DNA from: a virus
Taxonomy: Duplodnaviria > Heunggongvirae > Uroviricota > Caudoviricetes
Reading direction: 5' to 3' (one strand)
IMG/VR virus record: IMGVR_UViG_2585427784_000003
Span: 1-12,258 of that record
Length of the DNA: 12,258 nt
Shown: positions 1 through 12,258 of the stretch, piece by piece
How positions within the stretch are numbered: position 1 is the first letter of the stretch
Layout of the letters: the number at the start of each line of letters is the position of its first letter
Notes under the pieces: model-generated
Databases searched by the model: none
Seen by the model: only the letters and a program-made list of their open reading frames with translations
What the model was told of the DNA's origin: nothing
Position numbers and translations under genes: made by a program

Positions 1-1284
1 TTACTTCTTCGCCTCTGCAACCACTTTACTACCCACGCCGCGGTTATTGTATTCCCACATGCGGTTGTAGTTAGTGTCATTCAGATTGCGCTGTATTTCG
101 TCGTTATCATCTACGCTGCCGGTATTACCCGCAAACGGACGATTAGAGATCACCGCATCGGCCCACGGTTTCGCCGTGTTAAAACCTTCGTTGATGGCGC
201 TATCACGGATCACCACCTGACCGTTGGTATTGGCATCAACATCCAGCGAGCGGCCCAGTTGCGCCACACCATCACCGAAAGCATTGAAACGGCTGTTTAC
301 GGCGAGGAAACCGTAGTAAATGTTGGACAGCGTAGCCGGTGCAAACACATACGCTTCTTGCTGAGTACGTGAGTTCACCACGCGGAATTCGGTGTTATCG
401 AACACCACTGCGCCGCGACCAGAAACGATATCCACATCCCCTTCAATGTAGCTGTTGGTCACCAGCGTACGCGGCTGACGATTCGTTTCCAGACGGTTCT
501 GCACACCGCTGTTGGTGACAAAGAAGGTGTTCTGACGACCGAGAATGTTAACGTTGTTAATCTGTACCTGGTCACCATCAGTACGCAGTGCCACCGCCGG
601 ATGGTTACCTGCATCTACGCTATCGCCCAGCGTGTTTTCGATGGTCAGATTTTGCAGTTGCAGGCCATTGTTTTGTGACCAGAAGACCGCAGAGCAGAGA
701 ACACCGATACTGTCGCTGCGTTTGCTCTGGCAGCTATCGTACATATACCACGCTGGTTTACCTGGCATATATTTGCCGCGCGGGTTGACGTCGTGACGCC
801 AGTCGGCAGGGCTCATGCCACCATCAAGGGAAAGCCCAATCTTCACATCAATCGGTTTTTCACCTGTACCGTACAGAGTAATTCCACCCGGAGCGGCAGG
901 GACATATACCGTTCCCTGATACTCACCAGGCATCACGGCAATATACTGGCGCTTGTTGGTACGCTTGATAATTGCCGCATCTACCGCCGCCTGAATCGTG
1001 GTATGCGTTACACCTTGAGTGCCCGCCGGGCCGACAACAAAGTCAGGTTGCGCAGGCAGGGTAATCGGGGAAGGATTCCACGCTGCAGCACCTGGTGTCA
1101 GGGATGCAAAATAGTGTTGAGCATCGAAATTCTGCGCTTCTTTTGCCGACAGAATCGGGCGAGAAGAGGTACCAGGCGCGGTTTGATCAGAAGGACGTTG
1201 ATCGGGCGGGGTTGAGCTACAGGCGGTCAGCGTCACGCCAAAAGCCAATGCCAGCGCCAGACGGGAAACTGAAAATGTGTTCAC
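1..1284 (-). CDS. ybhC: Host pectinesterase-family outer-membrane lipoprotein (YbhC-like), complete 427 aa
   Basis: Full-length 427-aa ORF with a lipoprotein signal and lipobox (MNTFSVSRLALALAFGVTLTAC). Sequence and length match what I recall for E. coli YbhC, and it sits directly next to the lambda att core as expected for the gal-side flank of attB-lambda. No alignment was run. Confidence 0.85.
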   Translation of the reverse strand: MNTFSVSRLALALAFGVTLTACSSTPPDQRPSDQTAPGTSSRPILSAKEAQNFDAQHYFASLTPGAAAWNPSPITLPAQPDFVVGPAGTQGVTHTTIQAAVDAAIIKRTNKRQYIAVMPGEYQGTVYVPAAPGGITLYGTGEKPIDVKIGLSLDGGMSPADWRHDVNPRGKYMPGKPAWYMYDSCQSKRSDSIGVLCSAVFWSQNNGLQLQNLTIENTLGDSVDAGNHPAVALRTDGDQVQINNVNILGRQNTFFVTNSGVQNRLETNRQPRTLVTNSYIEGDVDIVSGRGAVVFDNTEFRVVNSRTQQEAYVFAPATLSNIYYGFLAVNSRFNAFGDGVAQLGRSLDVDANTNGQVVIRDSAINEGFNTAKPWADAVISNRPFAGNTGSVDDNDEIQRNLNDTNYNRMWEYNNRGVGSKVVAEAKK

Positions 1285-1330
1285 AGGTTGCTCCGGGCTA
1301 TGAAATAGAAAAATGAATCCGTTGAAGCCT

Positions 1331-1345
1331 GCTTTTTTATACTAA
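1331..1345. other. attL: attL common core (lambda O region, GCTTTTTTATACTAA)
   Basis: Exact 15-bp lambda core at 1331-1345, with host-type sequence (tgaagcct) on the ybhC side and phage P' arm sequence (gttggcattataaaaaagcattgc...) on the int side. Confidence 0.93.
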
Positions 1346-1422
1346 GTTGGCATTATAAAAAAGCATTGCTTATCAATTTGTTGCAACGAACAGGTCACTA
1401 TCAGTCAAAATAAAATCATTAT
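1346..1422. promoter_or_regulatory. attP P' arm: IHF H' site and Int arm-type sites P'1 to P'3
   Basis: An IHF-like motif (tatcaatttgttg, about 1371-1383) is followed by contiguous arm-type repeats (aggtcactat, cagtcaaaat, aaaatcattat) at about 1391-1422. The spacing to the int stop, about 81 bp from core centre, is what I recall for lambda. Confidence 0.8.
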
Positions 1423-2489
1423 TTGATTTCAATTTTGTCCCACTCCCTGCCTCTGTCATCACGATACTGTGATGCCATGGTGTCCGACTTATGCCCGAGA
1501 AGATGTTGAGCAAACTTATCGCTTATCTGCTTCTCATAGAGTCTTGCAGACAAACTGCGCAACTCGTGAAAGGTAGGCGGATCCCCTTCGAAGGAAAGAC
1601 CTGATGCTTTTCGTGCGCGCATAAAATACCTTGATACTGTGCCGGATGAAAGCGGTTCACGACGAGTAGATGCAATTATGGTTTCTCCGCCAAGAATCTC
1701 TTTGCATTTATCAAGTGTTTCCTTCATTGATATCCCGAGAGCATCAACATGCAATGTTGTTGGGATGGCAATTTTTACGCCTGTTTTGCTTTGCTCGACA
1801 TAAAGATATCCATCTACGATATCAGACCACTTCATTTCGCATAAATCACCAACTCGTTGCCCGGTAACAACAGCCAGTTCCATTGCAAGTCTGAGCCAAC
1901 ATGGTGATGATTCTGCTGCTTGATAAATTTTCAGGTATTCGTCAGCCGTAAGTCTTGATCTCCTTACCTCTGATTTTGCTGCGCGAGTGGCAGCGACAGG
2001 GTTTGTTGTTATATGGCCTTCAGCTATTGCCTCTCGGAATGCATCGCTCAGTGTTGATCTGATTAACTTGGCTGACGCCGCCTTGCCCTCGTCTATGTAT
2101 CCATTGAGCATTGCCGCAATTTCTTTTGTGGTGATGTCTTCAAGTGGAGCATCAGGCAGACCCCTCCTTATTGCTTTAATTTTGCTCATGTAATTTATGA
2201 GTGTCTTCTGCTTGATTCCTCTGCTGGCCAGGATTTTTTCGTAGCGATCAAGCCATGAATGTAACGTAACGGAATTATCACTGTTGATTCTCGCTGTCAG
2301 AGGCTTGTGTTTGTGTCCTGAAAATAACTCAATGTTGGCCTGTATGGCTTCAGTGATTGCGATTCGCCTGTCTCTGCCTAATCCAAACTCTTTACCCGTC
2401 CTTGGGTCCCTGTAGCAGTAATATCCATTGTTTCTTATATAAAGGTTAGGGGGTAAATCCCGGCGCTCATGACTTCGCCTTCTTCCCAT
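1419..2489 (-). CDS. int: Lambda integrase (tyrosine recombinase), 356 aa
   Basis: ORF translation MGRRRSHERRDLPPNLYIRNNGYYCYRDPRTGKEF...REWDKIEIK is near-identical to lambda Int as I recall it, with the same length and the same position relative to att and xis. Confidence 0.97.
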   Translation of the reverse strand: MGRRRSHERRDLPPNLYIRNNGYYCYRDPRTGKEFGLGRDRRIAITEAIQANIELFSGHKHKPLTARINSDNSVTLHSWLDRYEKILASRGIKQKTLINYMSKIKAIRRGLPDAPLEDITTKEIAAMLNGYIDEGKAASAKLIRSTLSDAFREAIAEGHITTNPVAATRAAKSEVRRSRLTADEYLKIYQAAESSPCWLRLAMELAVVTGQRVGDLCEMKWSDIVDGYLYVEQSKTGVKIAIPTTLHVDALGISMKETLDKCKEILGGETIIASTRREPLSSGTVSRYFMRARKASGLSFEGDPPTFHELRSLSARLYEKQISDKFAQHLLGHKSDTMASQYRDDRGREWDKIEIK

Positions 2490-2685
2490 TTCTGATCCTC
2501 TTCAAAAGGCTACCTGTTACTGGTCGATTTAAGTCAACCTTTACCGCTGATTCGTGGAACAGATACTCTCTTCCATCCTTAACCGGAGGAGGGAATATCC
2601 TGCACTCGCGTACCCATCGACGAACTGTTTCAAGGCTTCTTGGGCGTCGCTGGCGTGCGTTCCACTCCTGAAGTGTCAAGTACAT
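2467..2685 (-). CDS. xis: Lambda excisionase, 72 aa
   Basis: MYLTLQEWNARQRRPRSLETVRRWVRECRIFPPPVKDGREYLFHESAVKVDLNRPVTG... matches lambda Xis from memory. Its 3' end overlaps the int start by 23 nt, as in lambda. Confidence 0.95.
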   Translation of the reverse strand: MYLTLQEWNARQRRPRSLETVRRWVRECRIFPPPVKDGREYLFHESAVKVDLNRPVTGSLLKRIRNGKKAKS

Positions 2686-2712
2686 CGCAAAGTCTCCGCA
2701 ATTACACGCAAG

Positions 2713-2732
2713 AAAAAACCGCCATCAGGCGG
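2713..2732 (-). terminator. Small GC hairpin plus U6 on the minus strand (intrinsic-terminator-like), overlapping the orf55 stop
   Basis: Minus strand reads g-ccgcc-tgat-ggcgg-tttttt: a 5-bp GC stem, 4-nt loop and six U. The stem is short, so function is uncertain. Confidence 0.3.
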
Positions 2733-2892
2733 CTTGGTGTTCTTTCAGTTCTTCAATTCGAATATTGGTTACGTCTGCATGTGCTATCTGCGCCCACAGC
2801 ATCCAGTGGTCATAGCAGTCGCTGATGTTCTCGGCTTCGATAACTCTGTTGAATGGTTCTCCATTCCATTCACCTGTGACTCGGAAGTGCAT
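2725..2892 (-). CDS. Lambda orf55-like small hypothetical protein, 55 aa (below the ORF-track length cutoff)
   Basis: Hand translation of the minus strand gives MHFRVTGEWNGEPFNRVIEAENISDCYDHWMLWAQIAHADVTNIRIEELKEHQAA then a stop. This matches my recollection of the small lambda ORF just upstream of xis in the pL operon. Confidence 0.6.
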   Translation of the reverse strand: MHFRVTGEWNGEPFNRVIEAENISDCYDHWMLWAQIAHADVTNIRIEELKEHQAA

Positions 2893-2942
2893 TTATCATC
2901 TCCAAAAAACAAACCCCGCCGTAGCGAGTTCAGATAAAAGAA

Positions 2943-2962
2943 ATCCTCGTCAGTGCGAGGAT
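2943..2962 (-). terminator. Hairpin (7-bp stem atcctcg/cgaggat) followed on the minus strand by a U-rich tract
   Basis: Perfect inverted repeat at 2943-2949 and 2956-2962. The minus strand continues ttcttttatctg. It lies at the boundary of the replaced ea8.5/ea22 slot. Confidence 0.25.
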
Positions 2963-3134
2963 GCTGTTCATTGCTGCTATACACTTTTTTGCTCTCAACG
3001 TAAGCGGTAGCCCATTCTGTTGGGTTGGTGCAGTTGCTTTTAGGAAATGCTATTTACCCCTTAAATGTCGGCTGAAAGAGCTAAAATCCATGCAAAAAAT
3101 TTACGCAATTTTGTGTATTATTGTGCAGTAAGTA

Positions 3135-3737
3135 ATGAGCTATTTTCTGCGCAAAAAATGGATGGTAAATTTGTCCGGGTCAGGAAAAATTTTATGGGCG
3201 CTAAACATGAAAAAAGATTCGTATCCTTATTTGATTTGCATGACAGTTTCAGGGCTGATCTTTATTTTCCTTTTCTTCTGGTGGCGGGCAGATATCTACA
3301 GGGTCACGTTTCTTAATCAGAGTATATCCCACTATTACATTCTGTTTAGCATGGGAATAGCTTTTCTGTTATCTCTGTTTTGGGTTAAGAAGGGGATAGT
3401 AAAACAAAGAGGCTGGAAGAGTCTGTCAGCATACCTTAAGGTTTATGCAGGGATGTGCATATTTGCTGGATTTTTTCTGATTATACCCCTTACGACACTA
3501 ACTTATTTTTTGCCTGGAGAGACATCGTCTTATGTTGCACCGTATCGGTATACTTCCGGTAGTTCAAAAAGTTGTTCTGGAGCTGAGGTGGATGACCCCG
3601 ATCTACATGAGAATATTCGCATTTGCTATCCGTATCGCAATTATGAGTACGATAATATTATCTATGTTGAAAAGAAAATTAATATATTAGGTGCGGTAGT
3701 GACATATGCACAGACCGCGCGTGATGATACTGAATGA
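3135..3737 (+). CDS. Cargo (moron) gene: integral membrane protein with three predicted TM helices and a ~70-aa soluble C-terminus; function unknown
   Basis: 200-aa ORF on the strand opposite to the pL operon, in visibly AT-rich DNA. Hydrophobic segments are LICMTVSGLIFIFLFFWW, YYILFSMGIAFLLSLFWV and VYAGMCIFAGFFLIIPLTTLTYF. Alternative in-frame starts lie at 3162 and 3207; none has a strong ribosome-binding site, so the start is uncertain. Confidence 0.5.
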   Translation: MSYFLRKKWMVNLSGSGKILWALNMKKDSYPYLICMTVSGLIFIFLFFWWRADIYRVTFLNQSISHYYILFSMGIAFLLSLFWVKKGIVKQRGWKSLSAYLKVYAGMCIFAGFFLIIPLTTLTYFLPGETSSYVAPYRYTSGSSKSCSGAEVDDPDLHENIRICYPYRNYEYDNIIYVEKKINILGAVVTYAQTARDDTE

Positions 3738-3773
3738 TATAGTATATAGCGGGCAAGTTTTAGTTAATTTATC

Positions 3774-3795
3774 GAGGTAATATAATTTACCTCGA
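3774..3795 (+). terminator. Hairpin downstream of the membrane-protein gene (8-bp stem cgaggtaa/ttacctcg, 6-nt loop)
   Basis: Perfect 8-bp inverted repeat about 37 bp after the stop at 3737. There is no clean U-run after it, so this is only a candidate terminator. Confidence 0.3.
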
Positions 3796-3947
3796 CTCGT
3801 TTGTTCTGGTATTAATATTTCGCTTTACGACCGATTTTTATCTGATGATATCATGCGGTTTTCATATACTGACTTACTGTCTTTTCTCCGTTAGCGATTT
3901 TCTCCTGCTCAGCGATGATTTTATCTTTGGCTTCTAGTTAATTTCGC

Positions 3948-4169
3948 TCACTTCGAACCTCTCTGTTTACTGATAAGCTCCAGATCCTCCTGGCAACTTG
4001 CACAAGTCCGACAACCCTGAACGACCAGGCGTCTTCGTTCATCTATCGGATCGCCACACTCACAACAATGAGTGGCAGATATAGCCTGGTGGTTCAGGCG
4101 GCGCATTTTTATTGCTGTGTTGCGCTGTAATTCTTCAATTTCTGATGCTGAATCAATGATGTCTGCCAT
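3948..4169 (-). CDS. orf73: Lambda exo-xis region Orf73: TraR/DksA-family C4 zinc-finger protein
   Basis: 73-aa ORF with the four-cysteine motif CCECGDPIDERRRLVVQGCRTCASC. Position and size fit lambda orf73, a TraR homologue. Confidence 0.8.
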   Translation of the reverse strand: MADIIDSASEIEELQRNTAIKMRRLNHQAISATHCCECGDPIDERRRLVVQGCRTCASCQEDLELISKQRGSK

Positions 4170-4223
4170 CTTCCATTAATCCCTGAATTGTTGGTTAATA
4201 CGCTTGAGGGTGAATGCGAATAA

Positions 4224-4246
4224 TAAAAAAGGAGCCTGTAGCTCCC
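4224..4246 (-). terminator. Intrinsic-terminator-like hairpin on the minus strand between orf61-like and orf73
   Basis: Minus strand reads (g)ggagc-tacag-gctcc(t) followed by ttttttatta. It starts about 20 bp after the orf61-like stop. Confidence 0.45.
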
Positions 4247-4267
4247 TGATGATTTTGCTTTTCATGT

Positions 4268-4579
4268 TCATCGTTCCTTAAAGACGCCGTTTAACATGCC
4301 GATTGCCAGGCTTAAATGAGTCGGTGTGAATCCCATCAGCGTTACCGTTTCGCGGTGCTTCTTCAGTACGCTACGGCAAATGTCATCGACGTTTTTATCC
4401 GGAAACTGCTGTCTGGCTTTTTTGATTTCAGAATTAGCCTGACGGGCAATGCTGCGAAGGGCGTTTTCCTGCTGAGGTGTCATTGAACAAGTCCCATGTC
4501 GGCAAGCATAAGCACACAGAATATGAAGCCCGCTGCCAGAAAAATGCATTCCGTGGTTGTCATACCTGGTCTCTCTCAT
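4268..4579 (-). CDS. orf61: Lambda orf61-like exo-xis protein (longest ORF 103 aa; an internal start at 4483 would give 71 aa)
   Basis: Its start overlaps the orf63 stop by 20 nt, which I recall as the lambda orf61/orf63 arrangement. The ORF is longer than the 61 aa I remember for lambda orf61; cause unknown. Confidence 0.5.
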   Translation of the reverse strand: MRETRYDNHGMHFSGSGLHILCAYACRHGTCSMTPQQENALRSIARQANSEIKKARQQFPDKNVDDICRSVLKKHRETVTLMGFTPTHLSLAIGMLNGVFKER

Positions 4580-4751
4580 CTGCTTCTGCTTTCGCCACCA
4601 TCATTTCCAGCTTTTGTGAAAGGGATGCGGCTAACGTATGAAATTCTTCGTCTGTTTCTACTGGTATTGGCACAAACCTGACTCCAATTTGAGCGAGGCT
4701 ATGTGCCATCTCGATACTCGTTCTTAACTCAACGGGAGATGCTTTGTGCAT
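4560..4751 (-). CDS. orf63: Lambda exo-xis region Orf63, 63 aa
   Basis: 63-aa ORF ([37 protein letters not shown]...) at the expected place between orf60a and orf61. Confidence 0.75.
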   Translation of the reverse strand: MHKASPVELRTSIEMAHSLAQIGVRFVPIPVETDEEFHTLAASLSQKLEMMVAKAEADERDQV

Positions 4752-4906
4752 ACAGCTCCCCGTTTATTATTTATCTCCTCAGCCAGCCGCTGTGCTTTCA
4801 GGGGATTTCGGATAACAGAAAGGCCGGGAAATACCCAGCCTCGCTTCGTAACGGAGTAGACGAAAGTGATCGTGCCTACGCGGATATTATCGTGAGGATG
4901 TTTCAT
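4724..4906 (-). CDS. orf60a: Lambda exo-xis region Orf60a, 60 aa
   Basis: [60 protein letters not shown]. The start codon overlaps the exo stop by 4 nt, as in lambda. The ORF track begins two codons earlier, at 4912. Confidence 0.8.
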
Positions 4907-5583
4907 CGCCATTGCTCCCCAAATACAAAACCAATTTCAGCCAGTGCCTCGTCCATTTTTTCGATGAACTCCGGCACCATCTCGTCAAAACTCGCTATAT
5001 ACTTTTCATTCCGCTCAATCACGACATAATGAAGGCCTTCACGCTTCATACGCGGGTCATAGTTGGCAAAGTACCAGGCATCTTTTCGCGTCACCCACAT
5101 GCTGTACTGCACCTGGGCCATGTAAGCCGACTTTATGGCCTCGAAACCACCGAGCCGGAATTTCATGAAATCCCGGGAGGTAAACGGGTATTTCAGCTCA
5201 AGGCCATTGCCGTCACTGCATAAACCATCGGGAGAGCAGGCGGTGCGCATACTTTCGTCGCGATAGATGATCGGGGATTCAATAACATTTACGCCGGAAG
5301 TGAACTCAAACAGGGTTCTGGCGTCGTTCTCGTACTGTTTTCCCCAGGCCAGCGCTTTAGCGTTAACTTCCGGAGCCACACCGGTGCAAACCTCAGCTAG
5401 CAGGGTGTGGAAGTAGGACATTTTCATGTCAGGCCACTTCTTTCCTGATCGGGGCTTTGCTATCACGTTGTGAACTTCTGAAGCGGTGATGACGCCGAGC
5501 CGTAATTTGTGCCATGCATCATCCCCCTGTTCGACAGCTCTCACGTCGATCCCGGTACGCTGCAGGATAATGTCCGGTGTCAT
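4903..5583 (-). CDS. exo: Lambda exonuclease (Red-alpha), 226 aa
   Basis: [65 protein letters not shown]...[11 protein letters not shown] is near-identical to lambda Exo from memory. Confidence 0.97.
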
Positions 5584-5684
5584 GCTGCCACCTTCTGCTC
5601 AGTGGCTTTCTGTTTCAGGAATCCAAGAGCTTTCACTGCTTCGGCCTGTGTCAGTTCTGACGATGCGCGAATGTCGCGGCGAAA
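5580..5684 (-). pseudogene. bet: 3' remnant of bet (Red-beta): only the last ~34 codons, no start codon
   Basis: The minus-strand frame ending in the ATGA overlap with exo reads ...[34 protein letters not shown] then a stop, matching the lambda Bet C-terminus. Upstream the frame reaches a stop at about 5724 with no ATG, and homology ends at about 5684. Confidence 0.85.
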
Positions 5685-5906
5685 TACCAGAACATGCGGG
5701 CCAATGCGCTTACTGATGCGGAATTACGGCGCAAGGCTGCCGATGAACTGACTTGTATGACCGCGCGAATTAACCGTGGTGAGGCGATACCTGAACCAGT
5801 AAAACAACTTCCTGTCATGGGCGGTAGACCTCTAAATCGTGCACAGGCTCTGGCGAAGATCGCAGAAATCAAAGCGAAGTTCGGACTGAAAGGAGCAACT
5901 GTATGA
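5685..5906 (+). pseudogene. P: 3' remnant of replication gene P (C-terminal ~74 codons); an ATG at 5694 gives a 70-aa ORF
   Basis: Plus-strand frame reads YQNMRANALTDAELRRKAADELTCMTARINRGEAIPEPVKQLPVMGGRPLNRAQALAKIAEIKAKFGLKGATV then a stop, matching the lambda P C-terminus from memory. It begins directly at the bet junction, and the stop overlaps the ren start. Confidence 0.85.
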
Positions 5907-6184
5907 CGGGCAAAGAGGTAATTATTCATTATCTGGAGACGCACAAGAGCTTCTGTGCGCAGGACGTTGCTGCGGCAACAGGTGTGACAGTAACCTGCAT
6001 AAATCAGGCAGCAGCTAAAATGGCGCGGGCAGGAATCCTGGTCATTGATGGTAAGGTCTGGCGAACGGTGTATTACCGGTTCGCTACCAGAGAAGAACGG
6101 GAAGGAAAGGTGAGCACGAACCTGATTTTTAAGGAGTGTCGCCAGAGTGCCGCGATGAAGCGGGTGTTGGCGGTATATGGGTGA
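5903..6184 (+). CDS. ren: Lambda Ren protein, 93 aa
   Basis: MTGKEVIIHYLETHKSFCAQDVAAATGVTVTCINQAAAKMARAGILVIDGKVWRTVYYRFATREEREGKVSTNLIFKECRQSAAMKRVLAVYG matches lambda Ren from memory. Ribosome-binding site aaggag lies upstream, and the start overlaps the P stop (ATGA). Confidence 0.85.
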   Translation: MTGKEVIIHYLETHKSFCAQDVAAATGVTVTCINQAAAKMARAGILVIDGKVWRTVYYRFATREEREGKVSTNLIFKECRQSAAMKRVLAVYG

Positions 6185-6479
6185 TTAGTTATTACTTGAT
6201 TTGATGGTTATCTCGAAAACATCCAATCAAATTTAATGGTTTGCTTTGTGCGGGGAACTATAACAATGTTTCTAGCTTGGTGCTGTATGTATTAGTGAAT
6301 TAGTAGGGAATATATCCACACATTGATTAACACAAAAATATTTTAGATATTAAATGTAACTCAAAGGTTGAGTAATAATGGTTGTGTAGCGTATAACAGG
6401 ATGCTGAGGTAGTATTAAACAATGAATAAATCTGATTGACAAGCACCAGATAATACTGCGGGTCAATCATTAGACATGA

Positions 6480-6512
6480 ACGCCACTAGTTACTGAGAGT
6501 AACTAATGGCGT
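6480..6512. repeat. Near-perfect 15-bp inverted repeat (acgccactagttact / agtaactaatggcgt, one mismatch, 3-nt loop) in the AT-rich spacer
   Basis: Read directly from the sequence. It lies about 45 bp beyond the 3' end of the HD-domain gene and about 300 bp after ren. It may be a terminator or a protein-binding site. Confidence 0.3.
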
Positions 6513-6554
6513 TGTGTTTATAGTTAAGATGTTTTTTAAAACATCAGGGGGGCT

Positions 6555-8102
6555 CTACTTGTCTTTTTTAATATGATCAATCTCATCATTAAGACATTTA
6601 TCTATTTTTTTTATTAACACATTAATTTCTTCGGTGTTTTGGAGTTGAGTTGTCTTAGAAACAAAAACTCGAATAAAGAATTTAACATAGTGATAGGGTT
6701 GAAGTACATCGTTATACTTACATAAATCATTTATTGTATACTTGCCGCCTGTTTCTTTTTTTATTATTTTAGCTTGACTTGTATCGATATCTTTAAAGTT
6801 ATCTTCAATCTGAAAATCAAGAACCCATTCATCTCCTTTTAAATTATCCTCAATGATTTTGTTGATTTTCTTAGATATATTTTGTTTATATTCTTTGTAT
6901 CTGTTGTCGGAAATGTTAACATTAGAAAACGTGTGTTTTTTTTCATATATTTTTTTCCAAACATTTCTATCAACAATATCTTGAATTATAGCTTGAGAAT
7001 TTTTATCTAATGTGTTTTTAAGAGTGTTTTCTAAAAACGTTTTGTCTGGGTTTTCACGATAAAAGTGTTTGATGGACTCAATGAGAGTGTTTTTAGATTT
7101 TAAAGAGACAACATCATCAGTTTTTTTTCTAGAACACGCTTTGTTAAGCATCGCAGATAGTGCACGATTGGTCTTATGAAAATAAACTTGACTATAAAGC
7201 CCACTTCTTGCATTGGCAAATTCTAGTATTGAATCCATACCACTTTCTTTATATGCCAGGTAAACACTATTTTCAACTTTCACAGGAATAAATGACATTA
7301 ATAATCGTCCATAATCATAAATCCCATATTTAACGCCGGAGAAGTAGCTATCTCTAAGTAGGTAGTCCATTCTGTCCGCATCTATAGGTGAAGATGATAT
7401 GATTGAACCTAATAAAGGATATACATTTACTCCCTCAATGTTATTTTTAAAATCATATCTTTTATCAACAATTTTTATAATGCTTTCTGGATTAATAGCC
7501 GCTATGTTTTCTTTATAGACATCGTCGTCATTTGATTTATCTTGGGCTTCATTTTTTAATTCTTCAATAATTTCTTTAATAAAAATACATGATACTTGTT
7601 CGTGGGTTAACTTGTCATTATCACTTAAAGATATAATCTTATCGTATTGTTTATTTCCTTCAGTTTTGCATTTTTCTTTGAAATCTTTTACGGATATTGC
7701 AAAACTATCGAATTGGTGGGCAAGTGGGCCATGCCCAACATCGTGTAACAATGCTGCAATACGTAACTCCTGTATAAGACTTGAAGGCATTTTTTTTATA
7801 TCTAAATATAGATCAATGCCCATATTTTTTCGATTGTAAATTAGTGCATTTATATCAATATTTTTTAATATTTCATACGATAAATGCATTACACCGACAG
7901 AGTGTTCAAAGCGAGAGTGCATTGCAGAAGGAAATACTTTATATAGAAACGTGTTCTGCCTGATATCTCGTAGTCGTTGGAATAAAGGATGGTCAATTAT
8001 CTTTTTTTCTAGCTTAGTTATTCGAATCACTCCATGTATGGGATCTAAAAACTTCCCCAGAAGTAAGTCTTCAAAGTTCTCAAGTTTGTTTTTGTTTGTC
8101 AT
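6555..8102 (-). CDS. HD-domain dNTP triphosphohydrolase-like protein (SAMHD1/dGTPase family) with a long K/N/D-rich C-terminal extension, 515 aa
   Basis: Motifs seen in the translation: PLFQRLRDIRQ...HSRFEHSVGV, LLHDVGHGPLAH and DADRMDYLLRD, the metal-binding H...HD...D set of SAMHD1/Dgt-type enzymes. Ribosome-binding site aaggaaa precedes the ATG at 8102. The gene is visibly AT-rich. Confidence 0.85.
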   Translation of the reverse strand: MTNKNKLENFEDLLLGKFLDPIHGVIRITKLEKKIIDHPLFQRLRDIRQNTFLYKVFPSAMHSRFEHSVGVMHLSYEILKNIDINALIYNRKNMGIDLYLDIKKMPSSLIQELRIAALLHDVGHGPLAHQFDSFAISVKDFKEKCKTEGNKQYDKIISLSDNDKLTHEQVSCIFIKEIIEELKNEAQDKSNDDDVYKENIAAINPESIIKIVDKRYDFKNNIEGVNVYPLLGSIISSSPIDADRMDYLLRDSYFSGVKYGIYDYGRLLMSFIPVKVENSVYLAYKESGMDSILEFANARSGLYSQVYFHKTNRALSAMLNKACSRKKTDDVVSLKSKNTLIESIKHFYRENPDKTFLENTLKNTLDKNSQAIIQDIVDRNVWKKIYEKKHTFSNVNISDNRYKEYKQNISKKINKIIEDNLKGDEWVLDFQIEDNFKDIDTSQAKIIKKETGGKYTINDLCKYNDVLQPYHYVKFFIRVFVSKTTQLQNTEEINVLIKKIDKCLNDEIDHIKKDK

Positions 8103-8163
8103 GAGGCTTTCCTTTTGCTGTAGTTATAATACGAAATTTAAATAGTAATGATGTTTATAGTTT

Positions 8164-8192
8164 CAATGTGTTATCTAATGGTTAACACATTG
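8164..8192. promoter_or_regulatory. Perfect 10-bp inverted repeat (caatgtgtta, 9-bp spacer, taacacattg) about 60 bp upstream of the HD-domain gene start; candidate operator
   Basis: Perfect palindrome arms read directly. No U-run follows on either strand, so a protein-binding site is more likely than a terminator. Confidence 0.3.
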
Positions 8193-8460
8193 TGATGTAG
8201 CATATCAATATGGATTCATATGTTCAATTGGTCTGTGGAGTTTAGTTATGAATAAGATTGATTCTGGTAATACTTTGTAGTTTAAGCTAGAGGCGGGATT
8301 CGTGATGTTCAAATCAGTATGTAATGGAGGTTGTGCATTAGTACTTGCTGCTGGAAATTAAAAATAAAGTTGCAAGTAATCGACGTTTTCCGAGAGGAGG
8401 ATGTAGCATCGCTGACCAAAAAGTATCAACGATGCCTGTTTTGTTTTAACTACAAATTAA

Positions 8461-9804
8461 TTAAATTGCATCTGCAAACTCTGGGATTTTTCGCTCAAGT
8501 ATGATTGATGAGTTGCTGTTGTCGCTTTTTTTATTTTCATGATTACGAATAGCCAATGACTCATTAAAGTCTTTTGCGACTGCTGTCTCAATAAATTCAA
8601 TTTCTGAATCAGAGTGTTTTTTAACAGCTTCTTTGATCTCATCCAGAGTAACATAGAAAAACTCTTTTCTACGATTTACAAGATTGACTCTCTTTTTATC
8701 GAAGACATCATGTAGTTTTTTTTCTAATGATGGAGCGTCCTCCGAATAAATCATGGCATGCACATCAAAAATAAAAGGAACAGATGCATCACCAAGCTCA
8801 TTTACACGGTCTTGTGGATCAAGACGTCGTGTCATGCCTATTTTATAAACATTCTCCCCAAAAGAACCTATGTTCGAAATAATATAAACATGACCTTGTT
8901 TGGTTTGTTGTGCCATGGATAATGCTCTTTGATGCTTTGATTCAGCCTGCGACAAACTCTGTTCTAGTTCGGCAATGCGATTTTCGAGGCGCTGCTTCAT
9001 GTCACCAGTAACTTTTTCCATTTCCTTTCTTGCAGCTTCAATTGCTTTTTTATAACGGCGCTCTTCTGCCTCTGCGTCTTGCATGGCCTTTTCTATTTCT
9101 CGTTGTGCACGCTCCTCCTCTCTCATTTGTGCCCTTATTTCTGCCTGTTCTTCTTTTTCTTTCTGTTTTTGCTCACGATATTCATGGGTAAGCCACAACT
9201 CCTCAAGTTTTTTATTAAGGTATTTAGTATTTATATATATGTGATTTTGCTCGTTTAGTTTATTTATGGCCTCAAATGCCTTTGTGATGCGTTCTTCCAT
9301 TTTAGTGATATTTTTCCACGTGCAATTACTAATTGCAGCATCACATTCATTATTAAATGCTCTAGTAGTTAGCCTAATATTTCTGTCTGTCATTTTTTTA
9401 CCCTCTGCTCGAGAGCCTTCAACAGTCCATTGGGTTGTGCAATATACTGCACCAGAGTGGGTTTTATCCCGCAGCATTAATTTCTGTTCATCCCTGATGG
9501 ATTTTATTTTGTTTTTAAATTGCTCTGAATCTTCAAAATTAAAATGAGGTTCGTAAAATCCTAGTTCGGCTAGTTCAACATCTTCTGAATAAATAGAAAT
9601 TTGCTTTACTAGCTTATCATATATTTCTTTCTTCTCTTTATAAGTTCTTCTTAGTTCTTGGATTTGTTTATTGATACCATCCATTTTTTCAATGGTGTTT
9701 GTTAGTTCATTATTGGCATTTTCTTTTACTTTTTGGGACTCTTCTTTTATAATGGAGTATTCTTGCTCTGTTTTCTCAATAAGCTTCTTACATTCCTCTT
9801 CCAC
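8461..9804 (-). CDS. DUF4041 plus T5orf172 (GIY-YIG-like) protein with a central coiled coil, 447 aa as called; it probably begins upstream at 9964 (see frameshift finding)
   Basis: DUF4041-like block (...GFYEPHFNFEDSEQFKNKIKSIRDEQKLMLRDKTHSGAVYCTTQWTVEGSRAEGKKMTDRNIRLTTRAFNNECDAAISNCTWKN...), then an E/K/R/Q-rich coiled coil, then a T5orf172-like block (GHVYIISNIGSFGENVYKIGMTRRLDPQDRVNELGDASVPFIFDVHAMIYSEDAPSLEKKLHDVFDKKRVNLVNRRKEFFYV). The called start is a GTG with no ribosome-binding site. Confidence 0.85.
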   Translation of the reverse strand: MEEECKKLIEKTEQEYSIIKEESQKVKENANNELTNTIEKMDGINKQIQELRRTYKEKKEIYDKLVKQISIYSEDVELAELGFYEPHFNFEDSEQFKNKIKSIRDEQKLMLRDKTHSGAVYCTTQWTVEGSRAEGKKMTDRNIRLTTRAFNNECDAAISNCTWKNITKMEERITKAFEAINKLNEQNHIYINTKYLNKKLEELWLTHEYREQKQKEKEEQAEIRAQMREEERAQREIEKAMQDAEAEERRYKKAIEAARKEMEKVTGDMKQRLENRIAELEQSLSQAESKHQRALSMAQQTKQGHVYIISNIGSFGENVYKIGMTRRLDPQDRVNELGDASVPFIFDVHAMIYSEDAPSLEKKLHDVFDKKRVNLVNRRKEFFYVTLDEIKEAVKKHSDSEIEFIETAVAKDFNESLAIRNHENKKSDNSNSSIILERKIPEFADAI

Positions 9805-9856
9805 ATTAAAATAATCTGCAAAGCGAGATTTGTATTCTTCATTTTTTTGATTGCTA

Positions 9857-9964
9857 TCACTTAATTCTAATTGTATTTTTTTTGATGCGTTTGATTGCAG
9901 CTATATATAGAACAAGAACAACCAATAAAAATATGATTGCAAGTAATAGTGGAGTTTGAGTCAT
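9857..9964 (-). CDS. 35-aa ORF encoding a single transmembrane helix (MTQTPLLLAIIFLLVVLVLYIAAIKRIKKNTIRIK); probably the displaced N-terminus of the DUF4041 gene
   Basis: ATG at 9964 is preceded by aagga with about 9-nt spacing. The ORF ends 53 bp before the GTG of the 447-aa ORF, and the two frames differ by one nucleotide across an A8 run (coding strand; T8 at 9876-9883 on plus). Confidence 0.45.
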   Translation of the reverse strand: MTQTPLLLAIIFLLVVLVLYIAAIKRIKKNTIRIK

Positions 9965-10390
9965 TCGTGCTATTCCTTACGGACAATTTAAGACGTTTTG
10001 TATTAAATCCTGTTCAATGTGTATGCGGGTGATTGCTACCGCTTACAATCTTCATAATTATCAGTTAGATAGACTCGCTAGTAAATAATTTCATTTTTTG
10101 CAATATTCTTATTGAATATTTCAATTTATGAAATGAGCTCTTTATCCTTTCAAGGCGAAAGGTTTCTTCTTCGGAAATATTTGCTCTCGTGTGACGTATA
10201 AAGGCCTTTGATTTTTAAAAAACAGTAGGAAATAATATAGTTACTGTCGGCCTGAACACCCGGCGGTGGGGTTGCGCTAAACGGGGACGTTTATGCGCAC
10301 ATACAATCTAAACTCTCTTCTCCCTTCACAGATGCAGAAATGCACCTGCGATTTTTTGCATCCAACGTTTGACCTCTGCGGAGGTGAAGC

Positions 10391-10846
10391 ATGAACCTAC
10401 CACAAGATGGCATCAAATTACATCGTGGCAACTTCACCGCTATCGGCCAGCAGATCCAGCCTTATCTGGAGGACGGAAAATGCTTTCGCATGGTGCTTAA
10501 ACCGTGGCGTGAGAAACGCAGTCTTTCCCAGAGTGCACTCAGCCACATGTGGTACAGCGAAATCAGTGAATACCTTATCAGCAGGGGTAAAACGTTCGCC
10601 ACTCCAGCTTGGGTAAAAGATGCTCTCAAACACACATATCTCGGTTATGAAACCAAAGACCTGGTTGATGTCGTAACCGGTGATATCACCACTATCCAGT
10701 CGTTACGCCATACCTCCGACCTTGATACCGGAGAGATGTATGTCTTCCTGTGTAAGGTTGAAGCCTGGGCGATGAATATTGGCTGCCACCTGACTATTCC
10801 GCAGAGCTGCGAGTTCCAGCTGCTGCGTGATAAGCAGGAGGCGTAA
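10391..10846 (+). CDS. ybcN: DLP12-type nin-region protein YbcN, 151 aa
   Basis: [67 protein letters not shown]... matches E. coli YbcN from memory. Ribosome-binding site ggaggtg lies upstream. Confidence 0.88.
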
Positions 10847-11016
10847 TGGCTACACCGCTTATTCGTGTCATGAACGGACACATCTACAAAATACCAAATC
10901 GTCGTAAGCGTAGGCCTGAGCTGAAACCATCCGAAATACCAACACTGCTCGGATATACCGCCAGCCTGGTTGATAAAAAATGGTTGCGACTGGCAGCAAG
11001 GAGGAATCATGGCTGA
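10846..11016 (+). CDS. ninE: NinE, 56 aa (below the ORF-track length cutoff)
   Basis: Hand translation: [56 protein letters not shown]. The start overlaps the ybcN stop (TAATG). Confidence 0.8.
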   Translation: MATPLIRVMNGHIYKIPNRRKRRPELKPSEIPTLLGYTASLVDKKWLRLAARRNHG

Positions 11017-11299
11017 TTTGAGAAAAGCAGCGCGTGGTCGGGAATGCCAGGTAAGAATCCCTGGCGTATGTAATGGCAATCCTGAAACGTCTGTACTGGC
11101 ACATATCCGGCTGGCTGGATTGTGCGGTACCGGTATCAAACCGCCAGACCTGATTGCCACCATTGCATGTTCTGCCTGTCACGACGAGATCGACCGTCGC
11201 ACGCATTTTGTTGACGCTGGATATGCAAAAGAATGCGCGCTGGAAGGTATGGCGAGAACGCAGGTTATCTGGCTGAAAGAGGGGGTAATTAAGGCGTGA
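11009..11299 (+). CDS. ybcO: DLP12-type YbcO (putative nuclease), 96 aa from the ATG at 11009
   Basis: [96 protein letters not shown], preceded by aggagg. The ORF track starts earlier, at 10970. Confidence 0.85.
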
Positions 11300-11658
11300 A
11301 TACCTACAATATCACATTACCCTGGCCGCCGAGCAATAATCGCTATTACCGCCATAATCGCGGGCGCACGCACATCAGCGCAGAGGGGCAGGCATACCGC
11401 GAAAACGTCGCCCGAATCATTAAAAACGCAATGCTGGATATCGGCCTGGCTATGCCTGTGAAAATCCGCATTGAGTGTCACATGCCGGATCGCCGTCGCC
11501 GTGACCTGGATAATCTACAAAAGGCCGCTTTTGACGCACTCACCAAAGCAGGTTTCTGGTTGGATGATGCTCAGGTCGTTGATTACCGCGTTGTGAAGAT
11601 GCCGGTTGTCAAAGGTGGAAAGCTGGAACTGACCATCACTGAACAGGGAGATGAATGA
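11296..11658 (+). CDS. rusA: Holliday-junction resolvase RusA, 120 aa
   Basis: [95 protein letters not shown]... matches E. coli RusA from memory. Confidence 0.95.
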
Positions 11659-11795
11659 TGTTTGAGTTTTATATGGCAGAACTTCTTCGCCACCGCTGGA
11701 TGCGCCTGCGCTTATATCGTTTCCCCGGTTCTGTTTTGACCGATTACCGAATACTGAAGAATTACGCCAAAACACTGACAGGAGCAGGAGTATGA
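11655..11795 (+). CDS. ylcG: Small nin-region protein YlcG, 46 aa (below the ORF-track length cutoff)
   Basis: Hand translation: [46 protein letters not shown]. The start overlaps the rusA stop (ATGA). Confidence 0.7.
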
Positions 11796-11880
11796 AGTCA
11801 GAGATAACAATCAACTAATACTGTTTTGTTGATTTTTGCTTGTAATTGGCGTTCTGGTCTGAGTTTTGTGGAGTAAGTTG

Positions 11881-12258
11881 ATGCGTGATATTCAGATGGT
11901 TCTTGAGCGTTGGGGAGCGTGGGCGGCTAATAATCATGAAGATGTGACCTGGTCGTCCATTGCCGCCGGTTTTAAGGGATTAATTCCTTCAAAAGTAAAA
12001 TCTCGCCCACAATGTTGTGACGATGACGCGATGATCATTTGCGGGTGCATGGCCCGTCTGAAAAAGAACAACAGCGATTTGCATGATTTATTGGTGGACT
12101 ATTATGTCGGCGGCATGACTTTTATGGCGCTTGCACGTAAGCATGGGCGATCTGATTGTTGGGTTGGCAGGATGCTCCAGAAAGCTGAGGGCGTAGTGGA
12201 GGGTATGCTGATGGTGTTGGATCTCCGATTGGAGATGGATGCTGATTGTTCGAAATAA
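11881..12258 (+). CDS. quuD: Late-gene antiterminator Q (DLP12 QuuD-like), 125 aa from the ATG at 11881
   Basis: [75 protein letters not shown]... matches DLP12-type Q from memory. Ribosome-binding site ggag lies 7 nt upstream, and the stop codon is the last three bases of the window. Confidence 0.8.

Follow-up and report, generated by a model that had tools for sequence, protein, structure and literature searches.

A small membrane-protein gene carried as self-contained cargo by lambdoid and P2-like prophages

The gene that occupies the place of ea8.5 and ea22 in the window (the whole stretch of DNA that was analysed, 12,258 nucleotides) is a self-contained prophage cargo gene, or moron, and the unit to which it belongs is found in two unrelated temperate-phage families, the lambdoid and the P2-like phages. 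The gene is very common. The module is present in 905 of 5426 complete E. coli genomes (about 17%, or roughly one in six), 470 P2 hotspot loci were counted in one survey, and the textbook phage 434 carries it too. Its product is most likely an inner-membrane protein of 176 residues. The explanation of its function that we prefer, tentatively and on the strength of genomic context and predicted topology, is that this product is a superinfection-exclusion factor, expressed in the lysogen, which would sit on the periplasmic side of the inner membrane and keep phage genomes from entering.

The replaced segment and the unit that travels

Comparison of the window with lambda by blastn gives the exact limits of the replacement. 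Lambda homology covers 1331-2962 and 3936-5686, and the 973 bp in between stand in place of lambda 29356-30379, the home of ea8.5 and ea22 in the lambda annotation. Identity to lambda is 97-98% in the flanks, and the 973-bp segment has no relationship to the 1024 bp that lambda has there. All that is left of ea22 is its first five codons (VSEIN), followed by a stop. The unit has a GC content of 37-39%, against 46-50% in the neighbouring int-xis, orf55, orf73 and exo genes. Replacement of the slot by AT-rich DNA, as proposed in the initial annotation, is therefore borne out with precise boundaries. The features of the segment as a whole are:

2943-2962, minus strand: t-L4-type terminator hairpin for leftward transcription (8-bp stem and minus-strand U-tract; annotated as t-L4 in the 434 record M60848)
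2961-3131, plus strand: 56-aa ORF with its start in the t-L4 hairpin and most of its length beyond the conserved unit; the records of 434 and mEp332 call it a 'putative membrane protein'
2963-3935, no strand: segment replacing lambda ea8.5 and ea22, bounded on the right by the ea22 stub (3937-3951)
3070-3827, plus strand: transferable unit (regulatory region upstream, the gene, terminator hairpin); the copy in a P2-like prophage of E. coli matches it with 76% identity over 761 bp

The gene had been described as bracketed by two hairpins. Both hairpins exist, but the left one is not part of the cassette. Its U-tail is on the minus strand only, which means that it terminates leftward transcription in the pL direction, and it is common to lambda, whose homology reaches 2962. 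It forms the left edge of the replaced segment. The 56-aa ORF was considered as a member of the unit and rejected, as it has no PHROG match and its sole tblastn match is doubtful and out of register; it is probably non-coding. A search of the window with Rfam gave no RNA family.

The unit at 3070-3827 aligns to positions 6864-7619 of one P2-like prophage (L031), and in a second (L035) the P2 copy has an ea22-like pseudogene fragment downstream. The exo-xis slot of lambdoid phages and the P2 hotspot are linked in this way, down to a co-transferred fragment of ea22, which is a tangible example of unrelated temperate phages exchanging cargo. Together, the exact boundaries, the deviant GC content and the joint travel of the upstream region and the hairpin into an unrelated phage family give good support to the view that this is independently expressed prophage cargo on the opposite strand. 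Within the unit the following elements are recognised:

3100-3129, plus strand: three direct repeats in 10-bp phase (TTACGCA at 3101, TTGTGTA at 3111, TTGTGCA at 3121), from alignments a candidate operator or activator array
3163-3171, plus strand: candidate extended -10 element, TGgTAAATT (alignments and a regular-expression match)
3207-3737, plus strand: most likely coding sequence, 176 aa plus stop, for an inner-membrane protein (homologue starts, dN/dS and intact copies)
3772-3795, plus strand: probable terminator hairpin with a 9-bp stem and a weak U-tail, 35 nt past the stop codon

The repeats are degenerate in the window, and the P2-borne copies carry three to four perfect TTGTGCAnnn decamers with an invariant proximal repeat. 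The array is kept upstream of the gene in the phage-borne clades of both E. coli and Salmonella, and was not found upstream of the chromosomal orthologues. Conservation of the array points to control of expression by a host DNA-binding protein, and not to simple constitutive expression. DnaA boxes, tor boxes and OmpR-family sites resemble the decamers to some degree, but to our knowledge none is a good fit and we claim none. The -10 candidate is kept as TGnTAAATT in copies of 70-78% identity and, like the repeat array, travels with the gene; it would place the transcription start near 3178. A generic consensus scan called no promoter upstream of the gene. We propose that in the lysogen the gene would be transcribed from a promoter of its own; the window leaves no other option, as it has a deletion where pL would lie. 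At the other end, the hairpin at 3772-3795 (dG -12.9 kcal/mol, z -3.3, with none of 200 shuffles folding as well) is kept in the P2-borne copy L031 with compensatory changes, and is probably the terminator of the gene.

The longest ORF in the segment does run from 3135 to 3737 on the plus strand and encodes 200 aa, as had been noted, but its N-terminal extension is not conserved. Homologues at 36-78% identity all start at the position of ATG 3207 or no more than a few codons away, and in L031, a P2-borne copy, an in-frame TAA interrupts the supposed extension. The true start is therefore most likely ATG 3207. Start calls differ among database records, with TTG at window position 3171 in 434 and ATG 3135 in mEp332.

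The same gene, about 98-99% identical, lies between orf55 and orf73 in phages 434 (CPT_434_36, UMO75300.1), mEp332 (XSB40999.1) and 2B8. The records of 434 and mEp332 label it merely a putative membrane protein, the 434 genome announcement is silent on it, and a literature search gave no mention of WP_001348592, WP_000711113, UMO75300 or XSB40999. The 434 genome also bears other host-directed morons, for example NleC- and NleH-like genes.

The protein and its predicted topology

The family is compact: a profile search gave 60 cluster representatives with the same architecture throughout, and 74 of the 78 copies in IMG/VR are intact. Across copies with dS >1, dN/dS is 0.09-0.17. The gene is conserved and under purifying selection, which answers the doubt raised at the outset that it might not be conserved. 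The best-conserved part is the C-terminal domain, predicted to be periplasmic, with an omega of 0.06-0.13 and no diversifying signal of the kind left by an arms race.

The AlphaFold model (pLDDT 85) has helices at residues 5-33, 38-61 and 70-101. Hydropathy and the model agree on three hydrophobic helices and a soluble tail, as first read from the translation, with the tail at roughly 75 aa rather than about 70. In the coding sequence these parts are placed as follows:

3228-3509, plus strand: three transmembrane helices, residues about 8-27, 42-60 and 79-101 (AlphaFold, hydropathy and charge counts)
3510-3734, plus strand: C-terminal domain, residues 102-176, a five-stranded small beta-barrel, predicted periplasmic

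The loop between the second and third transmembrane helices (residues 61-78) has six Lys or Arg and no acidic residue, and is for this reason predicted to be cytoplasmic. The predicted cytoplasmic parts come to only four N-terminal residues and this 18-residue loop. With so little predicted in the cytoplasm, any specific recognition must occur in the membrane or the periplasm. The C-terminal domain contains a Cys pair that is invariant in the family (C123 and C140) within the core C-x-G-[AVIM]...C. From the model and the charge pattern we infer a cytoplasmic N-terminus and a disulfide-stapled C-terminal barrel that lies immediately against the inner membrane on its periplasmic side.

The homology searches left the protein unrecognised, as it had been at the start. 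Pfam gave only a sub-threshold match to DUF6057, taken as noise, NCBIfam gave no match, no family among the 5027 models of PADLOC-DB v2 was hit at E<=0.1, and a profile search of the PDB at E<=10 gave no match of note. Among the PHROGs only phrog_1416, which has a function-less annotation, matched, on the C-terminal 88 aa, and no exclusion-annotated PHROG did. Fold searches gave only generic OB-like barrels and generic helices, and the sequence is absent from the DefensePredictor supplements. For all its abundance, the family has no Pfam entry and no structural relative.

Superinfection exclusion and the alternatives

In the P2-like prophages of E. coli, Salmonella and Klebsiella, the homologues always lie between gpA and gpQ. 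This residence is seen in four separate clades, and the closest hotspot copies are 70-78% identical to the window protein. Neighbours in the hotspot include a YafO toxin and a 790-aa AAA_16 protein, and the gpA-gpQ hotspot of P2-like prophages also carries old and tin (PMC9122126). The catalogue of this hotspot (Table S5B) lists a 'system #4', described as '3 TM', with 470 occurrences and no Pfam (Rousset et al. 2022, PMC9122126). The listed homologue is 51% identical to the window protein over 168 aa (E 3e-55), and is absent from Tables S2A and S2B, which list the cloned and tested systems of that study (PMC9122126).

Repeated residence in the hotspot is circumstantial support for the initial guess of superinfection exclusion or abortive infection, and makes the gene a good candidate for blocking the entry of other phages. 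In the mechanism that we propose, the protein would work from the periplasmic side of the inner membrane to stop incoming phage genomes, and its periplasmic domain might do so by binding a conserved envelope component that phages need, that is, by receptor masking. A conserved periplasmic domain with no sign of an arms race makes a conserved envelope target likelier than a fast-evolving phage protein. Receptor masking has precedents in DicB with ManYZ, and in Cor or Llp with FhuA. Against exclusion, no sequence or profile similarity to known exclusion or defence proteins was found among PHROGs and PADLOC models or in comparisons with P22 SieA and HK97 gp15, hotspots harbour non-defence cargo too, and the promoter is predicted only, at a place where the generic scan made no call. 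Syntenic chromosomal orthologues in Enterobacter are moreover atypical of defence genes, and suggest a cellular envelope role.

A bolder version of this proposal seems to us possible but doubtful. Here the protein would represent a new periplasm-facing exclusion family derived from a chromosomal envelope gene of the Enterobacteriaceae. [quoted passage not shown]

The chromosomal orthologues also speak for the strongest alternative, which we regard as about as doubtful as that bolder version: a lysogenic-conversion factor of the envelope that has nothing to do with phages, borrowed from a chromosomal Enterobacteriaceae gene and altering the physiology of the membrane or periplasm, for example through immunity to a colicin, CDI or T6SS toxin that has to cross the inner membrane or insert into it, or through tolerance of stress. 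At least six Enterobacter species have distant orthologues on the chromosome, vertically inherited and in a syntenic position that adjoins LysR, GGDEF and AI-2E genes. Further chromosomal copies occur in Klebsiella, and copies are present in Pseudescherichia and Citrobacter. Vertical inheritance in Enterobacter argues against a purely anti-phage role for the family. A highly conserved periplasmic domain free of diversifying signal, a promoter array that looks regulated and the presence of the NleC- and NleH-like morons in 434 fit such a conversion factor as well. However, the phage-borne copies are found specifically in the P2 gpA-gpQ hotspot, where most of the tested cargo is anti-phage, and the Pfam, NCBIfam and PDB searches gave no similarity to known immunity protein families.

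An abortive-infection effector that depolarises or permeabilises the inner membrane on infection, in the manner of RexB or other single transmembrane effectors, is unlikely. Small membrane proteins of defence hotspots are often read in this way (PMC9122126), and the three transmembrane helices would suit such a role. Against it, the gene stands alone in most contexts with no sensor partner, almost nothing is predicted in the cytoplasm that could sense infection, and the folded periplasmic domain, not the helices, is best conserved. A toxic effector would also hardly be kept as a stable chromosomal gene across Enterobacter species.

Somewhat less likely again is a regulator of the phage's own lysis-lysogeny development, for example one that modulates a membrane protease or a division protein. 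Genes of the exo-xis region (ea22, ea8.5, orf60a-63) reportedly influence lysogenisation and induction, and the TTGY-N6-TTGY sequence in the repeats is annotated as a CII-consensus site in the 434 record OL657226. This assignment was rejected, as matches to TTGY-N6-TTGY are near chance expectation (five in 12 kb, one of them the true pI site) and the conserved TTGTGCA is longer than a CII half-site. The gene is also on the strand opposite to pL transcription, and the same cassette occurs both as cargo in P2-like prophages with different regulatory circuits and in a cryptic prophage that lacks the whole immunity region.

It is very unlikely that the protein is a membrane-anchored inhibitor of a muralytic enzyme of the phage tail, which would be a Spackle-like form of exclusion. 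The idea comes from S-C-S-G-A-x-V in the beta1-beta2 loop of the periplasmic domain, which is invariant among homologues of at least 41% identity and resembles the SxSGAxY motif of the MliC/PliC lysozyme inhibitors (PMC6033465). Membership of MliC/PliC (COG3895) was nevertheless rejected: the motif is confined to close homologues, with the deep family keeping C-x-G-[AVIM] only, YxxxTKG is absent, the barrel has five strands rather than eight, and there is no Pfam or PDB match. Finally, a chance ORF or decaying remnant, which the bare hypothetical annotation, the AT-rich composition and the silence of the generic promoter scan might suggest, is ruled out by the dN/dS values, the intact copies, the confident AlphaFold model and the architecture shared by all 60 representatives.

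If a block to phage entry is the true function, the protein would join the few known membrane exclusion factors as a new family, and may reveal a host envelope component used in genome entry. Among the unannotated genes of the P2 defence hotspot, one of the most abundant would then have an explanation. Should receptor masking and reading of the decamers by a host factor also prove true, one of the commonest cargo genes of E. coli prophages, present in 434, would turn out to be a new and conditionally expressed entry block. With an envelope role unrelated to phages, it would still be a widespread lysogenic-conversion gene.

Comparison with known systems

Ea8.5 and Ea22 share the orf55-orf73 slot with the window gene, but they are soluble and encoded on the opposite strand. 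The protein is not a diverged Ea22 or Ea8.5, with which it shows no similarity (hhalign probabilities of 0.1% and 0.2%).

HK97 gp15 is reportedly a moron-encoded superinfection-exclusion protein of the inner membrane (Cumby et al. 2012). Like the window protein, it is a small inner-membrane protein encoded by a lambdoid moron with its own terminator, and its block of DNA entry at the inner membrane is the analogy behind the mechanism suggested here. It differs in its length (62 aa against 176 aa), in lying among the tail genes and not in the exo-xis region, and in having no beta-barrel domain, and there is no profile similarity between the two (hhalign probability 0.7%).

P22 SieA is of similar size (164 aa), is likewise a polytopic inner-membrane protein and has its own prophage promoter. 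Its layout is different, with one N-terminal transmembrane helix, a soluble helical segment and C-terminal transmembrane helices, and no periplasmic barrel or Cys pair; profile similarity is again lacking (hhalign probability 0.2%).

Small membrane-anchored beta-barrels of the OB-like or DUF1093 type (for example PDB 3npp and 2k5q) are among the closest known systems. So is system #4 (3 TM), which shares its family, its architecture and its single-gene cassette with the window protein, and differs in that it resides in P2-like prophages, whereas the window copy lies in the exo-xis region of a lambdoid phage.

A replaced segment in a defective lambdoid prophage

The window covers the left arm of a lambdoid prophage that occupies the lambda attachment site of E. 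coli. Its gene order runs from ybhC through int, xis, orf55, the cassette region, a 73-aa zinc-finger gene, orf63 (DUF1382) and orf60a (DUF1317) to exo. Two blocks, 1331-2962 and 3936-5686, are 97-98% identical to lambda by blastn, and the 973 bp between them take the place of lambda 29356-30379, a stretch that the lambda record assigns to ea8.5 and almost the whole of ea22. What remains of ea22, on the minus strand, is its start and first five codons (VSEIN), with a stop directly after. The replacement of the ea8.5/ea22 slot proposed in the initial annotation is therefore exact, as judged by the block edges, the lambda annotation and the five-codon stub.

Genes on either side of the cassette
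1-1284, minus: ybhC, first gene of the window
3948-4169, minus: 73-aa TraR/DksA zinc-finger gene, between the cassette region and the DUF1382/DUF1317 genes

The zinc-finger gene is 97% identical in DNA to lambda ~30392-30613, where NC_001416 annotates no gene.

The prophage is a deletion derivative. Homology to lambda stops at 5686, just past exo, and beyond the junction (5686-5906) come the last 70 codons of the replication gene P and then ren; the prophage lacks bet, gam, kil, cIII, N, cI, cro, cII, O and the greater part of P. The deletion from exo to the C-terminus of P takes pL with it, so in the window only its own promoter could drive the membrane gene, and there is no opposing antisense transcription from pL. 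Between ren (5903-6184) and ninB/ybcN (10391-10846) lies an island of 25-35% GC that at least 21 complete E. coli genomes carry.

Genes of the low-GC island
6555-8102, minus: 515-aa HD-domain protein with weak dGTPase-like hits, adjoining the PD-Lambda-1 gene
8461-9804, minus: 447-aa ORF, PD-Lambda-1 homologue with a DUF4041 domain (PADLOC, E 5e-191)
~9860-9964, minus: 35-codon ORF encoding a transmembrane anchor (MTQTPLLLAIIFLLVVLVLYIAAIK...), just upstream of the 447-aa ORF in another frame

Some RefSeq records give the 447-aa ORF the name 'SNIPE associated'. Because it matches the PD-Lambda-1 model only from position 61 and the anchor ORF lies in another frame, the gene looks frameshifted in the window, or else affected by a sequence indel error. 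The HD-domain and PD-Lambda-1 genes may form a two-gene defence unit.

The AT-rich composition noted earlier is borne out, with 37% GC in the unit (3070-3827) against 46-50% in the flanking genes. Both hairpins said to bracket the cassette exist, but the left one (2943-2962) lies inside a lambda-homologous block and does not belong to it. An old 434 int-xis record annotates this hairpin as the minus-strand terminator t-L4, and its U-rich tail is on the minus strand only; it is a stop for leftward transcription, outside the cassette. The right hairpin (3772-3795; 9-bp stem, dG -12.9 kcal/mol, z -3.3 versus shuffles) lies 35 nt past the stop codon on the plus strand, with a modest U-tail.

Coding sequence and predicted protein

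The 200-aa ORF at 3135-3737 is present as claimed, but its start is misplaced. Homologues with 36-78% identity (169-186 aa; Salmonella, Enterobacter, Klebsiella, Citrobacter and Pseudescherichia) align from M25 or start within a few codons of it, 76%-identical P2-borne DNA has an in-frame TAA within the supposed N-terminal extension, and a Shine-Dalgarno-like GGG(C)G is conserved in position 8 nt before ATG 3207. The coding sequence is therefore most likely 3207-3737, giving 176 aa. Pairwise dN/dS is 0.09-0.17 among phage-borne copies with dS > 1 and 0.21-0.38 among chromosomal orthologues, with stronger constraint on the C-terminal domain than on the remainder. Full-length copies occur at 74 of 78 IMG/VR prophage loci; these values mark the ORF as conserved.

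AlphaFold2, given a 21-sequence alignment, predicts three helices (5-33, 38-61 and 70-101) and, after them, five strands between 105 and 171 (mean pLDDT 85, or 89 for the C-terminal domain modelled by itself). Hydropathy finds the identical three segments, so that the three hydrophobic helices and soluble tail of the initial annotation hold. The loop joining the second and third helices carries six Lys/Arg and is free of acidic residues, and the C-terminal domain has a net negative charge; by the positive-inside rule this would place the N-terminus inside and the C-terminus outside. C123 and C140 are invariant, as C-x-G-[AVIM] with the second cysteine 15-17 residues on, in 24 of the 25 family members checked, the most distant included; the pair fits a periplasmic domain with a disulfide. 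The predicted product is an inner-membrane protein with a beta-barrel at the periplasmic face, leaving only 4 N-terminal residues and an 18-residue loop in the cytoplasm. Proteins of 112 aa comprising only the third helix and the periplasmic domain (P0147, P0082 and related clusters) are very common, P0147 being on at least 1000 contigs; they could represent truncated genes or else a short form that is functional and crosses the membrane once.

The family is compact: 73 relatives were found among 5.8 billion proteins, and a profile run exhaustively against 1.84 billion cluster representatives matched only 60. Pfam, NCBIfam and PADLOC returned nothing for the membrane protein, a profile run against every PDB sequence (E<=10) gave nothing meaningful, and the sole PHROGs match was a family of unknown function over the C-terminal 88 residues. 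Profile comparison gave probabilities <1% for each of P22 SieA, HK97 gp15, lambda Ea22 and lambda Ea8.5, so the protein is not a diverged Ea22 or Ea8.5. A loop motif, S-C-S-G-A-x-V, resembles the SxSGAxY of MliC/PliC lysozyme inhibitors (PMC6033465). This kinship was rejected: deeper in the family the serines are not conserved, and the protein lacks the second MliC motif and has a different fold.

Distribution, transfer and upstream region

A 1055-bp region is 98.5-99.5% identical, in unchanged position, in the lambdoid phages 434, 2B8 and mEp332, and 905 of 5426 complete E. coli genomes cover at least 80% of it. The 434 genome announcement says of that phage's morons only that they differ from those of lambda. 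Homologues with 55-78% identity (two Salmonella clades, Klebsiella michiganensis and E. coli) are all in P2-like prophages, each between portal gene Q and replication gene A, an interval known as the P2 defence hotspot carrying old and tin (Rousset et al., 2022; PMC9122126). System #4 in Table S5B of that survey (470 occurrences, no Pfam domain, '3 TM') is 51% identical to the membrane protein (E 3e-55). Its sequence is absent from the tables of cloned systems (PMC9122126), and the family was thus catalogued there with its phenotype not assayed. The gene is in public annotation and one survey catalogue, yet uncharacterised, with no detectable relative of known function.

Hotspot neighbours include a YafO toxin and a 790-aa AAA_16 protein. 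In the K. michiganensis P2-like prophage (L028-L030, 3281-6623) the latter, STAND-like, accompanies a 279-aa protein alongside the membrane gene, and the two are probably a separate defence system. Many Salmonella hotspot loci (L004, L007, L025 and L026; 5284-5888 or 6227-6831) carry ahead of the membrane gene a co-oriented pair of small ORFs (one of 81 or 123 aa, the other of 119 aa; no Pfam hits), which the E. coli and Klebsiella loci lack. A 99%-identical copy on a 3.5-kb contig of a 'Candidatus Nanosynbacter' MAG (L015, JARKOR010000073.1) almost certainly entered that bin as a contaminant from an E. coli prophage.

Aligned with a P2-borne copy from E. coli, the window shows DNA homology over 3070-3827. 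This takes in 137 nt before the ATG, the gene itself and 90 nt beyond it with the right hairpin, whose pairing is kept through compensatory changes. A frameshifted ea22-like fragment (starting MSEINYQALRE) trails the P2 copy in E. coli 2011C-4251; this arrangement shows that the cassette arrived in the P2 hotspot from a lambdoid exo-xis region.

The family is not exclusively phage cargo, since chromosomal copies exist in Enterobacter and Klebsiella, the genera in which chromosomal context was examined. The Enterobacter orthologue occupies one syntenic locus, upstream of HAMP-GGDEF and AI-2E transporter genes and often directly behind a LysR gene. The locus was seen in E. mori, E. cloacae, E. 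quasihormaechei, E. intestinihominis, E. vonholyi and RIT637, with 64-97% identity among species; the Klebsiella sp. copy is in a non-phage context. In some Enterobacter species (L008, L017 and L024; 5085-6510) the orthologue begins 17 nt after the same-strand LysR-family gene, which suggests co-transcription; in others the LysR gene is degraded or absent and the membrane gene is still there.

Across six clades with 51-99% protein identity, what is best conserved upstream is an array of direct repeats, TTGTGCAnnn, phased at 10 bp; some Salmonella-type copies have four of them and other copies three. The proximal repeat does not vary among the aligned clades. In the window the alignment places degenerate repeats as follows.

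Upstream repeats
3101: TTACGCA
3111: TTGTGTA
3121: TTGTGCA

About 45 bp downstream of the repeats, a conserved TGnTAAATT (3163-3171) is plausibly an extended -10 element. Transcription would start near 3178, downstream of every alternative start codon. The two proximal repeats carry a CII-consensus annotation in the 434 record, a reading we reject because that consensus turns up five times in the 12-kb window, once at the true pI site, and because a CII half-site is shorter than the conserved motif. Chromosomal orthologues lack the repeats in their upstream DNA. The array is a candidate binding site for a regulator, probably host-encoded. In two IMG/VR loci (L070 and L075) the native upstream sequence is replaced at the same point, …CAG then CGCTAAACATG, 11 bp before the ATG equivalent to 3207, which cuts the gene off from its predicted promoter and the array; the replacing sequences resemble IS10 ends.

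Possible roles of the membrane protein

The gene forms a conserved, mobile single-gene cassette; its product combines three membrane helices with a small conserved beta-barrel domain, and copies recur in a validated anti-phage hotspot. Our preferred reading, held tentatively and at somewhat less than even chances, is superinfection exclusion, in which genome entry would be blocked at the inner membrane. As only 4 residues and an 18-residue loop are predicted to be cytoplasmic, specific recognition would occur in the periplasm or within the membrane. The strong conservation of the periplasmic domain suggests a partner that is itself conserved, for example a component of the host envelope, and not a fast-evolving phage protein.

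The main rival, which we consider rather unlikely, is that the gene serves the envelope in a way unrelated to phages and is carried as lysogenic conversion; the chromosomal Enterobacter orthologues support it, and the anti-phage setting of the hotspot copies speaks against it. An abortive-infection role that senses the cytoplasm is disfavoured by the small cytoplasmic part.

Nothing so far is at odds with the expected biology of prophage morons. The gene is abundant, present in a textbook phage and easily testable, and has an intriguing regulatory array. If it does encode an exclusion factor, it would represent a new protein family of a known kind, for which we propose a likeness to HK97 gp15, P22 SieA and receptor-masking proteins that would be one of action and not of ancestry.

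What the first reader, a model, noticed from the sequence alone, without database searches (positions are those of the whole stretch)
5580..5906. Single deletion joins the 3' end of bet to the 3' end of P, removing the immunity and replication region
On the minus strand only the last ~34 codons of bet remain ([34 protein letters not shown]). Immediately adjacent on the plus strand the P reading frame resumes at YQNMRANALTD... The breakpoint is at about 5684/5685. Both fragments lack their 5' ends and point away from the junction, as expected when the divergently transcribed block between them is excised. The prophage therefore has no repressor, no N antiterminator and no O/P replication module, which explains its cryptic state. 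It also means the downstream ren, nin and Q genes have lost pR.
Basis: partly seen in the sequence, partly recalled or inferred. Interest (0 to 1): 0.6.

Follow-up and report, generated by a model that had tools for sequence, protein, structure and literature searches.

The report
Prophage-disabling deletion at a recurrent breakpoint
A lambda-like virus resident in an E. coli chromosome has lost a 5-kb block holding its control and replication genes, an ordinary kind of viral decay, but the cut lies at a spot in gene P where many independent deletions in related viruses also begin.

Summary
Window 5580-5686 (-) is the last 34 codons of bet. Window 5685-5906 (+) is the last 73 codons of P. A nearly identical intact prophage (E. 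coli 2018-11-3CC, 99.5-99.6% identity on both flanks) carries exactly 4,994 bp more between them. That block holds most of bet, gam, kil, an S24 repressor, a cro-like gene, a YdaT-domain gene, an O-like initiator with its iterons, and P codons 1-160. The joint is clean, with a 2-bp TA overlap at 5685-5686. The same joint occurs in at least two public assemblies, so it is not an assembly error. It is a new allele of a known kind: K-12 DLP12 has the analogous exoD|peaD joint.

The unexpected part is the breakpoint. The same TA in P codon 161 serves as one end of at least nine other deletions with different partners, running in both directions. Among deletions of 353 bp or more in this prophage family, 15 of 16 overlaps contain TA, against 7.5% expected. 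The sites are reused and share a flank motif, C-N-G-K-TA. An IS1203-like element sits at exactly this site in one relative. The mechanism that makes this site recur is not established.

The parts
1..1284 (-). ybhC, the chromosomal flank of the lambda attachment site
   Evidence: 427-aa ORF. Annotated as ybhC in every related genome.
1331..1345 (+). 15-bp lambda att common core GCTTTTTTATACTAA (attL)
   Evidence: One exact match, against 0.01 expected by chance. It lies between ybhC and int.
1419..2685 (-). int (1419-2489) and xis (2467-2685), both intact
   Evidence: ORFs of 356 aa and 72 aa. Pfam Phage_integrase and Exc on the identical genes in L004.
4903..5583 (-). exo (YqaJ / lambda exonuclease family), intact
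   Evidence: 226-aa ORF. Pfam YqaJ on the same gene in L004. Annotated as lambda exonuclease family in L002.
5580..5686 (-). bet 3' remnant: last 34 codons plus stop; its promoter and 227 codons are gone
   Evidence: Translation. PHROG RecT-like ssDNA annealing protein, profile positions 108-142 of 158. Collinear with L002 bet at 17580-18365 and with lambda bet.
5685..5686 (.). Deletion joint: TA present at both parental sites, so the crossover lies within or beside these two bases
   Evidence: The left parent reads GCGAAATA|TCTGGG. The right parent reads AACCTG|TACCAGAAC.
5685..5906 (+). P 3' remnant: codons 161-233 plus stop; an internal ATG at 5694 opens a 70-aa ORF
   Evidence: Translation. 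PHROG P-like helicase loader, positions 160-232 of 236. PHROG 22541 is a family made of this 70-aa ORF. Pfam Phage_lambda_P gives a partial hit of 25 bits against a cut-off of 26. The first 159 bases to the right of the joint (window 5685-5843) are 100% identical to L002 P, and the wider right flank is 99.48% identical.
5903..6184 (+). ren-like gene (93 aa), intact, now without the upstream rightward promoter
   Evidence: PHROG 142 Ren-like exclusion protein, E = 1e-40. The same protein lies downstream of an intact P in all ten longest contigs that carry it.
6555..9964 (-). Low-GC cargo (28-37% GC): HD-domain protein (6555-8102) and a PD-Lambda-1/SNIPE (DUF4041 + T5orf172) defence gene (8461-9964), the latter broken by a +1 frameshift near 9876
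   Evidence: Pfam. PADLOC PD-Lambda-1, E = 3e-191, starting at profile position 60. GC profile. T8 in the window against T7 in L002. The intact gene is 500 aa in relatives.
10391..12258 (+). nin region and Q: ybcN, ninE, ybcO, rusA (11296-11658), ylcG, and Q (11866 onwards, cut by the window end)
   Evidence: ORFs. Pfam and annotation on identical genes in L004 and L002.

Best explanation
Shown: the feature is a genuine, inherited 4,994-bp deletion in a lambda-like prophage integrated at the lambda attachment site next to ybhC. It fuses the tail of bet (- strand) to the tail of P (+ strand) at a TA dinucleotide.

Shown by comparison with an intact sister prophage: the deletion removes both early promoters and their operators, the repressor, the cro-like and YdaT-domain genes, kil, gam, most of bet, the O-like initiator with the origin iterons, and P codons 1-160.

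Inferred: because the repressor and the promoters it controls went together, the loss is not lethal. The prophage can no longer be induced or replicate, and ren, the nin genes and Q are left without their normal promoter. int, xis and attL survive, as does a defence-gene cargo, so the element persists as a locked-in remnant.

Inferred, about 60% taken together: the joint was not made at a random position. Its right end is a recurrent breakpoint in P. It was made either by excision of an IS3-family element inserted at TA(C/T)C with one-sided loss of the left flank, or by an unidentified process that recombines C-N-G-K-TA-type sites.
For: The intact comparator differs only by the 4,994 bp, with 99.5-99.6% identity on both flanks and no filler DNA.

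The intact state is the common one. The ren-like protein is indexed in 1,217 blocks, and all 10 longest contexts have full bet to P. The 70-aa P' ORF is indexed in 43 blocks.

The same joint occurs in L004 and L011, and L009 is a derivative of it. No promoter-like site replaces pR. K-12 DLP12 has the analogous exo'|'P joint.

Recurrent breakpoint. The same TA joins to bet at a second position (L005), the O iterons (L006), DUF1317 (L012), upstream of a DLP12-type int (L010), ybcN (L252), the nin region (L253-5), IS3 orfB (L257/8) and RusA (P0079).

TA rule: 15 of 16 overlaps contain TA, against 7.5% expected, P about 2e-16. Flank motif: C at k=4 in 22 of 38 half-sites, z = 5.8, family-wise p < 1/3000, and leave-one-out AUC 0.87.

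An IS1203-like IS lies directly after CCTGTATC in L256. The same IS type makes 4-bp target duplications at two other places in P. According to published work, IS3-family excision with IEE leaves IS-free deletions from a few nt to more than 40 kb, joined at short homology of up to 6 bp.
Against: Nothing argues against the deletion itself. The doubts concern how it formed.

The window holds no IS remnant. No complete E. coli genome of 5,426 has an IS at exactly this site. The one IS-bearing example is in a different prophage lineage and P allele, and its contig ends inside the IS, so its target duplication is inferred rather than seen.

The window's left site scores poorly on the flank motif (55th percentile). 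Six of the partners at this breakpoint were found by a look-up keyed on the 70-aa ORF, which only sees breaks in about 105 nt of P.

The window contains no recombinase that could explain a TA-specific exchange. Whether the late genes are intact is unknown, so 'cryptic' remains an inference.
Confidence: 0.9

Rival explanations
1. Plain spontaneous illegitimate recombination. A chance microhomology-mediated deletion, by replication slippage or by RecBCD/LigA end joining, happened to use two TA dinucleotides. No IS and no site-preferring enzyme was involved. The apparent hot spot would then reflect ascertainment plus selection for survivors.
For: A 2-bp overlap with no filler DNA is typical of such events. 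The window's left site has no special flank. There is no IS scar. Part of the hot-spot sample was found through an ORF-specific look-up.
Against: 15 of 16 large deletions use TA, against 7.5% expected. Sites are reused even in the unbiased sample of metagenome, viral and complete-genome loci: 18481 twice, 22296 three times, 17557/8 twice and 17775/6 twice. The flank motif is significant. The three small deletions (107-180 bp) have overlaps without TA (CGCG, GACA, GC), so TA is not a general property of the region. Extended imperfect homology does not explain the joints.
Confidence: 0.25
2. IS insertion followed by IS excision with adjacent loss. An IS3-family element (IS1203/IS629 type) inserted at TA(C/T)C in P codon 161-162. 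Transposase, helped by the IS-excision enhancer IEE, then removed the IS together with the 5 kb to its left. The preserved right flank, starting at the target duplication TACC, was joined to a TA in bet.
For: An IS1203-like end TGAACCGCCCCGGG follows ...CCTGTATC in L256 (protein P0088). 4-bp target duplications are seen for this IS type in P (ACAA in L259, AATG in L225), which predicts TATC, exactly the fixed boundary. Deletions run in both directions from the site, with overlaps at or within 1-2 nt of the predicted flank ends. Two other IS sites in P (about 92 and 264) lie within 2-6 nt of other rearrangement ends. Published work reports that IEE is present in more than 30% of E. coli assemblies, that IS-free adjacent deletions range from a few nt to more than 40 kb, and that joints use short homology of up to 6 bp.
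Against: No complete genome has an IS at this site. Independent insertions at the same 4 bp would be needed in several lineages. The model does not explain why many other sites without a known IS (17775, 18481, 21710, 16879 and others) are also reused, nor why the overlap is always TA rather than whatever the target duplication happens to be. The presence of iee in the source genome is untested.
Confidence: 0.3
3. A site-preferring exchange with an obligatory 2-bp TA overlap. An unidentified enzyme, whether a serine-recombinase-like protein, a junction resolvase such as prophage RusA cutting 5' of CC, or a topoisomerase, cuts or exchanges DNA at quasi-palindromic C-N-G-K-TA-M-C-N-G sites. It recombines pairs of such sites within the derepressed early region and so strips out the lethal block.
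For: The length distribution of the overlaps (TA eight times, 3 bp four times, 4 bp twice, 5 bp once) fits 'TA required plus chance extension'. A network of reused sites pairs in many combinations. The half-site motif has C at k=4 and G at k=1-3, leave-one-out AUC 0.87, and nearly every joint has at least one partner above the 97th percentile. GGTA/TACC half-sites are about six times enriched by hand count. From general knowledge, this matches the reported RusA preference for cutting 5' of CC. rusA is carried by these prophages.
Against: The window contains no recombinase gene apart from int. A serine recombinase (ybcK) occurs only in the DLP12 loci. No inversions between such sites were found. 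Mirror symmetry of the flanks is only suggestive (p = 0.07). The type II topoisomerase cleavage determinants do not fit. The E. coli topoisomerase I motif (C, then cleavage 4 nt downstream inside TA, oligo ...TCATTAT...) is one nucleotide out of register with the motif found here.
Confidence: 0.3
4. Assembly artefact, or the reverse polarity: the short form is ancestral and the 5-kb block is an insertion in the relatives.
For: None was found. This is considered only because the joint is absent from 5,426 complete genomes and from the species-representative, metagenome and viral scans.
Against: The joint is present in independent assemblies (L004 in two samples, L011) and in a derivative (L009). 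A 2-bp overlap cannot cause a k-mer misjoin. The 'insert' restores complete bet and P reading frames and a standard lambdoid gene order, which only a deletion explains.
Confidence: 0.02

Closest known systems
DLP12 cryptic prophage of E. coli K-12 (exoD | peaD | renD joint at argU)
   Same: A 3' fragment of an early leftward recombination gene on the - strand abuts a 3' fragment of P on the + strand, followed by ren and the nin-Q region. The repressor, operators, O and the origin are missing. The overlap is also TA (gggaggTA|cgagtattg).
   Different: It is a different prophage at a different attachment site (argU, not ybhC/att-lambda). The ends also differ: exo rather than bet on the left, and P position 391 rather than 481 on the right. 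DLP12 itself carries at least four different joints in different strains, so these are independent events.
Intact sister prophage at att-lambda in E. coli 2018-11-3CC (NZ_AP021895.1) and relatives
   Same: 99.5-99.6% identical over the whole window, with the same int/xis, b-region, exo, ren-like gene, HD and PD-Lambda-1 cargo, nin genes and Q.
   Different: It carries the full 4,994 bp (bet to P) and an unbroken 500-aa PD-Lambda-1 gene. It continues into lysis, terminase, portal and capsid genes.
IS-excision-enhancer (IEE) associated deletions next to IS3-family elements
   Same: One end is fixed at an IS insertion point, the other end varies by kilobases on either side, no IS remains, and the joint has 2-6 bp of homology. 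This matches the geometry around P codon 161.
   Different: No IS, transposase or iee is seen in the window. The link rests on one relative with an IS at the site. The strict TA overlap and the reuse of many other sites are not described for IEE events in the papers read.
Classical immunity-deleted 'cryptic' lambda lysogens from lambda genetics (recalled from general knowledge, not tested here)
   Same: Viable lysogens that have lost immunity through a deletion that also removes the early promoters and replication genes.
   Different: Those were laboratory isolates, some carrying a retained IS2 at the joint. Here the joint is natural and free of any IS.

Membership tests
Lambda Bet (RecT family), 3' fragment | Sequence collinear with the 3' end of bet, ending in the ATGA overlap with exo | tested here: met
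   96.4% nt identity to lambda 31248-32131. PHROG RecT-like, positions 108-142 of 158. The fragment aligns to the 3' end of the annotated bet of L002. Pfam gives no hit because only 35 residues remain.
Lambda P (Phage_lambda_P helicase loader), 3' fragment | Sequence collinear with P codons 161-233, ending in the overlap with ren | tested here: met
   The first 159 bases right of the joint are 100% identical to L002 P, and the wider right flank is 99.48% identical. 90.9% identity to lambda 40062-40557. PHROG 109, positions 160-232 of 236. The Pfam partial hit of 25 bits is just under the 26-bit cut-off.
Defective lambdoid prophage with an immunity/replication deletion (DLP12 type) | Integrated with int and an att core; leftward-gene fragment abutting a P fragment; no repressor, operators, O or origin; nin-Q retained | tested here: met
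Defective lambdoid prophage with an immunity/replication deletion (DLP12 type) | Cannot be induced or replicate | not testable with these tools
   This needs mitomycin C or UV induction and plaque or qPCR assays on the source strain. The late genes lie beyond the window.
IS/IEE-associated adjacent deletion | One deletion end coincides with an IS insertion site and its target duplication | tested here: inconclusive
   An IS1203-like end lies directly after CCTGTATC in L256, with a predicted 4-bp duplication TATC. It is in another lineage, and no such IS was found in 5,426 complete genomes.
IS/IEE-associated adjacent deletion | IS3/IS1/IS30-family transposase and iee present in the host when the event happened | not testable with these tools
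   The source genome outside the window could not be queried.
Site-specific recombination with a 2-bp overlap (serine-recombinase type) | Identical central dinucleotide at both partner sites | tested here: met
   TA occurs in 15 of 16 overlaps, against 7.5% expected.
Site-specific recombination with a 2-bp overlap (serine-recombinase type) | Dyad-symmetric recognition flanks and a cognate recombinase gene; inversions between inverted sites | tested here: not met
   The flank motif is significant but its symmetry is only suggestive (p = 0.07). The window has no serine recombinase. No inversions were seen.
Type IA topoisomerase (E. coli Topo I) cleavage site | C four nt upstream of the cleavage, with cleavage inside TA (C-N-N-T|A) | tested here: not met
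   Here the C lies four nt upstream of the T (C-N-N-N-T-A), one nucleotide out of register. The flanks are G-rich, not AT-rich.
Type II topoisomerase (gyrase/Topo IV) cleavage site | -4G/+8C, -2A/+6T and -1T/+5A around a 4-nt stagger | tested here: not met
   With TA placed at the centre of the stagger, the sites here have G at -1 and C at -3.

The most novel reading that the evidence does not exclude
Lambdoid prophages in E. coli lose their immunity and replication block through a sequence-directed process, not through random illegitimate recombination. The process joins pairs of quasi-palindromic C-N-G-K-TA-M-C-N-G sites with an obligatory TA overlap. P codon 161 is its strongest site. This would be a previously undescribed recombination activity, or an undescribed specificity of a known one such as RusA, IEE with an IS3-family transposase, or a topoisomerase. 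It would drive prophage domestication.
Probability: 0.35. Interest if true: 0.7.

Novelty: new member of a known kind. Interest (0 to 1): 0.42.

Why it matters
Taken alone, the deletion is a textbook example of how a temperate phage becomes a locked-in remnant. Its value is that an almost identical intact sister maps it to the nucleotide.

The wider pattern would matter more if it holds. Prophage decay is usually modelled as random deletion filtered by selection. A strict TA overlap, reused sites and a predictive flank motif instead point to a directed mutational process. That would affect how domestication rates are modelled and how defective prophages are recognised. It would also bear on how defence-gene cargo such as PD-Lambda-1 comes to be fixed in chromosomes without a viable phage around it.

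The pattern also gives a directly testable system: sequence the junctions in survivors of induction of the intact prophage, in defined mutant hosts.

Tried and rejected
**Searches that found nothing.**
- Exact searches for the joint found nothing in the species-representative genomes, the metagenome contigs or the viral contigs.
- No complete E. coli genome has the joint in one piece. It was found only by looking up the 70-aa P' ORF.

**Extended homology.** Imperfect homology beside the joints was tested with anchored alignments against all TA sites. It was not significant apart from a marginal p = 0.05 for the window. The first script had a faulty overlap routine, and its output was discarded.

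**Inversions or back-jumps between the same sites.** Only IS1-related hits turned up.

**An IS at the P site in complete genomes.** IS3-family elements occur in or near P at other positions only.

**Mechanisms compared by eye and dropped for lack of fit.** None of these was tested formally:
- lambda Int core-type sites;
- Chi;
- the IS5 target YTAR;
- the IS630 target CTAG;
- IS1 ends;
- the integron secondary-site consensus.

**Topoisomerase motifs.** The type II cleavage motif does not fit. The E. coli Topo I motif is one nucleotide out of register.

**Loci set aside.**
- L013 is an Illumina adapter artefact.
- L064, P0001 and P0002 are tandem duplications inside P.
- L003, L007 and L008 are frameshifts or scaffold gaps, not joints.

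**Not held.** The Kusumoto 2011 paper is not in the library. What is said about it comes from papers that cite it.
Full report
**What the window is.** The window starts in ybhC (1-1284, - strand). It then runs through the 15-bp lambda att core (1331-1345, one exact match against 0.01 expected). Next come int, xis and a b-region, then exo (4903-5583), the feature in question, and a ren-like gene. After that lies a low-GC insert with an HD-domain gene and a DUF4041/T5orf172 gene, followed by ybcN, ninE, ybcO, rusA, ylcG and the start of Q. It is a lambda-like prophage at the lambda attachment site. The window is 100% identical over 11,906 bases to GCA_000713395.1 contig JORW01000034.1 (L004).

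**Checking the observation.** The minus strand of 5580-5687 translates to [35 protein letters not shown]. The plus strand from 5685 reads YQNMRANALTD... through to a stop at 5904-5906. The left flank aligns to lambda up to base 32131, inside bet. The right flank aligns from lambda 40062, inside P. PHROG profiles place the fragments at the C-terminal ends of RecT-like and P-like proteins.

**Mapping the event.**
- A search of 5,426 complete E. coli genomes found no genome with the joint in one piece.
- It did find a sister prophage in strain 2018-11-3CC that covers the whole window at 99.6% identity but spans 17,252 bases.
- Window 1-5686 equals L002 12001-17686, and window 5685-12258 equals L002 22679-29252. 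Exactly 4,994 bp are therefore absent.
- Both parental sites read TA at the break (GCGAAATA|TCTGGG and AACCTG|TACCAG). There is no filler DNA.
- The missing DNA holds bet codons 1-227, gam, kil, an S24-peptidase repressor, a YdaS-like cro, a YdaT-domain gene, a 339-aa O-like initiator with its iterons, and P codons 1-160.
- The gap between kil and the repressor has only a 78-aa arginine-rich ORF with no family match. An N-type antiterminator is therefore possible but unproven.

**Polarity and reality.** The ren-like protein is indexed in 1,217 blocks of the public collection, and all ten longest contexts have complete bet to P. The 70-aa ORF left by the truncation is indexed in 43 blocks. The long form restores two complete reading frames and the standard gene order, so the short form is the derived one. 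The identical joint is in L004 (two samples) and in Logan SRR33937580 (L011, 3 mismatches in 6.9 kb). L009 keeps the joint and has a further deletion that used the 8-bp GAAATACC created by it. An assembly error is excluded.

**Consequences.** The divergent early promoters and operators lie between the repressor and cro-like genes, inside the deleted block. A consensus scan finds no promoter-like site near the joint on the plus strand; the only match in 4800-6600 is within chance expectation. The inference is that ren, the nin genes and Q have lost their normal transcription, and that exo and the b-region have lost pL. Without a repressor, an origin, O or P, the element cannot be induced or replicate. 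Losing the repressor together with the promoters it controls, and with kil, is what makes the deletion survivable. The window ends in Q, so the state of the late genes is unknown.

**Closest known case.** K-12 DLP12 at argU has a 279-nt exo fragment on the minus strand. It abuts a 312-nt P fragment on the plus strand, followed by ren (interrupted by IS3) and emrE. Other strains carry different DLP12 joints:
- bet 222 nt | P from position 356 (L001);
- exo | P from position 96 (L119);
- bet 204 nt | P from position 98 (L120).

The window is thus a new allele, in a different prophage, of a well-known kind of decay.

**The unexpected part: a recurrent breakpoint.** The look-up of the 70-aa ORF returned five further joints with different left partners. 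All meet P at the same nucleotide, 5' of TACCAGAACATG (or TATCAGAACATG):
- bet at a second position (L005);
- the O iterons (L006);
- DUF1317 (L012);
- a site next to a DLP12-type int (L010);
- the derivative L009.

That look-up can only detect breaks in about 105 nt of P. A single shared position was still not expected.

An independent route was a homology search with full-length P. It returned fusion proteins in which P stops at Tyr161 and continues into YbcN, a nin-region ORF, RusA or IS3 orfB (P0084, P0082, P0079, P0096). Nucleotide sequences for three of these show TA, TAT or TAC overlaps at the same site. The site is therefore used by deletions running both left and right.

**A general TA rule.** All 264 fetched loci were scanned against L002 for clean deletions, which gave 21 joint types.
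- The three small deletions (107-180 bp) have overlaps CGCG, GACA and GC.
- A fourth joint without TA, with a 1-bp overlap, spans 17 kb and has an IS1 end at the joint (L125).
- The other 17 deletions are 353 bp or larger. Fifteen have overlaps containing TA: TA eight times, TAC twice, TAA, GTA, TACC twice and GGTAC. One is blunt between ...GATA and TACTGG.... One is GGCTG.
- Random site pairs with at least 2 bp of overlap contain TA in 7.5% of cases, so 15 of 16 has P of about 2e-16.
- Sites are reused in many combinations. 16879 pairs with 22296 and 22679. 17557/8 pairs with 22294 and 21965. 17775/6 pairs with 22296, 22679 and 18481. 18481 also pairs with 14394. 21710/1 pairs with 21358 and 22678.
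- Reuse is also seen when only the unbiased metagenome, viral and complete-genome loci are counted.

**A flank motif.** The 19 distinct sites carry more flank information than random TA sites (5.7 against 3.1 +/- 0.5 bits, 0 of 300 random sets reaching it). Pooling both strands gives the half-site C-N-G-K-TA. C is at the fourth position in 22 of 38 half-sites (z = 5.8, family-wise p < 1/3000), and G is enriched at positions 1-3. Mirror symmetry is only suggestive (p = 0.07). A leave-one-out score ranks the used sites at a median 93rd percentile of 854 TA sites, with AUC 0.87. Nearly every joint has at least one partner above the 97th percentile. The window's right site ranks at the 97th percentile and its left site at the 55th.

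**Candidate mechanisms.**

(a) *IS excision.*
- An IS1203-like end follows ...CCTGTATC in L256.
- The same IS type makes 4-bp duplications elsewhere in P, which predicts TATC, exactly the fixed boundary.
- IS3-family elements are reported to be excised with help from IEE, leaving IS-free deletions of a few nt to more than 40 kb with short homology at the joint.
- This explains a fixed end with variable partners on both sides.
- It does not explain the many other reused sites or the strict TA overlap, and no complete genome carries an IS at this spot.

(b) *A TA-overlap exchange by an unidentified enzyme.*
- The overlap-length distribution and the site network fit this.
- However, no recombinase is present in the window, no inversions were found, and the symmetry is weak.
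- RusA, which these prophages encode and which (from general knowledge) cuts junctions 5' of CC, would fit the GGTA/TACC half-sites but not the C at position 4.

(c) *Topoisomerases.*
- The type II determinants do not fit.
- E. coli Topo I does prefer a C followed by cleavage in TA. Judged from the published consensus oligonucleotide, however, it is one nucleotide out of register with the motif here, and it prefers AT-rich flanks.

(d) *Chance microhomology.* This remains possible for the window's own event, but it does not explain the family-wide pattern.

**Verdict.** The finding is real and correctly located. Its interpretation is right in outline, with corrections about the nature of the immunity region and the unverified N gene. 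As a single event it is ordinary. The recurrent TA breakpoint in P, and the TA and motif rule for large deletions in this prophage family, are statistically solid and unexplained. They are the part worth following up.

Noticed in passing
window 9870-9880 (gene 8461-9964, - strand): The PD-Lambda-1/SNIPE (DUF4041 + T5orf172) anti-phage gene carries a +1 frameshift in a homopolymer (T8 here, T7 in the intact relative). The open frame is 447 aa instead of 500 aa and starts at profile position 60. This is either real inactivation or a homopolymer sequencing error shared with GCA_000713395.1.
   Followed up: partly
window 6200-10300: A 28-37% GC insert between ren and ybcN carries a 515-aa HD-domain protein (no PADLOC match) and PD-Lambda-1, both on the minus strand. 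Relatives have different cargo at this position (emrE-ybcK in DLP12, Bro-N/P22_AR genes, IS elements), so it is a cargo hot spot.
   Followed up: partly
L256 2975-3000 (GCA_004522755.1); also L259, L225, L146: IS1203/IS629-like elements are inserted in gene P at no fewer than five places (P positions about 92, 264-267, 482-485, about 588 and 600-603). 4-bp target duplications are visible at two of them. One insertion coincides exactly with the recurrent deletion breakpoint.
   Followed up: yes
L001, L119, L120, L264 (DLP12 at argU in four strains): DLP12, usually treated as one ancient remnant, carries at least four different bet/exo-to-P deletion joints in different E. coli strains. Either it decayed independently several times or it was repeatedly repaired by recombination with incoming phages.
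   Followed up: partly
proteins P0011 and P0063; P0090, P0092 and P0093: Fusion proteins suggest further reused breakpoints in P. Gly206 (GGT|A) joins to RusA and to NinE. Leu71 (LAFRENG) joins to three different points in O. These were seen at protein level only; the nucleotide joints were not fetched.
   Followed up: no
L064; proteins P0001, P0002: Tandem duplications inside gene P. One has an end within 2 nt of the IS insertion site at P 264-267.
   Followed up: no
L002 18915-19151 (- strand), inside the DNA missing from the window: A 78-aa ORF with an arginine-rich N-terminus (RLRGVRGVKRTRERR) sits where lambda has N. It has no Pfam or PHROG match. It may be an unannotated N-like antiterminator.
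   Followed up: partly
window 5694-5906: The 70-aa ORF left by the truncation matches PHROG 22541, a family that consists of this truncated P ORF. The 60-aa bet remnant of relatives likewise matches PHROG 17377. Decay products are catalogued there as phage protein families of unknown function.
   Followed up: no
window 3135-3737 (+ strand): A 200-aa predicted membrane protein in a 40% GC stretch of the b-region, transcribed opposite to its neighbours. It has no family or defence-system match.
   Followed up: no

Follow-up and report, generated by a model that had tools for sequence, protein, structure and literature searches.

A candidate defence island in the ren-nin slot of a lambdoid prophage: a SAMHD1-type HD-domain gene beside a probable SNIPE pseudogene

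SNIPE, a GIY-YIG nuclease anchored in the membrane, cleaves phage DNA as it is injected (PMC13190303) and is protective as a single cloned gene (PMC9519451, PMC13190303). An N-terminal membrane anchor within the nuclease polypeptide is needed to avoid self-cleavage, and anchorless SNIPE is toxic (PMC13190303). Depletion of dNTPs is the strategy of the Dgt-type dGTPases, members of the HD superfamily that are often carried on mobile elements, either as a single gene or as a gene with a regulator (Tal et al., 2022; Vdg, PMC13519002; CloA of Clover, PMC12265719). Ogmios, a single HD-domain gene found as a cassette in the V. cholerae superintegron, encodes a putative dGTPase with validated anti-phage activity; its set of BLAST homologues overlaps the dGTPases of DefenseFinder (bioRxiv 10.1101/2024.07.02.601686). 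One Ogmios homologue apparently forms hexamers.

The window analysed here, a stretch of viral DNA of 12,258 nucleotides (IMGVR_UViG_2585427784_000003:1-12258), belongs to a lambdoid prophage at attB-lambda, adjoining ybhC. About 5 kb from bet to P are deleted, and the prophage is defective and decaying. Between ren and the nin region it carries an island with two large genes on the minus strand, as the original prediction had described. These are ORFs at 6555-8102 (515 aa; the HD gene) and 8461-9804 (447 aa; SNIPE), separated by a spacer of 358 bp (8103-8460). The sharp change in base composition claimed for the ren stop is indeed present, with GC falling from the stop codon (6184) onward. GC is 0.328 over 6185-10272, compared with 0.475 in the left flank (1-6184) and 0.492 in the right flank (10273-12258). 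The AT-rich island had been drawn to 10330; its low GC is borne out, but the right end lies at the return of the backbone at 10273, from where the sequence is common to ∼2700 E. coli genomes. The resumed backbone (10273-10394, plus strand) comprises a conserved leader and a 33-codon ORF, orf33 of phage 82, which overlaps the start of ybcN. Both genes have the long A/T runs ascribed to them (T7-T8 seven times in the HD gene and five times in SNIPE) and encode proteins rich in K, N and I (30% and 26%, respectively). The prediction had left unnoticed the identity of the two genes, the frameshift in SNIPE, the nesting of two modules and the lack of co-occurrence outside this E. coli prophage lineage. 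We put the probability at roughly 0.7 that the island is defence cargo in the ren-nin slot, in which a module swap brought together two autonomous single-gene modules that would form a two-layer defence against superinfection.

The SNIPE gene matches the PADLOC PD-Lambda-1 model at E = 3e-191 over profile positions 60-485 of 491, and Pfam detects DUF4041 (PF13250, 1e-19), T5orf172 (5.8e-17) and MUG113 (1.3e-19). The same gene, annotated PD-lambda-1, occupies the same ren-nin slot in phage PhiR26_1, and the characterised SNIPE, also from a lambdoid prophage, is the same protein and essentially the same allele, with an N-terminal helix, DUF4041 and a GIY-YIG/T5orf172 domain that contains E414 (PMC9519451, PMC13190303). 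In contrast to that allele, the present copy has a T8 run (9876-9883; A8 on the coding minus strand) where intact alleles have A7. It also has an HD gene as its neighbour, a pairing absent from PMC13190303, in which the term "HD domain" occurs 0 times. The ORF at 8461-9804 is what this +1 frameshift leaves of a 500-aa gene (8461-9964) whose start lies at 9964. Removal of one T restores a 500-aa protein with a single amino-acid difference from that of the comparison locus L001. In the numbering of PMC13190303, where E414 is named as a SNIPE residue, the repaired protein has E223, N250, W257, E264, K305, I308, T319 and E414 in place, the last being the catalytic glutamate of the GIY-YIG/T5orf172 domain.

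The NCBI assembly GCA_000713395.1, which matches the window at 100% identity, has the same T8 run, as does an independent assembly of SRR1186674 from Logan (99.98% identity). Since the same frameshift is found in a second, independent assembly, the copy is probably a real pseudogene, a SNIPE family member by descent as judged from its sequence. As a result of the A8 run, the transmembrane helix (9964-9880) is uncoupled from the nuclease polypeptide. The frame shifts and stops after codon 35, which leaves a residual ORF (9857-9964, minus strand) that encodes the membrane helix only, MTQTPLLLAIIFLLVVLVLYIAAIKRIKKNTIRIK followed by a stop. Parted in this way from its helix, the copy is most likely null, and transcriptional slippage on the A run could yield a trace of full-length SNIPE at most. 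Because anchorless SNIPE is toxic (PMC13190303), the downstream ORF is presumably untranslated. Other E. coli SNIPE copies have been inactivated independently by IS1, IS5 or another frameshift.

The HD gene (6555-8102, minus strand) is intact, with a dN/dS of 0.25 against the second E. coli allele, and encodes a 515-aa protein that, on the evidence of sequence and predicted structure, is a SAMHD1-type enzyme. It matches Pfam HD at 1.2e-6, and phmmer against the PDB retrieved human SAMHD1 at 2.5e-26 over residues 19-430. The only PDB relatives found by sequence were SAMHD1, EF1143 of E. faecalis (2o6i) and 2hek of Aquifex, which share its two-lobe fold and its metal-binding and catalytic residues; a profile of the HD family retrieved SAMHD1-type chains only, even at E ≤ 10. 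An AlphaFold2 model (pLDDT 87.1, pTM 0.89) had SAMHD1 as its top Foldseek match in the PDB (E 3e-17, TM 0.62-0.70), with ∼515 columns aligned over the two-lobe fold. Sixteen positions are invariant in 69 homologues, here given with the SAMHD1 equivalent in brackets: R64 (R164), H67 (H167), H120 (H206), D121 (D207), H124 (H210), H129 (H215), H167 (H233, an equivalence taken from the motif and not from a printed alignment), D241, D243 (D311), R244 (K312), Y247 (Y315), D251 (D319), R299 (R366), Y307 (Y374), H309 (H376) and K310 (K377). E168 is kept in 68 of the 69. Q42 and R45, which correspond to the allosteric residues Q142 and R145 of SAMHD1, are likewise invariant, whereas D37, equivalent to allosteric D137, is present in the window but is D in only 44 of the 69 and N in 18. 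The enzyme differs from SAMHD1 in having ∼22% sequence identity to it, no SAM domain, and insertions of its own at residues 135-227 and 325-424 that vary between alleles. It is a putative dNTP triphosphohydrolase, which would turn dNTPs into deoxynucleosides and triphosphate, a role suggested by homology. We know of no experiment showing anti-phage or dNTPase activity for the HD family.

Assignment to the Dgt-type defence dGTPases was considered and rejected. The PADLOC dGTPase model gave only E = 0.0025 and 15 bits, confined to the HD motif region, TIGR01353 scored 21 bits against a cut-off of 152, and no Dgt chain was retrieved from the PDB even at E ≤ 10. The PADLOC models, in their 2023 version, do not recognise the HD protein. 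In gene organisation the HD gene alone resembles the single-gene Dgt-type systems, whereas Clover has a partner nucleotidyltransferase that is lacking here. The HD family also has a member in the habitat of Ogmios, as a cassette of the V. cholerae superintegron that lies amid toxin-antitoxin cassettes. No abundant V. cholerae cluster was found among the relatives of this member. On this indirect evidence, together with the homologue set and the apparent hexamers of Ogmios, the latter is probably another HD family.

The genomic company of the HD family bears on what the enzyme may do. The family matches phrog_35128, a group of phage proteins whose function is unknown, and unlike other SAMHD1-clade dNTPases it has phages, integrons and defence islands as its carriers. 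In genera other than Escherichia the gene stands alone, without SNIPE. A homologue in a P2-like prophage is opposite-strand cargo between the gpV spike and head-completion genes. Homologues adjoin CBASS in Proteus and DarG (DarTG) in Vibrio splendidus, Zorya II lies directly downstream of one in Psychromonas, and Lamassu is near another in Vibrio sp. J1-1. Approximately 6-7 of 21 HD loci have a known defence system within 6 kb, a raw count with no formal background model. Bacterial members of the SAMHD1 clade, EF1143 among them, were originally reported as general dNTPases, and the HD gene could likewise act in housekeeping of the nucleotide pool or in fitness. The prophage would then carry it as lysogenic-conversion cargo, for instance to balance dNTPs or to avoid mutations, and it would be no immune effector. 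Indeed, the Klebsiella homologue occupies an apparently stable chromosomal position beside ordinary metabolic genes and the Serratia homologue adjoins proBA, so that some members may be housekeeping genes; the failure of the HD protein to match any defence model agrees with this. We nevertheless regard this explanation as unlikely for the gene studied here. It fits poorly with the sporadic distribution (0.4% of E. coli) and low GC of the gene, with the occurrence of the family on two unrelated types of temperate phage and an integron cassette, and with the repeated CBASS, Zorya, DarTG and Lamassu neighbours. Nor does it account for the divergence between the HD alleles, in which surface segments differ strongly while the active site is fixed.

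A further conceivable function is the hydrolysis of a different substrate, for example a signalling nucleotide, (p)ppGpp or nucleic acid, in the service of prophage counter-defence or regulation. Catalysis varies widely across the HD superfamily, the Pfam HD match is weak taken alone, and SAMHD1 itself has been claimed to act as an RNase or nuclease. However, the invariant residues extend beyond H..HD..D to the whole substrate-binding and catalytic constellation of SAMHD1, the match spans both of its lobes, and no HD-GYP, RelA/SpoT or Cas3-type family was matched, which together make such a function highly improbable.

The HD gene appears to travel with its own non-coding elements. The coding sequence, together with up to ∼235 nt upstream of it and up to ∼120 nt downstream, shares 78%-80% identity with loci of Proteus, Enterobacter and Serratia that hold a single gene. 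A conserved 13-bp stem-loop (6479-6513, minus strand) follows the stop codon at a distance of about 40 nt, with an RNAalifold consensus of -17.5 kcal/mol over seven homologous loci and compensatory double changes in two pairs. It is not followed by a U-tract and may serve as a terminator or as a stabiliser of the mRNA 3' end. Upstream of the gene, a near-invariant block TTGAAC - 17 nt - TGaTATGCT (8199-8227, minus strand) is the most conserved non-coding stretch across four genera; among 102 loci, all 75%-class homologues have a related pattern upstream, and no other locus does. The hexamers of the block suggest a promoter. The perfect palindrome reported in the spacer is a perfect 10-bp inverted repeat, CAATGTGTTA-N9-TAACACATTG (8164-8192, no strand assigned), whose arms are separated by a 9-nt gap, so it is not a contiguous palindrome. 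It lies directly downstream of the putative -10. When the spacer was dinucleotide-shuffled 1000 times, arms of at least 10 nt arose in 5 of the shuffles, but when the whole island was shuffled they arose in 21 of 200. The repeat is partly kept in Enterobacter, with both arms changed (ATATGTT..AACATAT), weakened in Serratia and lost in Proteus. It is an uncertain candidate for an operator or a 5' stem-loop.

The slot between ren and nin is as variable as had been supposed. Its right flank is present in 2738 of 5426 complete E. coli genomes, and other prophages carry different cargo at this position. Far from the two genes standing here in most lambda-like phages, SNIPE occurs in only 131 of these genomes and the HD gene in only 21 (0.4%). 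The island consists of two nested modules, an HD module added beside an older SNIPE module. The HD module (6182-8404, minus strand) contains the SAMHD1-like gene with its conserved non-coding flanks and, with its 2.2 kb, replaces 217 nt of the arrangement at L002, a SNIPE-only locus. The SNIPE module (8405-10272, minus strand) holds the gene and its native upstream region, is 97%-98% identical to L002 and to the inducible phage PhiR26_1, and stands alone in the same slot in other prophages. The left junction is the 3' end of ren (5903-6184, plus strand, 93 aa), which has the same length as the corresponding ORF of L001. In SNIPE-only prophages ren is seven codons longer, and the divergence begins exactly after ...AVYG.

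A check for co-occurrence of the two genes gave a divided answer. The HD gene adjoins SNIPE in all 21 E. coli genomes that carry it, but no such pairing was found among the loci examined outside this E. coli prophage lineage. The constant pairing, on the same strand and 358 bp apart, and the presence of two HD alleles (16% different in protein) in exactly one HD-SNIPE arrangement could suggest an obligate two-gene defence system in which HD works with or regulates the SNIPE nuclease. This interpretation is largely refuted by the distribution and is very unlikely. Of the 131 SNIPE-carrying genomes, 110 have SNIPE but not HD in this same ren-ybcN slot, as does a viable phage, no SNIPE homologue was found near HD at any of 107 loci outside E. 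coli (tblastn E ≤ 1e-5, flanks up to 8 kb), and the HD gene has its own conserved promoter-like region. SNIPE also defends as a single cloned gene (PMC9519451, PMC13190303). The junctions are identical in both HD alleles, which suggests that the insertion happened once, in an ancestor, and that alleles were later exchanged by recombination within the gene.

At the junctions 6182, 8404 and 10272, neither target-site duplications nor terminal inverted repeats were found, nor any transposase or attC site, and the expectation of no convincing flanking direct repeats held at the island junctions. Because the junctions are without transposon or integron hallmarks, recombinational replacement, the module swap originally proposed, fits better than transposition. 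Insertion through transposition, through IS activity or through site-specific recombination of the integron type is most improbable, even though one family member is a V. cholerae integron cassette and the HD module crosses genera with conserved flanks and a conserved 3' stem-loop. The window has no transposase or integrase, and the stem-loop, compared by eye with the attC consensus, lacks the R''/R' core sequences that attC sites have.

In the preferred reading of two autonomous defence modules, both would have reached the slot by recombination and would be transcribed against the direction of the phage early-right operon, apparently each from a promoter of its own. The island would be expressed from the lysogen. 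SNIPE, anchored in the inner membrane, would cut incoming siphovirus DNA at injection. The HD enzyme would then play its anti-phage part by hydrolysing dNTPs and starving superinfecting phages of DNA precursors, a mechanism proposed by analogy with the dNTP-depletion antiviral logic of SAMHD1. A constitutively active dNTPase would be harmful to host and prophage, and some regulation must therefore exist. With SNIPE broken and the prophage defective, the island may no longer be selected as a unit. More tentatively, and at somewhat less than even odds, the HD gene may found a prokaryotic family of SAMHD1-clade antiviral dNTPases that stands apart from the Dgt-type dGTPases and, probably, from Ogmios as well. 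Such a family would be a self-contained single-gene cassette that takes its promoter block and 3' stem-loop along as it moves among prophages of the lambdoid and P2-like types, integrons and defence islands. If this is true, HD would be a second, post-entry layer of superinfection immunity behind SNIPE in E. coli.

The AT-rich island between ren and ybcN consists of two modules, not one, each carrying a gene on the minus strand. As originally predicted, base composition changes sharply at the island: windowed GC content is 0.26–0.38 over positions ∼6200–10200 and ∼0.50 on both sides, and in fixed intervals the island (6185–10272) has a GC content of 0.328 versus 0.475 in the left and 0.492 in the right flank. 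The right end had been placed at 10330, but foreign DNA stops at 10272; the sequence from 10273 on is common to ∼2700 E. coli genomes and phage 82. The only long open reading frames (ORFs) in the island are the two expected on the minus strand, at 6555–8102 (515 aa, the HD gene) and 8461–9804 (447 aa, the SNIPE gene), and the anticipated A/T runs and K/N/I-rich products are both present: many T7–T8 runs occur in both genes, and K, N, and I are abundant in their proteins. The predicted 358-bp spacer between them (8103–8460) was found, but its palindrome is not contiguous: 9 nt separate the perfectly matching 10-bp arms of an inverted repeat (8164–8192). With dinucleotide shuffling, arms of 10 nt or longer appeared in 5 of 1000 trials when the spacer was shuffled and in 21 of 200 when the whole island was, so the repeat is only mildly unusual. 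An Rfam scan of the whole window (E ≤ 1) and a tRNA scan gave no matches.

The division into modules is evident from a comparison of E. coli genomes. SNIPE is present in 131 of 5426 complete genomes and the HD gene in 21, and all 21 HD copies adjoin SNIPE in the ren-ybcN slot. The layout ren-SNIPE-orf33-ybcN is the same in SNIPE-only prophages and in the inducible phage PhiR26_1, and alignment with this arrangement divides the modules between 8404 and 8405. Relative to it, 217 nt, including the last seven codons of ren, are replaced by the HD module (6182–8404). A single-base noncoding indel at 8405 falls exactly on the boundary (GTAGC versus GTAAGC in three related genomes). The flanks of both modules were searched for direct repeats, terminal inverted repeats, a transposase, and an attC site; none was found, in agreement with the original prediction, which had reported no flanking direct repeats. 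Co-occurrence of the two genes across genomes, which it had proposed as a check, did not hold beyond E. coli: a tblastn search with SNIPE against 113 HD loci detected it only in the six E. coli-type viral contigs, which shows that the pairing of the two genes is not conserved.

By sequence comparison and structure prediction, the HD gene very probably encodes a dNTP triphosphohydrolase. Pfam gave only a modest HD match for the 515-aa protein, and scores against a defence dGTPase profile (E = 0.0025) and TIGR01353 (21 bits; cut-off 152) were far below family level. Among PDB sequences, human SAMHD1 matched over residues 19–430 (E = 2.5e-26), along with the bacterial dNTPase EF1143 and Aquifex 2hek. 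A 69-homologue profile searched against the PDB retrieved SAMHD1-type chains only, with no Dgt-type enzyme matched even at E ≤ 10. An AlphaFold2 model built with the 69-sequence alignment (pLDDT 87) had SAMHD1 as its top Foldseek match over the full length (E = 3e-17, TM 0.62–0.70). The equivalents of SAMHD1 R164, H167, H206, D207, H210, H215, D311, K312, Y315, D319, R366, Y374, H376, and K377 do not vary among the 69 sequences. Also conserved is the pair H167/E168 (E168 in 68 of 69), numbered in the HD protein, which we equate with SAMHD1 H233/E234. Q42 and R45, which correspond to the allosteric-site residues Q142 and R145 of SAMHD1, are likewise invariant (69/69). The gene is intact, with a dN/dS of 0.25 versus a second E. 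coli allele.

That second allele, found in five genomes, encodes a protein only 84% identical, whereas its flanks are 95%–100% identical and its junctions the same. Such divergence between near-identical flanks and identical junctions points to one ancestral insertion followed by recombination inside the HD gene. In the mosaic allele (NZ_CP051727, 6870–8417, and four other genomes), the central part of the gene is 82%–90% identical to the window, and both flanks and the SNIPE gene are 98%–100% identical. Most amino-acid changes fall in residues 135–227 and 325–424, frequently with a change of charge, and the catalytic motifs are spared.

Noncoding sequence on both sides of the HD gene, up to ∼235 nt upstream and ∼120 nt downstream, is common to the window and to the Proteus, Enterobacter, and Serratia loci. 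The upstream flank contains a near-invariant promoter-like block (8199–8227). RNAalifold gave no convincing structure for the upstream region (−2.4 kcal/mol), and the block was thus taken to be a promoter or operator rather than an RNA element. A generic promoter and terminator scan returned sites no more numerous than in shuffled sequence. Downstream, a 3′ stem-loop (6479–6513) shows two compensatory pair changes among loci and has equivalents at six other loci (L003, L004, L008, L018, L111, and L112), being kept across genera and in a P2-like prophage copy. It is not a standard intrinsic terminator because no U-tract follows it. A 47-codon ORF downstream of the HD gene (6327–6470) was rejected, as its frame is poorly conserved and lacks a start codon in Serratia.

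The HD protein has homologues at 64%–77% identity, plus a large set at ∼45%, in Enterobacterales, Vibrionaceae, Aeromonas, Shewanella, and other taxa; its phage protein family is phrog_35128, whose function is unknown. The gene stands alone as an insertion in Proteus, Enterobacter, and Serratia. Within 6 kb of the gene at 21 gammaproteobacterial loci, the defence neighbors included a CBASS operon, Zorya II (directly downstream of the homologue), DarG (adjacent at another locus), Lamassu, a Dgt-type dGTPase, and PDC-M45. In V. cholerae (GCA_024564525.1; L015, 3519–5021), a 43%–45%-identical homologue lies among small cassettes encoding acetyltransferases, RelE, ParE, and YoeB toxin-antitoxin pairs, DUF645, and DUF3709, an array typical of the superintegron, of which the homologue is a cassette. 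The P2-like prophage IMGVR_UViG_2724679353_000001 (L112, 6001–7512) carries a 64%-identical copy on the opposite strand, flanked by the gpV spike gene on one side and by lysis and head-completion genes on the other, and is a second, unrelated temperate-phage backbone with the HD gene as cargo. Matches in Klebsiella 'phages' were rejected as phage cargo, being host DNA at the edges of predicted prophages.

The second gene, which accounts for the other half of the island, is a broken copy of SNIPE (PD-Lambda-1), a very recently characterized defence gene. Its 447-aa ORF scores E = 3e-191 against the PADLOC PD-Lambda-1 profile and contains DUF4041 and T5orf172/MUG113 (GIY-YIG-like) domains; the profile extends ∼59 positions beyond the N terminus of the ORF. 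An upstream ATG at 9964 starts the frame for a hydrophobic helix, which stops after 35 codons. The window has eight A versus seven in intact relatives (plus-strand T run 9876–9883), and deletion of one base in silico yields a 500-aa protein that differs at 1 residue from that of NZ_AP021895 and has E223, N250, W257, E264, K305, I308, T319, and E414 at the positions described for SNIPE (PMC13190303). SNIPE cleaves incoming siphovirus DNA at the membrane during injection, requires DUF4041 and E414 for activity, and is highly toxic without its membrane helix (PMC13190303). Here the frameshift directly follows the helix, and the first in-frame start of the remainder is, as read from the sequence, a GTG with no obvious ribosome-binding site, from which we infer a null allele. 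The frameshift is probably real because the T8 run recurs in an independent Logan assembly of SRR1186674, which has two substitutions versus the window. Other E. coli copies have been inactivated independently, by IS1, IS5, or a different frameshift. SNIPE was disrupted in ∼5 of 40 sampled matches, several by IS1 or IS5; in NZ_CP116411 (L012, ∼6544–6577), a 1-nt deletion near window position 9730 splits the gene. SNIPE in the ren-ybcN slot was known before; the frameshift at the anchor junction adds a minor new detail. It inactivates the gene at a point where, were the remainder expressed, loss of the anchor should kill the cell, and the allele is therefore a useful natural one for asking how cells tolerate SNIPE decay.

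The window as a whole is a lambdoid prophage at attB-lambda, running from chromosomal ybhC through a lambda-type integrase, excisionase, exo, a C-terminal P fragment, ren, and the island to orf33-ybcN-ninE-ybcO-rusA. It is 100% identical to contig JORW01000034.1 of GCA_000713395.1; the closest complete genome, NZ_AP021895, is 99.5% identical. Relative to the latter, ∼5 kb is absent, comprising the 5′ part of bet, gam, kil, the repressor, cro, a cII-like gene, O, and most of P. At the junction (5685–5686), the 3′ end of bet, on the minus strand, is now next to a P fragment of 70 codons (5694–5906). Owing to this loss, the prophage is defective, with neither immunity nor replication region. The deletion is also present in the SRR1186674 assembly (L104). 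A second AT-rich patch (GC ∼0.38; 3135–3737, plus strand) lies between xis and a TraR/DksA-like gene; its 200-aa ORF, which may be another cargo gene, had no Pfam or PADLOC match, and its similarity to phrog_1416 (unknown function) is confined to the C-terminal 88 residues. In the related Stx1 prophage of E. coli O157:H7 DEC4E (L098, 1–477), two small plus-strand ORFs whose function is unknown occupy the ren-ybcN slot, and a SIR2-family gene adjoins the repressor, thus placing defence-like cargo at a different position of the same backbone.

In a lysogen, SNIPE and the HD gene would be transcribed against the early-right operon, apparently with a separate promoter for each. Intact SNIPE, as established in PMC13190303, destroys incoming siphovirus DNA at the membrane, and the HD enzyme would reduce dNTP pools such that phages past entry could not replicate. 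Such dNTP depletion is suggested by analogy to SAMHD1 and to bacterial dGTPase and dCTP-deaminase defences (bioRxiv 10.1101/2021.04.26.441389). Speculatively, the enzyme might be kept harmless before infection by nucleotide allostery, by the inverted repeat, which lies beside a putative −10 element, or by antisense silencing via pR read-through during induction.

Taken together, the locus is an ordinary prophage defence island in which one candidate is testable and reasonably interesting. It shows how defence genes accumulate in prophage cargo slots: modules are added step by step, and alleles then recombine within a cargo gene. The HD gene represents a known kind of defence logic in a different clade, and no test of the SAMHD1-type clade in bacteria was found in the literature. 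Ogmios, the validated HD cassette closest to it, seems Dgt-like from its published description and probably belongs to another HD family. The HD module is a compact, easily testable 2.2-kb candidate with a putative native promoter. If its predicted activity is true, nucleotide-depletion immunity would extend to true SAMHD1-clade enzymes in bacteria, and bacterial and human antiviral dNTPases would be more tightly linked in evolution.

Follow-up and report, generated by a model that had tools for sequence, protein, structure and literature searches.

A prophage-borne bacterial homologue of SAMHD1 and EF1143 with a possible role in defence by nucleotide depletion

A defective lambda-like prophage of Escherichia coli carries a gene whose product, judged by its sequence, is homologous over its full length to HD-domain proteins of the SAMHD1/EF1143 clade. 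In the stretch of viral DNA analysed here (12,258 nt, hereafter the window), this gene lies at positions 6555–8102 on the minus strand and reads as an uninterrupted CDS of 515 amino acids; we refer to it as the HD gene and to its product, which its Pfam HD and SAMHD1 matches mark as a putative dNTP triphosphohydrolase, as the HD protein. On the best reading, it encodes a bacterial HD-domain dNTP triphosphohydrolase of the SAMHD1/EF1143 clade that works as a stand-alone protein, and a defence role by dNTP depletion can reasonably be inferred. The ORF and every motif that the preliminary description of this DNA had quoted were recovered: PLFQRLRDIRQ (residues 39–49), HSRFEHSVGV (62–71), LLHDVGHGPLAH (118–129) and DADRMDYLLRD (241–251). 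Its assignment to SAMHD1-like HD phosphohydrolases also held, as the HD-profile search it had proposed gave a Pfam HD match of 29.2 bits, above the cut-off of 22. The HD protein differs from WP_074507652.1 only by I84L and matches PHROG 35128, which has no assigned function, over its full length.

The relationship to SAMHD1 is seen in pairwise alignment, in profile searches and in the predicted fold. Specifically, phmmer aligned residues 119–502 of human SAMHD1 with residues 19–430 of the HD protein (E=3e-26), and the two proteins are 31% identical over 387 aligned residues. Among solved structures, the best sequence matches are Aquifex aeolicus Aq_1910 (PDB 2hek) and Enterococcus faecalis EF1143 (PDB 2o6i/3irh/4lrl), at E=4.6e-30 and E=6e-27, respectively, in a search of PDB sequences; a profile of the family gave 3e-44 for 2hek, 2e-35 for EF1143 (2o6i) and 1e-31 for SAMHD1. 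Both are bacterial COG1078-type HD proteins, as is the HD protein, and to our knowledge both are chromosomal genes without a reported defence role. EF1143 is a tetrameric, dGTP-activated dNTP triphosphohydrolase, and by analogy this is the activity that we propose for the HD protein. The alignment with EF1143 extends only to about residue 327 of the HD protein and that with 2hek, a shorter protein of 371 amino acids, to about 378–390, whereas that with SAMHD1 reaches farther. An AlphaFold2 model of the HD protein had a pLDDT of 88.2 and a pTM of 0.89, and the best 50 Foldseek matches of the full-length model were all SAMHD1 chains or entries containing SAMHD1, with TM-scores of 0.56–0.71 over 497–525 columns. 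Similarity and predicted fold likeness to solved members of the clade span the whole protein, C-terminal lobe included, and the metal tetrad and the clade-specific catalytic and substrate residues were all found. When 185,579 species genomes were scanned with the family alignment, the matches listed were mostly distant archaeal and bacterial COG1078 genes.

Compared with the SAMHD1 catalytic core (residues ~113–599; PDB 7ujn, 4bzb, 6txc), the HD protein has the same overall length and two-lobe predicted fold, and it shares the HD metal tetrad, the catalytic histidines and the substrate-binding residues. There are also differences. The SAM domain and the Vpx-targeted tail that contains T592 are absent, there is an insertion of ~20–25 residues after the HD motif (at about 135–160), and the C-terminal lobe is strongly diverged. 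Furthermore, unlike human SAMHD1, the HD protein is bacterial and prophage-borne.

The catalytic HD lobe (residues 1–325; positions 7128–8102, minus strand) was mapped residue by residue onto human SAMHD1 numbering, with the identities at the cited SAMHD1 positions confirmed against the PDB sequence. The metal ligands H67, H120, D121 and D243 correspond to SAMHD1 H167, H206, D207 and D311 and are invariant in 49 relatives. Also invariant in these relatives are R64, H124, H129, H167, R244, Y247, D251, R299 and Y307, which correspond, respectively, to SAMHD1 R164, H210, H215, H233, K312, Y315, D319, R366 and Y374, residues that we take to be catalytic or substrate-binding; at one of these, K312 of SAMHD1 is replaced by arginine (R244). 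The triad of allosteric site 1, SAMHD1 D137/Q142/R145, is matched by D37/Q42/R45, with position 37 being D in 30 of the 49 relatives and N in 14. The allosteric equivalents Q42, R45, R266, H309, K310 and R379 are invariant throughout, and R379 aligns with R451, which acts in trans at the allosteric sites of SAMHD1. Of these, R379 counts with site 1, and R266, H309 and K310 belong to allosteric site 2, which is conserved in part: there, K285 stands at the position of SAMHD1 R352, and three residues are changed (N119 to L19, K354 to S287 and N358 to S291); given these differing positions, regulation need not equal that of SAMHD1. The positions aligned with SAMHD1 L150 and Q375 also differ, being N50 and, at 308, F or Y. 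As mapped, the HD protein keeps the full metal-binding and catalytic set together with the apparent equivalents of the residues that read a guanine-nucleotide activator.

The C-terminal lobe (residues 326–515; positions 6555–7127, minus strand), which holds the invariant R379, had been described as an unusual extension of ~190 residues, of low complexity, rich in K, N, D and E and devoid of a recognisable motif, possibly a regulatory or sensor domain. The composition stands, in that K (16.8%), D (10%) and N (9.5%) are frequent and I is also abundant, and this richness in K, I, D and N fits a gene of 30% GC. Low complexity and the lack of motifs do not, since residues 330–515 are predicted to be folded (pLDDT 85–96) and hold 14 positions invariant in the 49 relatives; the model predicts three helices, a five-stranded sheet against which helices pack, and a long helix at the end. 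Nor is an extension supported: relatives are 496–530 amino acids long and cover 92–100% of the query, and because the HD protein has the length of the SAMHD1 catalytic core, nothing has been added to that core.

It seems very improbable that residues 330–515 are instead a novel domain for sensing or regulation that was fused to the HD core and has no relation to the SAMHD1 lobe. The full-length HMM and phmmer alignments continue through the lobe to about SAMHD1 502–557, so that, with the residue map and hhalign, the C-terminal third is placed on SAMHD1 ~390–557, and the alignment of R379 with SAMHD1 R451 falls within it. When the lobe alone was used, hhalign found the same SAMHD1 register (P=0.004), and the best 50 of 350,542 chains in Foldseek were SAMHD1-family proteins only; the structure prediction that the preliminary description had suggested as a check thus led back to SAMHD1. 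Likewise, Pfam HD_assoc_2 covers residues 289–414, below threshold in the HD protein and recorded for three relatives. A profile of the lobe alone (326–515, 16 relatives) gave no significant match in the PDB (best E=0.47, unrelated) and cannot tie the lobe to SAMHD1 by its sequence alone. In SAMHD1, the tetramer is built through the C-terminal lobe, which also contributes residues to the allosteric sites that bind nucleotides. Most likely, then, the C-terminal third of the HD protein is a diverged SAMHD1 C-terminal lobe and the ordinary regulatory part of the family; the suggestion of a regulatory domain survives in this sense, and that of a new sensor or added module does not.

The HD gene lies on a discrete cassette of 2,224 bp (6181–8404), delimited by blastn against two lambdoid loci that carry the neighbouring defence gene SNIPE alone (L014, L015). 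Within it, the HD gene is preceded by 302 bp and followed by 374 bp. The cassette stands in place of 217 bp of those SNIPE-only prophages and has a GC content of 31% as against about 50% in the flanks. To the left lie a 3′ remnant of the replication gene P and a ren-like ORF (5694–6184, plus strand), both on the strand opposite to the HD gene; they were identified from the annotation of intact relatives and a weak Pfam Phage_lambda_P match below cut-off (21.2 bits against 26, E=2.7e-4). To the right lies ybcN/ninB (10391–10846, plus strand, from the annotation of near-identical loci), followed by ninE, ybcO, rusA and Q (Pfam YbcO, Phage_antitermQ). Reading of the 5′ region of the HD gene (8103–8227, minus strand) reveals a Shine–Dalgarno sequence, AAGGAAAG, 5 nt ahead of the ATG (at 6–13 nt), a perfect palindrome, CAATGTGTTA-N9-TAACACATTG, at 8164–8192, and a weak promoter-like TTGAAC-17-TATGCT at 8227–8199, a candidate without statistical support above chance. 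The last 60 nt before the gene are also conserved ahead of its closest homologues in Serratia, Enterobacter and Proteus. In a scan of 6100–10450, promoter and terminator sites were no more numerous than in shuffled sequence, and we therefore draw no claim about transcription units from it. No partner gene was found within the cassette, where the ORFs flanking the HD gene are at most 47 amino acids long; an Rfam search of the window found no RNA family, and PADLOC had no match for five further ORFs of the window that are small or unassigned. The HD gene thus bears the marks of a prophage moron: a discrete insert of foreign composition, a variable site, the anti-lytic strand, and neighbours and homologues in defence contexts.

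The gene next to the cassette is SNIPE, also known as PD-lambda-1 (8461–9963, minus strand), a separate defence gene recognised by PADLOC (PD-Lambda-1, E=3e-191) and by its DUF4041 and GIY-YIG/T5orf172 nuclease domains (Pfam DUF4041, MUG113, T5orf172). SNIPE is an experimentally validated single-gene defence, whose product is a GIY-YIG nuclease, anchored in the membrane, that cleaves phage DNA while it is being injected (PMC13190303). Its protein is unrelated to the HD protein; what the two genes share is the cargo site between ren and ybcN of lambdoid prophages, their orientation and a low GC content. In the window SNIPE is frameshifted by a run of T8 (9876–9883) where the intact 500-aa copy has T7, so that the ORF reads only 8461–9804.

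This adjacency invites the view that SNIPE and the HD protein are the two halves of one system, in which the dNTPase might, for instance, back up or regulate the membrane nuclease. Indeed, among 5,426 complete E. coli genomes, the 21 (0.4%) that carry the HD cassette always have the order ren-HD-SNIPE-ybcN with SNIPE in the same orientation, even the five whose HD allele has diverged by 11%. The distribution of SNIPE nevertheless argues the other way. It is present in 131 E. coli genomes, 110 of which lack the HD gene, and in the SNIPE-only loci examined it directly follows ren, so the HD gene is not a constant part of the SNIPE locus. In addition, SNIPE alone defends in experiments (PMC13190303), a DUF4041 neighbour was never seen at HD homologues elsewhere among the loci examined, and the HD gene stays whole at loci where IS1 or a frameshift has disrupted SNIPE. 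The two genes are also separated by a 358-bp gap that contains the conserved 5′ region of the HD gene itself. We regard a single system of this kind as most improbable; functional coupling of the two proteins was tried as an explanation and ruled out on their distribution.

It is also worth comparing the HD protein with the nucleotide-depleting defences already described, as bacterial defence by dNTP depletion is established (10.1101/2021.04.26.441389; PMC12265719; PMC13519002). The Dgt-type defensive dGTPases (Sp-dGTPase, Tal et al.; Vibrio Vdg) deplete the deoxynucleotide pool in infection, which is the mode that we propose here, and they are single-gene systems often found on mobile elements (10.1101/2021.04.26.441389; PMC13519002). 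However, within the HD superfamily they belong to another branch. The PADLOC dGTPase model PDLC02374 matched only residues 59–153 of the HD protein (E=0.0025, 15 bits), PADLOC 2.0 gave nothing beyond this marginal, partial match, TIGR01353 scored 21.2 bits, far below its cut-off of 152.35, and PDB sequence matches at E<=1 included no Dgt-type structure. Of the profile checks put forward in the preliminary description, the HD one supports the HD domain and the dGTPase one speaks against Dgt-type membership. Tal et al. state that their dGTPases are not directly alignable to SAMHD1 (10.1101/2021.04.26.441389), and in this the HD protein differs from them. In the Clover system, nucleotide ligands at allosteric sites set the activity of the dNTPase CloA, and the trigger is a phage that drives dNTP levels up; in fold and structural features, CloA is described as being like the Dgt-type Sp-dGTPase (PMC12265719). 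By analogy, the HD protein may likewise be a dNTPase effector under allosteric nucleotide control, but no gene for a CloB-like nucleotidyltransferase partner is present at its locus, where the neighbours are ren and SNIPE. A Clover-like two-gene unit was ruled out, as the HD ORF is the sole gene of the cassette. A literature search on SAMHD1 homologues in defence, EF1143 and phage, and lambdoid and P2 hotspots found no published test of the HD family.

The settings of the relatives bear on function. HD homologues lie between gpS and gpV in two P2-like prophages, and accessory and defence genes have been reported within the P2 tail genes (PMC13586616). Others share an icd island with CBASS genes, lie among the toxin-antitoxin genes of a cassette array in Vibrio cholerae, adjoin HigBA, or occur in a mobile-element remnant with AbiGi; in these mobile or defence settings the relatives stand alone. 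Chromosomal homologues without nearby mobile or defence genes were found in Klebsiella (a cluster of 3,530 sequences), Serratia, Aeromonas and one other case, and part of the family may be housekeeping. The apparent association of the family, which has several thousand members, with defence is drawn from about a dozen sampled loci. As to selection, dN/dS between two E. coli alleles is 0.25, which counts in favour of the defence reading; values of 0.48 for the C-terminal lobe and 0.16 for the core were obtained, and the alleles are mosaic. Frameshift-truncated copies of the family, with natural products that end at residues 327 and 388, are common in databases, and the gene may often be non-functional.

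On balance, we lean towards the view that the HD gene is a prophage defence moron encoding a stand-alone, nucleotide-regulated dNTPase that protects the lysogen by hydrolysing dNTPs. The prophage cargo position had been called consistent with defence, and this is reinforced by the neighbouring SNIPE gene and by relatives in P2-prophage sites, a CBASS island and a Vibrio array, from which the role is drawn. We imagine that the protein, encoded by a moron that brings its own 5′ region on a separate low-GC cassette of 2.2 kb, would oligomerise through its C-terminal lobe, as SAMHD1 and EF1143 do, and that its active sites would be turned on only once the allosteric pockets are occupied by (d)NTPs. 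As transcription of the gene runs antisense to the early operon of the phage, expression in the lysogen is expected. An infecting phage would raise the dNTP pool, upon which the HD protein would hydrolyse dNTPs to deoxynucleosides and triphosphate, phage DNA replication would stall and the lysogen would be protected. The HD protein would act independently of SNIPE, which blocks phage DNA at entry, so that the two might provide layered protection.

Two other functions deserve consideration. The HD protein could be a dNTPase that tunes or sanitises the host dNTP pool and is not a defence, with the prophage copy being a fitness factor or a hitch-hiker; control of slow growth, stationary phase or mutation rate has been proposed for chromosomal Dgt/EF1143-type enzymes. 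Homologues of Klebsiella pneumoniae (the 3,530-sequence cluster), Serratia and Aeromonas, whose neighbours are metabolic genes and which show no sign of a mobile element, would suit this, as would the wide spread of distant COG1078-type relatives in archaea and bacteria and a Caulobacter dNTPase with a reported cell-cycle role (PMC11071499). The closest clade (64–100% identity), however, is patchy and recurs in phage accessory sites and defence islands, the gene is present in only 0.4% of E. coli genomes, and it occupies a cargo site common to a proven defence gene, all of which make pool tuning rather unlikely. We give a still smaller chance to an HD phosphohydrolase with some other substrate, such as signalling nucleotides or nucleic acid, perhaps a phage counter-defence that degrades host immune signals. 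In its favour, phosphoesters of many kinds serve as substrates of HD domains, a phage carries the gene, its PHROG has no assigned function, and N50 and the F or Y at 308 replace SAMHD1 L150 and Q375; yet none of the residues for triphosphohydrolysis and dNTP binding as in SAMHD1 varies, similarity spans the entire SAMHD1 core beyond the HD motif, and a position antisense to the lytic operon fits expression in the lysogen better than expression during lytic growth.

A bolder extension of the defence reading, which we consider doubtful, is that the mobile gammaproteobacterial clade is a true bacterial counterpart of antiviral SAMHD1: a stand-alone dNTPase that would sense phage-induced dNTP surges through SAMHD1-type allosteric sites, with a contested C-terminal lobe and a slippage switch in A8 tracts. 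Vpx targets the C-terminus of SAMHD1, and by analogy the fast-evolving lobe of the HD protein, with its mosaic alleles, might be a surface contested by phage inhibitors, while the A8 tracts of the gene could toggle a costly enzyme off and on by slippage. If true, this would link restriction by human SAMHD1 to a directly alignable bacterial defence gene, a connection that Tal et al. were unable to make for the Dgt-type dGTPases.

Nucleotide depletion is an antiviral strategy in both humans (SAMHD1) and bacteria (Dgt-type dGTPases, dCTP deaminases, Clover), although the bacterial enzymes so far shown to defend are only remotely related to SAMHD1. The branch to which the HD gene belongs aligns directly with SAMHD1, regulatory residues included. 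As cargo of a single gene, it is spread among lambda-like and P2-like prophages, a defence island and a cassette array of Vibrio. Should it not protect, it would be an ordinary accessory dNTPase. Should it protect, it would add a family overlooked by current defence-finding tools, provide a one-gene model for SAMHD1-type allostery as an infection sensor, and strengthen the case for bacterial roots of a human restriction mechanism.

The gene of interest here (the HD gene, encoding the HD protein) is an unbroken open reading frame of 515 amino acids on the minus strand (6555–8102). Both these coordinates and the motifs quoted in the preliminary description are present as given: PLFQRLRDIRQ (residues 39–49), HSRFEHSVGV (62–71), LLHDVGHGPLAH (118–129) and DADRMDYLLRD (241–251). 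RefSeq WP_074507652.1 differs from it only by I84L. The expected HD-domain profile match was also obtained (Pfam HD scores 29.2 bits, above its cut-off of 22), with Pfam HD_assoc_2 falling marginally under threshold at residues 289–414. Comparison with dGTPase profiles does not support a kinship with dGTPases of the Dgt type: TIGR01353 scores only 21 bits where its cut-off is 152, the PADLOC dGTPase model reaches E=0.0025 over residues 59–153 only, and a phmmer search of all PDB sequences returned no Dgt-type dGTPase at E≤1. The matches in that search were SAMHD1-family proteins only, namely Aquifex 2hek (4.6e-30), Enterococcus faecalis EF1143 (6e-27), many entries of human SAMHD1 (~3e-26), fungal SAMHD1 (9mr6) and a nematode orthologue. 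These scores rule out the Dgt branch, and the HD protein therefore belongs, almost certainly, to the SAMHD1/EF1143 family. SAMHD1 residues 119–502 pair with HD protein residues 19–430 in a single stretch (full-length 7ujn_A, native numbering); by their own statement, direct alignment with SAMHD1 was not possible for the dGTPases of Tal et al. (10.1101/2021.04.26.441389). A profile of 49 relatives scores higher than the single sequence against 2hek, EF1143 and the SAMHD1 entries, and carries the alignment to approximately SAMHD1 557, where IRVY is paired with IRVF. As a whole, the HD protein corresponds to the catalytic core of SAMHD1, without a SAM domain.

To map individual residues, SAMHD1 119–557 was rebuilt from the alignments (the residue expected was confirmed at 28 functionally named positions) and added to the family alignment; the roles assigned to the named SAMHD1 residues follow the structural literature. 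Judged by its residue set, the HD protein is a catalytically complete SAMHD1-clade enzyme in which allosteric-site residues are conserved. All four metal ligands (H67, H120, D121 and D243) are present, as are the catalytic and substrate residues R64, H124, H129, H167, R244, Y247, D251, R299 and Y307, and all of these are invariant across the 49 relatives. At allosteric site 1 the triad that reads guanine is retained, with D37 being D or N in the family and Q42 and R45 invariant; also invariant is R379, the equivalent of the trans-acting SAMHD1 R451. Conservation at allosteric site 2 is partial: the family has R266, H309 and K310 without exception, K285 stands in place of SAMHD1 R352, and L19, S287 and S291 replace SAMHD1 N119, K354 and N358.

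The C-terminal third of the protein (residues 326–515, the C-lobe) had been described as a low-complexity, motif-less and unusual extension. It is indeed compositionally biased, being rich in K, I, D and N, as is expected of a gene with 30% GC; a confident predicted fold, 14 family-invariant residues and full-length relatives count against the remainder of that description. The C-lobe has pLDDT values of 85–96 within the full model (mean 88.2, pTM 0.89) and reaches 85.4 when predicted by itself. Relatives of 496–530 amino acids cover 92–100% of the HD protein, and PHROG 35128 spans residues 10–508. In favour of its being the SAMHD1 lobe, the full-length alignments with SAMHD1 continue through it, and Foldseek aligned the full model over 497–525 columns to SAMHD1 cores of 440–492 residues (TM-scores 0.56–0.71). 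With the lobe by itself the signal is fainter. A lobe-only sequence profile found no significant match in the PDB, and hhalign paired residues 339–433 with SAMHD1 411–505 at 26% identity (P=0.004, probability just 8%), in the same register as the full-length alignment. The best 50 Foldseek matches to the lobe-only model, from 350,542 chains searched, were SAMHD1-family only (SAMHD1 orthologues, one SAMHD1-containing complex and 2hek), at weak scores (E 1.5e-3 to 5e-2, TM 0.31–0.45). Our reading is that the C-lobe is the C-terminal lobe usual for this family, in strongly diverged form, rather than a module added to it.

A lambda-like prophage adjoining ybhC makes up the window, which runs from left to right through int, xis, exo, a deletion, the 3′ remnant of P, a ren-like ORF and a low-GC block, to the right of which lie ybcN/ninB, ninE, ybcO, rusA and Q. 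Compared with the otherwise 99.4–99.5% identical intact prophage of NZ_AP021895, ~5 kb comprising bet, gam, kil, the repressor region, the replication initiator and most of P has been lost (junction at window 5686; 3493/8486 in comparison locus L001), and the prophage is therefore a defective, non-inducible remnant. The HD gene is intact despite this state. Elsewhere, a plus-strand ORF of 200 amino acids (3135–3737), oriented opposite to its neighbours, occupies a stretch of 38–39% GC between xis and a TraR/DksA-like gene. Its hydrophobic stretches suggest membrane-spanning segments; neither Pfam nor PADLOC matches it, RefSeq annotates it as hypothetical, and it may be another moron.

Within the low-GC block, GC drops from ~50% to 27–35% (6250–10300), and two minus-strand genes lie antisense to the phage early-right operon. 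The HD gene is one; the other (8461–9963) encodes a DUF4041 plus GIY-YIG/T5orf172 protein (PADLOC PD-Lambda-1, E=3e-191) and is SNIPE, a membrane-bound nuclease that cuts phage DNA at injection (PMC13190303). One extra T (T8 at 9876–9883, T7 in NZ_AP021895) frameshifts the copy in the window, leaving an ORF of 447 amino acids, against 500 in the intact gene, with the N-terminal transmembrane helix cut off. Because SNIPE without this helix is reported to be highly toxic (PMC13190303), this copy is either a dead gene or a homopolymer sequencing error.

It is worth considering whether the HD gene and SNIPE form a two-gene system. Among 5,426 complete E. coli genomes, 21 carry the HD gene, at ≥99% identity in 16 and at 89% in five, and in these the order is invariably ren-HD-SNIPE-ybcN. 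However, SNIPE is found in 131 E. coli genomes, only 21 of which carry the HD gene, and ren is followed directly by SNIPE in both SNIPE-only loci examined. Relative to those loci, the HD gene lies in a defined insert of 2,224 bp with 31% GC (6181–8404) in place of 217 bp, in which no second plausible ORF was found. The 60 nt before the start codon, which contain the Shine-Dalgarno sequence AAGGAAAG, are also kept in the closest homologues from Serratia, Enterobacter and Proteus in unrelated surroundings, and so the gene seems to carry its 5′ region along when it moves. Together, the distribution, insert bounds, lone ORF and 5′ conservation count against a two-gene system and favour an independent cassette of one gene, stacked beside SNIPE at a variable site. 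In three of the 21 genomes, SNIPE is split by IS1 and the HD gene is intact (NZ_CP101915, locus L013 10908–13187; NZ_CP137705; NZ_AP038814). Upstream of the HD gene, 62–90 nt 5′ of the ATG, is a perfect 10-bp inverted repeat, CAATGTGTTA-N9-TAACACATTG (8164–8192, minus strand), immediately downstream of a weak promoter-like TTGAAC-17-TATGCT (8199–8227, minus strand). This repeat, which could be an operator, is common to both E. coli alleles; no copy was found ahead of the homologues from Proteus, Serratia, Enterobacter and Yersinia.

Those two alleles (window 6555–8404 compared with 8001–9850 of locus L012, NZ_CP051727) differ at 11% of nucleotides, and the difference is confined to coding nucleotides ~200–1400. 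Both gene ends and the 302-bp upstream region show no difference, a pattern indicative of a recombinant mosaic. The adjoining SNIPE is 99.3% identical. With dN/dS at 0.25 overall, 0.16 for residues 1–325 and 0.48 for residues 326–515, the gene is under purifying selection, the C-lobe evolving faster. Seven A7–A8 runs occur in the gene, and shortened database forms stop just past two A8 tracts (window 7121–7128, coding nucleotides 975–982; window 6936–6943, coding nucleotides 1160–1167): a 333-amino-acid form (P0029, 92 member sequences) stops after codon 327, and forms of 420, 395 and 389 amino acids stop after codon 388. Recurrent frameshifts thus appear to remove the C-lobe in these forms. 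They could be real slippage, through which a costly gene decays or is switched on and off, or assembly error.

Homologue contexts were sampled in 11 look-ups. In P2-like prophages of Yersinia enterocolitica and Y. ruckeri, a homologue 67–68% identical to the HD protein (loci L097, 8001–9572, and L100, 4007–5569) lies alone between gpS (tail completion) and gpV (baseplate spike), oriented against the tail genes. The same single-gene cargo is thus found in a second phage family, unrelated to the first. P2 tail genes were reported in a recent survey to harbour accessory and defence genes (PMC13586616). The Proteus mirabilis homologue is in an island interrupting icd, together with CBASS genes (CD-NTase, Cap15) and other candidates, that of Vibrio cholerae is in a cassette array with toxin-antitoxin pairs, the Enterobacter homologue adjoins HigBA, and one other is accompanied by AbiGi and integrase fragments in the remnant of a mobile element. 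The surroundings look ordinary in four genomes, those of Klebsiella, Serratia, Aeromonas and one other. This sample is suggestive of an association between the family and mobile or defence loci.

By analogy with the biochemistry of SAMHD1 and EF1143, the HD protein would oligomerise via its C-lobe, be switched on by nucleotides and hydrolyse dNTPs; that it has dNTPase activity we consider likely. Context and precedent suggest that the gene would be expressed in the lysogen and that, when an infecting phage raises the dNTP pool, the protein would deplete it, complementing SNIPE, which acts at DNA entry. Precedent for defence by nucleotide depletion comes from Tal et al. (preprint, 10.1101/2021.04.26.441389), Clover (PMC12265719) and Vdg (PMC13519002). 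We lean modestly towards this scenario as a whole. The interpretation given in the preliminary description is partly supported. The HD gene lies in a prophage, on a mobile cassette of low GC beside a proven defence gene; bacterial defence has been demonstrated on the branch of the Dgt-type dGTPases, whereas the HD protein lies on the SAMHD1/EF1143 branch. A literature search found no paper testing this family or naming its accessions, nor is the HD gene mentioned in the SNIPE paper (PMC13190303). The HD protein is probably a nucleotide-depleting defence enzyme of the SAMHD1 branch, and as that branch lies outside current defence catalogues, it is a worthwhile, if not surprising, candidate.

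Follow-up and report, generated by a model that had tools for sequence, protein, structure and literature searches.

The described system closest to the locus reported here is PD-lambda-1, now called SNIPE. Functional selection against lambda-vir uncovered PD-lambda-1 (Vassallo et al. 2022, Nat Microbiol, PMC9519451). Its source was ECOR26, where the 1,503-nt gene occupies positions 49060–50562 of contig QOXL01000020. The cloned fragment (48998–50844) held the gene with 62 and 282 nt of flanking sequence and no neighbor, and this single gene on a 1.85-kb fragment confers defense (PMC9519451). The HHsearch table of the same study places DUF4041 at residues 197–252 and T5orf172 at residues 357–448 (PMC9519451). 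PD-lambda-1 was renamed SNIPE when its mechanism was characterized (Saxton et al. 2026, Nature, PMC13190303), and the mechanism as given here is taken from these papers. SNIPE is a single-pass inner-membrane protein with a periplasmic N-terminus and cytoplasmic DUF4041 and GIY-YIG domains. In models, the N-terminal region associates with ManYZ, the permease used by lambda for entry. DUF4041 enhances binding to DNA and is probably also a point of contact with the siphovirus tape measure protein; with mutations in this domain, the tape measure protein of phage Bas14 is bound more strongly. The GIY-YIG nuclease, with catalytic residue E414, cleaves phage DNA during injection, and defense is abolished by E414A and likewise by deletion of DUF4041. 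Plasmid transformation is not blocked by SNIPE, and the defense is direct, not abortive infection. Because it is tethered to the membrane, the nuclease is kept away from the chromosome; SNIPE lacking the transmembrane helix is highly toxic, localizes to the nucleoid, and causes double-strand breaks in host DNA (PMC13190303). Self and non-self are told apart by location, with a membrane-tethered nuclease that cuts DNA only on entry.

The DNA analyzed here, called the window, is a 12,258-nt stretch of viral DNA that is 100% identical to assembly GCA_000713395.1, contig JORW01000034.1. Judged by its sequence, a gene on the minus strand is a copy of SNIPE/PD-lambda-1, a system already named and mechanistically explained. 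Taken as a whole, the locus is a frameshifted SNIPE allele, likely a pseudogene of recent origin, in a lambdoid prophage that is itself defective (Table 1). Its identity, its domains, and the frameshift with its reproducibility were obtained in this analysis. The frame-corrected protein matched the PADLOC PD-Lambda-1 model (PDLC03976) with E=2e-198 and 658 bits, residues 1–485 aligning to positions 1–485 of the 491-position model. A tblastn search of phage genomes gave 495/500 identity to a CDS annotated as PD-lambda-1 in Escherichia phage PhiR26_1 (PV340555). The nine residues named in Saxton et al. are all present under identical numbering (E414, W257, E223, L253, E264, K305, I308, T319, and N250). 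In RefSeq, proteins identical or nearly identical to the window protein carry the name "SNIPE associated domain-containing protein." The ECOR26 protein that was studied (RCP76574.1) is linked to the window protein by PhiR26_1, the HMM, and the nine residues; neither the protein sequence nor ECOR26 identifiers are given in the supplementary files of PMC13190303. A preliminary description, made from the letters of the sequence, had proposed a single-gene defense nuclease in prophage cargo that might be undescribed, and had named PADLOC as a check. The full-length PADLOC match bears out the single-gene nuclease as a system, namely PD-lambda-1, while the copy in the window is frameshifted and probably non-working. 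The suggestion of novelty falls away: PADLOC, Pfam, and RefSeq label the gene PD-lambda-1 or SNIPE, which was published in 2022 and 2026, and the window holds no new system.

Table 1. Features of the window, with positions, strand, and supporting evidence.
Feature	Position	Strand	Evidence or remark
ybhC, pectinesterase family	1–1284	-	
Integrase	1419–2489	-	Followed by excisionase
YqaJ-type exonuclease	4903–5583	-	
Replication gene P, last 70 codons	5694–5906	+	
ren-like gene, left edge of cargo hotspot	5903–6184	+	phrog_142, Ren-like exclusion protein, 1.3e-40
HD-domain gene, 515 aa, putative SAMHD1-like dNTPase homologue, outside SNIPE	6555–8102	-	Pfam HD, 1.2e-6
SNIPE/PD-lambda-1 gene, frameshifted allele, whole locus (1504 nt)	8461–9964	-	PADLOC model match; comparison with PhiR26_1 and WP_074500416.1
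Main ORF, 447 codons from first GTG, frame open from 9900	8461–9804	-	Equals SNIPE residues 54–500; anchor absent
T5orf172 (PF10544)/GIY-YIG nuclease domain, residues 357–449	8617–8895	-	Pfam E=6.9e-17
DUF4041 (PF13250) core, residues 198–252	9208–9372	-	Pfam E=1.2e-19; coordinates confirmed by translation
5′ fragment ORF, 35-residue peptide MTQTPLLLAIIFLLVVLVLYIAAIKRIKKNTIRIK plus TGA (9859–9857)	9857–9964	-	Translation from ATG 9964
Homopolymer with +1 frameshift, coding-strand A8 (T8 on plus strand); A7 in intact alleles	9876–9883	-	Alignment to intact gene
Predicted transmembrane helix, residues 5–24, PLLLAIIFLLVVLVLYIAAI	9893–9952	-	Kyte-Doolittle 19-residue maximum 3.37
ybcN/ninB, right end of ren-to-ninB hotspot	10391–10846		

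The length of the SNIPE locus is no multiple of three; the intact gene has 1,503 nt and encodes 500 aa. Within the locus a mechanical ORF list gives a single ORF, the 447-codon frame with a GTG start. Translation from ATG 9964 yields the 35-residue peptide and then two stops, and three-frame translation places the 447-codon ORF in a different frame from this short one. Relative to the intact WP_074500416.1, the frame is shifted by one extra A after codon 29. Removal of one A from the A8 run gives a 500-residue protein whose sole difference from WP_074500416.1 is C69Y. A single ORF spanning 8461–9964, as drawn in the preliminary description, was rejected, with the frameshift visible in three-frame translation; what had been read as one gene is two reading frames joined at the overlooked A8 run. 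One uninterrupted ORF with anchor, DUF4041, and nuclease, the form that SNIPE function requires, was not found at the locus, which has separate 35-codon and 447-codon ORFs; the copy is therefore a SNIPE allele by descent and probably not a functional member. A Shine-Dalgarno-like AAGGA lies upstream of ATG 9964 only; neither GTG 9804 nor ATG 9684, the first in-frame ATG, is preceded by such a motif. A promoter and terminator scan of positions 8100–10450 returned 9 sites against 7.7 ± 3.0 in shuffles, which is no excess, and included one weak minus-strand candidate at 10085–10057. The 447-aa product is annotated at NCBI as KEN15152.1/WP_248700034.1.

In the frame-corrected protein, residues 5–24 are the only hydrophobic segment by Kyte-Doolittle analysis and correspond to the single N-terminal transmembrane helix of SNIPE. 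This helix, central to the SNIPE mechanism, was absent from the preliminary description. The central DUF4041 domain scores 70 bits in Pfam against a cut-off of 27, and the precomputed annotation label of PF13250 now reads "SNIPE." At the C-terminus, MUG113 (PF13455), a family of the same GIY-YIG clan, also matches (Pfam E=7e-19), and the catalytic Glu414 is present, encoded by GAA at 8722–8724. The Pfam positions of DUF4041 and T5orf172 agree with those in the table of Vassallo et al. A sequence search against solved structures returned nothing significant for the SNIPE protein (best E=0.08, coiled-coil noise), and NCBIfam gave coiled-coil matches below threshold only. The two domain families had been named beforehand from motifs, and profile searches found both; every quoted motif (GHVYIISN, YKIGMT, DPQDR, and EFFYV) occurs in the sequence. 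The boundaries given with them have to be moved: DUF4041 had been placed at residues 80–200 and a charged coiled coil at about 200–295, and the long charged helix lies instead at about 255–350, beyond the DUF4041 core at 198–252.

The SNIPE copy lies in the ren-to-ninB cargo hotspot of a defective lambdoid prophage inserted beside ybhC. Several small lambdoid genes lie between the excisionase and the YqaJ-type exonuclease, and ybcN/ninB, ybcO, rusA, and Q follow beyond SNIPE. The island is AT-rich, with 27–40% GC against about 50% in the flanks. Gene order in PhiR26_1 is P-ren-SNIPE-Rha-...-ybcN. Homology to L001, a more complete relative, starts at window position 5685, inside P, so the stretch from exo to P, including the repressor, cro, and O, is missing. 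Between ren and SNIPE lies the HD-domain gene. In phmmer searches of the PDB, its product matched Aquifex 2hek (4.6e-30), EF1143 (2o6i, 6.1e-27), and SAMHD1 (2.5e-26 over residues 19–430). This similarity extends over most of the catalytic core and would place the protein in the SAMHD1-like dNTPase superfamily; the label "dNTPase-like" that the preliminary description gave it is reasonable. Matches to anti-phage dGTPase models stayed below threshold (PADLOC, E=0.0025 and 15 bits; TIGR01353, 21 bits against a cut-off of 152). The gaps flanking the HD gene contain no further ORF of at least 60 aa.

The SNIPE region was found in 130 of 5,426 complete Escherichia coli genomes and the HD gene in 21 of the 5,426. 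Across the A tract, the exact allele of the window occurs in 0 of the 130, and the best matches differ by exactly a one-base gap. Independently disrupted SNIPE copies occur in other genomes. A second allele lineage, which differs by 27 nt and has the context ren-SNIPE-Rha with no HD gene, includes E. coli MS 85-1, where the same A7-to-A8 change was gained independently, and SCU-313, in which the first and second A7 tracts have each become A8. A 1-nt deletion in an A5 run is common to HH45 and 23AR0806, whose split proteins are identical. Going by its annotation, OZ547223 probably carries the same A5-run deletion as HH45. IS1 is inserted at two different positions in SNIPE, one in Evo1 (with CP137705) and one in TB354. 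The 90% protein cluster of SNIPE also holds variants with frameshift-like C-terminal changes. Together, the disrupted copies look like those of an accessory gene that decays time and again, in an ordinary way, at sites prone to mutation, and not like a designed switch.

An extra A in a homopolymer raises the question of sequencing or assembly error in an intact, working SNIPE gene. Only one base differs, and it lies in an A run, where such errors classically arise; around window position 8405, in nearby intergenic sequence, there is another single-base indel relative to L001. Against this, all eight retrieved loci encoding the 447-aa product carry A8, with zero mismatches over the 1,504 nt. 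They comprise two NCBI assemblies, five Logan assemblies of sequencing runs (contigs of metagenome type), and one ENA assembly; the Logan run SRR1186674 could share its isolate with an NCBI assembly, so the independent observations number fewer than eight. The exact 447-aa product is on record on 9–14 contigs. Recovery of an identical A8 in eight loci from separate assemblies makes a one-off assembly error very unlikely. If the extra base is real, it could still permit partial defense through slippage of RNA polymerase or the ribosome, or act as a reversible phase-variation switch for a costly defense gene. Slippage on A runs is known in E. coli, mostly on runs of nine or more. The independent gain of an A at the same A7 tract in MS 85-1 and SCU-313 would fit such a role, as would the presence of two A7 runs within the first 125 nt, an arrangement seen in 1.6% of codon shuffles (a post-hoc test). 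However, A8 is rare, occurring in 2 of the 130 complete genomes. The five A runs of at least seven in the intact gene do not significantly exceed the 2.5 ± 1.4 found in codon shuffles (p of about 0.09). Frameshifts elsewhere in the gene and the IS1 insertions indicate ordinary decay, and the second +1 of SCU-313 leaves the frame unrestored. Slippage or a switch is a very unlikely account of the A8 allele.

The neighboring dNTPase-like HD gene invites a reading in which it and the DUF4041-nuclease gene make up a single defense system of two genes, and the preliminary description had considered joint action of the two. The adjacent genes share a strand and an AT-rich island, with 358 nt between them, and in complete E. 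coli genomes the HD gene occurs exclusively beside SNIPE (21/21). Yet PhiR26_1 and about 109 of the 130 complete genomes carry SNIPE without the HD gene, and the published clone, which excluded neighbors, defends with SNIPE alone (PMC9519451); on these grounds SNIPE is independent of the HD gene, which lies outside the system. The 358-nt gap suggests putative separate transcription, and separate histories are suggested by five genomes in which the HD gene falls to 89% identity while the island as a whole is about 95% identical. We regard a two-gene system as highly improbable. A selfish phage homing endonuclease of the T5orf172/GIY-YIG type, with no part in defense, comes to mind because T5orf172 domains occur in phage homing endonucleases (PMC10448857). 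The full-length PD-Lambda-1 match with transmembrane helix and DUF4041 is unlike homing-endonuclease architecture, and defense has been experimentally shown for a 99%-identical protein (PMC13190303), which leaves this reading next to no probability. A joint reading would hold that the 5′ poly-A tract is a mutational or transcriptional switch, or that the HD dNTPase interacts functionally with SNIPE. On the switch side, A8, as present here and gained independently in the second allele lineage, would turn a nuclease that is harmful when untethered reversibly OFF or down to a low level, with slippage giving a trickle of full-length protein. The basis offered for an interaction is that 6 of the 21 HD-linked SNIPE copies in complete genomes are disrupted. 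This joint reading seems to us decidedly unlikely.

Under the preferred reading of a recent pseudogene, insertion of an A after codon 29 separates the anchor, left on the 35-residue peptide, from the DUF4041-nuclease body. No ribosome-binding site is recognizable ahead of the downstream ORF, and little or no SNIPE would be made. The prophage has also lost its immunity and replication genes. Loss of function of this copy is probable, as we infer from the frameshift and the missing ribosome-binding site. Low-level reinitiation may occur at GTG 9804, and transcriptional or ribosomal slippage on A8 may restore some full-length protein. Scant product from the downstream ORF fits the published toxicity of anchorless SNIPE: a lineage making much of the anchorless form should not persist. 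Persistence of the A8 allele in several samples is compatible with neutrality or with residual function.

The window adds to SNIPE a natural allele whose anchor and nuclease have become genetically separate. SNIPE copies have been inactivated repeatedly, through homopolymer indels and IS1. A predicted SAMHD1-like dNTPase homologue is confined to the same prophage hotspot in complete E. coli genomes. For annotation, this means that KEN15152.1 and similar 447-aa "DUF4041 protein" entries represent a frameshifted SNIPE gene read in truncated form.

Three sets of known systems can be set beside the locus. The HD neighbor shares with two bacterial anti-phage dNTPases, dGTPase (Tal et al. 2022) and CloA of Clover (PMC12265719), a predicted HD phosphohydrolase fold with the H...HD...D motif, and it resembles the SAMHD1 and EF1143 dNTPases at E values of about 1e-26 to 1e-30. 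It differs from dGTPase in scoring far below the dGTPase models, and from Clover in that no Clover-type nucleotidyltransferase lies beside it, its neighbors being ren and SNIPE. The copies encoding WP_074500416.1, in E. coli 2018-11-3CC and about 15 other complete genomes, lie in an island that matches the one in the window at 99.8% identity over 4.2 kb and in gene order (ren-HD-SNIPE-ybcN). Those copies are intact, with A7 and 500 aa, whereas the window copy is frameshifted and carries C69Y; their prophage keeps cI, cro, O, and P, whereas that of the window is without the exo-to-P region. PD-lambda-1 of PhiR26_1 and SNIPE of ECOR26 match the window protein, once corrected, in length (500 aa), in identity (99%), and in the order of transmembrane helix, DUF4041, and GIY-YIG, with E414 and the other residues named by Saxton et al. 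The type of location, between ren and ninB in a lambdoid prophage, is likewise shared. Relative to PhiR26_1, the window protein has five substitutions (C69Y, L77Q, R120K, P489L, and T493I), and the window has an HD-domain gene between ren and SNIPE that PhiR26_1 does not carry. After codon 29, the window copy has A8 in place of A7, splitting the anchor from the nuclease body.

Disrupted copies of SNIPE, the membrane-anchored DUF4041 and GIY-YIG defence nuclease, were seen in complete E. coli genomes at loci L011, L012, L013, L015, L016, and L017. MS 85-1 SNIPE has an A8 run at the tract matching that of the window but belongs to a different allele lineage, and SCU-313 SNIPE has two tracts at A8. 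HH45 and 23AR0806 share a 1-nt deletion within an A5 run, and Evo1 and TB354 carry IS1 insertions at two different sites. The disruptions in these other genomes arose independently. Among complete E. coli genomes, 6 of the 21 SNIPE copies linked to the HD gene carry a disruption. Copies lacking the HD gene were examined at the 5′ end only, where just two were found to be disrupted. The longest homopolymer of the intact gene is a further A8 run (GAA AAA AAA; coding nt 1241–1248, window 8722–8715 region) directly 3′ of the catalytic Glu414 codon, and it is unchanged across the SNIPE copies whose sequences were read.

KEN15152.1/WP_248700034.1, WP_000348712.1, WP_250187344.1, and WP_225090597.1 (447, 407, 466, and 432 aa) are NCBI "DUF4041 domain-containing proteins" that are N-terminally truncated, yet public annotation lists them as ordinary proteins. 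They are downstream pieces of frameshifted SNIPE genes, for which a pseudogene flag would be more suitable.

Genes and remnants near SNIPE and elsewhere in the window.
Feature	Position	Strand	Similarity
Replication gene P remnant, last 70 codons	5694–5906	+	Similarity to L001
SAMHD1-like HD dNTPase homologue, 515 aa	6555–8102	−	PDB phmmer, about 1e-26 to 1e-30
Predicted multi-pass membrane protein, 200 aa	3135–3737	+	phrog_1416 match

The window prophage is defective. Similarity to L001, the locus of a more complete prophage relative, begins within P (window 5583–5906; L001 3486). Exo almost directly abuts the P remnant, which means that the prophage lacks bet, gam, N, cI, cro, and O. The membrane-protein gene lies between xis and a DksA/TraR-type zinc-finger gene in a second AT-rich patch (38–41% GC), and may be a further prophage cargo gene. 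Pfam and PADLOC searches with its product gave no match; the sole match, phrog_1416 (unknown function), covers the C-terminal 88 residues.

The HD–SNIPE intergenic region has one base fewer in the window than in L001, at about 8405. Among complete E. coli genomes, the HD gene is found in just 21, in the ren–ninB hotspot and adjacent to SNIPE in all 21. Its product scores below all named anti-phage dGTPase models, and a partner of the type found in Clover, the anti-phage dNTPase system with a nucleotidyltransferase, is absent. The HD gene is a candidate for a stand-alone defence function.

Follow-up and report, generated by a model that had tools for sequence, protein, structure and literature searches.

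The window (the whole 12,258-nt stretch of viral DNA analyzed here) covers the left portion of a lambdoid prophage located at the lambda attachment site next to ybhC. Its genes are arranged in the order int, xis, and exo, a gene in the ren position, a low-G+C cassette, and then ybcN, ninE, ybcO, rusA, and Q. Compared with the corresponding region of E. coli 2018-11-3CC, the window is without 4,992 bp, from inside bet to inside P, and the junction lies at approximately positions 5685/5686. The absent stretch includes gam, kil, cI, cro, the gene in the cII position, and O, and the prophage therefore is defective, without immunity or replication functions. The cassette is an island between positions 6500 and 10000 with a G+C content of 27 to 39%, compared with approximately 45 to 53% in the flanking prophage genes. 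It holds two leftward-transcribed defense genes between the ren-position gene and ybcN/ninB and is a typical horizontally acquired moron cassette.

One of the two genes (positions 6555 to 8102, minus strand) encodes a 515-aa HD-domain protein that resembles the dNTP triphosphohydrolase SAMHD1. Residues 19 to 430 of this protein matched PDB SAMHD1 chains with E values of approximately 1e-26, and weak matches to the PADLOC dGTPase model and to TIGR01353 also were obtained. It is probably a second, nucleotide-depletion defense gene. It was found beside SNIPE, the other gene of the cassette, only in the lineage that is approximately 99% identical to the window, and it is absent where SNIPE stands alone between Rha/P22AR and ren.

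Anatomy of the split gene

An earlier note on this DNA had described a 35-aa transmembrane (TM) ORF followed, in a different frame, by a 447-aa ORF. We read the minus strand of positions 9700 to 10100 and translated it in all frames, and the split-gene layout was confirmed. The 35-aa ORF, MTQTPLLLAIIFLLVVLVLYIAAIKRIKKNTIRIK (positions 9857 to 9964, minus strand), starts with an ATG at position 9964 and stops with a TGA at positions 9857 to 9859. The ATG is preceded, with a 9-nt spacer, by the Shine-Dalgarno sequence AAGGA (positions 9974 to 9978, minus strand), and it is the same ATG that PGAP calls as the start of intact SNIPE alleles. Kyte-Doolittle analysis revealed a single-pass TM helix, LLLAIIFLLVVLVLYIAAI, at approximately residues 6 to 24 (positions 9893 to 9949, minus strand); the top 19-residue window starts at residue 6 and has a value of 3.37. 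The helix is followed on the cytoplasmic side by the basic cluster KRIKK. The spacing and the hydropathy bear out the description of a TM ORF with a good ribosome-binding site. In a promoter scan, sites were no more numerous than in shuffled sequences, and one -35/-10-like site was seen approximately 90 nt upstream of the ATG.

Further inspection of the 35-aa ORF revealed that it is made up of SNIPE codons 1 to 29 (the periplasmic tip, the TM helix, and KRIKK), followed by six out-of-frame codons (NTIRIK) and the TGA. Its first 29 residues are those of intact SNIPE, and 28 of them are native up to the last unambiguous codon. The frame is lost in a run of A residues at positions 9876 to 9883 of the minus strand (T8 on the plus strand). 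In the wild type, this run is A7 and comprises the codons for K28 and K29 and the first base of I30. In the window its length is exactly eight, and the extra A shifts the frame; the one-base difference between the two frames across this run, which had been proposed previously, was read directly. A second A7 tract (gene nt 116 to 122; positions 9842 to 9848, minus strand) is unaltered in the window.

The remaining SNIPE coding sequence (codons 30 to 500; positions 8461 to 9875, minus strand) is undamaged and is displaced into the +1 frame with respect to the start codon. The 447-aa ORF (positions 8461 to 9804, minus strand), which starts with a GTG, is contained within it, and its frame is open upstream of the GTG across the run (...LQSNASKKIQLELSDSNQ...). 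We found no ATG, GTG, or TTG in this frame upstream of the GTG at position 9804 and no Shine-Dalgarno-like sequence before that GTG or before the next ATG, at position 9684, in agreement with the earlier description of an open frame without an ATG or a ribosome-binding site. A gap separates the TGA from the GTG, as had been described, although it measured 52 nt rather than 53 bp. When one A was removed in silico, a single 500-aa ORF was obtained (MTQTPLLLAIIFLLVVLVLYIAAIKRIKKIQLELSDSNQ...). The fusion anticipated at A7 therefore was found, at 500 aa and not at the length of approximately 480 aa that had been given for it. A full-length product made from the A8 template would have the trans-frame peptide IKKIQLELSDSNQK.

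Pfam analysis of the corrected 500-aa protein revealed a DUF4041 (SNIPE-associated) domain at residues 198 to 252 (positions 9208 to 9372, minus strand; PF13250, 70.4 bits, E = 1.2e-19), followed by a GIY-YIG-type nuclease domain (T5orf172/MUG113) at residues 357 to 449 (positions 8617 to 8895, minus strand; PF10544, 62 bits; PF13455, 69 bits). The nuclease domain contains the catalytic Glu, E414, whose codon is at positions 8722 to 8724 (minus strand). That joining the two frames yields a full-length homologue of a known protein is not a matter of chance.

Identity of the gene and its wild-type reading frame

The corrected translation matched the PADLOC profile PD-Lambda-1 (PDLC03976; 491 positions) over residues 1 to 485 with a score of 658 bits (E = 2e-198). 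It differs from PD-lambda-1 of phage PhiR26_1 at 5 of 500 residues, and exactly the same 500-aa protein is present elsewhere as WP_228337500.1. E223, W257, and E414 of the corrected protein are at the published SNIPE positions. A PDB sequence search with the corrected protein yielded no match. In RefSeq, the protein is named "DUF4041 domain-containing protein" and, more recently, "SNIPE associated domain-containing protein." Of 5,426 complete E. coli genomes, 131 were found by DNA search to carry the SNIPE gene, which was chromosomal in every case; a single phage record, PhiR26_1, also carries it, annotated as PD-lambda-1.

Saxton et al. (Nature 2026; PMC13190303) gave PD-lambda-1 the name SNIPE; the PD-lambda screen that they cite is where it was discovered. 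According to these authors, SNIPE is an inner-membrane-anchored nuclease composed of a TM segment, DUF4041, and a GIY-YIG domain, and its N-out/C-in topology was shown by experiment (PMC13190303). Its partners are ManYZ and the phage tape measure protein, and phage DNA is cut during injection; this defense against lambda-like siphoviruses by DNA cleavage at injection was shown only for intact SNIPE (PMC13190303). Deletion of the TM helix sends SNIPE to the nucleoid and makes it highly toxic, and the authors were unable to clone TM-less SNIPE with its native promoter (PMC13190303). In the published homologue survey, one TM segment was present in 59% and two were present in 7% (PMC13190303).

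In the intact alleles of strain WP5-S17-ESBL-11 (L001) and PhiR26_1 (L004), the TM anchor is on the same polypeptide as the nuclease; in the window allele, it is not. Judged by its sequence, the window locus is a disrupted SNIPE gene and not a functional member. The earlier proposal that the two ORFs are parts of one membrane-anchored DUF4041/T5orf172 gene was upheld, with the intact form being the rule in E. coli and in distant homologues; the fusion is real but is already known as SNIPE.

Both L001 and L004 have A7 at the position of the A8 run, an intact 1,503-nt coding sequence, and the same ATG. We searched for a 94-nt query that covers this tract in its A7 form and the next A7 tract. It was matched exactly in 121 of 127 complete E. 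coli genomes and in phage PhiR26_1. The A8 form of the query was matched exactly by only one complete genome, that of MS 85-1, which has A8 in the first tract. Six of the 127 complete genomes deviate from the A7 query; four of these were examined, and three of the four are altered in the first tract. The genomes examined in addition to MS 85-1 are SCU-313 (L025), with A8 in both the first and the second tract; SCU-482 (L024), with A10 in the first tract and two further A insertions; and EC1, which has A6 in the second tract only. SCU-482 (+3, +4, and +2) and SCU-313 (+1 and +1) come from the same project and show several A-tract changes within SNIPE. These changes look like long-read homopolymer miscalling rather than biology.

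To extend the comparison beyond E. coli, we used a set of 121 homologues, comprising the 119 best cluster representatives with less than 90% identity (obtained with the 447-aa ORF as the query) and two intact E. coli sequences. The 119 representatives are 52 to 65% identical, come from Vibrio, Shewanella, Photobacterium, and the Enterobacteriaceae, and are single ORFs of approximately 440 to 560 aa, mostly 476 to 563 aa. A contiguous TM-DUF4041 fusion, which the earlier note had suggested looking for, was found: an N-terminal hydrophobic 19-mer (a 19-residue window with a mean Kyte-Doolittle value of at least 1.6) is fused in 117 of the 121. At least 25 residues precede the GTG-equivalent position in 108 of the 121. 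Clearly, then, the homologues do not all start at that position without an upstream TM segment. Together, the complete genomes and the homologues indicate that A7, in frame, is the normal, ancestral state.

Recurrence of A8 and other disrupted alleles

A8 was found in 18 other assemblies. It is present in at least 14 loci drawn from NCBI, ENA, and Logan, namely, L003, L005 to L010, L012, L013, L019 to L022, and L025. The window is identical to contig JORW01000034.1 of GCA_000713395.1 over 4,344 nt and probably derives from this contig. By exact-sequence look-up, the 447-aa product (WP_248700034.1; KEN15152.1) was encoded by at least 14 contigs, the 407-aa product that starts from the next ATG by at least 12, and the 35-aa peptide by at least 4. 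All six of the 447-aa loci inspected (L005 to L010), which represent GCA_000713395.1 plus five separate Logan-assembled SRA runs, have A8, as do L012 (GCA_037516735.1) and L013 (GCA_022514005.1). In L019 to L022, from two ENA metagenomes and two Logan runs, A8 occurs on the other main SNIPE lineage, which is 27 nt different.

A8 thus was observed on four haplotypes: the L001 type, 352C+525T, 206A+352C (the haplotype of the window), and the deep lineage. The window haplotype also occurs intact, with A7 (WP_228337500.1; 15 contigs). Because A8 is spread over four haplotypes and the window haplotype exists in both states, the tract has changed at least twice, and probably more often, with A8 having arisen or reverted more than once by +1 slippage or reversion. 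The change in the window appears to be recent, since the downstream frame is free of further lesions and lies 2 nt from L001, with one of the two differences being nonsynonymous (C69Y).

These data bear on the notion that A8 is an artefact of sequencing or assembly and that the source strain truly has A7 and an intact gene. Homopolymers are classic sites of indel miscalls, and the multitract length changes in SCU-313 and SCU-482, which belong to one project, resemble long-read homopolymer error. However, the same A8 on the same haplotype was recovered in GCA_000713395.1 and in at least five separate Logan-assembled SRA runs, and A8 is present also in GCA_037516735.1, GCA_022514005.1, two ENA metagenomes, and MS 85-1. 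Were the errors random, they would not be expected to reappear on haplotypes that are nearly identical when the A7 query is matched in 121 of 127 complete genomes. A one-off sequencing error, which was among the explanations offered in the earlier note, is unlikely given that the identical A8 recurs across many independent assemblies. The pattern instead points to an A8 allele that is real and heritable and that was produced by recurrent replication slippage.

SNIPE is disrupted in other ways as well. Several complete genomes have an IS1 or IS5 element within it, and further natural frameshift alleles carry a change in the A7 tract at nt 116 (+1 in SCU-313 and L016; -1 in EC1), a T insertion at nt 192, a -1 change in the A5 tract at nt 230 (three complete genomes, HH45 and two others), or a -1 change in the A6 tract at nt 275. 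The loci that represent the alleles at nt 116, 192, 230, and 275, which all fall within the first 280 nt, are L002, L011, L014 to L017, L025, and L026. L021 has a second break in addition to A8, as expected for a decaying pseudogene. The gene is disrupted in approximately 6 of 21 complete genomes of the lineage nearest the window versus approximately 6 of 110 in the other lineage, with both counts being approximate and taken from the rows listed.

The first 280 nt are frameshifted in approximately seven complete genomes (MS 85-1, SCU-313, SCU-482, EC1, and the three with the deletion at nt 230). This clustering of frameshifts toward the 5' end is suggestive, but it comprises few events, two of them in suspect assemblies, and no conclusion was drawn from it. 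Draft genomes and metagenomes were sampled by way of N-terminally truncated products, so that this sample is biased toward 5' frameshifts. Elsewhere in the gene, a natural, in-frame A8 tract at nt 1241 to 1248 (window positions 8716 to 8723; T8 on the plus strand) overlaps the codons of the catalytic E414-K-K (GAA AAA AAA). It varies in 1 of 131 complete genomes, that of TB354, which has A7 there and also carries an IS1A insertion; A9 was not found at this tract among the 131. The A7 tract at nt 565 is invariant apart from the IS-disrupted TB354.

The origin of these tracts was examined by shuffling synonymous codons within the gene. The G+C content of the SNIPE gene is 35%, and AAA accounts for 45 of its 56 Lys codons. 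The gene contains five runs of A7 or longer, compared with 3.4 +/- 1.2 under the null model (P = 0.18), and a run of A7 or longer occurred at the site of the window's A8 in 62% of the shuffles. Selection of the tract for its length was rejected on these grounds. The A7 tract is a by-product of encoding I-K-K-I, part of the positive-inside cluster after the helix, in the codon dialect of the gene.

Homopolymer-switched restriction-modification genes are known in Haemophilus, Neisseria, and Helicobacter, and the A7/A8 tract might likewise be a reversible contingency switch for a costly or risky membrane nuclease in E. coli populations. The occurrence of A8 on four haplotypes, and of both A7 and A8 on the window haplotype, means that the tract has changed repeatedly or reverted, and contigs of that haplotype are similar in number for the truncated form (9 in the cluster table, 14 as read) and the intact form (15). 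The downstream ORF is unharmed, and a frameshift at this point would be a "safe" off state in which no toxic TM-less nuclease is made. Several observations nevertheless make a contingency switch improbable. The tract is short for a contingency locus and is no longer than codon usage predicts, and of 127 complete genomes, 121 match the A7 query exactly. Variation at the longer natural A8 (nt 1241) is confined to 1 of 131 genomes, so the A tracts of SNIPE are not generally unstable, and the other inactivations include IS insertions, which are irreversible. Slipped-strand phase variation, another of the explanations put forward originally, was not demonstrated by these data, although the tract is visibly mutable.

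A more specific form of the same idea is that the A7 tract serves as a "safety catch," that is, as the preferred site at which SNIPE can be switched off reversibly without producing the toxic TM-less form. This would explain why A8 occurs on several haplotypes with a pristine downstream frame and why the known frameshift alleles cluster in the first 280 nt. We consider it doubtful. If the tract were a reversible switch, it would provide an example of phase-variable prophage defense in E. coli; this is not what the present evidence favors.

Expected products of the A8 allele and comparison with known systems

Taken together, the sequence comparisons indicate that the window most likely carries a natural loss-of-function allele of SNIPE that arose by +1A slippage. 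The A7 tract, which encodes Lys-Lys just after the TM helix, would have gained one A by replication slippage. Translation from the native ATG would then terminate at the TGA, yielding only a membrane peptide of 35 residues. The other 471 codons, which encode DUF4041 and the nuclease, are intact but lack a start codon preceded by a ribosome-binding site and probably are not translated to a useful or harmful level. The A8 allele should give no SNIPE defense, and it should also avoid making the toxic TM-less nuclease.

We infer that the A8 allele is null and that its downstream frame is silent, because this frame has no start codon with a ribosome-binding site and its GTG lies 52 nt past the stop. 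The persistence of A8 in many isolates fits such silence, as an allele that expressed toxic TM-less SNIPE would not be expected to persist. Ribosomes may still slip into the +1 frame on AAA-AAA-A at a low level, or may reinitiate at the GTG downstream of the stop, and nothing suggests that any such slippage would be enhanced. Of the explanations originally offered for the split gene, an inactivating mutation is the best supported: A7 is the norm, A8 is recurrent, and rescue signals were not seen.

Under the remaining explanation, programmed recoding, +1 frameshifting by the ribosome or slippage during transcription would produce full-length SNIPE from an A8 template, giving a low dose of the nuclease. 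The sequence AAA-AAA-A would let tRNA-Lys re-pair in the +1 frame, the new A-site codon being the rare ATA, and bacterial examples are documented in which slippage at an A run rescues a frameshifted gene (PMC1088944). We regard recoding in the window as very unlikely. The out-of-frame arrangement is not conserved, since A7 in frame is the E. coli norm and all homologues examined are contiguous. There is no Shine-Dalgarno-like stimulator upstream of the run, and the zero-frame A-site codon, AAT, is neither rare (hungry) nor a stop. Nor was a downstream structure detected, as the surrounding RNA (121 nt) folds into a less stable form than do shuffled versions of it (z = +1.18). For transcription to rescue the A8 frame, RNA polymerase would have to omit one A or insert two extra. 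When E. coli RNA polymerase was assayed with reporters, deletion slippage on poly(A) was undetectable up to A8, and A runs of fewer than eight gave no slippage activity (PMC6260861). The run in the window, at eight, also is below the length of approximately 9 nt from which slippery A/T runs are avoided in a large proportion of bacterial genomes (PMC1088944). The suggestion of programmed frameshifting thus finds no support, given a wild type that is in frame at A7 and a site without a stimulatory element.

These results have consequences for how SNIPE is counted and used. The RefSeq entries WP_248700034.1 (447 aa) and WP_000348712.1 (407 aa) derive from frameshifted SNIPE genes; they are truncated models without a pseudogene flag. 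In counts of defense systems, such "DUF4041 domain-containing proteins" of 447 and 407 aa should be classed as pseudogenes. Strains with A8 offer natural SNIPE-null controls beside near-isogenic intact alleles and could be used to weigh the costs of SNIPE against its benefits in natural populations.

The A8 allele can be compared with three kinds of known systems. As in phase-variable restriction-modification genes, a homopolymer near the 5' end of a defense gene sets the ON or OFF state, and both states occur in nature. The tracts of those genes are longer, are kept against codon expectation, and show frequent ON/OFF differences among close relatives. The SNIPE tract, in contrast, is A7, is expected from codon usage, and is matched by the A7 query in approximately 95% of complete genomes.

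A second likeness is to frameshifted genes that are rescued at poly(A) tracts. Citrobacter rodentium tssM is reported to be a frameshift pseudogene rescued by slippage at a poly(A) tract (PMC4256274), and the cases compiled by Baranov et al. in 2005 likewise involve a single-base indel in an A run of an otherwise intact gene (PMC1088944). The principle is shared, in that RNA polymerase or the ribosome could in principle restore the frame. The runs in Thermus dnaX and in IS elements are approximately 9 A long, or 8 in some IS elements (PMC1088944). The window allele differs from the rescued poly(A) cases in having A8 and needing a deletion, of a kind that E. coli RNA polymerase did not detectably make in the reporter assays (PMC6260861).

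The closest system is SNIPE itself, as described by Saxton et al. The corrected product of the window has the same 500-aa layout, in which a single-pass TM helix at the N terminus is followed by DUF4041 and a GIY-YIG nuclease. The gene also occupies the same genomic niche, as a moron of a lambdoid prophage flanked by the replication genes on one side and ninB/ybcN on the other. The difference is one extra A after codon 29, by which the TM helix is uncoupled from the DNA-binding and nuclease parts, such that the protein studied by those authors is not producible from the window allele by standard decoding.
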